Source: Amphiscolops sp. MND2022
Taxonomy: Eukaryota
Assembly: GCA_964187785.1 (NCBI GenBank)
Contig: OZ076419.1
Location: 27,094,001 to 27,158,000, forward strand
Direction: 5' to 3'
DNA length: 64,000 nucleotides
Below, piece by piece: positions 1 through 64,000 of the stretch (its first letter is position 1; every line of letters begins with the position of its first letter). The position numbers and the translations under genes were made by a program. Below the pieces are notes generated by a model. The model was not told the DNA's origin. It saw nothing but the letters and a program-made list of their open reading frames with translations, and searched no databases.

Positions 1-262
1 TTCATTTGTTCAACTAATTTTCTGAGAGGCAGGAGATCGTGGGCTCGACTCTCGCACTAAACCACAAATTTTATTATGCTTCCAAAAGTAGAGGCGAGAC
101 CAAAGGATCCATTTTGGTTTTTCGGCACTATGCGACTTTTTTTCGGAAATTTTCGAATTCTATCAAAGGGTCCCCCTTCGAGTTTTCCAATATTTTGCAA
201 CAAAATGTATGTTAATAAATCCAAAAGGGTCCCTCCTTTTACAATTTTTGGCACTATGTGAC
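1..262 (+). mobile_element. Left part of a Helentron-like (HINE/DINE-1-type) repeat copy, split by the Gypsy insertion at 263; continues at 3476-3588
   Basis: Matches the family core at 11140-11270 and 11760-11850 (gggtcccccttcgag, ggcactatgcgac). The sequence resumes at 3476 and ends with the family 3' end gcgccgact-ttagacgttctggtc-ttt. Confidence 0.75.
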
Positions 263-484
263 TGTAGTGTCTTTTGAGAATACGTATAAAAGAGTATGTT
301 GTTCAAAATTCTACTATTCTGTAGCTCGTATCTGTTTCATTATCATCGAGTGATAAACTTCATCTGCACCTATGTGGCAGGCTAGATACATAGCTATAAA
401 CTACATTAATATCAATAGTTGACAATAACAATAACAATAAGGCAGACTAATTAGTTTCTAGTTTGAGTTTGTCTGTCCTCTACA
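263..484 (-). repeat. 3' LTR of Gypsy element 1
   Basis: Direct repeat of 3257-3475; TG...CA termini; PPT adjacent at 485-497. Confidence 0.92.
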
Positions 485-1217
485 TTCCCCCCTCCACTAT
501 TGGCTGATGATTGGCCAATGGGGGTGTTCTGACTTCTGTCGTGACGGTCGTTCCTCCACTGCTCCAGTGTTTGGTGGACGGATAACCGTTCCTGGCAATT
601 TTGTCTGTTCCGATTCGTACTTGGCCGTAACGTCTGAATTTGTGCATTTGACCGGTCTAGAGATCGTCTTCTTTCCCCTCCGGTTGAGCGATTGGTTGAT
701 TCGGTGTTGTTCCCGAATTCGGTCGTTTTACGGTGTTTCCTGTAATCATTGCAAATAGGATTATTATATCATATAATTGGATTGGTTTTTGTCAGTCTCT
801 TTGATCTGCGTAGGGGTTCCTTTTCTTCAATGTCGATTTCAGTACTTGAGCTCAAATTACTTGCTAGGTCTAGATCAGAGTTGTCAAAGTTATCTTCTAA
901 AGTATTCTAATTGGTGTTATTATCAGTAAATACCTTACCCTTTTAGTCTCTGATTAAAAGTTCTTGGTCCGCGCATTTAGCGTCGTCTATGGCACGGTCT
1001 ACTTCCGTGTCCGTCATGTTCGTTGCGGTTATGGTCAGCGGGCCCGGTGCGGTTATTGCTTGTGGAGAGTTTGAATTGGTGCGGTCTCGGATCAGTTTTG
1101 GTCTGCCTCGCCCGAATGTACTCTTTTTGAGTGTTGTGTTGGCAGTTCTGGCGTCTTTGGACGCTCTGTGTCCATTATTGGCGTCTCTGATTCGCTGTCC
1201 GATTCTATCACCGTCGC

Positions 1218-3081
1218 CCGATCTATTCGATCTCCGATTTAAAAACTTCGGATTTGTTTTCGCTATGTCTGTAACTGGCGTTTTCTAATCGGGTTGACAC
1301 TTCTATTAGCTCCTTTTTGTGTTATTCTTTTGATCCTTTGGTTACAATGATGATGTCGTCTAACCACGCTGGGTGATTGTTTTCCAGCGTTTGGTCAATT
1401 TTCTCCTGAAAGATGGTCGGTATGTCCGCTAACCCGTAAAATGCCTTCAGGAACCGGTAATAACCGGTGAAATCACCGCCCGTTACGGCAAAGATGCATA
1501 GGTTTTGGGCTTCTCTGGATAATATCAACTAACCATATGCGTAGTCCAGGTCAAGTTTTGGGGTTCAAATTTCGTCTGCTGCACCATCCGCGATTTTTCT
1601 GGAAATTCTGGAGATTTATTCCTCCATGTTGGGCATTTGTGTTTTTCTTTTAATGGTGATTTTTTTGAGTTTTTGTGAATCCAGTGCAATTTTAACCGAC
1701 TTGTCCTTCCTTTGTTGTATCAACTTTGCATCTTCTTTTAATTGTATTTTTACTTCGAGTCCCTTCACGGTGTGGTTCTCGTTGAAAAGTTTTTTAAATC
1801 TTTTCTTTAGGAGAGTTATGTCCGGATCCTCTGTTACCTGATTTATCTGTGGACCAGTCTCACCGGTGTCCAGTGTTATTCCCAGTTTGTTCATCCAGTC
1901 CAAACTCAGTAGAGGGTTGGTTTTCTTCGTAGTTATCATTACTTCGAGGTCTTTTAGTTTTCCGTATAATTTTACTGATGCGGTTGTTTTTCCCTCGACT
2001 TTGAGCCGGTTGTCATTCACGTCTCTATATTCGGATCCGATTAGCATCAGTGGTGTTATTTTGTTGAACTGTGATTTTGGTATTAAAGTTACCTGTGAAC
2101 CACTGTCTATTATAAATTTGATTGAATGGCTGTTAACCAATGCGGTGAAGGTGAAGAATTCCGGACCGTTCTTTTTGTTTGGCGTGTCGAATGGACCTTT
2201 TGATTTACTGAATGGACTCTGTTTGGTGACCAGTCGTCCTCTTCCGCGCTGCTTGCCTCGTTATCTTGTACATGGTTCACTCTTTCGTTTGTTCTGCAAC
2301 ATTTTGCGTAATGTCCAATCTTTTCACATTTTGCACATTTCTTTCCCCTAGCCTGGCATTCGTGCTGTCTAGACCAGTTGGGTGCTCCGCATCTGTTACA
2401 GTCTAGTTGTTTGACTTTTGTCGGTTCTTTCGACAGTTCTTATGTACTCTTTGTCTTCCTTTTATTGAGGTATCTGATTTTCTTCTCTTCTTCTGTTTCC
2501 GGTGAGTCGTTCAATTTTTCATACATGTACTCATGTATTGCTTCGGTGATTGCCTCTATTGACATATCGCTTTATCTAATTTTCTTTTTGAGGTCATAGT
2601 CATCCGTCGCTTTCCCGATAACGGATAAGAATTTTGATGCTAGGAGTTCTGCTGCGGTTATTGTTTCGAATTCGCAGTTTTTCTCGGCTTCTGATATTCT
2701 TTTCCAGACATCCGCGGCGGACTCTTCGTCTTCCGTTTGAGGTCGAAGAAATTGGCCCTGCTGTCTTGAACATTTCGATCCGGTGTGAAGTGTCGAAACA
2801 ATGTGTATAATTTGTATAGCGGAAGTGAGCTTGATTCTCTCTCTCTCTCTAACCGTTCTGGTCATTTCCGTGATCGCATTTTGTCCGATTGCCCATAGGA
2901 ATATATCCTTTATCTCCATTTCTAATTGATCGCGGTATTGTGGCAGTATTTCTTTGTTTTTCGTCATTTTTGATCTAAGTCCTTGGTCATTTTTGTGTAT
3001 TGCACGAACTTCCGCCACCACATGTTGGCATTGGTATAGTCTTGTTTTTCCAATGTTGGAATGGTAAGTTTCTGTGTACAC
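1218..3081 (-). pseudogene. Degenerate gag-protease-partial RT of Gypsy element 1; RNase H and integrase deleted
   Basis: Gag-like ORF 2572-3081 and a Zn-knuckle region near 2330-2400. Protease motif IIDSGSQVTL (ORF 1616-2140). RT block YGLADIPTIFQEKID...AWLDDIIIVTKG (ORF 1322-1528), continuing past stops to about KSEIE*IG at 1218, then jumping into the low-complexity post-integrase tail. Confidence 0.88.
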
Positions 3082-3256
3082 ATCCGTTCATTGGTTCAGT
3101 TCAGCGTGTCGTTTGGTAGCGGTTGTTCGCCCGAGTGAGTTCCCGCCGACGTCCTGTTGGTGGCTCCGTTCCTTGGAGTGGTGTTTGTACTCTCGTCCGT
3201 TTTTGGAGTTTATGTGATGGTTCTTTAGTAACTCTGTGTTTACTCTGACTGCGCCA

Positions 3257-3475
3257 TGTAGTATCTCTTGAGAATACGTATAAGAGTATGTTGTTTAAAA
3301 TTCAACTATTCTGTAGCTCGTATCTTTTTCATTATCATCGAGTGATAAACTTCATCTGCACTTTTGTGGCAGGCAGGTACATAGCTATAAATTACATTAA
3401 TCTCAATAGTAGACAATAACAATAACAATAAGGCAGACTAATTAGTTTCTAGTTCGAGTTTGTCTGTCCTCTACA
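3257..3475 (-). repeat. 5' LTR of Gypsy element 1
   Basis: Direct repeat of 263-484; PBS immediately inside at 3256-3245. Confidence 0.92.
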
Positions 3476-3588
3476 GCGACATTTTTCGAAAGAAAAAAAT
3501 TCAAAAATTTCAAGTTTTTTTCCAAAATAAGATTTTGCACTTTTTGAGCCTTAGATATAGCGCCGACTTTAGACGTTCTGGTCTTTTT
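3476..3588 (+). mobile_element. 3' part of the HINE-like copy interrupted by Gypsy element 1
   Basis: Continues the family consensus after the TSD; 3' subterminal motif GCGCCGACT at 3560-3568. Confidence 0.75.
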
Positions 3589-4502
3589 GTGAAAAACTGT
3601 GAAATTGTAGTGCTGTTTCACATTAGTAGCGTGGCATTTCCAGCGTGAGTTTTGAGAAAACTCCGTGACAGAAATCCTGCAGTACATTTCTTTGTGGAGT
3701 AATAAAAACATAGCTGGTAGTGCAAATAGTTGCAAAGAAATTCTAGAGATTTTTTCTAGACTAGAAGTTGTTTTTTTCTCGAAACCATTTTTAGGACACC
3801 TACCAACACTACTAGAAAAAATCTAGAGGTTTGTGTGAAGCAACAAAAAACAAAATATTTCCAGGGCTTCATACTAAAGGGAATATGCAAAATCTTGGCA
3901 AGGGTTTCAAGACGTTTTGCGCTGTATCTGAAACTGAAGGAAAAAGTCTCCTTCACAGCTGCTTTAGGAATCGAGCAGCTCGGTCATGACTATGGCGTCC
4001 CATCAGAGATTTGACTTGTCCAATCAAAGGAAACATGTTCTATCAAACCGAGAGGCGATTAGAAAAGTCATTGTGTGACAAGAGAGTTCCAAATTGTTTT
4101 GGTCGAAAAGTAATCAGACAGGTTTTGTTGATTACGCTGTTGAATGATATTTACAGACTCTAGTTTCTATTACCAAGATGCATCATTCTTTGTCGACACA
4201 AAACGTAACTATTATAAGAACTTTTCGTTCTTTTTTCTCAATTTTCTTTTGTTATTTTTCATGTCACGGTATGGCAGTATGACATGTGCACTACGCTTAA
4301 ATATCTGACCTCACTTAACTTTCAATCTAACTTTTAAGAGCTTTCAACATGCTATAAGATGCTTTGCAACTTTGTGTGTGCTGGCGAAGGAACTAGCCCA
4401 TTTTGATATTCCTCATGTCATTGAATCTCAAGAGTTTTTTTGGGTCTCATGACGGTGTTCCAAGTGTTTCTCTTCTCCATAGAAAATTTTGAAAAACCTT
4501 TC

Positions 4503-4717
4503 TGAAGAGAAGATGCCATTCATATGGCTATTTAAGTTCGTCCAGTTCAAAGTACCTGCCACAGAAACACTCTTATCATAAAACATTCAGTGCCGGTGCT
4601 AACTGAGATACAGTTGATTGTGATAGCTACATTGAGTTACATTTTTAGTGTGTTAACTTACTGCTTTAAAGATCCCAATTCTTAATTCAACTTTCGTTTA
4701 CCTATTGGTCTTTTACA
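4503..4717 (+). repeat. 5' LTR of Gypsy element 2
   Basis: Direct repeat of 7804-8018; followed by the PBS. Confidence 0.93.
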
Positions 4718-4736
4718 TGGCGCAGTCAGCAATCTA

Positions 4737-7642
4737 ATGGACAATCAAACAGACCCGAATACTTCGGTACAAACGGCCCAATCGGCCACGAACCAAACGA
4801 TAATGAACCAGGCAACAGCAGACCGAATGGAGAAGAATAAATACAAAATTCCAATCCTATCGGATAGAGAAACCGACCTGACAAAAATAAACCCACGAAT
4901 GGGGTGGGAGCAAATCTCCGAGTACATACATCTTACGTACAATCGAAATCTAGACGAAATGATGAATCAAGGCACTGACCAAATGGACCCTCATACCGTG
5001 CACCACATCAAAGGAGATGTTATCTGGGCACTAGGCCTCAAAGCCAAACACGAAATCATGAGGGGCCAATGGGGCAGAGAACTGAAAGATGTAGACTTAC
5101 CACTTTATGTAGACTTGCTGAAAGATGTAGACTTACTTTATCCCTGCACGAAATGTTTTCCATAGCCGAGCCCAATTTTTTAACATCAAACAAGAAGATT
5201 GGATCCATCAAACATTGGATGAATATTGGAAAAGACTCGTCGACGTTGAAAGAAAATGCGAATTCAACAGAATCACACCAGAAGAAATTATTACGTACAA
5301 ATTCGCATCTACCATCAATGACAAAAAAGCTCGAGATAAATTCATAAAGGGGCCGCTGAAACTCCAAATGGTCCTTGAAACCATCGAACAGGACAACTAC
5401 AACCGCAAATACGGAGATAAAAAACCGAATAGAAAACACAGAAAACTCCCATCTGACAGTTCGTCAAGCGAAGAACAAGTTGCCCACACCCAACCAGCAC
5501 GAAAGCGCAGGATGACAGAAATTGGGAAGAAGAAGGTATCGAACCGCAATTGTCACTTCTGCGGCAAACCAAATTGGTCATTGGAACACATCTGCCCAGC
5601 ACGGCGAGCACAGTGCAACAACTGTAAGAAAATGGAACACTTCGCCAAAGTGTGCAAATCCAAGACCGTCAGCCGGATACAGAAAGAACCATCAACGGAT
5701 AGCAACCCCGAATCATGGCCAGAAGTTGATCATATCCAATCCGTCAACGGTATTAACCGAGTAGACTTTTACAAAGCAATACTATTAGTCCAGGGACAGC
5801 CAATAGAATTCAGTATCGACACTGGCTCTCCGGTAACGAAAATACCGCCGATAATTATGAAAATTAATCCATCAGAAATACACAAAACCACACAATGCTT
5901 TCAAGATGTAAACAAAAACCCAATAAAATTCAAAGGTGAAGCCACGGTAAAAGTGAAAACAGAAAAAAGCAAGGAAACTTTACCCATACTAATCACCAAA
6001 AACAAAAACACCCAACCTTTATTGGGACTGGACTGGTTGGACAAATTAGAAATTGGACTACAAGGAACAAGACGGGAACGTCCCAAGTCGGCGCCATATC
6101 TTAGGCTCGAAAATATTCAAGGAACAACTATTGGAAAAATTTGGAAAAATTTTTTTTTCAAAAAAAAATTTTTGATTTTTTTTTCGAAAAAAAGTATTTT
6201 CTAGGTCGCACAATGCCGAAAAACTCAAAAAGATGCCATTCAGGCTCATTCAACGTTTTCTACAAACCGAAAACTTCAAAAAAAATCAAGGGGGTACCCT
6301 TTGATAAATTTCGAAAATTTTCGAAAAAAGTAGCATAGTGCCGAAAAAAAACCCAATGGGGGGACCCTTTGGTCTCACCTGTACTTTTGGAAGCATTAAA
6401 AAATTTATGGTTTAGTGCGAGAATCGAACCCATGCTCTCCGGCTGGGTCGAAGATGGAAGATGAACAAATATGAAAGATGAACAAAAATTGTAAGAAAAG
6501 TGGGCCACTCAGAGTGAGATTGTCAACTGAAAAAAAAACAAAAAAAACTACTCACTGTAAGAGTCGGGCTTTTTTCCTTAAGGGAAAATGCGCCGACTAA
6601 AAAACAACACGAATATTATCCGACACATTGGAACCGCTGGAAGACGACAGAAGAATATCAACGAATACGAAGATCTATTCAAAAATAATCATACAATCAA
6701 AGATCTGACAATTGATATTCAACTGAAAAAAGACACCAAACCAGTTCAACAAAAGGGACGACCAGTGCCAATACACTTTCGAAAAACAGTCAAACACGAA
6801 CTGGATAAGCTGATTGAAAAAAGACACTTAGAAATGGCAGACTACATTGTCCTCAACGACTCGAAAAAAAGGGCAAGATCGGTAAGCCCGGAATTTAAAC
6901 ATTACCAATTTTTCGAAAAAAAAACAAACCGAATGCTTTGAAATGTAGATTCAAAACTACCAAAATGCTAACGGCGATAAAAGAGACTAAACATACCATA
7001 ACTACATATGAAGGGAAAACAATACACAAAAAACTAGCGTCAAAACCGATAAAATTTCAGTTTTCAAGAAAACCAGAAGAAAAACGGAGACCAACCAACA
7101 AATGCCGTAGATGTGGAAAAGTGTGCCAAGGAGAATTCTGCGATACACACAAAAGAGTGTATGGAATTCCAAAGGGCCAACAAGAACCGTGCAGCAGCCA
7201 CACCTTACCCATGATGCCGCAGAAACGATCTGCTTACGACGACATCTTTACAACTCAAACAGAGACGGACGTACAAGAGCCACAAGCCGTCACAACAACG
7301 ACACAACAGCATGAGGAACAAAGCGCTGCCGCAGAAGAGACCCAGCCAGAGGAAAATATCTCACCGGAAGTGAATACACCGTTGCCAACTACTCCGATCC
7401 AATGTAGTACCAGCCACGGCCCATGCTCGTCACAAAAAGACGAAGGTCAAACTACCCCAATCCGAACAACTGTCACCGCGGAAATACCGGCCGAAACCGT
7501 AAAGGCAAATAAAGAAAAAGGTAAAGCTGACATTAAAGAAATAAAACAAAAAGGTAACAAAGTAACATTCGAACAACCAAATGATCTTCGTAGATCAGAT
7601 AGGATAGGGGGGGCTAAACGGACTGAAAATTGGGTGGGATAG
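4737..7642 (+). pseudogene. Degenerate gag-pro-(RT stub)-tail of Gypsy element 2, interrupted by a HINE-like insertion at 6066-6604
   Basis: Gag ORFs from 4737 and 5215 with Zn knuckles CHFCGKPNWSLEHIC and CNNCKKMEHFAKVC. Protease SIDTGSPVT. RT N-terminus QQKGRPVPIH after the insertion, then a jump near 6840 to a low-complexity tail (ORF 6938-7642). No YxDD, RNase H or integrase present. Confidence 0.88.
6066..6604 (-). mobile_element. Full-length HINE/DINE-1-like non-autonomous element inserted in Gypsy element 2 pol
   Basis: Reverse complement of 11011-11530. On its own strand: T-run, AGTCGGCGC, a partial inverted copy GCCCGACT, then the body, GCGCCGACT, a GACG-ttcc-CGTC hairpin and TTGTT. 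Splits pol between LQG and NTNII at an AA/TT site with no clear TSD. Confidence 0.8.
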
Positions 7643-7803
7643 AATATTATTAAATTGGCCGTTTAGACACATTCTCCAGCCCACTTAGAAGATTCCTCGA
7701 AACTCCCTTTCCAAGACTGAAGAAAGACAACGCCCAAGCCAAACAAGCCGACAAGAAAACCCCCAAAAGCCAAGATTGGTTTCCGTAACTGCAGAGGGGG
7801 AAA

Positions 7804-8018
7804 TGAAGAGAAGATGCCATTCATATGGCTATTTAAGTTCATTCAGTTCAAAGTACCTGCCACAGAAACACTCTTATCATAAAACATTCAGTGCCGGTGC
7901 TAACTGAAATACAGTTGATTGTGATAGCTACATTGAGTTACATTTTTAGTGTGTTAACTTACTGCTTTAAAGATCCCAATTCTTAATTCAACTTTCGTTT
8001 ACCCCTTGGTCTTTTACA
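7804..8018 (+). repeat. 3' LTR of Gypsy element 2
   Basis: Direct repeat of 4503-4717; preceded by the PPT. Confidence 0.93.
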
Positions 8019-8439
8019 CTTTCATCTTTTTGAATGACTACTCCCAGGCTCAATTGAACGCATATGTTTTGCTATTTGATCTTTAGAATTCAGTTTTGAA
8101 ACTAGAAGTTAGTTTTAGTGTGCAAAATATTAAATTTGAATTGGCAAATATAAGTAAATGATTATAAATAAAATGAAGCGAGTTAAGAATACATATATCT
8201 TTTTTCTCAAATTTTTAGTATTATAGGGATTTCAATTTTCCATATTGTTTCATACACTCGCTCCAGTTTTGTGTAGAAAAATATGCAATATACAAAATTT
8301 ATAAAAGGTATTTATAAAGGCTACTAGGTTTTTTAGGGCTCGTGTTTAAATCCCCCTGCTTTCGCAACTGACTCCATCAGCTTCAGTGTCTGTAATGACG
8401 TCATCTTCGATTCGACCACATTCGATGACGTCATCGCGG

Positions 8440-8672
8440 TCAAGGTTCGTTTCCGTCGCAGTTGACGTCATCGTCGGTTATGACGTCATCTTGATCAACA
8501 GAAGCTTTGTCGTCAGCAGTTTCAGAATTGTTAGATTCAAGTTCCAGATCGTCATCATCTCGGGAATCAAAAATGTCTTCAGCGAAGTTCACCAACGGCT
8601 GCTGATTGACTGATAATCCGGATTGGGCGCCCCCTAGCAGGCGGGAGAGTGTGAGCGGTGATAATTGGGTAC
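8440..8672 (-). CDS. Nedx: Nedx-like terminal coding exon 6 (GTQLSPLTLSRLLGG...DDVNCDGNEP*), acidic tail
   Basis: Acceptor ttcaattcag|GT, in frame with ORF 8440-8688; TGA at 8442-8440. Summed CDS is 1584 nt = 527 aa + stop. Confidence 0.72.
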
Positions 8673-8983
8673 CTGAATTGAACAACAATGCTCTTAAATA
8701 GACAACTCGTTGTAAGTAGGTGATTAAAGTTTCAAGAACGCTTCCAATTGTAAATTAGAATGGAAATATTGATGACGTTAATAAAATTGTTAACTCCTAG
8801 TTTTTTTCCTAATTAGGAATTAAAGCAATTAATTGCAATTATTCAAATAATTGATTGGTTAGTTTGAGAAAATTCAATAAATTGATTGGAAAGAAAATAA
8901 TTGATTGGATTACGTGTAATTAATTTTTGAAAGCCCCTGATTGTATTTCATTTCAAAGTAAAAGCTCATTTGTAGCATAATAA

Positions 8984-9718
8984 CCCGGATCCAAATTCAT
9001 AAGTCTTCCATGCGATTCCATGCATGGAACCATATGGTTCCATACGATAATTTCATGCCGTTTCCATGCATGGAATCGCATGGAATCATATGGTTCCATG
9101 CATGGAATCGCATGGAATCATATGGTTCCATGCATGGAATCGCATGGAATCATATGGAAAACGAAGGAAACCACAGTAATAACATCTGAAAATATCGAAA
9201 ACATTACAATAAGATCTGAAACATCAGTAAGAACCTCGAGAATAAGATCTAAAATGACTGAAAGAACCACTGGAACAAGATCTGAGAAAAAAACCGATAT
9301 CACATCAGAAAATGTCGGACTCGGTTTCAAACTGCAAACATAGTTTGCAGAAGCTGAAAACCCAAGTCCTTATACCTAACAGTTTGGAAGCACTCCGATT
9401 TTCCGGTATTATTGTATCGTTTTCCGTTTTCCAGTTCAATTCAAATCAAATCCAGTTGTTTCCGGAAAGTGACACGCTAGTAGAACGAAAATTTGAAATT
9501 TTAAGAATTTCGAATTTTTGCTTTTCGTTTCATACCTTTCCATGCATGGAATCATATGGTTCCATGCACTTCCATGTATGGAATCATATGATTCCATGCG
9601 TGGAATTGCATGGAAGGTCTGTAGGCTATGGTTCCATGCATGAAATCGTATGGAATCACACGGATCATATGCTTCCATGCATGGAATTGCATGGAAGCCT
9701 TATGAATTTGGATCCGGG
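8984..9718. mobile_element. MITE with ~53-bp TIRs (CCCGGATCCAAATTCATAAG...) and palindromic subterminal tandem repeats; probably CMC/EnSpm(CACTA)-type
   Basis: The left end at 8984 and the reverse complement of the right end at 9718 match over ~53 nt with few mismatches. CCC...GGG termini, AA dinucleotide on both flanks, and ~32-nt units ttccatgcatggaatcgcatggaatcatatgg at both ends. Lies in Nedx intron 5. Confidence 0.8.
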
Positions 9719-10007
9719 AAGGTAAAACTTTATAAAGTATAGCCGCTTTTCTTAATGTGTTTCTAAGGAATGTTTCAAACATTTGACCCCTGCAGAGAAT
9801 TTTGATAATTTTTGATATAAATCTATAATAGCTTTGAACAACTTTTTCTGATATCTCAAAAACCAGAAATCTCAAAATCAGAACTGTGACCCTCGTAAAG
9901 CACTCAAACCAGTTGAAATCACATTTTAGTTTATCCATGAAATATAAATTTATAGACAAAATCAGTGGAAAATTCATAAATTCGTGGTCAGACTAAGAGA
10001 ACCGTAC

Positions 10008-10205
10008 CTGCCAGGTTGCCAGACAGAAACGCGGTCAAGGGGTTGGAGGCGGCTGTCATGCCCAGCAGTTGACTCAGCTGTTGCAGCCCTAGGTTGTCTC
10101 CCGGGGCAGGGGGATTGAGTGTCTTGGGCGTGTTCATGACCCCGAAAGAGTTGTTTTGGGCGAACAGAGCGGGGAAGTTGTTGGACGGGAGCATGGCGGC
10201 TGCAG
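10008..10205 (-). CDS. Nedx: Nedx-like exon 5 (AAAAMLPSNNFP...SGNLA)
   Basis: Acceptor ttttttccag|CT, in frame with ORF 9988-10230; donor GCAG|gtacgg (phase 1-1). An unspliced read-through would stop at 9988. Confidence 0.8.
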
Positions 10206-10750
10206 CTGGAAAAAATGCTCTTTTTTTCATTTTTTTATGTCACAATTTTCCGTTAATTTGTGTCAATTACTAACTAAATTGAACGGTAATCGGTCTACAA
10301 CTGGAATTTTTCACAAATTTGTTTTCATGAAGGAAAAAACATAATTCAAAATTAAAAGTCGCGAGGTACACATAGCTGACGAAAGGATTACTCTTAAGTT
10401 GGTTAGATAATTTGGCAAAATAGCTCCGAAAAATCAGTGTTCACGCTGAACATGTACAGCTTTAAACTTCATTCTACCGGAATTCAGATAGAAATTCATA
10501 GCAAATGTGGCTAGTTTTTTTCATGGAAGATATTTAGCTTCACCTCAGACAAATCAAAGACTACGACCTCCGATCGGTTTTAATGACTTAGCGATTTCAT
10601 CATATCCCATCTAAAACTTCAACCGAAATACTGCATAGATCATTCATAACATAACTTTATCAAACAGCGTGACACGAAAAGTAGCTCCTGAGTATGTACA
10701 TACACAAAAAAGAAATAGGTGATCTTAAATTTTGGCAAAATGTATTGTAC

Positions 10751-10878
10751 CTGCCGCCTGCTGGGTGCCTCCGAGTCCATAAACCCCTGGGAAGGGTAAG
10801 GTCACGTGGGGTGGAAGTTGCCAGAATTGTCTGTATGCCAGTTTCATCCGGGATGCGACTTGTTTCTTCCATTTAGTC
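10751..10878 (-). CDS. Nedx: Nedx-like exon 4 ((R)TKWKKQVASRMKLAYRQFW...QQAA), completing the homeodomain
   Basis: Acceptor ttttgcag|GACTAAATGGAAGAAACAA supplies the expected TKWKKQ in phase 2; donor GCAG|gtacaa. Confidence 0.92.
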
Positions 10879-10955
10879 CTGCAAAACATCGAAACTTCTT
10901 AAACGTAATAAATATGCAATAATAGTAATATAATGTAATGCTTCATATTGAGGCA

Positions 10956-11960
10956 TTTTTTTAGTCGGCGCTTTTCTAGGGAAAGGTGCCCGACTCTTAG
11001 AGTGGCTAGTTTTTAGTCGGCGCCTTTTCCCTTAAGGAAAAAAGCCCGACTCTTACAGTGAGTAGTTTTTTTTTCAGTCGACAATCTCACTCTGAGTGGT
11101 CCACTTTTCTTACAATCTTTGTTCACATTTGTTCAACTAATTTTCTGAGAAGCAGTAGATCGTGGGTTCGATTCTCGCACTAAACCATAAATTTTTTAAT
11201 GCTTCCAAAAGTACAGGTGAGACCAAAGGGTCCCCCCTTTGGGTTTTTTTCGGCACTATGCGACTTTTTTTCGAAAATTTTCGAATTTTATCAGAGGGTA
11301 CCCCCTTGCATTTTTTTTGAAGTTTTCGGTTTGTAGAAAACGTTGAATGAGCCTGAATGGCCTCTTTTTGAGTTTTTCGGCATTGTGCGACTTAAAAAAT
11401 ACTTTTTTCGAAAAAAAATTGAAAAAGAATTTTTTTGAAAAAATTTTTTTTCCAAATATTTCCAATAGTTGTTCCTTGAATATTTTTGAGCCTAAGATAT
11501 GGCGCCGACTTGAGATGTTCCCGTCTTGTTTTTCTTTTTTTTGCGTCAGACTACAATCTCACTCTGATTGGGCCACTTTTCTTACAATCGAAACTACTAG
11601 CATAAGGCCAAGTCCGGTCAGCGGAAATTAGTGCAAAAGGGTCCCCCTTTCATTTTTTTTACTTTTTACCGTAACCTACAAAACCGGACGAGACTAAAAG
11701 GTTCGATTTTTTTCGGCATTGTGCGACTTTTTTCGAAAATTTTTTAATGTCTCAAAAGAGTCCCCCTTTCGAGTGTTTTGATATTTTGCAACAGAATATA
11801 TGTTAATAAAGCCCAAAGGGTCCCCCCTTTTACATTTTTCGGCACTATGCGACATTTTCTGAAAGAAAAAAATCAAAAATTTCAAGTTTTTTTTAAAAAA
11901 AGTCTTTTGCGCATTTTGAGCCTTAGATACAGCGCCGACTTTGGACGTTCCCGTCTTGTT
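10956..11960 (+). mobile_element. Older HINE-like copy (outer), split by a younger copy
   Basis: 5' end ttagtcggcgc...gcccgact at 10961-10995; the consensus resumes at ~11540 (caatctcactctga); 3' end gcgccgactttggacgttcccgtcttgtt ends at 11960. Confidence 0.75.
11011..11530 (+). mobile_element. Full-length HINE-like copy (inner), nested in the T-run of the outer copy
   Basis: Complete 5' (tttagtcggcgcc) and 3' (gcgccgacttgagatgttcccgtcttgtt) ends; near-identical to the reverse complement of 6066-6604. Confidence 0.8.
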
Positions 11961-12738
11961 GCTATCTAAATTCGCTTTTGTCGAAAAATTTTGTTTTTAA
12001 TTTTTAAAAAGTTTTGAAAAACGAAAAAAAAATCGGAAAAAAACTAGAAACAAGGCGGATATATCTCTTGTCTATCAGGTATGCTGAAGAAGGGTTGACC
12101 CTAGTTGACCCTCCTACTAGCATCTTGGCTGCCACGGTAAGATCTTGTCAAATTCGTACATCTTAACGGCCATGACTCTCATAGCAAGACTCTTACTAAG
12201 ATGTAACATTATATTAAGATCGCAGGCATATTATATTTTGACCAAATTAAAACTATACCAAAGCAAAACACTTATTACCTTGGCCTTCCTTTTTTGGCAT
12301 GCAAAACGGTCTAGGTACACTGTCACCGTAAAAACTATGTTTTGGCTGACATTTACCGGAAAATTTGCACTAAATCACTTTTGATGTTCCATTCTCAAGT
12401 AACTATCCTGTAGAACAAAATCTGAAATCACTGTAGTATGGTAGAGTAAGGCCTAAAATTCGACGTATTGTCATGAATTTTAACCGTTATTCCAATGTTT
12501 AGACGTATTATTATTTTCCAATTTTAGCCGTCATTCCACTTTTTCGGAAACATGTCTGTCTTGATAAGATCTTTCCATTGGTCTTATGCAATTTTGTAAT
12601 TTAGTTAAAAATGCCAGGAGAAAGAAAAGCTAGTCATTGTAAGAGCCGGGCGCATTTTATGCAAGGAAATGCATGAACAAAAGTTTGATCTCACACACGA
12701 AACATTTTTTCTGAATATATAGCAAAGAAAAGGGTCAC

Positions 12739-12970
12739 CTTCGGTTCTGGAACCAAGTCTTGATCTGGGTCTCACTCAAACTGAGAGCCACGCTGAGTTC
12801 CAGTCTTTTGGACACACTCAAGTATTTATCTTTCTTGAATTCTTCTTCCAGTTTTTCCAGCTGCTTGGCCGAGTAGGCTTGTCTGGGCTTCCTCTCCACG
12901 CCTGGCTTCCTAGGTCGTCTGATCACACTGTTGACCCCGGCTGAGTTGACCCCTGAAGCTGGATTGACCC
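12739..12970 (-). CDS. Nedx: Nedx-like exon 3, homeodomain residues 1-53 (ERKPRQAYSAKQLEKLEEEFKKDKYLSVSKRLELSVALSLSETQIKTWFQNRR)
   Basis: Acceptor ttttttccag|G, donor CGAAG|gtgacc (phase 2). The KPRQAYS...DKYLSVSKR...KTWFQNRR signature matches my recollection of the Nedx / Drosophila Lms family (T47, Q50). Confidence 0.92.
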
Positions 12971-13448
12971 CTGGAAAAAAAATCGAACGTTATCATAATA
13001 TGTGTGATATATGCATAGTAATTTTTGCATGAAGGAAGAAACCTTTTTTGAACTGCTAGAGAAAGTGCGTCAATAGAATTTCTTCGTGTTCGGAAAAATG
13101 GTAAAAAAATTTGGTCCGAATCTTTAAACTTGACCTGAATTTGTAATTTCATAGGAATTCTTTTTTCCAACTAGTTTCTTGTACATTTTTCTGTACAGAT
13201 TTTATGTAATTTTTTTCTTTGTATAGAATGTTTATAAACTAGTCCCTTTTGTTTTTCCAAAAACGTTGAAACGAGGTTGAGAGAAAAAAGTTTCGTATTT
13301 TTGATACCAATATACTTTTTTGGGGATAAAAGCTGGTTTAAAAATTGTTTAATGTGCCAATATGGCATGCAAGTTGAAACAGTATAATTGAAAATAATCA
13401 TCTTTCTATTTCAAATAACTTTCTTCCGAACAGCACAACCTGACCTAC

Positions 13449-14204
13449 TGTAACGTCCGGCAGTCGGCGTTGCAGAAGTTTTTGAAAATTTCGATCAAAA
13501 ATTCGAAATGTGCGACATCAAACAAGCACATTCAAGATGGCCGACCCGGCAGGTACGAAAACCGCAGAGGAAGCAAAAATAAAGGCAAAACACCACCAGA
13601 GAAGACCTCACCCCACCACCCAGGAACGAGGATGCCCGAGATGTCGTCACCCAGAAGGCGAGAGAGTCAGGAATTCTGTCATCCGACAGCAAAAAGACAG
13701 GGTTTCGGCAGAAAAGTGCCAAATGAGACCATTGTGCCCAGAAGATGAGGAATGATGCCAGAGGCAGGAAGCCGATGATCGCCACCGAAATGTAACTGTA
13801 TACTTTATTGGGGCCTATCCCCACCTGTTTTGACTGTCTATAGCGTATTTGGATAATGTTTGACCTACTAGATCCTCATTTTAGTCCTTATTCACTCAAT
13901 ATAATGTATTTCAGTTAGACACCTTTTGGACCTCGGAAGTATGTAGGAGATGGCAGGAACGCGCTAAAAACCTTAGGACTTGTTTTTACAGGCTTGTGGG
14001 GCGTGTCCGGACTTTGAGAGTGCCGGCACGTCGCCTCGGAGCTCTAACTAGAGGAGCCTCCTTAGACGTTAGAAAAGTCCCCCATGGAGACCATTTTGGG
14101 ATCAAAAACTAGTGTTTAGGAGTGTAGTAAGACAACGGTCTCCTGTTTAAGCACCCTAGGCATTGTCCCTCTTCCTAGATGTGCGCCGCTAGCCGGACGT
14201 TACA
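13449..14204 (+). repeat. 5' LTR (756 bp) of the non-coding LTR element
   Basis: Direct repeat of 17824-18579. Confidence 0.95.
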
Positions 14205-17200
14205 TCTGGAATAGTTTTTATGGCGACCACAGAGGGATATTTTTCAAGGATAATTTTCCTTACCGCGTCCTGCGAGGAGCAACTCCTGCTTTCCGGCCCT
14301 GAAAGGTCCGGATCTAGGAGAAGCTTTTGGGAGAGTCCTAGATTGTTTTTATTGCTTTATTCTAGCCCTTTGGGCCTTGTATTAGTGTTTTTCCTGCGTT
14401 TCCTGCATGTTTCCGAGGTTCCCAGCCTGAAAAAGACAGTTTGAAACAGTGTACCCCCTTGTGCCTTATCTGTACTCATTAAAAAAGCTATTCCGGCTTA
14501 TCCGGAGCGTGTTTTAACGGGTTTTCCAGCTTCTTTTCAGCTAATTAGCAATGTACAGGGACTGCGAGGACGATTGGTGAAGACCCGAACTAGCTGAGTG
14601 TAGGGCTGCAGGTGCTTCACGTCATAGCCTCCTCCTCCCCACTTGATGCCAATTCACCGAAGACAGCTGGGTTATTTCGTTCCCCTTACGTTTTCTAGCC
14701 CCAAATTAGTATTCCCAGGCCTGTTATTGCATAAATTAACTGTGAATAATACCCACAGGGTATTTACATCAGTTATTTTAAGAACTTGAGCTCGAAAACG
14801 CCAAAAAAGACAGTAAAAACAGCTCAAATATCGAAATTTCCCGTTTTGAGAGCCAAAATTTTATAGAACTGTCTACGGCCTGAGGGAATACCTGAAAAAC
14901 GTTCTGTCGGACCTACCAGGTCGAGAACAAATAATTTTGTTGGGCTGTTTTTCTAGAAAACCTGAAAATTTCAGCAATTTTTGTTCAAAAATAGGCAAAA
15001 TTGGCCATTTTGACCAATTTTGACGAGGGCGAAGCCTTGGGTGTTTGCTCCCAAGCCTCTTGAAAGGCCCAAAATTTTTGTTGTTGTGCTTGGTAGTACG
15101 CAATACTACTACCAAGACGGTTTTTGAACATCCCCAATATAAATTGAAGTTTTAACATCACTTTTCTTTCATTAAAATAGACCTGAGTAGAGGACCCCAT
15201 AGACCTGAGAGCTATAACATCAAAAATAATAATTGAAAGAACCCCACTCCCCTGAATAAAGCAGTTACACCTTCCTACAGTACCGTTGAAACCACCGTTG
15301 ACCTCTGGGAACCGAAGAATAACAAGTTCCTAGGGAAAATAAGTGTTTTTCATAGGTGTTCCCAGAGTGTCCAAGGTGTAACCTAAAATCAATTTTGGGA
15401 GACCTTATTTGGAACCTGCCAGGTTTCGCTCGCCTATTTTCTGTTAGTAGAGAGTACTAGATTACTAACGCCGAAAACCGCGAGTGATTCCAACCAGTGG
15501 TTGTTGAGAAATAGCCCAAAACGTGCTATTTTTGCGACATTATCGGAACATTGAAATAGTGTTTCAAAGAAAGGTCGAAATCTCTCCTAGCAGGAGTAGC
15601 CCAAAACGAATTGCACCATCGTGTAGACCGCAAAAAGTTACGTTAGTGGTGTAATTTTCGTAGCGCTACTGTTACTAGTGATCGAGAAATCTTAGCCGCA
15701 GTTTTGCTCAAAAATGATCCGAAAATGTCGAAAAAATTGAATTTTAGTTGAGCATAGTGCAATACCTCGCAGGTACCCCAGCACCAAAATTCTTGCATTT
15801 TCGTGCACACGGCACTGGATCACGACGATTTGTGCAATTTGAGCAGCCGGGTACTAGCCAAAGCTGAGAAATCGACATTTTTGTGATTTTTGACCCGAAA
15901 AAGTGGTACCTCTGGTACATCAAGGTTTTGTCACTTCATATCGCCAGATATTGATCAAGGCACCTCGCCGCTCTGTTTTCCTCTTACGTGGGCAAAAGTT
16001 ACGCTCGCATGCAAAATTTCAGGTGGCTGGGAAGCCTAGAAGGCGAGTCTGACCACTTTTTGTGAATTTCACGACATAGTCAAATTTTCAGTGAACATTG
16101 TTAAGTGGCCGTGACACCCACAGGGTCAATTTTGACGCAATCGGAGGTTCATTCCCCACGATTCAACCAGTGTATTAGACGGTGTGAAATTTTCAAGTCG
16201 CTAGCAGCGCTACAAGTGATTTTCACCTTCCCCGGAGGTGCATGTTGACGAGAAAATTGTTGATGTTGGGCATTTTTGCAAAAAATCACATAGTTTTTCT
16301 CAGTGTACATGCCAGTGAGGGCCAAGACGACCCAATTAGCATACCGAGCGCCCTCAGGACGTCTTCTTGAATCACTTTGAATAGTGCTAAGCTGACCCTA
16401 AGATCTCGGGTCTCTGAGAAAACCGATCTATGAGACATGGAGATGAAAAACCGAAAATGGAAATTCACCTCCCGGCTGCTATCAAAGTCACTTGAGTGCA
16501 ATCTGTTCATTCAGATTACGCATACTCAGTGCCCCACGGGCCCTACGGGTGCTGGAGCGCGTTTATAGGCACTTTTAGAAGTTTAGACTTTGTACGCAGT
16601 GCGTCTCAAAACAGAACAACAAGTACACTGATGACTGCCATAGTGGAAAAAGAACGCTTTTTCTAATCGTACTACGATCGTAAGGCAAAAAACCACTTCA
16701 AACTCAGTGTCTCTCCTCCTACTCACCCCCAAGGTCTACCCGTAGTCCCTAGTTACATTTTTGTTATCACTTATGCTCTCCAGAAACATGGCAACATGAG
16801 TGACAAGCGGACATTTCAGACAATCTAACATCTGTAGCCAAGCAGACTTCTCAAATAATCAGTGTTCGTTGCTCAATTCATGCCTATGGCGTACTTTGGT
16901 GCTCGGTACCACAGTTGCGTGAACCATGTCGATGTGAAAACACCGGACCAGAGATTGGCCCGGGGAGTACCCATACTCTCCCGAGAGAAGTCAACACCAA
17001 GCATGATGAAACACCTAGAGCTTCGAAGCTCTGAGAACTGCTTGGCCAGCGGCCGTGCTTTTAGAACCCGAATGATTGTTCTGGAACTTGTTTTTAATGC
17101 TGAAGACTGTTTTCATGATCTATCATGCCTGATTTTTGACTTTTATTGGTTCTGCTCTATCATCGTTAGTGACATTGTCCCCTCTTGAGAAGTAGTTTGT

Positions 17201-17823
17201 TTCCATCTCTTGCATATACACTGGTGCTTGTACTGCCTAGACAATAACTTTAACTGAGCGTACACTGTTGACACAATAGATTGAATAGTTCCTCATTTTT
17301 GGTGATATTTTTGATTTTTGAGGCCTATTTCACCATTAGTGCTAGTTATTGTGCAGTTTCTGTTGGCCATGAACTTTGCAAGACCACAGCTGTTACTTTT
17401 ATTTTTCGCTTTTCAAGTGCTATCGTGCATTTTATAAAACCTAACCTATCAGGCGGACCCCAGGTCAGTGCCAAACCTATTGTGATGAGTGCTTTTTATG
17501 CAGATGCAATAAGGTGCTAGAAATTTTGAAATCTTGGTGCGAAATTAAAAGTTTGAATTTGTTTTGAATATAAGGCTAAGTGTCTAAAGTTGCTAATATT
17601 TTTCCAGTGCAAGAACCCGTTGTTGGTGTGGAATCCAAGGAAACCTGCTAGGCTGGCAAAAACTCATGTTTTTGGGCAATAACGTGTTTTTGGGCAACGA
17701 CTTCCATTTAGATTCCTGAAGTACCATGTTGCAACAGTATCACTGGATCACTGGATGGTGGCAACCAAGATGTGAACGTCCTCTCTCGTTTGTCGAGGAC
17801 GACAAACTACGGCCCGGGGAGGA

Positions 17824-18579
17824 TGTAACGTCCGGCAGTCGGCGTTGCAGAAGTTTTTGAAAATTTCGATCAAAAATTCGAAATGTGCGACATCAAACAA
17901 GCACATTCAAGATGGCCGACCCGGCAGGTACGAAAACCGCAGAGGAAGCAAAAATAAAGGCAAAACACCACCAGAGAAGACCTCACCCCACCACCCAGGA
18001 ACGAGGATGCCCGAGATGTCGTCACCCAGAAGGCGAGAGAGTCAGGAATTCTGTCATCCGACAGCAAAAAGACAGGGTTTCGGCAGAAAAGTGCCAAATG
18101 AGACCATTGTGCCCAGAAGATGAGGAATGATGCCAGAGGCAGGAAGCCGATGATCGCCACCGAAATGTAACTGTATACTTTATTGGGGCCTATCCCCACC
18201 TGTTTTGACTGTCTATAGCGTATTTGGATAATGTTTGACCTACTAGATCCTCATTTTAGTCCTTATTCACTCAATATAATGTATTTCAGTTAGACACCTT
18301 TTGGACCTCGGAAGTATGTAGGAGATGGCAGGAACGCGCTAAAAACCTTAGGACTTGTTTTTACAGGCTTGTGGGGCGTGTCCGGACTTTGAGAGTGCCG
18401 GCACGTCGCCTCGGAGCTCTAACTAGAGGAGCCTCCTTAGACGTTAGAAAAGTCCCCCATGGAGACCATTTTGGGATCAAAAACTAGTGTTTAGGAGTGT
18501 AGTAAGACAACGGTCTCCTGTTTAAGCACCCTAGGCATTGTCCCTCTTCCTAGATGTGCGCCGCTAGCCGGACGTTACA
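17824..18579 (+). repeat. 3' LTR (756 bp) of the non-coding LTR element
   Basis: Direct repeat of 13449-14204; preceded by the PPT. Confidence 0.95.
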
Positions 18580-18582
18580 TAC

Positions 18583-18741
18583 CTGATAGAGGACTGGGAA
18601 TAGGGGGACAGGTCACGGGTGTCATTGACCCCGGGGTCACCAAAGGGCTGTTTGGGTCAGAGGAGGTCATAAGGCCAGCTGCCGCTGCTGCTGTGGTTGA
18701 CCCCGGAGTTCCATATTGGAGTATGTCAGATCCTGTGAAAC
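18583..18741 (-). CDS. Nedx: Nedx-like exon 2 (GFTGSDILQYGTPGSTTAAAAAGLM...PIPSPLS)
   Basis: Acceptor cccttgttttccag|G, 159 nt open (phase 1-1), donor TCAG|gtatgt. Keeps frame between exons 1 and 3. Confidence 0.85.
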
Positions 18742-21489
18742 CTGGAAAACAAGGGAAAAGTTGTAAAAGCAGAAAAAAATCTTCTATAAAGACCTACCAG
18801 TGTGTTAGGTCACTTGAAATTTTTTACCTGTTTTGAAAATCGACACTGTTTTTTTCCGGGCCAAATATGTGGGCAAATAATTATTGGAGAGGTAGGTCCT
18901 ACCTAAATAAGTCCAAATTCCGCTCTGGGTTTTTGGCATTGCGGATTTTAATCAATCATTTAATTGTATTTCGTTACCGAACTTGTTTCTTTTGAAAAAA
19001 TCAACAGAACTCGTCAAGAATGAATTTCAATTCCATTAAAAAATAGTTTTCAAGTCGAAAAATCGAATGTTTTTGAAAAAAAACAACAAAATGAAAATCT
19101 ATCTTTTTTCTTGTTTTTCCGACCCACTTTTTTGCAGACACTACCCGCTGTTAAACTCACTTCATTTTACGATTGCGCAATTCTATTGATTGCGCGCTTT
19201 CTCAATTCCTGAGGTTTTCCCCCTTTACAGAGGCTAAAATGTTTGACAAAACAGTAAAAAAATTGTTTAGAGCTACAGTCTCCAGCAGTGAGCTAAATAT
19301 TTGCATTGAGATGTTGAACTTCTGTTAAAAGTTGAAAGACTTGTTCCGTCTGATATTGATTTGGAGTACATGTAACGTTTATTAAAAATTTAAATATTAT
19401 TAATGCAAAGATGTCTGGGAATGTTGAGGTGTAAATTCGGGACCAGAGCCTGAATTAACGAGAAAATCATGGAAGATTAGAAAAAAGGAAAGATTTTTTG
19501 AAAGCATGAACGAAATCCAATTTTCATTGATCACAATTTTAAGTTTATTAATGATTACAAATGTCAGTGTATGATGAAATTAAGGTATAACCTCGAAAAA
19601 CAGCAAGAACGTTTACCAATTTTCATTTTTCATGAAAAGCTAAAACTTAAACTTTCGAACAAATGGAAACAATTTGATCATAAAGTTAATAGAACCATGA
19701 TTACATAAAAAACTACAAAAAACTAAAAAAATGATTGGCGTATATTATAATCTTAGTTTAGAGATCATTCAACTCTGAAATTCTCAAAACTTAGGATTAC
19801 GAAAAACTTTTTGGGTGAAACAAAATGGGATGCAACTGTCGGAACTTTTCTGTGTTTGAGACTTAATGCTTTTCACCTTAACAGCTGCTACGTTTCATAT
19901 AAAATGATCTTTTATGTTTAATACATTATTTTCCCCACTACAAAAGCGCTATAATATATATTTTTTGAATTATATGAAAACTATTTTTTTCAGAATACCA
20001 CGATTTCTAGAATTTCTAAAACATTTAATTTATTTCACGTTGCTCCGTTTTTTTGCATCAAGTTCTGCAACCGAACTTAATTCAAGAGATATTGAATGAA
20101 AGACAAGTGAAAGTCACAATTCAGAACAAGTTAGGTGAAAAGTTGGCCAAGTATCAATTACACAGATGATCTTTGCAAGAGAAAATTTGCAACACTAATG
20201 AAATTCCAGCTTCCGATCATTGTTAAGTTTAAAAACAGAAAATTCGATTTCAGAAAATTTGAAGGAGTTAGACACAGCAAATAAGACAAGAACCATGAAG
20301 GTCGAAACAGACACCGTATGATTTCTGCGATTGTATGAAACCCGCTTAAGAACATGTAAGCAATGAGATCATTACACGGCTACATAGCTTAACAAATCGG
20401 GACTCAAACGAATCAAAATCTCTGATATATGTTCGCACTTTTTGGAGAAAACGCCCGCTGAGTGGGCACCGGGGAGGATTTTAGCACTTCAGGTTTTGTT
20501 CCAAAAAAACTTCCATTATCTCTACGAAACATATGCTGAAGCTTCATTAAAACTCTGTGAATATTCATACTCACGAAAAAATTTTAAAACAGTACAAAAA
20601 CAGCATTACAATTTTTTTTTCAAAATATTAAAACGTTTAGAAATTCAGGTTTTCATTGCGAAAGATTTAAGATTTGAGATCACTCTTCATCAGTTGATCC
20701 CTCTTCCCTTCTTGTCCGGTAACCCAACTTGTCATATGAAATTTTTGTTCAGAGAAACTTAAACTCAAATATCGATTTTGTGGAAAACTACCATTCAGTG
20801 AATTTAGTGGCCGATAAAGTTCAATTCAAAATCAATTCAGTTACAGAGCTTTTATTCAGTAGAAAATGTATTGTCCTTTTTGCCGTGGCCTTTGATTTTT
20901 CACCTGTCAGAAAATGTAGAGACTAAAATATATTTTTTTGCCATTACTGAATCGAAATTGGAGTTAAAGTGTCATTAGATATCAGCTGTGTAATCTTGGC
21001 GAGTCTTTGAGAGTGACTTTCGACTCCGTTTGATGAATGTTTGATCGACTATTTTACCATAATTTACCTCTAATACAGCATTAATTTAATCAATTAAAGG
21101 TGAAAGTTTTTGTAATTTTTGATTAGATTTTTTTTCGAAGAATGTCCTCAGTGCAATTTTCAACCTAGAACCTTGAATTTATTCTTCTTTATATTATTTA
21201 GTTTTCGAATTATGAGGGAAAAATGAAACTATTAGAAATTCTAGTTTTTTTTCTCCAGACTCTCAAACCTGTTGGTGGTTTCAGATTGTCGTGGAGTGGG
21301 TCTGAATGAATCTAGCACCACATTACAAGGCTAGAAAGTATTAAAGACTTCCCATTTGGAGTTTTCGGCAATTGGCGACTTTTTTGGAATTTTGTTTTGT
21401 TTTACCAAAGGGCCCTTTTGATTTTCTGTTGTTTCTAGTTAAAGAAAGGCCTCTTTAAAAATCCCAAAACCATTTTGATAGTGATTTTT

Positions 21490-21543
21490 TTGCGCTTTTT
21501 GAGCCTTAAGCGGGGCGCCGACTTGGGTTGTTCCCGACTTGTT
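21490..21543 (+). mobile_element. HINE-like 3'-end fragment, 25 nt inside Nedx intron 1
   Basis: ttttgagccttaagcggggcgccgacttgggttgttcccgacttgtt matches the family 3' end. Confidence 0.6.
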
Positions 21544-21568
21544 TACCATTGAGCCAGCGTTTTCTCAC

Positions 21569-22202
21569 CTGGTGCTGCAGTCGTGATCAAACTCCTCTGT
21601 GTCATCAAGTCCAGACTGTTTACTGGCGAATATCCGGAACTCACTGGACTGCTGTTTGCTATGACGTCACTCGGTGGAAACTGTAATCCAGCTACTGTTT
21701 CGTTCACACCTGGGTAAAACTGGTTCATGCTGGCAGCTGCAGCCAGACTTCCAAAATGAGCCAAACTTACCGGGGGACATACTGGATCAGCTACAGAGAA
21801 GCTATTTTGGAACAAAAGTGATGGAATTTGTTGATTTTTGGATGATATTTTGTGAGCCAGGCTATTAATTTCTCGGCTGGATTCTTTTTCTTCGAATTGT
21901 TGAACACTGTTATTCGCAGTGGAACCAGAATTAGTTATATTTTGTTGCTGGTCGGTGATAAATTTTTGTAAAAATAATTTTTCCTTTTTTTCCATGTTTC
22001 GCATGGAGAAAGGAACAGGGGATGCAGAAATTTTAGGGACCTTTGAAGAGGTTGTAAAAATAGGGTTTTCGGAGGAAAGAGATTTTTCCGGAGTTAAACT
22101 TTCTGGCTGGGATTCCGATCCAGTTTGAATTGTTAGTCGTTGGTCCAGGGAAGTTAGATTGGACGTTATTAAATTATCGATGGAAAAACTGGATTTTTTC
22201 AT
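21569..22202 (-). CDS. Nedx: Nedx/Lms-like homeobox gene, coding exon 1 (MKKSSFSIDNLI...TAAP); contains the eh1 motif
   Basis: Lies within ORF 21543-22292. ATG at 22202; FSIDNLI eh1-type motif; donor CCAG|gtgaga at 21568 (phase 1). The symbol is based on the homeodomain in exons 3-4. Confidence 0.85.
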
Positions 22203-22389
22203 TTTCACGGGAAATGGACAATTAGGTGGAAAGTAAAATGGAAGTATAGAGGAAGAATAAAAAAGCGGGAAATCCTTGCGGAGGAAAAACACCTGTTTTG
22301 CCGCAAAATTTTTTTAATTATTAGGAAAAGTGTTTAAAATTCTTGCGCTACACTCGGGGCAAGTTTTTATTGGGAAAAGAGAAATACTG

Positions 22390-22545
22390 CATTCTGATTG
22401 GCTGACCAATTATCGATCGCTGTCAAAAATTAAAGCTGTAAATACTTGAAAGATCTCTTTTTCAATTATTGCAACTCGAACTATTGCCTGAGATGTCTAA
22501 CGTGCATCGATTAGTGAGAGAAAGTTCTCAGAGCTCTTTATAAGC
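22390..22545 (-). promoter_or_regulatory. Candidate Nedx proximal promoter region
   Basis: ctgattggctgaccaatt (two CCAAT boxes, 22394-22411), TGTCAA nearby and TATAAA on the minus strand near 22540, 190-340 nt upstream of the ATG. Motif-only evidence; TSS unknown. Confidence 0.25.
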
Positions 22546-24380
22546 TCGTTAGCCTGACATTAAATCTCTTTCCCTCTGCTTTTGTTTATAACCATTCACT
22601 CATAACTATTATCATCTTCATAACTAGATAATAACTTCATTCTCTTCCACACAAAATAATCCACACTCCAACGACTATATCCAAATACACCATATGACGC
22701 CCTATCTTTCTTCCAAAAAGAACCCCCCCCCAAAAAAAAACAAAATCACTCGTCGTCATTTTTCCTTTTTTTTCTACAGTCTAACCTATAACCGTAGAAG
22801 GTATCGGAATTCTTTTCTTTATAGTTTACCCCCGCGGTTGTTTATAATGAAGTACCTAGCCAGAACATACAACAATTACAAAATTGTTGTTGCAAATATT
22901 TGCATCTCATAGTACGTTTTTGAAAGTAACTACAAAAATAAAAGCAATATATTGATCAATAAATCTAACTATTTCAACACTATTTTTTTAAATCCTCAGT
23001 TTTTTGCATTTCGAATCCAAAATAGAAATCGCACATATAAATTTAGGTTTCTTAGAATTTCCCTAATGAATTGTCTAAACCTAAATGAAAATCGCAGCTG
23101 TGACAAAGTTTTTCAAGAGGCAGCTGTATTAGTCAGATCATACAAAAAAAACTAATCAAGCTGAACAAGATTACATAATAACGTAATACTAAGCTTGCAT
23201 AAGAAGTCAACACGAAAGACCTTCATCCCAGATGCACTCGACAACTGCAAATTTGTATGGTTGCGCGTCGACCTTCAAAATTGAATCATTAAACTCCAAG
23301 AAAAATCTACATTTATAAAAACCACATTTTCAAATCACAAAATAGCAAATAATTTGAATCAAAAATACCAGTATTTTTTATTTCTGAACTACAAAATCAG
23401 CAAGATATCGATTTTCGACTCATTTTTTGGAATAGCTCCTAAGCGATTTCATACTTAACTGGACAGAGATGATACTGACAACTGCCTCAATCTCAACTAG
23501 CGATTAGGGAATACACCTTTTGCAAACTCACTCCTTGACTTATTTTCTCACGGATTCTCACAGCATCTGGATTGTGGCTATAACTGTAGAAGATAAGTGG
23601 TTATGAATAACTGGGAGAAGTGAAAAAGTGTTATTAGGTTTTTAAGGGGGTGTACGGATTTGTAGGGGTTACCAGACAAAAGCGCCCCAACCAAAAACGC
23701 TTAAAATTCAATCAAAAGTGCCCATTCAAAATCTAAAGGGGATTTGCTGACTCTTTTTTACCTTCACTCCAAGTAAATAATCAGTTTTCAATTTCGAAAG
23801 AAGACATTGACAATTCGCTTCATTGGGAAAGAGATAAATTTTGTTCCGAAATGACAAAATTACAAAGTTGGTTCGTTTTCAGTTGTGATTTGTCACATGT
23901 GAAAATGACGAATTGGGGTGCTTTCGGCTGGGGCGCTTATGGCTGTATAAAATAGGCGCTTTTGTCTGTACACGTTTACTACAAGGGATGACATTAATTT
24001 TTTTAAAAACGAGACGGCATTTGTATTGAGAAGGAGTTCCGTTTGCCAAAGTGTTACTTGTCTGAAAACAAGGCGCTCATTGAGCACGGGGATAATTTGA
24101 GCTTCGAACTATTTTTGCGACGTCATATTCTTATAGCTCAAGTGTATGGAGCTTCGATAAAATTCAAATCGTATGATAATTATTTGCGAAGACGAATGCA
24201 TTTTTTTCAAAAAAAACCAGAATGACAAGTGTCGTGTCCCTAACTGCCCGAAATGTCTTCAAAAAAGTTGAAATTATTTTTTCAAGAGTTTAAATTTGCC
24301 ATGAATGAGTGACAAAACCATCAGTTACTTGGCAAATTTTTGTATGGAGCGTTTTGCAAGAGAATCTGCCGGGAAAAATC

Positions 24381-24885
24381 AACAAGCCGGCGCCATATCT
24401 AAGGCTCAAAAATAGCAAAGGACTTCAAAGTGTCAAGTATTCTCTTCCACAGTACCCGAATGAGGAAAAAACTTTTCCGATTTTTTTTATTTTTTTGAAG
24501 TCTCCGGTAAGTCGCATAGTGCCCAAAAATGTAAAAGGGTGGACACCTTGGGATTTTTTGAACATCCATTCTGTTGCAAAATATTTAAAAAAAACTGAAG
24601 GGGGACCCTTTGGAGACCTTTGAAAAATTTGAGAAAAAAGTCTCACAAAGCCGAAATAACATCTACAAAAAAATTGGTCAAGGGCGGACTCGAAACCACG
24701 TCCTTCTGCTTGGCAGACCTCAGTAACTCCTAATTAACCTCTGTGCCTAGTGGCAGCAGAAGCTACATTAGTGTGGCAGTTAGTGGAAGCCATCTTATAA
24801 AGCTTACAAAATCTGTCACTTCGTTGGTCCTAGAAAAGGTCACTACTATAGTCTGCGTTGTTCTACAAAAAGCGCCGACTAATAA
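24381..24885 (-). mobile_element. HINE-like copy with a different 5' module and a deleted 3' hairpin
   Basis: aacaagccggcgccatatc at 24381 (hairpin lost between gccg microhomologies); family core at 24500-24640; tRNA-like segment at 24682-24750; gcgccgact at 24872-24880. Confidence 0.7.
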
Positions 24886-27800
24886 CAATAAAAATTTTTC
24901 CTTCATTTTTTTCAAATTAGAAAAAATTTCTCACATACTTTTTACCAAACGTTTTTGATCCCATGGGTTTCTAACAACGTATCCTCAATTATATTAAGCT
25001 AGTTTTGAAGCTATTTCATCTCAAATATGCGACAACAGAATGTTGCCATACTTTCGTGGATCACGTAGAAAGTTTGGATAGCAAAGGCAGAGAGAATTTC
25101 CGAGAATCTGACTTTATATGAAAGGTTTCTGTTTGGTGGATGAGACTTTCGCACCGATGACTAGCGTGATTAATTTTATCGCCAAATTGCTCTTCGGCTC
25201 TACTGAATTCAAAAGTTCGAGTGATGAGATTATCTAATCACTTCTAAACGACATGTAACACTAAATAACTAAAAACAGACGAATAAACAATCTCACGGAA
25301 ACAATGAAACAATTTGCGGCAGTTTCAGCCAGTTGCGTTAGGCACAATCCAATGTTGTTGAAGTTACGACTTCAACGCAACCACAAGTTCCGGACTTGTC
25401 TCCGCGAATCTCCTCTGACCTATCCGCAACCCAGTCATCTAAAAATTTATCTTGTCTCCACGAGTTACGTTTTTTAACGCAGGTGTTTCAGGTGGTTTCA
25501 TCACCACTCTTCATAATACTTGACGTTTACTTTGCAGGGCAGCCGTAATCCAAATTTTGCATGTGGTCACGTTTATGTTTACCTATTTTGTTTATATCAT
25601 TGCGAACGTTATACTTGCGAAAGTTATACTTCAACTAAACATTCTTTGCCGTCAACGACAAACAATTCAACAATTGTCCGAAATTCACGTTCCATGATAG
25701 TTTAAGTCCCCCTTTTAAGATATTTCTAAAGTCAACAGAAATGCTCAAAGACTTTTAATTACATGGTTCGCTTTTTCGATACGTGTGAGGCGTATGTTCT
25801 TTTTAGTCTTTATGAGTGCGGTGCATTGGGAACAACTGAACTGCATATAATATCACACGAGCAACGCTGATTTACATGTTTTATAATACGTTTTAAAAAT
25901 CTTTTCAGGGGTGGCTTCTGAAATGACTTTGAGGTCCACCTGTGACCTTGAAGTTATTCGTACCCATACAAAGTTGCCACAAGCCAAGGTATCTAGTTCT
26001 AGGGTCAATGGCTCCCGAGTAACATGCTGTGAGTATTGTTTGTTTACACAAGGCGCTTACCCCAGGATGGGTCACGAATGCAGTTTCATTCACGTTAGTA
26101 ATCGACTACACTCGTTATTGCTGTTCATTTGAGGTATTACAAGTCAAGTTCAAATGTCCATTTTCCAGCTGTTCCGCGCGTCCGATCTCGCGTGCCCCCT
26201 TAAGGAAACAATTCTCCGCGCGCCATGGACCGAATAATGCATCTTTCATATGTTTTACTCAGGGTTGGTATATCTTCGGAAAGTTTCATGGGTGAACTGG
26301 TAGCAATATACATAACATACGAGGTTAGTTCACAGGGTCATTGCTCTTCCTACGTGTGTCTTAGGGTTCCCAAAGTATATTCAAATGATTAATTTTTCAT
26401 GGGTTATGAATTCCATGCAAAATATGACCCATTCTTTGCTTGGGCGACGCGCCCGTAGGGAGGTCGACTCAGTGCACTTCCAGTGCTAATAGCCCAGGAC
26501 AGGGGGGTCTCGGATCGGTTCCGTTTTTATAAGCTAGATTCATAGAAGCTCAGGGATACGTTTGCCAAATTTCAGGTGTCTACGAATATTATTCTTTGAG
26601 AAAACCAAATGGGGGCGTTCGGTTTGGCCCCCTTTGGTTTCCGATTACCGGGTCTCACAAGATCACACAAAAGTGGAACTAAGTAACATTCGCTCTAGGA
26701 GATCAACTCAGTCATATCTGATTCGAGCAAAAACGTCGCCGACGTCAATTCTACTTTACATTTAAGTGGTGAGAAGTGGCGTGTAATAGGCAAACACCGA
26801 GTTGGCCAGATAGGCCCTAACAAAAATATTCTGCAGCTTACCATTTCAGCTGCTTTTACTAACCCGACGAGTCGAGAAATGGAATAAACATAGTGCTGTC
26901 TATGTTCTGGGCTTAGAGCAATGTCATTAGGTTTTTGTAGAGACGCTAAAATATAAAACCTTCACTGATCACGACTTCGAATTTAGTTGATTCAGTTGAA
27001 TTTTCAAATAACAAAACTAATAATCTTTGAGCAAAGACGAGAATTGAGTTTTTCAGTTCTTGCCTTGTTCCAGGCCTGAAACCCACAAGAAGTGGCACAA
27101 AGATTTTCAAAATTTTATCAAGTTTTAAAAAATTAGCATTACTTTTTGTTTCGATACTTTGTGGTCGTAGGTTGGCCTTATTCAATCAATTATGAGGTTT
27201 AAAAATTTAAAAGTTGATATTTTCAAAGACTTTTGATAATGTTCTGCGCAGGCATAAATAGATCCTACTTTTTCTTCTCTGCTCGTCTTTATTTTTGTGT
27301 GAACTACTACAAGTGTTTATCGAAAAAAGTATTTCATATTTTCGGCCAAAGTGAATACAAAGCATCAAAATTCAAAGTTTCTTTTTCCCTAAATGTGTTC
27401 AACATGGAACCTAATGTGGTTTTTCAGCATCCACGTGGTTCCAAAACATCAAACTTCTCTAAAAAGAATGACAATTTGGATAAAAATAAGAAAAAAATGA
27501 CTGCAATGGAATGTGCTGATATTGCCACCGACGGAACTTTACTGTTTCATCAAGTTTGGTTCCAAGTTTTGATGTCCACAGAGAGACAAAACTACAGTCA
27601 GGTCAGTTTTTCCAATACTTTTCGGGACTTTTGAGGCTCAAAAACGTTTGTCACATAAAACATCAAACAGGTTGAGTTGGTGAAATGAATTTTCTTCGAA
27701 AAATGTTGCACAGAAGTGAAAACCTTAAACAGGGGAATTAAAAGGGCGAAAACATCAAAAACCAAAAGGTGGCGTGTTGGTGAAAAAAATTCGCACAGCG

Positions 27801-30798
27801 TCAAAAAAACCCGAAAAGGTACTTTTGAGCTCATCTTGGTTTGCAAACATCATCAATTTTGGTTATACGCGTCCTCCTCTGTAGAACCATGTCCGAAAAC
27901 ATCCCACCATGAAACAACCTACTTCATTCATTGATAATCATAACATTATTTATGAGAGTTATATTACTGTAAGAATCTGCTTTTTTTCTGAACACCTTCT
28001 GAACGCACCGGCTGGTTGTTGGTCGATCTAACCAGCTGGGCCACCCTGTCACCAAATGAGCAAAACAAATTGAGCGAGGGGAAGGTTCGAACCCTCGACG
28101 TTCCCACGGGCTACGGGTGTACCTTTCAAACTACGTAATCATTGTGAAAACTGAAAAAAAATCAGAAGATGAAATATTTCGAAAAATTGCGTAGTGTAGT
28201 CTTTACGGGCGCCAAGGAAATGAGACAAAGAAGACTTAGTCGTGCAAGTTTCGACTCTCTTCAACTCAGGATATAATTCTTTCTTCATTTTTAGAATTTA
28301 CTCGTTCCTAAAAAATCCAATTTGGAACAATTCTTTCTTCAGTTGTATGAGGATTCTTTGACTTTTTGACGTTAACTCGTTTGTTTTTAGACCGCCATAA
28401 TTTATACCGCGATTGTTATTTACAATCGGTTGAAAGAGCGAAAAAATCTCAAATTGTTGGTATGTGCAAAAAACTCTATTAACAAAAAGCGGAAGATGAT
28501 TTTTGGCTTCAAGCAATGATAGACGTTTACCAACTGTTTAACACAATGATTTTATTGTCCAAGCTATCGCTACTCGGGAAAGATAAGAAAATTCCTCAAT
28601 TCTTAAATTCGTATCAAGTTTTAACAACGACAACAACTAAATACAAGATTTCCTTTTTTTGTTATTTCGATCCGTTGGTTATTCAATTGTGAAAACCGGG
28701 CAGTATTCCCGCGGCTGCTACCAAAATAGCGGGAAACCGATTATCAGGTACTTGTGAAAAGAAACTAATTAGGACTGAACAATTTAAAATTTCCTTACTT
28801 TTCAAGTACTCTGTTCTAATCAGAATATGACAATTGTTAGTATTTTTCTAATTGTTTTTATTTTTATTTATCTAAAATAACATTCTTCCTTATCAATCAA
28901 TTAAGCAACGCTTTTACTCGAAAGCAGGAAATTTTAAAAATTGTATCGATGGTCGCGTACAAGTTGTCCTCGCCTAGCGTTCGAGACAGGCACAGGTATG
29001 AAAATTTGGCATTTTAAAGTGAAAAGGGGATGGAAAAATATATGGATACGGTGATAATAAATTGATGAGTGGATAAAAGCAAATTTGTTTTGCTAAACAT
29101 TTCTACTGATTGTGACAAGTTAACTGACGGTCATGAAAACTACATTTTTTAAATAAACGCATCCTGTTGCAAGATGCCTTTTAACAAAGACGCCTAAATA
29201 CGCAAAAAAGGTTTTTTTAAAAAAATCTAACTTCTATCTATTTTTTAATTCTAAACTTTTTAACTCCAAAGCTTCCCTTCCAAATGGGAATTCTTAGAGT
29301 TGTTCAAGTTCTCAGAATGAATCAGAATTTCTCAGAATTTTTCAGGATCAGAGGAAAAACATCAATGTCATCAATGCAATTACGATGTTTCCTTCAACTT
29401 CAGCAAAGGAATATACCACTATTGTTCGCCATTGAAATCAAATAACAGATGTGACATGCATTGTAGTTCAAAAAGAAAACGGAGTTTAAGACCCTAGGGA
29501 AGCTATTTCTTGATATGCTTCTTGAGTCCAAAACCAATATATATTTTTAGTCGAAGGAATCAGTGCAGCAACGGGATCTTGGTTCTTCATAGTACCCCAA
29601 ATGACGGCATGGTACCCCAAAACGGTCTCACAACTTCAATTCCCTCTCATTTGAAGAAAGCAAAAAGTTACAAGTTTGAACCATCTGGATCCATATTTTT
29701 GACGCCACTAACAAACGATATCGGACTCATAAGACCGAACCATCATATGGTCAATGCACAGAATCCCGGAAAAGATAAAACTTAGTATCTAACAACTTCA
29801 AAAGAACTGCTGTTTTCATAAGCTACGAAACTGATTAGAACTTCTCTACTCGCTGACCCGCAAAAAGTGGTACGCGCAAATTTGACACCGGAAACATTTG
29901 TCAACAAGATGTCAAGAATTCTCTAAGTTTATTGGTTTGCTAGTCAGTCATTGAGAACATTGTCACTTTCGCGGATAACTTCAGAGAGATGTGACAGATA
30001 CTTTGAACTTAAAACAAGTCATCGCAATCCAAATCAACTTTTTTCGATCACCTTCAGCTTGAAATGGGAGGTATTCTACAAGGTGAACCAGAAAAAAAAG
30101 GAACACAAAAAATGTTTCAGCTTTCAATATTTCAAATGTTTGTCAACGACAATTTCGAAACAACGTTCAACCCTGAACAACTTGACAACTTTCCTCGAAG
30201 GGAAAAACTTACTTTTACCACATCAAAAGTGAGTCCCAATTGATTGCTAAAAATGTCTAGACAATTTCAGAATGTTTTAACCAACCTTGGTTCAAAAATT
30301 GGATATACAATGATAGCTCAAGTTTGACAGAAAAGTGAAAAATTATCAGTGTCTTGATACAATTTTGAAGAGTAAAATTTTTGCGCGTTCCGGTTTTTGG
30401 TTAACCTAGTATAAGCAGACAGGCCGCAATACACACTATGCTTGACACTTTCACATTGAAAACTTTATATCTCTACGTTATCCTGATTTCAACTGTGATT
30501 CATTACCAATGCCTTGAACTTTTCATTGAACATAGTTTTAACCAATCAGATAATTCGAATCTGCATTTTGTTATTTTGCATTAATTTAGCGGTAAAACTG
30601 ATAGCAACTTATTTGCTTTTAGAACTATAGCTGCTGCTTAATGAAACCTGAAAACTACAAGGCTTGAATGTGCCGCCAAAACTTTGACGAATCTTTCAAG
30701 CCTCTTGATGAAAGTTAAATACAACAGGGAAATATTTTCGCAAGAAAATCACCGTAAGAGTTCTAGAAAATCATAATAAAAGTTGCTGGCAACATTAA

Positions 30799-31318
30799 CC
30801 CTAAATGGACCATGGTACGATTTCGTACCAGTCAAATTCTGCAAACTTCTAAACGGGCCAGCTGACCGTATGGTAAAGAAATCACTTGAATACGACTTTC
30901 AGACGATTTTAAATGGCATTGCACGCATTTTCACGGAATATTGACATGATGCCTCCGAAATCATGAAAATGGGACCAAAAAATCAGACAAAATTGAACGC
31001 ATTTTCAGTTTTTTTTTCAGTTTTCGTTCTGGCCCTTTTATCCCCCTGGTATCAAGATTGGGTCACAGTTACCCTAGCATGTTTTGAAACATGCTGAAAT
31101 GCAATCAGAGACACGAGGCGTGCGAAGTTTTGACTCAAAGTCCGGAGCTATTGCGGCTCCCAGCGCAGCACTTCAAAAATCAAATTGGAAGCCCTGATTG
31201 TTTTCTTTTGAGCGTCATGAATCGTTTGTCGCACTCGAATAGTTCAGGAGATATTGCGGTTTAAAGTTTAAACACCAGAATATTGGATGGATCCGGAAAT
31301 GTCTTGGTCCATTTAGGG
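30799..31318. mobile_element. piggyBac-like MITE (520 bp)
   Basis: Perfect 14-bp TIR CCCTAAATGGACCA/TGGTCCATTTAGGG flanked by TTAA on both sides (30795-30798, 31319-31322). The interior is the reverse complement of 40727-41174. Confidence 0.9.
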
Positions 31319-31631
31319 TTAAAGTACATGCAAAAACTTCAAGCAGTTTCAACAAGGTTAAATTATTTTCTTGCCTTTTCGCTGGTCTGCTCAACTTACA
31401 CACTTCTTGAAAAAAACTTGCACTTTTTGATCGACACCCCAGACAATAATAAAAGTTTGTTTTTAGCTCGTCACCTAGCAAGTAAATTTCGAGCTCTAAC
31501 GGAACACATTTACCTCAATTTAGCTAAGGTTTCACATTTGCAGTCAATTTATCAAGCAATACATGTATTTGGTTCAAAGCGTTTCAAATTGACTCGCTGA
31601 AGGTCACGTGGTTCAAACTGAAAACTACTGT

Positions 31632-32068
31632 TCTTTTTAGTCGGAGCTATAGTCATGGCTTTTCGTCAGTGTTTTTTAAATTTTTTTTCGATACACCTAA
31701 ATTGACCAAAATAGTTCTATCAAAAGTTCTACAAAATTTTAAATTGCCCCTTTTGGCCCAGGGAACTGAACCAAAAAGGTTTCCCGCGTAACGTACAATA
31801 CCGGACAAGACCAAAGGGTCCCTTTCAGTATTTTTGGCATTGCGAGACTTTTTTGGAACATTTTTTCCCCAAAGGGTCCCCCCTTTAATTTTTTTGAGTT
31901 TTGCGACAGAATGGATATTGAAAAATTTTAAAGGGTCCCCCTTTCAATTTTTACGGCATTGTGAAAATTTTTTTGGTGCTGTAGAAGAGAATATTTTGAC
32001 ACTTTGAAGTCCTTTTGCTATTTTTGAGCCTTAGATATGGTGCCGACTGGGGTCGGTCCCGGCTTGTT
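31632..32068 (+). mobile_element. HINE-like copy whose 3' hairpin begins the large palindrome
   Basis: tttttagtcggagc near 31635; core gggtccc blocks; 3' end gatatggtgccgactggggtcggtcccggcttgtt. Confidence 0.68.
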
Positions 32069-32422
32069 AAATGTTGCTTTGCAATGTCACGCGATCTTTT
32101 TAAAATCTCGACATAGTCGCCATTGGAATATTCGAAAAAAAACAATAGCTTCCCCTCAAAAAATTCAGTACCCAGAGATTTCACTAGTTATAATATATCA
32201 AACAACAACCACCAAAATTGGGTCTTGAGTAAAATTTTACTCAAGACCCAATTTTGTGGTTGGTGGTTGTTGTTTGATATATTATAACTAGTGAAATCTC
32301 TGGGTACTGAATTTTTTGAGGGGAAGCTATTGTTTTTTTTTCGAATATTCCAATGGCGACTATGTCGAGATTTTAAAAAGATCGCGTGACATTGCAAAGC
32401 AACATTTAACAAGCCGGGACCG
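32054..32422. repeat. Near-perfect spacerless palindrome, 369 bp
   Basis: Centre gagtaaaa|ttttactc at 32234/32235. Arms of 181 and 188 nt differ only by a 6-nt insertion (gtggtt) and one extra T. Confidence 0.95.
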
Positions 32423-33987
32423 GCTTAAGCCATCACAAAAAACACGCATGGCAACTATGTCATGATTCGAACAAGATTTTCACGGTTAATCATTGTTGAC
32501 AAAACTGGCCAAGAATCTAAATTCAAGAAATTTTAAATACAGTTTTTATTCATTCCGCCAAGTATTACAGAAGCATTCCATCGTTGGCCAGAGATTCAAC
32601 GTGAATAAAAACTCAACTTTTGCGGAGCTTAGTGCTTTGAAACTGATCTAACATGGAGATTTATAAGTCAGAAAATCGACAAATCGGTCTAGAAACCGCG
32701 AAAAATCTGCAATTTTCATTTTTGATAACAAGTTTTCATTAACAATAAAATTAAGTTTTTTGTAAAGATCCTCCTTCAACTTGAATTCCACGTCATTAAT
32801 TTTTTTTCAAACAGATCGGAAATCACATTAGTTTCATTCAAAAAGTCTTAAGTTTTATTTATACCTGATATTAATTTGTCTTTTTTTTCGATTGCAAAAG
32901 TTTTTGTTCAAGCTCTGTTGCATGGCTAAAACTAGTAATGACTAAAACCTGTCCTAATGTTTTTAAGTTCATAAAACTGGTGATAAGGCGTTGGGGAAAC
33001 TTGGAGTGATTTTTAATGTGATTAATTTAGCTTTTATTGAGTTTGTTCCGTAGTGTTGATAACAGACAAGAAGCATCTTGCTATTGAAAACTGCTCTTAG
33101 CCAATCAAATCACAGAAGCGTGAAATTCAAATCAGTCGCACCTAAATTTTCCATCAACATTCCACAAAGAGCATAACGACAACTGTTAATTTATCTATTT
33201 TTATTTTCCTACATTTTCCTTCATTTTTGGGATTTTTTGCGCAAAGTGGAATTTTTGAAGACCCAAAAAATAAGGGCGATAAGCTGACAACTGTACGCAT
33301 TGAGTGCTGGTGGAAAGGTAATTAAAATTCGACAGCGGATAAAAAAGTGATTTTTATTAAAAATGTGTAATCTTTTACGACACCTTTAAGCAGGCGATAC
33401 GAGAGCAAATTTGAATTTTATCGCTGGCAAATGCCTCAACTTAATATAAATGCCCGGAATTTAGACAGGAGTTTTATCAAAATTGGGAGAATTAACATTG
33501 GATCAATAAAAAAGATTGTGAGTTTGATTCAACTCACACAAGATTGAAATGAGGCTGAAAAAATTGCAGCAGACGATAGTTGTTCACATTTCGCTACATT
33601 TGGCAAATTAGCTATTCTAAACACGTCATCAATTTCGAAATCACAACTTACAAATAAATCAACCGAACGATAAACTAACCAAAGAAATTTGCCCTCCATT
33701 CGATAACTTTAACAAGCCTTACTATGAGGAGTTGAAATGGGAAACATAGTTTTGAATCTTTTCCAAAACTTTCTTCAATTTGGATCTAAATAAATGCTAT
33801 TAAGAAGGCTAGATTCAGGCAAAAAATTCATGCTTAATTCAAGATCATTGAAATAGTTCCCATCCCTATAATTGAATGTCTACCGCTGCATGTTAGAGTC
33901 TATAGGCCTTTGAAAGTTTTGTAAAAACAGTAAAATTTTGGCTAATTCAGCTGCAGCTGCACTAACTCAGAATTTTACTGTTTTTAC

Positions 33988-33989
<2 letters not shown>

Positions 33990-34029
<40 letters not shown>
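33990..34029. repeat. (CT)20 microsatellite
   Basis: Direct reading. Confidence 0.95.
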
Positions 34030-34033
<4 letters not shown>

Positions 34034-34310
34034 AAACCTGGAATAAGGGAATGACGAATATCATTCGGAGATTACGCATTCGAATGGCTTGGTTCTTTCT
34101 TTTTCAGGTGAAAGATTTTCTCGGCTTCGAAAATACTGGTTGAAATAGCTCGTTTTGAGTTTGTCGTAACTATTTAGTCCTATTTTATCGCACTCTCAGG
34201 CACGAATCCATCATCGTACCGTTTTTCGGCACTGAGAGACAAAATTTTAATTTTGTTCAAAGAAGTGATGCTGTTTGCCACTGTTTTCTATGCTGTGCAT
34301 CAGAACAAAA

Positions 34311-35178
34311 AAAATGCATAGAGAAAGTTTTCATGAAAGCAGCAACGTTTCGCTGTATTAGAACCAAAGAAAATGCATAGAGAAAGTTTTCAAGAAAGCA
34401 ACAACGTTTCGCTGTATTAGAACCAAAGAAAATGCAAAGAGAAAGTTTTCAGGAAAGCAACAACGTTTCGCTGTATTAGAACCAAAGAAAATGCATAGAG
34501 AAAGTTTTCAAGAAAGCAACAATGTTTCGCTGTATTAGAACAAAAAAATGCATTGAGAAAGTTTTCAAGAAAGCAACAACGTTTCGCTGTATTAGAACCA
34601 AAGAAAATGCATAGAGAAAGTTTTCAAGAAAGCAACAACGTTTCGCTGTATTAGAACCAAAGAAAATGCATAGAGAAAGTTTTCAAGAAAGCAACAACGT
34701 TTCGCTCTATTAGAACCAAAGAAAATGCATAGAGAAAGTTTCCAAGAAAGCAACAACGTTTCGCTCTATTAGAACCAAAAAAAATGCATAGAGAAAGTTT
34801 TCAAGAAAGCAACAACGTTTCGCTGTATTAGAACCAAAGAAAATGCATAGAGAAAGTTTTCAAGAAAGCAACAACGTTTCGCCGCTGTATTAGAACCAAA
34901 GAAAATGCATAGAGAAAGTTTTCAAGAAAGCAACAACGTTTCGCTCTATTAGAACCAAAGAAAATGCATAGAGAAAGTTTTCAAGAAAGCAACAACGTTT
35001 CGCTGTATTAGAACCAAAAAAATGCATAGAGAAAGTTTTGAAGAAAGCAACAACGTTTCGCTGTATTAGAACCAGAGAAAATGCCAAGAGAAAGTTTTCA
35101 AGAAAGCAACAACGTTTCGCTGTATTAGAACCAAAGAAAATGCATAGAGAAAGTTTTCAAGAAAGCAACGTTTCGCTG
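34311..35178. repeat. Tandem array of a 59-bp unit, about 15 copies
   Basis: Unit aaaatgcatagagaaagttttcaagaaagcaacaacgtttcgctgtattagaaccaaag; shifts by 1 nt per 60-nt line; few variants; no spacers. Confidence 0.95.
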
Positions 35179-35369
35179 CATAGGATTCAATTTTTTGAGT
35201 CATCAGATGTTGTCAAGAAGTTTATAGAACCTTCTATAGAAATGTTATAGAAGTTGCATATGTAGGTGGCTCTAACTCAAAACACGGAGGAAAGTTTTCA
35301 ATCATGAGAAGTTGTGAAATTGGTCACGTTTTGATTATGACAAAATTGCACCATGCGAAAGTCGCCTAG

Positions 35370-36876
35370 TGTCCCAGGCGTCCGCCTGTGATGACAATTT
35401 ATATTCAATCTGCCACAATTACAAGAAAGTACAGCCCTACACCCTTCCATTAAATTAAACTCACAAGAAAACTTTTATAATCGCCCTAGAAAGTCATGTA
35501 AATCTATTATTTTGTTATGTTTTGTATTATGCAATTTCATGTAAAACTAATATATCAGTGTTAATATGTAAGCTAATTGGACACCAAGGCGTACAGGTAA
35601 AGGAAACGCGTTCGAATGTTTTCTCGCCTGTCGCCTTGGTCTACCAGTCCAATTAATTCGTTAGCCAATCACAGTGCAGTACTTTCTTTATTCGGTGCTG
35701 TATTATGCTGCTAGATTAAAGGGACTGAACGGCCATATGCCGCCAGTCAATAATATCTCGGTCCACTCATGTCGATTGGACGCTGAGGCCGTTTATGAAA
35801 TTAAAAGCGCTAGCTGGAAAGTGTTATGAATTACATAATAACCGGTGCTTTATCGTCTTATTTAGTGAATTATTAGTCCTAAAAGGACATGTAATCTGCA
35901 TTAAATAGTACGCCATCAATGCCTTTAATATACTTCATGCAATTAGAAAATGCTGAAATACATGTAGTTTATTTCGTTCATACATGTATGTCGTTGCTTG
36001 TCCGCATGGACCTTCAGTCTTCCCGCCACAATAACTGTCGGGAAAGGCCTTTTGATGTATGTAAATTATGATGATGTCACTAGTTAACCGTTGCTATATT
36101 TAGAACTGTTGCTATTTTTAGAAAGCCCTTAAGGCTATTATTAGAATATGATGATCAATATTACGCGTGTCATGTAGTTTGTTATGTATATATAGCGGAG
36201 ACATTTAGTCCCGGGGACAATATTTTTTGACCTTACTACATGCTTGTTACTTGATACTGAGTAATCTCACACTGAATTTGCAAGCTAAGAAAGTTAATTC
36301 ACTTCTTTATCTTGTACTGATCTCTTATGCCTTCAACAAGAAGACAAAAGGCTAAAGCTAGAAAGTCTAGGGAAATGGACATGTTGTCCGATTTTGAAAA
36401 CTTAGACGTGATGCTAGGAAATGGGAATGGCAACCCCATAGAAAGAGAGCTAGCCGAAGCTATAGATCAATCATCGGCCCACGGGGACGCAGATACTAAT
36501 ATGTACCGAGAGAGTGAATATAGAGATTACTCTCATGAAAATGATATGTTGAGACAAAATGAACTTAGACAACCTTTTGAAACTTTCCCAAATGAATTTT
36601 ACCCTAGATTGTCTCAGGAAATGGACTCTATGATGTCAATGATGCATAATCAAATAAATAGGGCTATTACGACTGCTATAAATGAAAGAGTCATTCCAGA
36701 AATCCAAAACGTTGCTAGTTCCATGTCCTCTGCTGGGCACAGGGACACTGAGGCCAGTTTGTCCCCGAATAGTCAGGAAAACAGGGAAAGCGCATCTGGG
36801 CCTAAATTGAAAATTGCAAGGAAAGATTCACGATCAGTAGGAGATCTAAGAGATACCACGGGTCATGATTCTCACA
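35370..36876 (+). mobile_element. Putative 1507-bp solo LTR containing a long ORF
   Basis: TGT...ACA termini flanked by a perfect 5-bp repeat CCTAG (35365-35369, 36877-36881). TATATATA at 36187 and AATAAA at 36653. No second copy in the window to confirm it. Confidence 0.6.
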
Positions 36877-36881
36877 CCTAG
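36327..36881 (+). CDS. 184-aa intronless ORF (MPSTRRQKAKARKSR...), probable N-terminus of a retroelement ORF1/Gag, cut at the element end
   Basis: ATG-initiated, with a basic N-terminus and a helical MDSMMSMMHNQINRAITTAINERVIPEIQN segment. The stop codon is the TAG of the right-hand CCTAG repeat. No domain recognised. Confidence 0.5.
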   Translation: MPSTRRQKAKARKSREMDMLSDFENLDVMLGNGNGNPIERELAEAIDQSSAHGDADTNMYRESEYRDYSHENDMLRQNELRQPFETFPNEFYPRLSQEMDSMMSMMHNQINRAITTAINERVIPEIQNVASSMSSAGHRDTEASLSPNSQENRESASGPKLKIARKDSRSVGDLRDTTGHDSHT

Positions 36882-37042
36882 TGCATTACAAACAACGACC
36901 AATTCACCGTGCTTGAACAAAAACGACACTCAGTTCAAAAAGATTGCCGAACTGTATCTACTTCGTATGTATATTGCAACAAAACTGACCGTGACAAAAC
37001 TTTCCGAATCTGCCCAGAAACTTGAAATCAAAAAACAAAAAC

Positions 37043-37481
37043 GGTACTCCTGACTAAGTGTGGTCCCTACAAAATTCAGGCAGCCGGTCTGAAAACTCCT
37101 GACTAAGTGTGGTCCCTAGCAAATTTAGAATAGCCAACGTAAAGCAAACATTACATGTAGTTCAAAACAGCAGAATTCAATTTACTAGTTTTTAGTTACA
37201 GCCAATATGTATGAAACTTGATTTGAAGAGGTTAGCATATTTGTTGTATGGCTCGGTCGCTTCGCTCCCTTCGCCAAGTAGCAACATTGAGGCATGGCCA
37301 TATGGCACGTCGCTCCGCTTCGCTTCGCTCCTGCATTTAGGGCACTAGGGGTATGTGAATTCACATAGCTGACTACGTTATAACAAATTTTCCGACAGAA
37401 TATGCAGGGATCACACTTACATTATAGGGACCACACTTAGTAAGGAGAAATCGCTTGGGACCAGACTTAGTCAGGAGTACC
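37043..37481. mobile_element. Merlin-like MITE (439 bp)
   Basis: ~25-bp TIR GGTACTCCTGACTAAGT(G/C)TGGTCCC, each end with a second internal copy of the motif. Perfect 8-bp TSD ACAAAAAC (37035-37042, 37482-37489). GGNRM-type terminus. Confidence 0.82.
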
Positions 37482-37625
37482 ACAAAAACTAATTAAGGAC
37501 ACGAACTCAACAAAATCTCGAAAACACTTACAAGACAATCGAACTGTATTCTCCGCTGGATGAAAATTACAACTGTGATTAATTTCAAAAGCGATGCTCA
37601 AAATCAAAGCATGCAGTAGGAAGCA

Positions 37626-38080
37626 AACAAGACGGAAACATTTAAAGTCGGCGCTATATCTAAGGCTCAAAAAGCGCAGTTTTTGAAATAGGCGTAGAAC
37701 GTTTTCATGAAAAACTCCTGTTTTCGAACTTCCGCCTCCTTCTTACTTAAAAGCAATGTAGTTCGGATATTGCGCTGAACTCCGGATATTACGAGGGGGA
37801 CTTCAAAAAAATGGAGGGGATAATACGATGGGGGACCCTTTGAAGACAAGAAAAAATTCGAAAGAAAGTCTCACAGTGCCGCCTTTAGTCGCGCCCGGTT
37901 TTGTATGTTACGTTTGAAAAGTGAAAATTGAAAGGTGGCCGTTAGCAGTAGCTTAGATGCGTTTCCCAAGTATTCGTTTAGCTGAGCAAAATTTTGTCGC
38001 ATTCGAGTCTGTCTTGAAGAAAAAAAACCAGTGACTGTAATAGTCGGGCTCTTGTATCATATAAAAGCGCCGACTAAAAA
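37626..38080 (-). mobile_element. HINE-like copy
   Basis: aacaagacggaaacatttaaagtcggcgc at the left; agtcgggc at 38042 and gcgccgactaaaaa at 38067-38080 at the right. Confidence 0.72.
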
Positions 38081-39229
38081 CTAGATGAAATAAGTTAGAT
38101 TTGGAGGACACTTTGAAAGACACCTCTGGGCCCACTTCGTAGAAGGCCTTAGCAAAATTTTTTTAAATACTGACAGTTTTGGAGCCGGAGAGACAAAAAA
38201 TGCAAACAAAACCGGAGAACCTGGACGACAAGGACTAATCGCGGAAACCGTATAGATCAAATCCTGAGTAAGGTTATTGTACAGATTTTGACTTTTTGCT
38301 GTGCTTGTAGAGAAATGATGATAGAAATGCAGCCAGCAACGAAAGAAAAAAAGCGATTTTTTTTCATTGTCTAAAATCTTTTTTCAATTACTTCTCTACT
38401 CAATCTCCTCAGTATTCGTCCCATTGGAACGTTAGAGAAACATTACTGCAACTTCTGTTTGTTTTTGGGAACCTGCCAGTGACTGACTGACCTCAAAGAA
38501 TGTTTTCTTCCAAACAGTTCTGATTCACTTCACGTGGAGCTTTGTGGAAACAATCTGATCATTATTGCACATCATAGCAAAATATAAATTTATCACGACA
38601 AAAACAGTAGAACTGCTATGTTATGAATGTCTGTGGTACACTGAATATAGTGGTCTTTACTTGATTTGTTCTATATTAGTGTCTGTCGACAGTCAATTGA
38701 TTAGGATCAAAAATGTAAGTTAGGCAGAATTTGTTTTATTTCCGAAAAAAACGTAACAGTTGCGGTAAAAAAGTTAAATATACGATGCTTAAAAGACTGT
38801 GATGCAGTTAAAGTCATGTTGATCGATTGCAAAGAGTACAATCAATAACCAAAATGAAGAAAAACTCAATTTTGGATTTTTTGCCAGAAAAAACATTTCG
38901 AGGAGACTATAACACAAAATTTTTACTTCAAAAGCAGCCAACTACTGAATTATTCAACTGCTATATGAGCATCGGTGTGCTGCAGATTATCCTGCTAAAT
39001 ACAGCACTGCAAAATCTCTGCACGGTGTGTGGAAACGCTTAATTCAAAAGATCAAGAAGCAGGATTTTCTAGGAAACGTGCGCTGCGTTTTAACAAAAAT
39101 CGGCAGAAACAAAGTTTTTAAAAGGAAATCAGGTTTTTGGAACGTAAGACGACTTCATTCCTGAAACTCTTTTTGGAATTTTTCCATTCAAAAAAAACAA
39201 AATATCTTTTATTACGTTCGATATAAAAC

Positions 39230-39690
39230 AGCAACTGGAAATAGTGTAAAGTGTATCCGATGAACTTTAGGAACTTTCAAAGCACAAGTCACCCTATCAA
39301 GTCTTCTGACATCCGTGGAATTCTTAAACGCGATAGCAGCATCTCCACGACCATCCAGAAGCGCAGACGGAAATGGCTTGGTCATATGCTCTTCAATGAC
39401 CCCACTACTCTCTCCCAAACTCCGTCCTAGAGTTCGTTAAGGGAACCGACTGGAAACACACCAGGGGAGGTATGAAGTGGACCTGGCGAGACCTAATCAA
39501 AGCGGACCTCAGCTCCATCCTCAAACCCGAGAAACTGAAAAAAGAAGTCTGGGACGCGGAATGGTTCTCGATCGCCAGCGACGCAGCAAGAAGCAGGCGC
39601 CAGAGGAACACAATCATCCGTGACGTGCAAGAGGAGCGCATTGGACAGTGACTATTTGATACGCCCTAACTGGAACTGAAATTGGAACTT
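39230..39690 (+). pseudogene. 3' fragment of an RTE-like non-LTR retrotransposon
   Basis: ISTTIQKRRRKWLGHML and KWTWRDLIKADL...W...A.DAAR resemble the C-terminal region of RTE-type ORFs; short ctg(g/a)aa repeats at the tail. Confidence 0.65.
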
Positions 39691-40726
39691 CCAAAAACGT
39701 TGTTTCGGCCAAGAAAAGCTTTATGGCTTTTTTTCGGTAAGCACTTCATCACACTCATCCCTAAGTGTACTACGTCGTGCTACGTCTATAAAGCTATCAA
39801 AATGCTGCGTCAGCAGACCTCTAAAAGTTGATAAACCGAAAGGTCTTTAAAATAACGTCAATTATTTGTAACAACGTTCAATGATGTTTTGTGCGGAAAC
39901 CCTTTCAAGCCAAAACGTTTTTCGGAAAAACCAAAACGTTATCTAAAATATCTTTGAAAAAAAAGCCCAAAGAAAAGTAATAGACTACATGTCACGAAGG
40001 CCACAAAAAGTGAAAAAAAAACAAAATCCAAAAGAAGTGCTCCAATGAGGTATGTCGCTGTGCTCGAGCGATGAAAAAGCACCTTTGATTAGTGTTTCCC
40101 GGACTGTTTCAATTACACAAGGCTTTATGAAAACATTTACAGAGTCGAAAGATCACACTGTTTTCCGATGACACCATTGTGTCCACTTTTTGTTCAATAC
40201 AAAATCTCATATGTCGATACTAAAATTTTAACATTGTCGTTTTTGTTTCTCGGTTTTTCGAAGCTATTGTGTTTAAAACAATGAAGAATTGCGAATCAAA
40301 TTTCGCAGAAACTTTGTGAAGCGGCCTTAGTTCAATCTGCAGCGAAGTTGATCATTCTGCTTTCAATCATACAGCCCCAAAAGTGTACATTACTAGGCAA
40401 AGACCGGGCGCTTGCATGGAAAAAGTTTGTAGAATTGCAAGCAACGTCCGCTTTCATTCAAACCTAATACATTTTCACTTGACGTTTCGACTACCTCATT
40501 AACATTCTTTTCACACTTCAGTCTCTCAAATACTCAACTTATGTTATTTTAGTGGAAATGCTCGCTGAAGATGGTGTTACGTTGAAACCCATGATTTTAT
40601 TGCTAAGCCTTCGAAGGGCAAAAAATTGACAAGTTTCTAGCTGTTTTAAAAAATGAGATATTGCACATTAAGTGCCACAAAACTCCATGCCTCCGATCTA
40701 ATGCCAAATTTAGGAAGCATCTTTAA

Positions 40727-41174
40727 CCCTAGGTGGACAAGGAAATTTCAGGATTCATCCAAAAATCTGGTGCTTAAACTTTAAACCACAATCTTTTAAA
40801 CTAGTCAAGTCCGACAAACGATTTATAGCACGTTCGCAAGAATACAATCAGGGCTTTCAATTTAGTTTTGGCTCCGGAATTTGCGCCTCGTGTTTCTGAC
40901 TGCATTGCAATATGTTTTGAAACATGCTAGGGCCACTTTGACACAATTTTCATACCAGTAGGATAAAGTGGTCATAAACTGAGAAAACGGAAAATCTGCC
41001 CTATTTTTTTGATTTTGGAGACAGTTTGTCAATATTCCGTGAAAAGGCATGCAATGCTATGTGATGTCGTCTGAAAATCTTATTCAAGAGTTTCTTTACC
41101 ATACGGTCAGCTGGTTCGTTTAGAAGTTTGCAGAAACTAACTGGTACGAATTCGTACCAATGGGCCATTTAAGA
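40727..41174. mobile_element. piggyBac-like MITE copy (degenerate right TIR)
   Basis: TTAA|CCCTAGGTGGAC ... GGGCCATTTAAGA|TTAA; same family as 30799-31318 in opposite orientation. Confidence 0.8.
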
Positions 41175-41684
41175 TTAAGCAGCTTTATCAAATTAAGCAG
41201 CTTAATCAAATTGAAACATGGAAATTAATGCATTGATTTTCCCGTAAGAGCTTCATTTACTGCTTCCAAAAAATACTATGTACAAAAATTCGCACCAATA
41301 AAAACATCAACAGTGAAAAAAGTGTCAAATGACTGGATAAACACCAAGTTGAAAAACGGAATCACTAAAAGAAATAAATGGCTTCAAAATGCGATAAAAT
41401 GTCCAACTCAGAAAAACAGAAGTATTTACAAAAACCAGAGGAACATGGTGAAAACATTAATAAAAAATGCCAAACGCAACAGCAATTTTGATCAACTGGA
41501 AAAATATCCAACTGGAAATGCTCGCTGAAGATGGTGTTACGTTGAAACCCATGATTTTATTGCTGAGCCTTCGAAGGGCGAAAAATTGGCAAGTTTCTAG
41601 CTGCTCTAAAAAAAGCTATTGCACATTAAGTGTCGGAAAACTCCATGCCTCCGATCTGCCGCCAAATTTAGGAAGCATCTTTAA

Positions 41685-42133
41685 CCCTAAATGGACAGGA
41701 AAATTTCCGGATTCATCCAAAAATCTGGTGCCTAAACTCTAAACCACAATCTTTTAAACTATTCAAGTCCGACAAACGATTTATGGCACGTTCGCAAGAA
41801 TACAATCAGGGCTTTCAATTTAGTTTTGGCTCCGGAATTTGCGCCTCGTGTTTCTGACTGCATTGCAATATGTTTTGAATTAAGTTAGGGCCACGTTGAC
41901 ACAATCTTCATACCAGTGGGATAAGTTGGTCATAAATTGAGAAAACGGAAAATCTGCCCTATTTTTTTTTATTTTGGAGACAGTTTGTCAATATTCCGTG
42001 AAAAGGCATGCAATGCTATGTGATGTCGTCTGAAAATCTTTTTCAAGAGTTTCTTTACCATACGGTCACCTGGTTCGTTTAGAAGTTTGCAGAAACTAAC
42101 TGGTACGAATTCGTACCAATGGTCCATTTAAGA
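41685..42133. mobile_element. piggyBac-like MITE copy in the second duplication unit
   Basis: TTAA|CCCTAAATGGAC ... GGTCCATTTAAGA|TTAA. Confidence 0.8.
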
Positions 42134-42139
42134 TTAAGC

Positions 42140-44260
42140 AGCTTTATCAAATTAAGCAGCTTAATCAAATTGAAACATGGAAATTAATGCATTGATTTTC
42201 CCGTAAGAGCTTCATTTACTGCTTCCAAAAAATACTCTGTACAAAAATTCGCGCCAATAAAAACATCAACAGTGAAAAAAGTGTCAAATAACTGGATAAA
42301 CACCAAGTTGAAAAACGGAATCACTAAAAGAAATAAATGACTTCAAAATGCGATAAAATGTCCAACTGAGAAAAACAGAAGTATTTACAAAAACCAGAGG
42401 AACATGGTGAAAACATTGATAAAAAATGCCAAACGCAACAGCAATTTTGATCAACTGGAAAAATATCCAAGCGCAAAAAAAAGATTTATTGAACTTGAAA
42501 AGTTCCGGAAGACAGGATCAACCCACTGTAAACGTTCCTGACCGGGAAAAATAACACTTTTTCACAACCATCGGACAAACATTGGCCTCATCTAGTCTTC
42601 CTGCTCAACACAAATATGAAACTGATAAACTTGAGAAATCAACGGTATTGAACTACACGAACGAATTGGAATTTTCTAAAACGGTTGCTTGTTTGAAAAT
42701 CAAGAGAAGCAGTGGTCGCGATGGTATCAGTAACGAAATTTTAAAAAGTTGTTTTCCAGTAATTGGAAAATATTTGATGGGAAGTTTTAATTAATGCATT
42801 GAAAAACAGTTTTTTCCTGAATTTCTATAATTGCAAAGGTTTTGCCTGTATTCAAAAAGGGTGACGAAAATCTACCGTGTAACTACAGTCAAATAAGTCT
42901 TCTGAGCTCCCTTAGTAAGGTTTTTGAGAAAATTCTGTACAAGCGAATGATCCAGTGTTCTAACAAAAACAATCACTTTACCCCAGCGCAGTATGGCTTC
43001 AGACCAAAATTTTCATGCGCTCATGCATTTCCTGAATCACTCACTGGTGGTGAAATTGATAAAAAACAAATGGAATAGTTTGTTCTTTTGATCTACAGAA
43101 AACTTTCCACTCGTTAGATTATGAAATACTGTTAGCCAAAGTATTTATGGAATCAGAGGCCCTATATAAAAAATATTGGTTGACTAATATACAGATCGCA
43201 GATTGTATATGTAAATAACAATCGGAGTTAAATTGCCCAAATTTTTACAGGAGTCCCCCAAGGGTCAGTTCTCAGTCCGTTTTCGTTCCTGGTATACATC
43301 ATCAATTTCGCCCAGACCTTTCAAAATGATAATAAAATTGCACTTTTCGCAGATGACACATCCATTATAAATACAGAAAAAGGACATATTAACATGCACA
43401 ATGAATTGCATAAATGTTTTGATCGTTTCAATTATAACAAATTGTTTATCATCACCCTAAAATGTGAAACTATGTCATTCGGTAGCAACCACCAAAATAC
43501 GCTAACAGTTCATAACGAACTCATTTTATGAAACACAAGCTGTCGGTCTTTGGGTGTGTACATTGACTCGAATTTACCATTCAGAGACCATTTTATTCAC
43601 GTAGTAAAAAGTCTCAATAAGTTTTGCGGCCTGATCTATAGAGTTCGGGATAATTTTCCAATAAAGTGTTTAATGTCGTTCTACAATGCGTATGCCAGGT
43701 CTGTGATTTGCTATGGCCTATTGATTTATGGGAGTGCGGCGAAAACAAAGCTTGAAAAAAATGAACTGGGACACAGGTCACTTATTAGAGCCATTTTATT
43801 CAAGAAAAAGTATGACAGTTTACAAGATGTTTTGCGGCAAACGGATCTGAATACAGTTTTTGAATTGTTCATTGTGGATGTACTCCGACAAATCTTTAAT
43901 CAGCTGAGATCTAACGCAACAACGAAAATTTCAAAACTCGTTGTTGAAACGATACATCAAAAACGAGAGGATGGAAAGAGGGATCTTGGCAATACAATAG
44001 AGCCGAGCAAAAAGTAGATCAAAATCGGATGGATATACACTGAATGAAGGATATAATTGGTTGCTGAAATGGAATTTAATACCTGATAGTATCGAAATCA
44101 TGTCACTAGGACAAATCAAAACATACCTGAAAACCCTAAATAGGCTTTATGTAACAGATAGTGATAACCTTTTTGCATTATTTTTCCAATTGAAAACTTG
44201 GTCATCGTTCTTAAGATACTCCTAGATCTTTAACATAAACTAAAGAAAAAATAATGAAGT
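42140..44260 (+). pseudogene. Degenerate 5'-truncated CR1/L2-group LINE reverse transcriptase
   Basis: Frame-broken motifs SSGRDGISNEILK, PVFKKGD...NYSQISLLSSLSKVFEKIL, TGVPQGSVL, FADDT (43346-43360), LGVYIDSNL and YGLLIYG; multiple stops. Confidence 0.88.
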
Positions 44261-47200
44261 TTTTCTGTGTAAAAATTAGTGACTGTGAATAATAAATGAT
44301 TAAGTTTGAGTTGGTCTGAATTTGCTTCTCTAAAATCCAGGGCAGAAACTTGAAGAGCTGATTATGCACCTTTTCTGTCCTGCTTGAACGTTTTTTCCTT
44401 AATTTTTGAATAATTATGTTGTTTCATGTATGCGTTCACGAAAATACAACTTGCAACTTTCTACTGTTTTATAATACTCTTTCACATAATGTCTCAAGTC
44501 ATAATATATCTATTTGACAATTCAAAAAAAACTTGTAAAAAGTTCCAGCAGTTTCAATCAGGGCCCTGTGATAATGTTTTCATGAGGTGCTGCAAAATGT
44601 CAGCAATACTGAGCAAGACTTTGATACAACTTTTCAAAATGAGGTATGAACTCCCGGGACTAACACGGTTTCTTGACAATAAAAAAAGTGTTGACAAATT
44701 GCTTCAGATATGTTACCGACGGAAATATCATACCCGGTTAAAACAAATCCTCAAAAAGAACAAAAAGTGATTCTAAGCGCAGAGTGTAAACGTTTAATTT
44801 TGTTTTCGCTAGTCAATGAGAAGCGAAGCGAAGTGCATTAAAAACGTCACTTACGACCAAATTATCAATGGGTTCGTTGTTTATCACTTCCCGATAGAGC
44901 ACGTTTGCAGTTTTTGTAGACTTGTAGACTCTTTATTCGGTTAAACGTTTGACAATTACCGAAGTATCCTGGACCTCTTGACAAAATTCCGTGTTCCTGG
45001 AAATTTAGGGATGACATTGAAAGCTCCTTGCTTTCAGTAGGTTTCTACTTTGGTGTTTCTGTTGACATTCAAAGACCTTTGTGATTTGAGTGAATTTCCA
45101 CAGCAAAAAGTTTGATACAATTGGGATAGTGTAGTGATTAAAATTGTGATGAGCTTGTCTGTGACTCGTTTGAATCCAAGAATTAATTATCACAGTGGAC
45201 CATCTTATACATTAAGAAATATGTAGAAGAATGTCTCAACAAGGGCGGTATCATCTAGAAAAGCATAGCCGCTTATTCGGCGTTTTTTACCTCGTGAATT
45301 TGGGAAAAAAATTCTATCAAAAAATAAGTTGAGCAAAATTTTATCCAGCAAGCCACGACAACTGACACTCGAAACCAAACCATGTCGAAATCAGTCGATT
45401 CACCATGTCGAAACCTCACCATGCGACATGTAACAAGCATGCACTCTCTCAACAAATCAATGCCATGTTAAGCAAGCCTGATTTCTGCATGATTATCACT
45501 CCTTTACCATTATTTTCCCCATGTCAACATAGGCAGATGCATAGGTGGTCATAAATTTCTTTCCCAAGATGAACATTCCAAATTTGGAAAACCTGAGCTT
45601 GAGATCATGTTGTCTGGCTGGGTTGCAGCATTAACGTGTTTCCCATTTGCATATACAAAACAACTTTTACAGCCTATTTTAAAGAATATATATTATATTT
45701 AATCACGGATCAAAACAATCCCCTCTGTACATGTAATATATTACGGACCCCCGCTCCTGTCAAGAGCATGCTTTGTCTGCAATTTCTCTGTCTTGGGTGT
45801 TATCTTCGAACTAGTTATAACTTGTTATAACTGAACCAAGGTATTACTTATGTCAAGAGGATTCTTTTCGGATTTTGCGGGTACGGCCATTTGATCTGAC
45901 CCAAGTTAAATGTATTTATTAAACTGTACCACACGTAAATTTATCGATATTTACTGCAAGTTAGTAGGAACGGCCTGTCTAAACAGAAACTACGACTAGA
46001 TAGGTTCTATCTATAAGTTCAAATTCTATAAAATTCCAGAGCTATTTTCTGCAAAAGTTTCAACATGTTTAAGTGATAAGTCAGTCGTCACATTTAATTC
46101 TGGTACAATTCAAATATTCAGTTAACCTGATTTAAGCACTTGTAATATTGATAGACGCGCCGTGCGACTTGAGTTACAATATAAGCATGACCCGTTTTTC
46201 CCGGATTATACGGGAAAAAGTTTTAGAACCAACTTTATGCTACAGCGTATATTGGTAACGAAAGATTCTGATACCAATCTGTGTATGCATACATGCATAT
46301 GTACACTGCAGTTCGATAATATGTAATAAACAAAAAGTAGAATCAATGAGTTTTAGCTGGCGATGACTTTTCAGTTCTAATGGTTGAGGGAAAACCGAAT
46401 ATATCGGACACGGTATATACATATGTCACCGTATGACAAACCAATTTTACTAGTAACATTTTCGTTGAAACTTTTTTCGACCCTGTAAAATTCCATGCTA
46501 AATTATTTGATTCTAAATAATTTGGCTAAATTTCTCGATTCAGCTGAAACACAATTAATGTCGAAATTCCTCGATTTCAGTGACGCGATATATAGGTATA
46601 AGAAACGTCAAAAGCTAGCTGGAATTTTCATTTCAATTTCGACATTTAATGATTGCATTATTTCATAATCAAATTGAAAACGCGCTCATGGAGTCTTGCT
46701 ATTTTAAGCGAAATGGCTTAATGCAAAATATCTTCCGTCTATTCTTTCGGGAATTTCGTAGCTTCCGATGGGCACTGCTTTGCTTTTTGGACCTAAAAAA
46801 TCAAATTCTAGCCCAAGGACAAAACATACGCACCATTTTGACTCGAGTATTCGTTCACACTTAGCGCTCATGTTTGTTTATGGGGGTTGACAACGGGTTG
46901 TTATTCACACATCAAGCAAGCGGCAACCCTTTAAGGTAAACGTTTTTCTATGCACGTTGAAGAATACAAGTTCAATGGGATTTAATGTTGAAAGAATAGC
47001 CTAGAGATAGCTCTTCTGTGTATTTACATGTATAAATATACACATAGTTGGAAATTTCTATACATTCGATAGACTTTGGTTTCAGCATTAAGTTTTGTAA
47101 AACTTCTTTTAAAAGGAGAATATTCAACTTAGGAAGACGTTTAACTTAAAGAGCCGGGTTTATTATAACTAAACAGCGTTCGGCCGGCATTTAATCAACT

Positions 47201-48574
47201 ATCCTTACGACCAGATTATAGCCAGAAAATCTAAAACTAGTTCACTGATTATAACGAACTCTTCTCTCAAAGCCAACTAAACATGACCGAATTAGATTTA
47301 TCTCTTCCCTTTTTTCTACGGATTACGGTAATTCCCGAAACTGTTTTAATTTACTAAATGCCGCCAGAATTAGTGGGACGATTCAAGAACAAATATTTCT
47401 GAAACTGTAGTTCGGACCAGCCAGCTAACTTTCAACTGAATCCTCTGAGTATTCACGGAGTTTTCACATCTGTTCACAACAAACTTCCAGAGGCTCGACT
47501 TGATTGAAACATCAATAGAAGCAATTCTAGGCTAAATTGAAATTCATTCACGCTACAATTTGTAGACTGTATGAAATAAATTTTGCAATTTTGTAATATT
47601 GGGAAAGAAATATGCCGTTCACGTGATCAAACGGCGCGATTCTTGGTGGGGAATGTTTCTTTGTGGAAATATTAGAATTAGTGACAGTGTTTCCATTTGG
47701 TATACCTGACTAACTGTGCATGTATACAACTAAAGTTCACAAACATTTCTAGAACGGTTGGTGTAATTTGATCATTCAGATCAATCCCCCCTCCCAAGCA
47801 AGTAGCCAATCAAACAAGATTCACCTGCGTTGGTTCAAAAACCTGTTATTAGTTATAGCAAAAGCTCGAGACATACTGGCTCAAGAAGAACCATACTTGC
47901 AATTTCTTCGACCTTTTCTTGCGTGGAAATAGCAACAAAATTGGGCCCTATAGATTTTGGTTTCACAAAAACATGCAAAATTTGGATCTACAGCCAACAT
48001 TGCAGTTGGAATATTGGGTAACATAGTTCAAGAACTATGTTTATTTTCATTTTCTGTAGATTACAACTCGGTAAATAATTTATGGTCTACTGGTTTCAAT
48101 GTATCCCATTTGAAACAAAAGATAAAGGTTTAAATTTTCAATGTTACTTTGAATAATGCTGGGATTTCAATTGAAGCCAAATTCTTATCTTCACTTTTAT
48201 CATAGTTTAATTCTTTCGCAATATTATCATCAAAAAATATTTCGTTAGCTTTACAACTTACAATTGTTACAGATTAGATAGCAATGAAAGTAATTATTAA
48301 TATTCCCTTTTTATCCTATTTTCTCATTTATTTTCCGAGTACAAAAGCGACTGACAGAACAACTATATCTACAGGTAAGATTTTGTTATAACTTTCATTG
48401 TAAAAGTTTGATGATGGAAACTCAGGAGTGTCAGCAGATCAGGTGTCTGCGCTGTGATGGTTACCAATAAACAAGCCCGGAACGGCTTAAGTCAGCGCCA
48501 CGCCTAAGGCCAAAAGGGGCAAAAGGACTTCATTTCGTCGAGAAACCTTTTCTGAGGAAATTCTCAATCTCATC

Positions 48575-48820
48575 AGGTTAACCATCATGGCGCATTCATG
48601 GCTTTTCATCCATGATCATGACATTTTCATGGCATTACATTCGAATCATGACTAAACATCCATGGACGTTTTCATTAAATTCGAATCATAGTCATCCATG
48701 GTGATTTTAATTATATTCGAACTATGGAGAATCATCCATGATGGTGAGAACCCATGATGGTGAGAACCCATGATTCATTCATGAAGATCCATGACAGAAA
48801 ACTACATAATTGTTAACCAT
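48575..48820. repeat. CATG-rich dispersed repeat fragment (same family as 60340-60807)
   Basis: Shared blocks catccatgatcatg and atccatgacaga...ttgttaaccatg. The aggttaacc start resembles the reverse complement of the ggtgaacct end at 60807. Confidence 0.5.
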
Positions 48821-49269
48821 GGAAGTTTTTAGCAATACTCATAATTTATGCACTTCAGGTCTAAAACTATGCAAGAGCATCCGAACGGAACAAATTTCGT
48901 GCACAAAAATGTTTACTGTAAAAATATGGAACAAAATCAAAATATAAAATGAAACCTACATGGACTGTTTTGAAATTAACTTTTTGGATCAATTTCATAA
49001 CGTTGTGATTATATGGAACAAATTTGGATTTTGGAACGAATCGACGTTTTGTGTTTTTTAGAAGTAGAACTAATATTTCCAGTACTTCAATTCTGTTTTG
49101 ATGATGGCAAGAGAATCACTTTTACCAAATTAAAGAAACGCTAATGTAATAACTATATTATACTCGACAATTTCGGCACTAAGAGATTTTAGGCAAATTT
49201 GAATGCACCAAGTTAATCGGGCACATTTGAATTAAAATTCAAATTATAGGTTTTGTTGAAAGCCGAATA

Positions 49270-49630
49270 CATACAAAGTAATTTCTCACTCAGATTCCCG
49301 AGAACAAAAACGACATTTAAGTTTACACAAGGCGGAGGTTGAGTCCGTGGCTGTTCAAAAACAAACATACTAGAGTTGCAAAAAGTTAATGAAAGTTGAT
49401 GAAACGTTAATGAACAAAACAAAAACCAATAGTGATTACCTTCGTAATAGCTTTTTCAATAAAATTATTCCACTCGGGAACAAAATTCCTAGAAAGCTCT
49501 TCAATCCAAACTTCTCAAATATTTCAATGAAAATGAATCTTAGACATCATCACAGAAGAAGAATTGCTTTCGAACTTGAAAATCCAGAACATAGGAAAAA
49601 ATGTTGGAGAGATTACCGTTTCATTTAACA
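49270..49630 (+). pseudogene. 3'-terminal relic of a LINE ORF2
   Basis: YLRNSFFNKIIPLGNKIP resembles the NSFF..I..WN.LP motif near CR1/L2-type ORF2 C-termini. Confidence 0.4.
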
Positions 49631-49839
49631 CTGTTCTTTATTTTAATCTATTGGTCATTTTATTAATAATAGGTCAATGAATAACTTATTTTTATCCACA
49701 CTGCCTTTTAAATAGAATATATTGTTTTATATCTATTTTTAAAGGGAATTCAGTGTTTTTTTAAAAGAAGAGAGGTAGAACTCTGAACGTCTCTGCAGCT
49801 AAATGACATTATGATAATCCGGAATGGAAACGAATCGCA

Positions 49840-50848
49840 GTCCACTGGTGGTCACCGATGATCCACCGGAGTCGCACCAATGGACCATTGAGGTGGCATC
49901 CGCAGCTTTTGCGGTGGCCACCGGTGGTCCACCGATAATTCCTCCGTTGGTCACCGAAAGTTCCATCGGTGGTCACCGGTGGAAATTGATAAATACACCA
50001 CTGGCCATCGATGGCCCCACTGGTAATAAATCAGTATCAATCCCAAGTTGGTATCCTTCCAGTGTGACTTTGTGAATAACTCCATCAAAATACATTGATT
50101 TTAGATCGTATCCTATCAGGAAAATGATTATAGGCTTTTTGCACCGAAATACACCGACTTTAGGTCTTATTCCATGAAAATACAATGTTTTCACACCTTA
50201 TTCCTTGAAAATACAGAGGTTTTAGGTCTTATTCCATCAAAATACAAATTTTTTTTAGATTTTCTATCAGGAAAACGATTTGGGCCCTATTTCAGCAAAA
50301 TACAGTAACAGATCTTACTCTATCAGAAAATCCTTTTGGGGTCTTATTCCACTAAAATACAGTAATTTTAGGCCTTATTCTATCAAAAATAAAATGGTTT
50401 GAGTCTTATTCAATGAAAATACAGAGTTTTCAGATCTTATTCCTTGCAAATAAATATATTAGATTAAAACCATATTCTATAGATTCTCCCTCCCATCAAG
50501 ACCATTTTCATGTAAGATTCATGACCACCTAAACCAAAATTCGTAGCATTCTACCTGCAAGCGGCTTCAGGAAACGCGATGCCGAAAAACGTCCGTAATT
50601 CTACCCTTGTCATTAAGGCAGCCCACTGAAAAAACCAATAATTAATCAGAACCAGAAAAATTGCGCATTTCAACTGAAAAATGATGTCAGGTAAAATTTT
50701 GCAGGCAAGCATGCTCGAGCGCGTGATTTGATTGTTCAACGTCTCTTTGAGAATTTTTGAAAAGTTTTCCACCTGTAGCCACCCGTGGAAACATAATTGG
50801 CAGCACTAAAGTGTCTCCACTGGTGGCCACCGGTGGTTTGCGGTAGGG
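49840..50848. mobile_element. Remnant of a DNA element with ggtggtcaccg subterminal repeats and an internal ~31-bp tandem array
   Basis: ccaccggtgg/ggtggtcaccg repeats at 49840-50020 and 50770-50840; right end ...GGTTTGCGGTAGGG; ttaggtcttattcc..aaaatacag units at 50100-50450. Left terminus not found. Confidence 0.45.
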
Positions 50849-51609
50849 TGCCTGCACGGGAAAGGTTTGAGTCCTTATGGTCATAAGACAAGAAAAATCT
50901 CTGTCTCGGAATTTTTTGTGTCAGACCTGTCACCGTTGGAAACTTTTTTTTCTGGACGAAATTTTTCTTAGCTCGGAAGCATGAAGAGGAGACCGAAGAG
51001 TCCTCACCTTCTAACTTTTAGAAGAAACAAAGCGTTTTGCGTTCATACGGTAACCCTTAGAGCTTTTTGGCTTTAGGGGAAATGATTACATTTTTTCCGC
51101 AAAGTTTTGATTCTCCGACGTTTTCGGTTATGAAAAATTGGTTCCTGAATCCCGACGGTAAATTCGTTGGTTAGTTTTTGTCCTGTGGGACTGATGAAAG
51201 TATTTTTAATAATTGTAGAAGAGATCTACAGTTTTATCAGGGTCTGCCAGGTTTTTCAGGATGCAAGACCTGTCACTTTCTCCGCTTCAATTTGTTTGTG
51301 TAATTTTAATCAATACGTTTCAATTAGTAGTAGCAGCGTTGTAATCCCATTATGTGTTACCAAGCACAACCATGGAAATAGCTCAGGTTTCAAAAATCAA
51401 GTTTCTTAAATATGCAAAGGACACTATTGGTAAAAATCTATCAGTTACTGAGTGCTGAACAAGACAAGAAGGGATGCACAAGATACGAAAACCAGACCGC
51501 GTTTTCACCATGTGGAAACACAAAAGACGCATTTTTTGAAAAACACATTCTCGAAATTGTTTGACGGTTAAACTTTGTGATTTAGTGCGATACTCCACTA
51601 GGCAATTAA

Positions 51610-52180
51610 GGGTTGGGCGACAATTCGTCCCAAGCGACAATTCGTCCCAAATTCCAAAAAGCTACAATTCGTCCCAAGCGTCAATTCGTCCCATTTTGAA
51701 AAGGCGACAATTCGTCCCATTTGTAAAAAGCGACAATTCGTCCCAAATTATTTAATTGATCAGCTAATTACCAACCTTTTGAAGGTTGAAACGAAAGAAA
51801 TAATCAAACCAACTACAAATGAAATCATTCAACCATGTGAGAATAATTAGAAAATGTTGCATTTTAACGTACAAGTCGTGGAATGTTAAAATTAATTGTT
51901 GGCACCTGCCTCTAATTGTAATCTTTCACGGATTCATTATTACAAAGGTCTTTATTGGCAATTAAATTGGGGACAAATTGCAGCTTTTAATAATTGGGAC
52001 GAATTGTCGCCTTTTCAAAATGGGACGAATTGTCGCTTGGGACGAATTGTCGCTTTTTGGAATTTGGGACGAATTGTCGCTTGGGACGAATTGTCGCTTG
52101 GGACGAATTGTCGCTTTTTGGAATTTGGGACGAATTGTCGCTTGGGACGAATCATCGCTTGGGACGAATTGTAGCTTTAC
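51610..52180. mobile_element. Foldback/MULE-like element with arms built from ~17-bp tandem units
   Basis: cgacaattcgtcccaag units at 51617-51750 and reverse-complement units at 51965-52175. Perfect 9-bp flanking repeat GGCAATTAA (51601-51609, 52181-52189); G...C termini. Confidence 0.8.
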
Positions 52181-52420
52181 GGCAATTAACCACTAGGTCA
52201 AGTGGCAGTGACAAGTTACTAACATTGCCAAAGGGGAAAACTTTTGTTGAACTAATTTATAGAAAAAGCTACTTGAGGTGTATCGAAAAAACTGATGAAA
52301 AGCCATGACTATGGTCGACCCTTTTCTCAAGAAAAGCGCCGAATAAAAATTGCATTCGGCTGGTGCTTGAATACTTCGTTTCTCAAGATCGGTGTACTAA
52401 AATGTGCCCCACAAGAAACA

Positions 52421-52616
52421 AATACGTAAACAATTCTCAATCTTGTCAATGTAAACCTTTGTCCACAACGTGTAAAAAATTATCACAGTGTTTATGTCAC
52501 TTGTCAATTCAGTACGTAAACAATACGTAAACAATTCTCAATCTTGTCAATGTAAACCTTTGTCCACAACGTGTAAAAAATTATCACAGTGTTTATGTCA
52601 CTTGTCAATTCAGTAC
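52421..52616. repeat. Local tandem duplication, period 101 bp
   Basis: aatacgtaaacaattctcaatc...gtcaattcagtac occurs at 52421 and 52522. Confidence 0.9.
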
Positions 52617-53630
52617 ATTAGTTTCGAGAACACAAATAGACAATTTCGCAAAGGATTTGCAATCAAATCACGACTAAAATTAAAGAACTAGCTGAAAAAC
52701 ATTACATTGAACTTTGAAATTATTCAAACATTCATCGGTGCTATAAAGCATCAAGCAACATATTTCAATGCTTCAGGGAACTGCTCTTGAAATATTGTGA
52801 CATTGTAGATTAAAATCAGAAGAGAGTCTATTTGAGCTCGGAGTATATTTTAGGCGAACGCTCAAAAAGACTGAGAGGTTGTTTAACTGAGATTTATGAA
52901 ATCTAATTTCATTGCTCAATCTGATTTCAATGCTAAAAACCTATTGCACCTAAAAGTGTTTTTTTCCGCTCATGGAAAGTGAGAAACGTGCGTCTTTCTT
53001 TCCTGAAAAGTTGCTACAAAATCCCGAGAAAGGCACCATTTCAAGTTTTCTGCTAATTCTAATTACGAAAACGCTTTTGTAGAACCCAAAAGTCCGTCCT
53101 TGGGTATTTTTAGAATTTTTGCGACATTTTAATAAAATGTCTTTGAAAGAAGTGCCTCACAGAGAAGTGCCACAGAGTGTTCTAAAATAACCCGTAGATG
53201 TTAAAAATTCTCATTTTGTCTAATTTTGACCCCATTTTTCTACAGTTTTTGTCGTCGCTTTCATAAACAACGAGCCCGAGTATTACACCCTTTTGAAGAG
53301 AGGTGCGAATGCGACAAAATTCTAGTTTTTTAAACTCTATATAGTTCAACAAAACAAATACCTCGTTAATCTATCTAAAATACTGCAAATTAGGCAAATA
53401 AGGCTAGAAGCTTAATTTTTTTTGGGGGAATCTCTCAATTTTTTAAAATGAACTAAATGTTTTTTTGGAAAAAATTAAGAAAGGGTTTCAGAATATCGAA
53501 AACGCAAAATGAGAAGCTAGCAAAAAAGTAAATTGATGGAGCTCTGGCCAGGATGATTAGATGCATGTTTTTTCCGGTGGATGCTTTAGGTTCCAATCCT
53601 GCCAACAACAACATTCGATCTTCTGAGCTG

Positions 53631-53960
53631 TTTCTAGTCGGCGCTTTTTCCTTCAGACTGCCACTGAAAGGGACACTTTTTTCTTCAGTTTGTTGAACTG
53701 AAAGGACGCCTCGGAAACGCATCTAAATCAGTGCAAAGAGCCCCTTTCCTTTTTTTTCTATTTTAACGTAACATACAAAGCCGGACGAGACTAAAGGGCC
53801 CCCATTTTCGTTTTTTCGGCACTGCGAAAGTTTTCTTTCGAAAATTTTTATAAGTATCCAAAGTGTCACACATTCAATTTTTTGATTTGGTTTACAAATT
53901 GGATGTTAAAAAAGCATAAAAGGATCTCCTTTGACAATTTTGGCACGATGAGATGAAAGA
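53631..53960 (+). mobile_element. HINE-like 5' fragment
   Basis: tttctagtcggcgc 5' end plus the ccggacgagactaaaggg core; no 3' end seen. Confidence 0.55.
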
Positions 53961-54731
53961 CGAAATTAGAGTTTTTCAGTATATATCCAACAATTGTTTC
54001 CTTTGAAATTATCCGAATTTTTGACGTTATCTGCGAAGCATATTGCGTTTCAGTAAAGAGGAGGTGGATGTTCGATCTTATTGTGCTATATCCGAATTTT
54101 GACGTTGTTTCAAAGTAAAGTGCGTTTCACTAAGGCGAGGGCCTAGGTTTGAATAAAACCCATGTTTGACAATTTTTTGGAACGTTCACCGAGGTTCTAG
54201 ATGGTTTTGTGGGTAGTACTATGCACAGAGTTCAACGACAAAATAAATACATACTTAGCACTATTTTCGTGTGAAAATGTGAACTGGAACTAAACAAAAA
54301 CACAAAAATGTCAATGTCGTTTTTTAGGCATCGGTCCGGAAAAGTTTCGAATGTCCTCCACTCATTGTGTTGGGTTTTGGGCAACTGCTCAACAGCCTCA
54401 ACATAGTGTTAGCATCAATGGAAAAATACTGTATTTGAGGGAGAAAAAATGAAAAGAACAACGGCGAGCAGTAACACCTTTGTCACTTTGAGTTGGTTAC
54501 TTCGGAACTACAACTTCAAGCTGACCATCTTTTTTTCACTTGGCTGTGTAAATAGTACTGTATAATGCTATGCTGAGTATCCAAAAAAAACATTTTTTAA
54601 AAGAAGAACTACTCTTTCGGCTTTCATCACACAGAATATGGGAATTGGACTTTATCCCATTTTGTTCTCAATTATCGACTGTTTGATGCATTTTTGGTTG
54701 TTTCAAATAGCTGTACTGCTCACTCTCGTAT

Positions 54732-54950
54732 AAACAAGCCCGAAACGGCCCAAGTCGGCAATATAATTAAATCTCAAAACGGATTTCCAAGTGTCAAGTA
54801 ATCTCTTCTACCCGAAATCCAAAAGTTGGACCGAATTGGCGCACCATTTCCGGTTTTTTATTTTTTGGGGTAACATTCATTCTGTTGCAAAATATCAAAA
54901 AAATGAAGGGGACCCTTTAAAAATTTTCGAAAAAAGTCTCACAATGCTCA
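54732..54950 (-). mobile_element. HINE-like 3' fragment
   Basis: aaacaagcccgaaacggcccaagtcggc end and the cattctgttgcaaaatatcaaaaaaatgaaggggaccc core. Confidence 0.55.
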
Positions 54951-55802
54951 CTACTTGTCAAACGAATGATCAGAGATAGAGAAAAACCGCTGCGGGAACG
55001 AGCAAGCAAGAAACAAGCCAGGAATTGACGAATTCCGCGCCCCGCTCAAGGTGCAAAAGTGAACCCGGGGGACGTGGTTTCAATATCACTTGAATAAAAA
55101 ATTTTCAAAATCGGAAAAAGTCTAATTTGACCCTGAAGCTTCACATTCGATGCCAATAATGTGAAAATTATGGGGAAACGTCGATAACGTTATACGAATA
55201 TTGAAAACGTGATATCCAAACTTTGAAAACTTGAAAGCGTTTGATCCGAAATTATGTAGATGTTAGATGTTATGTATATTCAAACAAAGTTGTCTGTAAG
55301 TTGAACAAAAGTGATAGAAATTGATATAATATGTCACTTCGTCGGTCTTAAGAGTGTCCGTGATTCGTTATATCTGGTTGCGTTAAATCCGGTATGGGTT
55401 GTGTGATTGTCGAAAGGGACTCTTTTACAGCTCAATTGTAGTATGAAATTTCCAAAAAGGACTTTGACCAATTGAAGTAGAACGTTTGGTAGAACTATTT
55501 TGGAAAGCTCAGGTGTATCAAAAAGCACTGACGAAATTAATGACAAAAGTCAACTCTTTTCTTAAGAAAAGCCCTGACTAAAAATTGTGAAGTTGCTTTT
55601 CAAAAGATGGAATGAAAGGAACCAAAATTGCGCAAGCTTCAATTGTTAGGTAATTTTTTGATACTTAATAGTTTTTGGATGTTTCTGTCGATATGGGGTT
55701 GCTCAGTGGTCAACACAAAAACGTATAGGTTTTCAGGCATACTCCTGATCAGAGAGGTTCCTTTCAATATCGGTGACATGAATTGGGAAGTTATCAAAAT
55801 GG

Positions 55803-55980
55803 TTTTAGTCGGCGCTTCAAGAAGTGAAACGCGACTATAAAAATGACTCCTTTTTTTAACCCCCACAAACAGACCAAAATAGTTCTACAAAGTTCTAGGA
55901 AACTTTAAGGTGCCAAAGGCACAAGTAACTGAAATTGTTCCTTTTTTGGGCGAGACTAGACCGGTCGAGACTAAAGAATA
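55803..55980 (+). mobile_element. HINE-like 5' fragment
   Basis: ttttagtcggcgc...cgcgact 5' stem and a gactagaccggtcgagactaaag core-like block. Confidence 0.45.
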
Positions 55981-58279
55981 AGTGGTCGTATTGAATGTTA
56001 TTTCCAGTAGCATGACCCCCAATGTTACTCAAATTATCATAACGTCTTGTTTCTAGGGTTAGAAGTCAAAAATAAACAATTACATCACCTCCCTATAAAG
56101 TCTAAATATTACGCCGTCGCAGCGTCTGATTAATGCGTAATATTATGCAAAGTATGATGTTTTTATTATAGGGTCCGCATATGCTGTTTTATGAAAACCG
56201 CGTAGTTCGGCATAATGCATTAGCGCCGTCATACGAATATTCAATATGCTGTCTGCAGGACTGAGCATCATGCTGTTTCTTTGAAGCTTCCGTGTATGCT
56301 GCTTCAACAATAATACCACATAATGCTGTTCTTACAAAAATAACACATAATGAAGCAAAAAGTATACGCATGAAACGTTTATAATCGTCATGCTGATTTG
56401 TCGTCGATACCGCATATGTTGTTTTATACAAACCGCCTAATACAATATAATATTCGAGCACAAGTGTGTGTCAGTTCATCATGATGTTTTCTGGTTAGGT
56501 CATCATACTGTTTTCGGGAATTTTACATAATTATGCTGTATTTATCCTGCAATTTGGAACATATCACGACATGATGAAGATCTGCAACTGAGTCTCACTA
56601 GTGCTTTAAAGTAATAAAAACCGAGATTTGTTGCAAAAGTTTTATTGTTTATAATATCCTTTCGAGGGTACACAGTTCAATGGATCTTTGGGCCATTTAA
56701 CTCGGTTTGAGGGGTTGATCACTTTATTTGTGCCGCACATCGGACATCGCGCAAAGGTAACTTAGCAACAGCACTAGTTGGGAAATAAAGGTATTGAATA
56801 GTGTAATGAATAATTGTATTAAATAATTTTAATTTAAATTAAATAAATAAACAATTCTGTAAGTGAACTTTTAACTTTTTGGATCATGGTGTAGTGATTA
56901 GAGCATTAGCCCACGTGGAAATAAGTCTCGAATCTCTCGGCTCAATTTTGTCATGTTTTGAGCATTTGCTCACCTCTAGCTTATTAGTGTTATGATGAAG
57001 AAAAAAATATTGCACTTGAGACAGAAAAAAATAGATTGCACCGGCGAGCTGTCCGACCATTTTGACCTTGAGAAAACCCTTTTGGAACCACAACTTCATA
57101 CCGGCCATCTTTTTTGATTTGACTGTATAAACGGTGCTGCAGATTGTTATGTGGAGTATCAGGAATGGGACTGTTTTATTGAAACAAGAACTACTCTTTC
57201 GTCCTTCACCCCGCAGAACAAGAGAATTGGGCTCTATCCCCATTTGTTGTTAACATTCGACTGTTTACAGTTTTGGTGCAATGTCCATATTTTGAATCAT
57301 TGCTACGGCGTATATTTTTTTTCATCAAAAATTTTTGGCAGCTTAGAGGTAAATTGATGAGAAAACTGTTTTAAACTGTTTTAAATAAAAAATCTATTCG
57401 AAGACCAATTAGTCAGTTCAACAACGTGACTGATTGATTCAAAAACTTTGTTTGAATTAAGTTTAAACTGCTTCTCGTGTTTACCACCTTGATTGACACT
57501 CTGTTATTTTCCGCTGCGTTTGTTGACTCGATAAATCATCTATTTGAGCCGCGTATTCGTAATAGCTAAAGTTCCAGCAGTTGTCAAGCTGGAGGTCTGA
57601 GATTCGAATATTACCTCAATCCACATATATTTTGACTTCTGTAGGTGAAAGTAGCTAAACGTAATTTTTAGGAACCTGCTTGCTTCAACTTTTAAACAGA
57701 GGTAACTTTAAGAAATGAGGCCTAAGTCAACCACATGAATCAGTAGGAGTTCATCCAAAAAAGTTCCGAAATTGTTGAAAAATGTGTTGTTTAAAACCCA
57801 ATTTGTTTGAATCCCAGTCATTTTTTGAAATCTCAAGACCCAGTATCACAGGGTTTAGAAAAACTTACTGGCTCATCTCAATTAGCGCGTATAACGCGTT
57901 TTGTCAATCATTATATGCAAGGTGGATGTTTCTGTGGGAAAGTTTTTCAAATCAAACCTTCAGACACGCACAGTCATTCACACAACTTGCCCTTGGAGAT
58001 CGAAACCGGTGTTTTGAGATCGAAATTCGTGGTCAGAATAGGAGGTATACTCCTTCCAATTTGACCATGATTACTGTTGAATTCGTTTGGATACTTTGTC
58101 TACGGTAGTTTGGATTTTCAAAGGCAACATGTGTGAATGACAGTTGCGACAATGTCTCTTGACGTTTTATTCGTGGAAAAGTTATAACTTCTTTTATCAG
58201 CCTTTTCGAACCAAATAATCTTGCAAAGCTTTCCCTGTGAATGTTGAGTTGCCTGAGATGGGCACACTTTTCTTTTCAG

Positions 58280-58412
58280 AAGAATCGGAGACTTTGAGCG
58301 ACTTCAACTTCGCTGCGGTAGCTCAATCTCTCCGCCAAGATTCCCAGAACGATGCAATCCGTCTGAAACGGGATCTGTTCGAAAACTACACCAAGATAGT
58401 TCGACCTGTCAG
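58280..58412 (+). CDS. Cys-loop ligand-gated ion channel (nAChR-like) subunit, N-terminal helix exon (...NDAIRLKRDLFENYTKIVRPV)
   Basis: The RL..DLF.NY...VRPV motif is typical of the nAChR N-terminal helix. Acceptor cttttcttttcag at 58279 (an alternative cccag acceptor lies ~70 nt downstream). Donor AG|gcaagg. Confidence 0.8.
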
Positions 58413-58780
58413 GCAAGGGCTTTTCACATGGTTTTTTTGCATTTTTAGTATTTCAAAAGTTGCGTTTTGGTCCTAACTAATTCATCAACCTAAACATTCC
58501 TTTGAAAACTGTTGAAGTCGAAGAATGTAAATTGAATTACTCTGACAATACCATGATTCCATCCATGAAAAACAGAAATAAAAACTGACCCACTGTTTTT
58601 GAGAATTTTTCCTGATGACTCATATGTTACATGAAAACTAAACACAATAATGTTTCCACGCTGACAAAACATGAACTACTTTGGGTGAAAAAGTCCTTAC
58701 TGTTCTCTTCCTATGTTCTCAATTGAAGAAATTACCTAGTTTCCTTAAAAGGAAGTTTTATTGAGAATCTCTTGTTCAAG

Positions 58781-58948
58781 GAACCAGAATAACTCAGTAG
58801 TGGTGAAATGCGACTTGGTTCTGAAGCAGTTGATAGAAGTGGTGATCAAGAGACAGGAAATGACGTTGCTCATTTGGAACAGACAGGCCTGGACTGATCA
58901 ATACTTGGTGTGGGACCCTGCCAAATATGGCGGTATCACTTCTCTACG
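58781..58948 (+). CDS. nAChR-like subunit, next exon ((R)NQNNSVVVKCDLVLKQLIEVVIKRQEMTLLIWNRQAWTDQYLVWDPAKYGGITSLR)
   Basis: QLI.V....Q.MT...W..Q.W.D..L.W.P..YGGI pattern of the nAChR ligand-binding domain. Acceptor cttgttcaag|G, donor CTACG|gtcagt (phase 2-2). Downstream exons not found in the window. Confidence 0.88.
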
Positions 58949-59496
58949 GTCAGTGGATATTCTTTTGTCTAAAGTAGCTCGAACAAGTTGATAAAAGGAG
59001 CGAGTATATACGAGTACAGTTGACGGTATTTGTAGTTTCAGAAAACCGAAATCGAAGAAAACTGAGAAAAATCTGAAAACTAGGGTTATTCGAAGAATAT
59101 TCAGTACTGGTTACACGCATTTTTTTATTCAATTCATTCCAATCTGCCAGCAGCGGTTGTTGAACTTAGAAAGTCTCGTTTGCCATATTGACTGCGTTTC
59201 GGCTGATGAAGTTTGGCATGTTTCGATTTTTGAGTTGGTTGAGGTGTTGATGAAGTGTTGTTCATATAATGTTTTGGTAACATGGATTGCTGGAGTAGTT
59301 TTCATTTTTTTTCGAATTTAGAAACAAACGTAAAAAGTTATTGTCGCTTTCTTGAAGTTTTTTAAAATAGTTCATCATATGTTACTTATCGTAATTTGTA
59401 TATTTAACAATGTCGATTAGATTTTCCGATTTGATATTCACTTTCTTTTCAGACAGAATCGGTGAATTTGTCAGATATAACTGCATACGTCAAATG

Positions 59497-60222
59497 AAAC
59501 AAGATGGAAACGTCTAAAGTCGGCGCTATACATAGGGCTCAAAAAGCGCAAAGATTTTAGAATATACTCAGGACGTTTTTGCATTGAAGGCGGTTTTCGT
59601 GCTCGGAATACGCTTCAGAAGTTCGGATATAGCGTGCTGAAACAAATGCGTGCGTTTTTTGTTCCTACGCCTCCTCCTCAGTAAAACGCAAATTACTTTG
59701 GATATAACGCAAAGTTTCGGATATATAGTTGTGCTACAGATATTACGTCAAAATTTAGGAAAGTGTTGAAAAAATTATTTGTGGGTATATATTGAGAAAA
59801 CGTAATTTCAGACAGAAAAAAAAAGAATTTTGAAACAGTCCCATGGTGCCGAAAAATGTAAAAGGGAAACCGTTTGGGCTTTTTGAAACTCCAGTTGGTT
59901 GCAAAATGTCAAAATACTTGAAGGGGGCCCTTTGGAGACAAAAAAGAATTCGAAAAGTGCACAGTGCCGAAAAAAATTCAAAGAGGGGGACCCTATAGTC
60001 TTGTCCGGGTTTGTATCTTACGTTAAAAATGGAGTAAAAGAAAGGGGAATGGAGTAACAGGAACATCCGTTGCACTAACTTAGATGCGTTTCCGCTTGCC
60101 GGTGCAGTTGTTTAGTAGTTTTGTAAAGTTTCCACTACGCATACATTCTGTTACCTGAACAAAAAAAAACTTGCCACTGTATTCGTCGCGTTCATTTTCT
60201 ACTAAAATGTGCCGACTAAAAA
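59497..60222 (-). mobile_element. HINE-like copy
   Basis: aaacaagatggaaacgtctaaagtcggcgc at the left, family core at 59830-60030, gtgccgactaaaaa at the right. Confidence 0.7.
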
Positions 60223-60339
60223 TGAACTGTATTTTTTCATTCCAAGTTTTAGACCGAAGACAACATTGGAACTTTCCCTGGTTCTCGCTCTCAGCATTCT
60301 ACCCATTGTAGCCAAAGGATTTTTTGGCAATGCTTTCGG

Positions 60340-60807
60340 TTTCATTGATGATCATGGATAATTTCTCATTACATTGTCCCCCCGTGGATAATCATCCATG
60401 TTCACGGCTATGATTGAGAATCAATGATTCACCCACGAAGTTCCATGACAGAGTGCTGCCTGTTTTGTTAACCATGCAAGGCTTCAACAATGTTGTGATA
60501 GTTTCTGTATATCAGCAAAAGCCAGCCAGGAGCGTTCAAATGGAAAGAATTATTTTGATGAATTTTTTCTCTTGTCTCATGCTACACATGTATTGAACGT
60601 TGAACTGCTTCGTCCAGGTCATCAATTCATGGAAAAATTTCATTCTAGTGGTTTTTATCTAATACAAACAAAACAGATCAAGTTTGATGGAACGTGCAGC
60701 TTCATGCTACATATTTCATAACGTAAGATTGAAATGTTGAACGTTCAGTCCATGACATCATGGCTTCTCATCCATGATCATGGAATGATTCTCAGCACGG
60801 TGAACCT
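60340..60807. repeat. CATG-rich dispersed repeat (same family as 48575-48820)
   Basis: Homologous blocks shared with 48575-48820. Confidence 0.45.
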
Positions 60808-61924
60808 ACAAACCTCAAAGGATTATTTACACGGTCAAGGATCCTCAAGCTTTGTATTAGATGCTAGGACCTTCAAAGACCCTTCGAAGAAACTGATTTT
60901 TGAGCACCTGTATCAACTCAATGTGTTAATTAACATTAATTTTTACGTAGATCACAAACTTTCAAAACTCATTCGAATAGAATTTCAGTTAGATAAATTA
61001 TCAATATTCATAGCCCTAGTTTTCGAAAGTCAGAAACTCTGTAAATTTCGGCGAAAATTGTATGCAATAAGGAATTATTTTGTACAAGAATATATTTTTC
61101 AAATATTAAACAATTACTACACTTCTTTTTACGTCTGCAAGGTAAATTAACAAAAACACTTACCAAGCTTTACGACGGCCTGGTTGACAACTTGCGGACA
61201 ATTTTACAACTGATTTGTCCAGGAAAGGCACTTGCAAAACCACTACTCGAAAACCTTTAATGGTTGATATCGCAACTATTTTCAAAGGAAAATTTAGCTT
61301 GCGTTACTTTGAATAAGTTTCGGAAGTCGGTGAAGCAATTACTGCATCTTTGACTTTGCACTTATTCTGTTTCACAAATATAAAGTAGCTTTGGAGCTCT
61401 AAATTGTGATTATAGGAATCAACTTAGCTGTCTCGATGAGTGGTAGCGTCGTTGATCTGCTAAACCAAACGATAAGTCCAAGTCCTTGCGTCCACGATAA
61501 CTTTCTCAAGCAAAAATATCGCAACTATATGCAATATAATAAATTGACGTTGGAATTTCGAAACAATATAATATCAGTCGTTCAACTCCAAAAAAGCCCT
61601 TCAATAGCCAGAGTTAACTCAATTAATTGTACGAGAAACTTCCAAGCTTTCACTTTCTTCAATGCTTGAGTAGCAAAGTCGACTGATTTGGATCTCTACT
61701 TGTGTCTTGGTAGGAGTTAACTCTGGTTACTTTAGCATACAGGAAATACCTGATGGCGGATGTTTGTGGTCCAATTTACCATCACCATACAAGCGCCTTG
61801 ATGTATAGAATTATAGAATAAGCAGAAACAAACTATTTAAGTGGGCTGGAGGTATACACCAAAATATGTGAAAGTATATATAAAAAGCATACATTTAAGC
61901 AAGAATAAGGCATAGATCTACACG

Positions 61925-62283
61925 TGTTATTTGCTGTTAAAAAATCAGCGAAGTTCACAAACAGTCCTCATGGGTCCTACGGACACTCATGTAGCCCAAA
62001 TATGGCGTTCATAACAAGGTAAAGACGATAAGCAAAGAATAAAGTCCAAATTTACAGTAATTTTGGAAAAAGAATCAAAAATGGAGCCTAGAACACGAAA
62101 AGAAATTTTTTTCTCTTCGATTTTCGCTTTTTTGGTCTGGATTGCTTCTAGGGGTCAAATAATTGGGATTGGGTGAAAACTAGCGCTCAAATACACTTAT
62201 ACACCATTTTACAGCACTTTTAGCTAGGCTATATTGACCTATTTTTTCGCTAAGTTTTTTGAATCTCGTTTGAGGCGCCAACA
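61925..62283 (-). repeat. Probable 3' LTR of the BEL/Pao element (left boundary uncertain)
   Basis: On the minus strand the ORF stop is followed by AAAACGGGGCCGGCA (PPT-like) and then TGTTGGCGCC at 62283. Candidate ...AACA ends at 61935 or 61925. The partner LTR is outside the window. Confidence 0.5.
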
Positions 62284-62303
62284 ATGCCGGCCCCGTTTTC
62301 AGA

Positions 62304-64000
62304 TTAAAAACGCTCATTAAAAACTGGCGCCAAGCGTACTACAGGTCGTTTGAAGGTACCATCATGAGTTTTGATGAGCACTGATCTCACTACACCATCT
62401 TTTGCTGGATATATTTCTTTGATTCGTGCCATCTTGTAATGAGATCTTTTCACATTGTTATCAACCAACCACACCAAGTCTCCAACTTGAACATTGGCTT
62501 CTGATTTGTTCCACCTGGTTCTGACATTGTTTTGTGGGAGATATTCACTAACCCACCTTTTCCAAATCATATCAGCATAGGCCTGGCAGGATCGGAACAT
62601 TTTCCGATGATTGGAATAAATTTGAGCATTGGGAATAAAGGGTATACAAACATTCGCTCGTCCCAAAATAAAATGATTGGGCGTAAGTGCCTTTAAGTCT
62701 GAAGGATCATCGCTTGCTGGGGTAATTGGACGCGCATTTAATGTTTGTTCCACTAAGCACATAGTTGTCAATAAAGCTTCATCTGTAAGAGATCGATTAC
62801 CCAATATAGCCACCATTGCCTTTTTGCAACTTCTAACTAATCTCTCCCATACACCACCAAAATGGGGTGCACCAGGAGGTTTAAACTTCCATAAAATGTG
62901 CTTCTGAGCAAGTTCTGACGTTATTTGATCTTGATTCCATGAGTTGATGTACTCCTTCAACTCTCTTGCAGATCCCACGAAGTTAATACCATTATCACTT
63001 AAAATGGTTGTTGGCTTGCCACGTCTAGCAATAAACCTCTTTATAGCTACCAAGCAGGAGTCTGTATCAAGGCTTCGGACTACCTCGATGTGTACTGCTT
63101 TGGTAAATAAACATGTAAATAAACAACACCAACGTTTCATGGATCTTCGCAACAGTTTAACTTCAAACGGCCCAAAATAAACTATACCAACATGAGTAAA
63201 AGGGTGAGACTGATAATCGAGTCTCTCTGCAGGTAAATCGGCCATGAGAGGAAGGTTTATCTGCGCACGTAATTTGCGACAGAATACACAACTACTTTTG
63301 ATGCTCCTCAAAGCATTTCGTAATCCCAAAATCCAAAACTTCTGTTGGTTTACGCTTCTAATGTACTCTACTCCTTCATGGTTGTGTTCGAGATGTAAAT
63401 CACGTAACAAAACTTTAACAAAATCGTGTTTCGTGGACAGGAGAATTGGATGGCGTTGTTCAAAGCTCAAATTTGCATGTTTAATACGTCCTCCTACTCT
63501 TATTATGCCAGTATCGTCAAAAAATTGAGAAAATTTTGCCAAATCCCCAACTTTGTTTGTCTTACCGAACGTTTGCTTTTCTTCATGAACTACTGGAAAA
63601 GTTTCTCGTTGAATTAGCTTGAAAACCCTTTCTTCCGCCCGTTTCAATTCACCGGGAAGTAGAATTTCGGATTGACTTCCAAACTTCACACGTAGACAAA
63701 ATGCTATAACACGCACACATTTGGAAAAGCTACTAAATCTGCTCCAATCAACTATTGGCTCCTGAGTCATGCTTGTGTTCGCAATTACTGCAACTGCAGC
63801 ATTTTCATCAGGCACCAAGTTAACTGGTTGCAGAGACAAAGGCCAATCGTCAGGGTGGTCTTTGAGCCAAATTGGTCCAGAAAAGCAATCGCTTTCGGTC
63901 AATTTCTGTATAGTAATTCCACGTGATCCAATATCTGATGGATTCAATTCACCTTTAACGTGTTTCCATTTTTCAATTGTGGAATTTTCCAAGATCTCAG
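62304..64000 (-). CDS. BEL/Pao retrotransposon Pol C-terminus (RNase H end, integrase, C-terminal domain); 5' part outside the window
   Basis: NPSDIGSRG, HPILL, HHCC-type H...H...CVFC, integrase core VGIVYFGPF / SDNG.NF / GGVWERLV, LTPNHFILG and C-terminal GDLVWL...RPVVRLAPV, all typical of BEL/Pao. Confidence 0.93.
   Translation of the reverse strand, partial: EILENSTIEKWKHVKGELNPSDIGSRGITIQKLTESDCFSGPIWLKDHPDDWPLSLQPVNLVPDENAAVAVIANTSMTQEPIVDWSRFSSFSKCVRVIAFCLRVKFGSQSEILLPGELKRAEERVFKLIQRETFPVVHEEKQTFGKTNKVGDLAKFSQFFDDTGIIRVGGRIKHANLSFEQRHPILLSTKHDFVKVLLRDLHLEHNHEGVEYIRSVNQQKFWILGLRNALRSIKSSCVFCRKLRAQINLPLMADLPAERLDYQSHPFTHVGIVYFGPFEVKLLRRSMKRWCCLFTCLFTKAVHIEVVRSLDTDSCLVAIKRFIARRGKPTTILSDNGINFVGSARELKEYINSWNQDQITSELAQKHILWKFKPPGAPHFGGVWERLVRSCKKAMVAILGNRSLTDEALLTTMCLVEQTLNARPITPASDDPSDLKALTPNHFILGRANVCIPFIPNAQIYSNHRKMFRSCQAYADMIWKRWVSEYLPQNNVRTRWNKSEANVQVGDLVWLVDNNVKRSHYKMARIKEIYPAKDGVVRSVLIKTHDGTFKRPVVRLAPVFNERF

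Follow-up and report, generated by a model that had tools for sequence, protein, structure and literature searches.

The question raised by this locus is whether a retroelement can land inside the six-base core of a splice donor in a developmental gene and leave that donor usable. Repeat finding in the window, which is the whole 64-kb stretch of DNA that was analysed, places a 5,131-bp long terminal repeat (LTR) element at 13449-18579, inside intron 2 of a homeobox gene encoded on the minus strand, and the point of insertion lies between intron positions +3 and +4. The coding parts of the gene and the pieces of the interrupted intron are arranged as follows, in the direction of the gene:

21569-22202, minus strand: coding part of exon 1, with the Met codon at 22202, an EH1-like motif (FSIDNLI) and the donor CAG/GTGAGA
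18742-21568, minus strand: intron 1, 2,827 nt, containing a conserved block at 19295-19417
18583-18741, minus strand: exon 2, 159 nt, phase 1 in and out, encoding FTGSD...IPSPLS
18577-18582, minus strand: donor hexamer GTATGT, composed of GTA (host duplication copy, 18580-18582) and TGT (LTR terminus, 18577-18579)
13446-13448, no strand assigned: second copy of the target duplication; together with the next GGT, the original GTAGGT stays behind ACA
12971-13445, minus strand: remainder of the original intron 2, with the polypyrimidine tract and the acceptor TTTTTTTTCCAG intact
12739-12970, minus strand: exon 3, homeodomain N-terminal arm and helices up to WFQNR (Pfam PF00046, E 1.5e-18)
10725-10878, minus strand: coding part of exon 4, from R-TKWKKQ... 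through the stop codon

On the gene strand, exon 2 ends at 18583 (CAG), one copy of the duplicated GTA occupies 18582-18580, and the LTR terminus starts at 18579. The junction reads ...TCTATCAG/GTA/TGTAACGTCCGG... or, with a longer piece of the exon, ...CCTCTATCAG followed by GTA and then TGTAACGTCCGG..., and at the far end of the element the same strand reads ...CCGGACGTTACA/GTA/GGTCAGG. The target duplication is 3 bp long (TAC on the plus strand, GTA on the gene strand) and stands on both flanks. Removal of the element together with one duplication copy reconstructs the empty site CAG/GTAGGT, in an intron of 478 nt compared with 5,612 nt at present. The sequence-only reading had claimed that exon 2 is followed by GTA and then directly by the LTR, that the donor has been rebuilt as GTATGT from an empty-site GTAGGT, and that an insertion of 5.1 kb expanded the intron from about 480 to 5612 nt; the first is confirmed by the junction sequence, the second by both element junctions, and the third by the lengths given above.

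The element itself comprises these parts:

13449-14204, plus strand: 5' LTR, 756 bp, identical to the 3' LTR
14205-14224, plus strand: putative primer-binding-site position, TCTGGAATAG..., kept in all copies
14205-17823, plus strand: internal region, 3,619 bp, whose longest ORF has 108 aa and carries no retroelement domain
17816-17823, plus strand: purine tract GGGGAGGA adjoining the 3' LTR, present in every full copy
17824-18579, plus strand: 3' LTR, 756 bp, with TGT...ACA ends and 21-nt terminal inverted repeats

Structurally, this is an LTR retrotransposon in having long direct repeats with TG...CA ends and a target-site duplication, while the copy lacks gag and pol coding capacity. Comparison of 10 of its ORFs with Pfam returned no retroelement domain, only a single, sub-threshold and irrelevant match, and, given the shortness of the longest internal ORF, the copy is considered non-autonomous. 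All copies have TGG 2 nt after the 5' LTR and GGGGAGGA before the 3' LTR. The positions of GGGGAGGA and TCTGGAATAG make the plus strand the sense strand of the element, which is therefore antisense to the gene; the orientation claimed earlier is thus upheld by GGGGAGGA at 17824 and TGG 2 nt past 14204.

The LTR recurs widely across the 1.07-Gb assembly, in which the window lies on contig C11, with matches at 96-99% identity, and most of these matches form pairs that are 4.36-4.72 kb apart. Target duplications of 3 bp, varied in sequence, also flank ten further full copies and a solo LTR, so the GTA duplication is normal behaviour for this family. The two LTRs are identical in 5 of 11 pairs and 98.8-99.9% identical in the others, and the family is, judged from these copies, abundant and active very recently. 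In the copy studied here, the LTRs (756 bp each) show 0 differences and are thus 100% identical, which indicates a very young insertion, on which selection would have had little time to act. Its age would have a 95% upper bound of ~3/(2 x 756 x rate), or roughly 0.2-2 million years, under assumed rates of 1e-8 to 1e-9 per site per year.

The 13-nt LTR terminus TGTAACGTCMGGC has 2,744 occurrences in the genome and is common to several LTR families; same-strand pairs of it that are ~18.4 kb apart recur, for example at C1:13598901/13617295 and C1:28529015/28547415. Other retroelements are represented in the window as well. A 562-aa ORF at 62304-63992 on the minus strand, with an integrase zinc-binding domain, an integrase core domain and DUF5641 (E 1.2e-24), is by its domain content part of another retroelement that runs past the window end, and several ORFs at 1616-6204, with weak matches to retroviral-type aspartyl proteases (E ~1e-3 to 1e-4) and zinc-knuckle-like motifs, are by the same token probably what is left of other LTR elements that lie downstream of the gene.

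The reading that best fits this arrangement is that of a recent, non-autonomous LTR insertion into the donor, with exon 2 to exon 3 splicing most likely retained, and we consider it probable. On this account, the element integrated very recently between +3 and +4 of intron 2, antisense to the NK-like homeobox gene, and was probably mobilised by large gypsy-type elements with shared TGTAAC termini. Integration duplicated GTA, with the exon-side copy keeping donor positions +1 to +3, and the LTR terminus TGT, which all TG...CA elements present in either orientation, restored the G at +5 and the T at +6, leaving a G to T change at +4 as the sole alteration of the donor. The acceptor and the polypyrimidine tract are unaffected, as is the remaining intron sequence of 475 nt, or 478 nt if the downstream duplication copy is counted, and exon 2 would most likely still be spliced to exon 3 through GTATGT over a 5.6-kb intron, perhaps less efficiently. 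Rescue of the donor comes from the TG...CA ends of the LTR combined with the 3-bp duplication. The rescue is not specific to this copy, since the +5 G comes back with every TG...CA element whose duplication covers +1 to +3, and it is the 3-bp length of the duplication that made an insertion so close to the exon possible.

How strong the rebuilt donor is can be expressed as the nearest-neighbour energy computed for its duplex with the 5' end of U1, which is canonical in the U1 genes of this genome. The values are:

perfect consensus donor: -14.0 kcal/mol
empty site GTAGGT: -11.8 kcal/mol
intron 1 donor: -11.1 kcal/mol
present donor GTATGT: -9.9 kcal/mol
intron 3 donor: -6.6 kcal/mol
far-end ACA/GTAGGT (second duplication copy): -5.3 kcal/mol, a poor donor

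With GT at +1/+2, CAG/GTATGT fits the consensus at 8 of 9 core positions, and modelled insertions shifted to the neighbouring positions gave -10.0 and -7.2 kcal/mol. The present donor is thus predicted to be slightly weaker than its predecessor, yet well within the range that the same gene uses. It had been stated that both donors fit U1 well and that the LTR terminus preserves splicing; the former agrees with the energies of -11.8 and -9.9 kcal/mol, whereas "preserves" is a slight overstatement in view of a pairing that is ~2 kcal/mol weaker. Separately, exon 2 contains an internal GTGACC (18641 region, ...TTG/GTGACC...) that is the same sequence as the intron 3 donor (AAG/GTGACC), and it could possibly act as a cryptic donor if the authentic one were weakened.

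The main competitor, which is possible but clearly the less likely of the two, is that the insertion acts as a hypomorphic or loss-of-function allele, with a reduced output of mRNA encoding the homeodomain, whether by a weakened donor, sequestration of the donor in an inverted repeat, premature polyadenylation or pseudo-exons. As to the first of these routes, the loss of 1.9 kcal/mol in U1 pairing is in its favour, but the donor is still stronger than the one that the gene uses for intron 3. Sequestration is conceivable, as the terminal inverted repeats of the LTRs (21-22 nt, 86% complementary; 18559-18580 with 17823-17844, and 13449-13469 with 14184-14204) are computed to allow a duplex of -41.8 kcal/mol that would cover the donor from +1 to ~+24; the partner strand, however, lies 714 nt downstream, and U1 could bind co-transcriptionally before it exists. 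Premature polyadenylation would be favoured by six AATAAA hexamers that the element carries on the gene strand, the first of them at 18184, ~400 nt beyond the donor, with five more after it. For pseudo-exons, donor-like sites on the same strand of the element at 18199, 17986 and 16726 (-9.8 to -12.0 kcal/mol) are as strong as the real donor; against them, just two of the acceptor-like sites in the antisense element have a strong pyrimidine tract. In mammals, furthermore, a strong depletion of full-length LTR elements extends over kilobases around exons (Zhang, Romanish & Mager 2011, PMC3088655), although the antisense orientation seen here is the one that is usually tolerated.

An allele of this kind would persist only if it were very young, recessive or located in a dispensable gene, and the identical LTRs agree with the first of these. 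On the other side stands the state of the allele in the animal that was sequenced. In the reads examined over 12800-18790, which come from the only public runs, four in number and none recorded as RNA, of a single sample and study and thus from one specimen, no contig joins 13448 to 18583 in any run, bearing in mind that contigs can drop a minor allele, and a search of the assembly with both flanks for an empty-site haplotig matched only the window. Because the branch at the insertion point that a heterozygote would produce is absent, the specimen looks homozygous or hemizygous for the insertion, and the animal apparently lives with two copies of it or with one hemizygous copy. That the insertion is tolerated, as had been proposed, is therefore indicated indirectly, by an empty allele not being visible in one specimen, and a single specimen is no reliable guide to the population frequency of the insertion.

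A bolder version of the probable reading, that of a recent insertion with splicing retained, holds that the TGT of the LTR is used in vivo as +4 to +6 in a viable homozygote and, in addition, that outward transcription from the 3' LTR runs antisense over exon 2. We regard this combination as improbable. If it were true, the locus would hold a natural cis-antisense or splicing-efficiency allele of a homeobox gene, and a very young one. More generally, TGT-ended elements with 3-bp duplications could enter GTR donors and leave them functional, so that donor cores would be permissive targets in this lineage.

It is very unlikely that exon 2 is not real, or that the gene is a decaying pseudogene in which the state of a donor is irrelevant. 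Joined together, the four exons encode an intact protein of 392 aa that carries an EH1 motif near the N-terminus and a homeodomain, and the three introns (2,827, 5,612 and 1,860 nt) are all of the GT-AG type. The closest homeodomains, from Owenia, Patiria, Diadema, Limulus, a spider and crabs, are 79-87% identical over the aligned stretch of the homeodomain exon, and the proteins that contain them are unnamed or inconsistently named. By its homeodomain, its N-terminal EH1 motif and its bilaterian orthologues, the gene is classed as an ANTP-class, NK-like homeobox gene; a second homeobox was found neither in the 64-kb window nor in ten 10-kb samples within ±100 kb.

Exon 2 itself joins exons 1 and 3 in frame. 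A related species has an orthologue of the gene, on contig L034 and on its sister contig L039, in which exon 1 is 60% identical and the exon 2 peptide is conserved as FTG.D..YGTPGS...TPGS...IPSP.S. In both contigs, introns 1 and 3 are present, while the coding sequence passes from this peptide to the homeodomain exon uninterrupted by an intron, from which it follows that exon 2 is genuine coding sequence, as the sequence-only reading had supposed. The fused counterparts of exons 2 and 3 lie at L034:15559-15930 and L039:10067-10438, against 18741-18583 plus 12970-12739 in the window.

As the relative has no intron 2, a recent gain of this intron was considered, and it was rejected on the evidence of three distant phyla. 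According to exact exon models, the orthologues in Owenia (annelid), Patiria (sea star) and Oedothorax (spider) have an intron just upstream of the homeodomain arm that is in phase 1, like intron 2, and sits at an about equivalent position, which makes intron 2 probably ancient and also speaks against a pseudogene. The better reading is that the related species lost intron 2 precisely, and nothing essential need be housed in it. Intron 1 differs from its counterpart in most of its length: a 124-nt non-coding block (19295-19417 in the window, L034:14436-14558) is 77% identical, while the remaining intron does not align, and the block may be a regulatory element.

An assembly artefact, with the LTR element misplaced or collapsed into the intron, is scarcely credible, since, highly repeated though the family is (2,744 terminus matches), a perfect and family-typical 3-bp duplication stands on both flanks and, in k-mer contigs from all four runs of the one specimen, the unique sequence on either flank continues for 26-27 nt into the LTR. 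The insertion is also present in L035, a separate long-read contig that is 100% identical over 20.7 kb; it probably comes from the same specimen and is for that reason not independent evidence.

Whether LTR ends meet donors more often than expected can be judged across the genome. AGGTR directly abuts the LTR terminus at 4 sites. With a 5-mer frequency of ~0.0017 and 2,744 termini, of which between half and all face host DNA, ~2.4-4.7 such sites are expected, and the three sites other than the present one belong to different LTR families and have no adjoining ORF. The genome-wide test of LTR ends at donors that had been suggested thus shows no excess, 4 being seen where roughly 2-5 are expected, and there is no sign that LTR termini prefer donors.

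Since this is one insertion, with no genome-wide pattern behind it, its value is anecdotal. Should carriers splice normally, it would be a clean natural case of a retroelement that is harmless within a six-base donor core, with its TG end re-supplying the +5 G. The insertion would also be a ready-made allele for studying tolerance at +4, a twelve-fold expansion of an intron and the antisense effects of an LTR on a developmental transcription factor.

Several known systems resemble the locus in part. LTR elements usually duplicate 4-6 bp of their target, and a search of the literature for 3-bp duplications in such elements found nothing relevant. The family is similar to the non-autonomous LARD and TRIM elements in having two LTRs, a purine tract, a conserved sequence at the primer-binding position and no gag or pol, as well as many uniform copies of 5.1-5.5 kb, and it departs from them in its 3-bp target duplication. 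Classical alleles caused by intronic retroelements include copia in white-apricot of Drosophila and IAP/ETn insertions in mouse, for which RNA phenotypes have been measured. The present case shares with them the intronic position and the possible effects on polyadenylation, cryptic splicing and antisense transcription, and differs in that the site lies within the donor itself, which is unusual, and that it is known from DNA sequence alone.

Mammalian elements that sit within 20 bp of an exon are found preferentially on its donor side, and the antisense orientation strongly predominates among LTR elements and LINEs close to exons; the donor core there takes up only ~6 bp, and antisense read-through was not found to be a general problem (PMC3088655). 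Like the endogenous retroviral insertions of that study, the element described here is a full-length LTR element, antisense and on the donor side of its intron. Unlike them, it lies within the 6-nt core (+3/+4) rather than next to it, its own terminal bases complete the donor, and its host is an invertebrate-type animal and not a mammal.

Introners provide the other parallel, as they take their splice sites from duplicated target sequence and from the ends of the transposon; they create new introns in exons, and most of them appear to spread by DNA transposition (Gozashti et al. 2022, PMC9860276). Here too, the splice site is part target duplication and part transposon end, but the element is an LTR element and its family shows no sign of a general association with splice sites. 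Classification of the element as an Introner was rejected because the intron pre-exists, as the phase-1 intron of the annelid, sea star and spider orthologues attests. Set beside these systems, the insertion is a particular instance of known behaviour.
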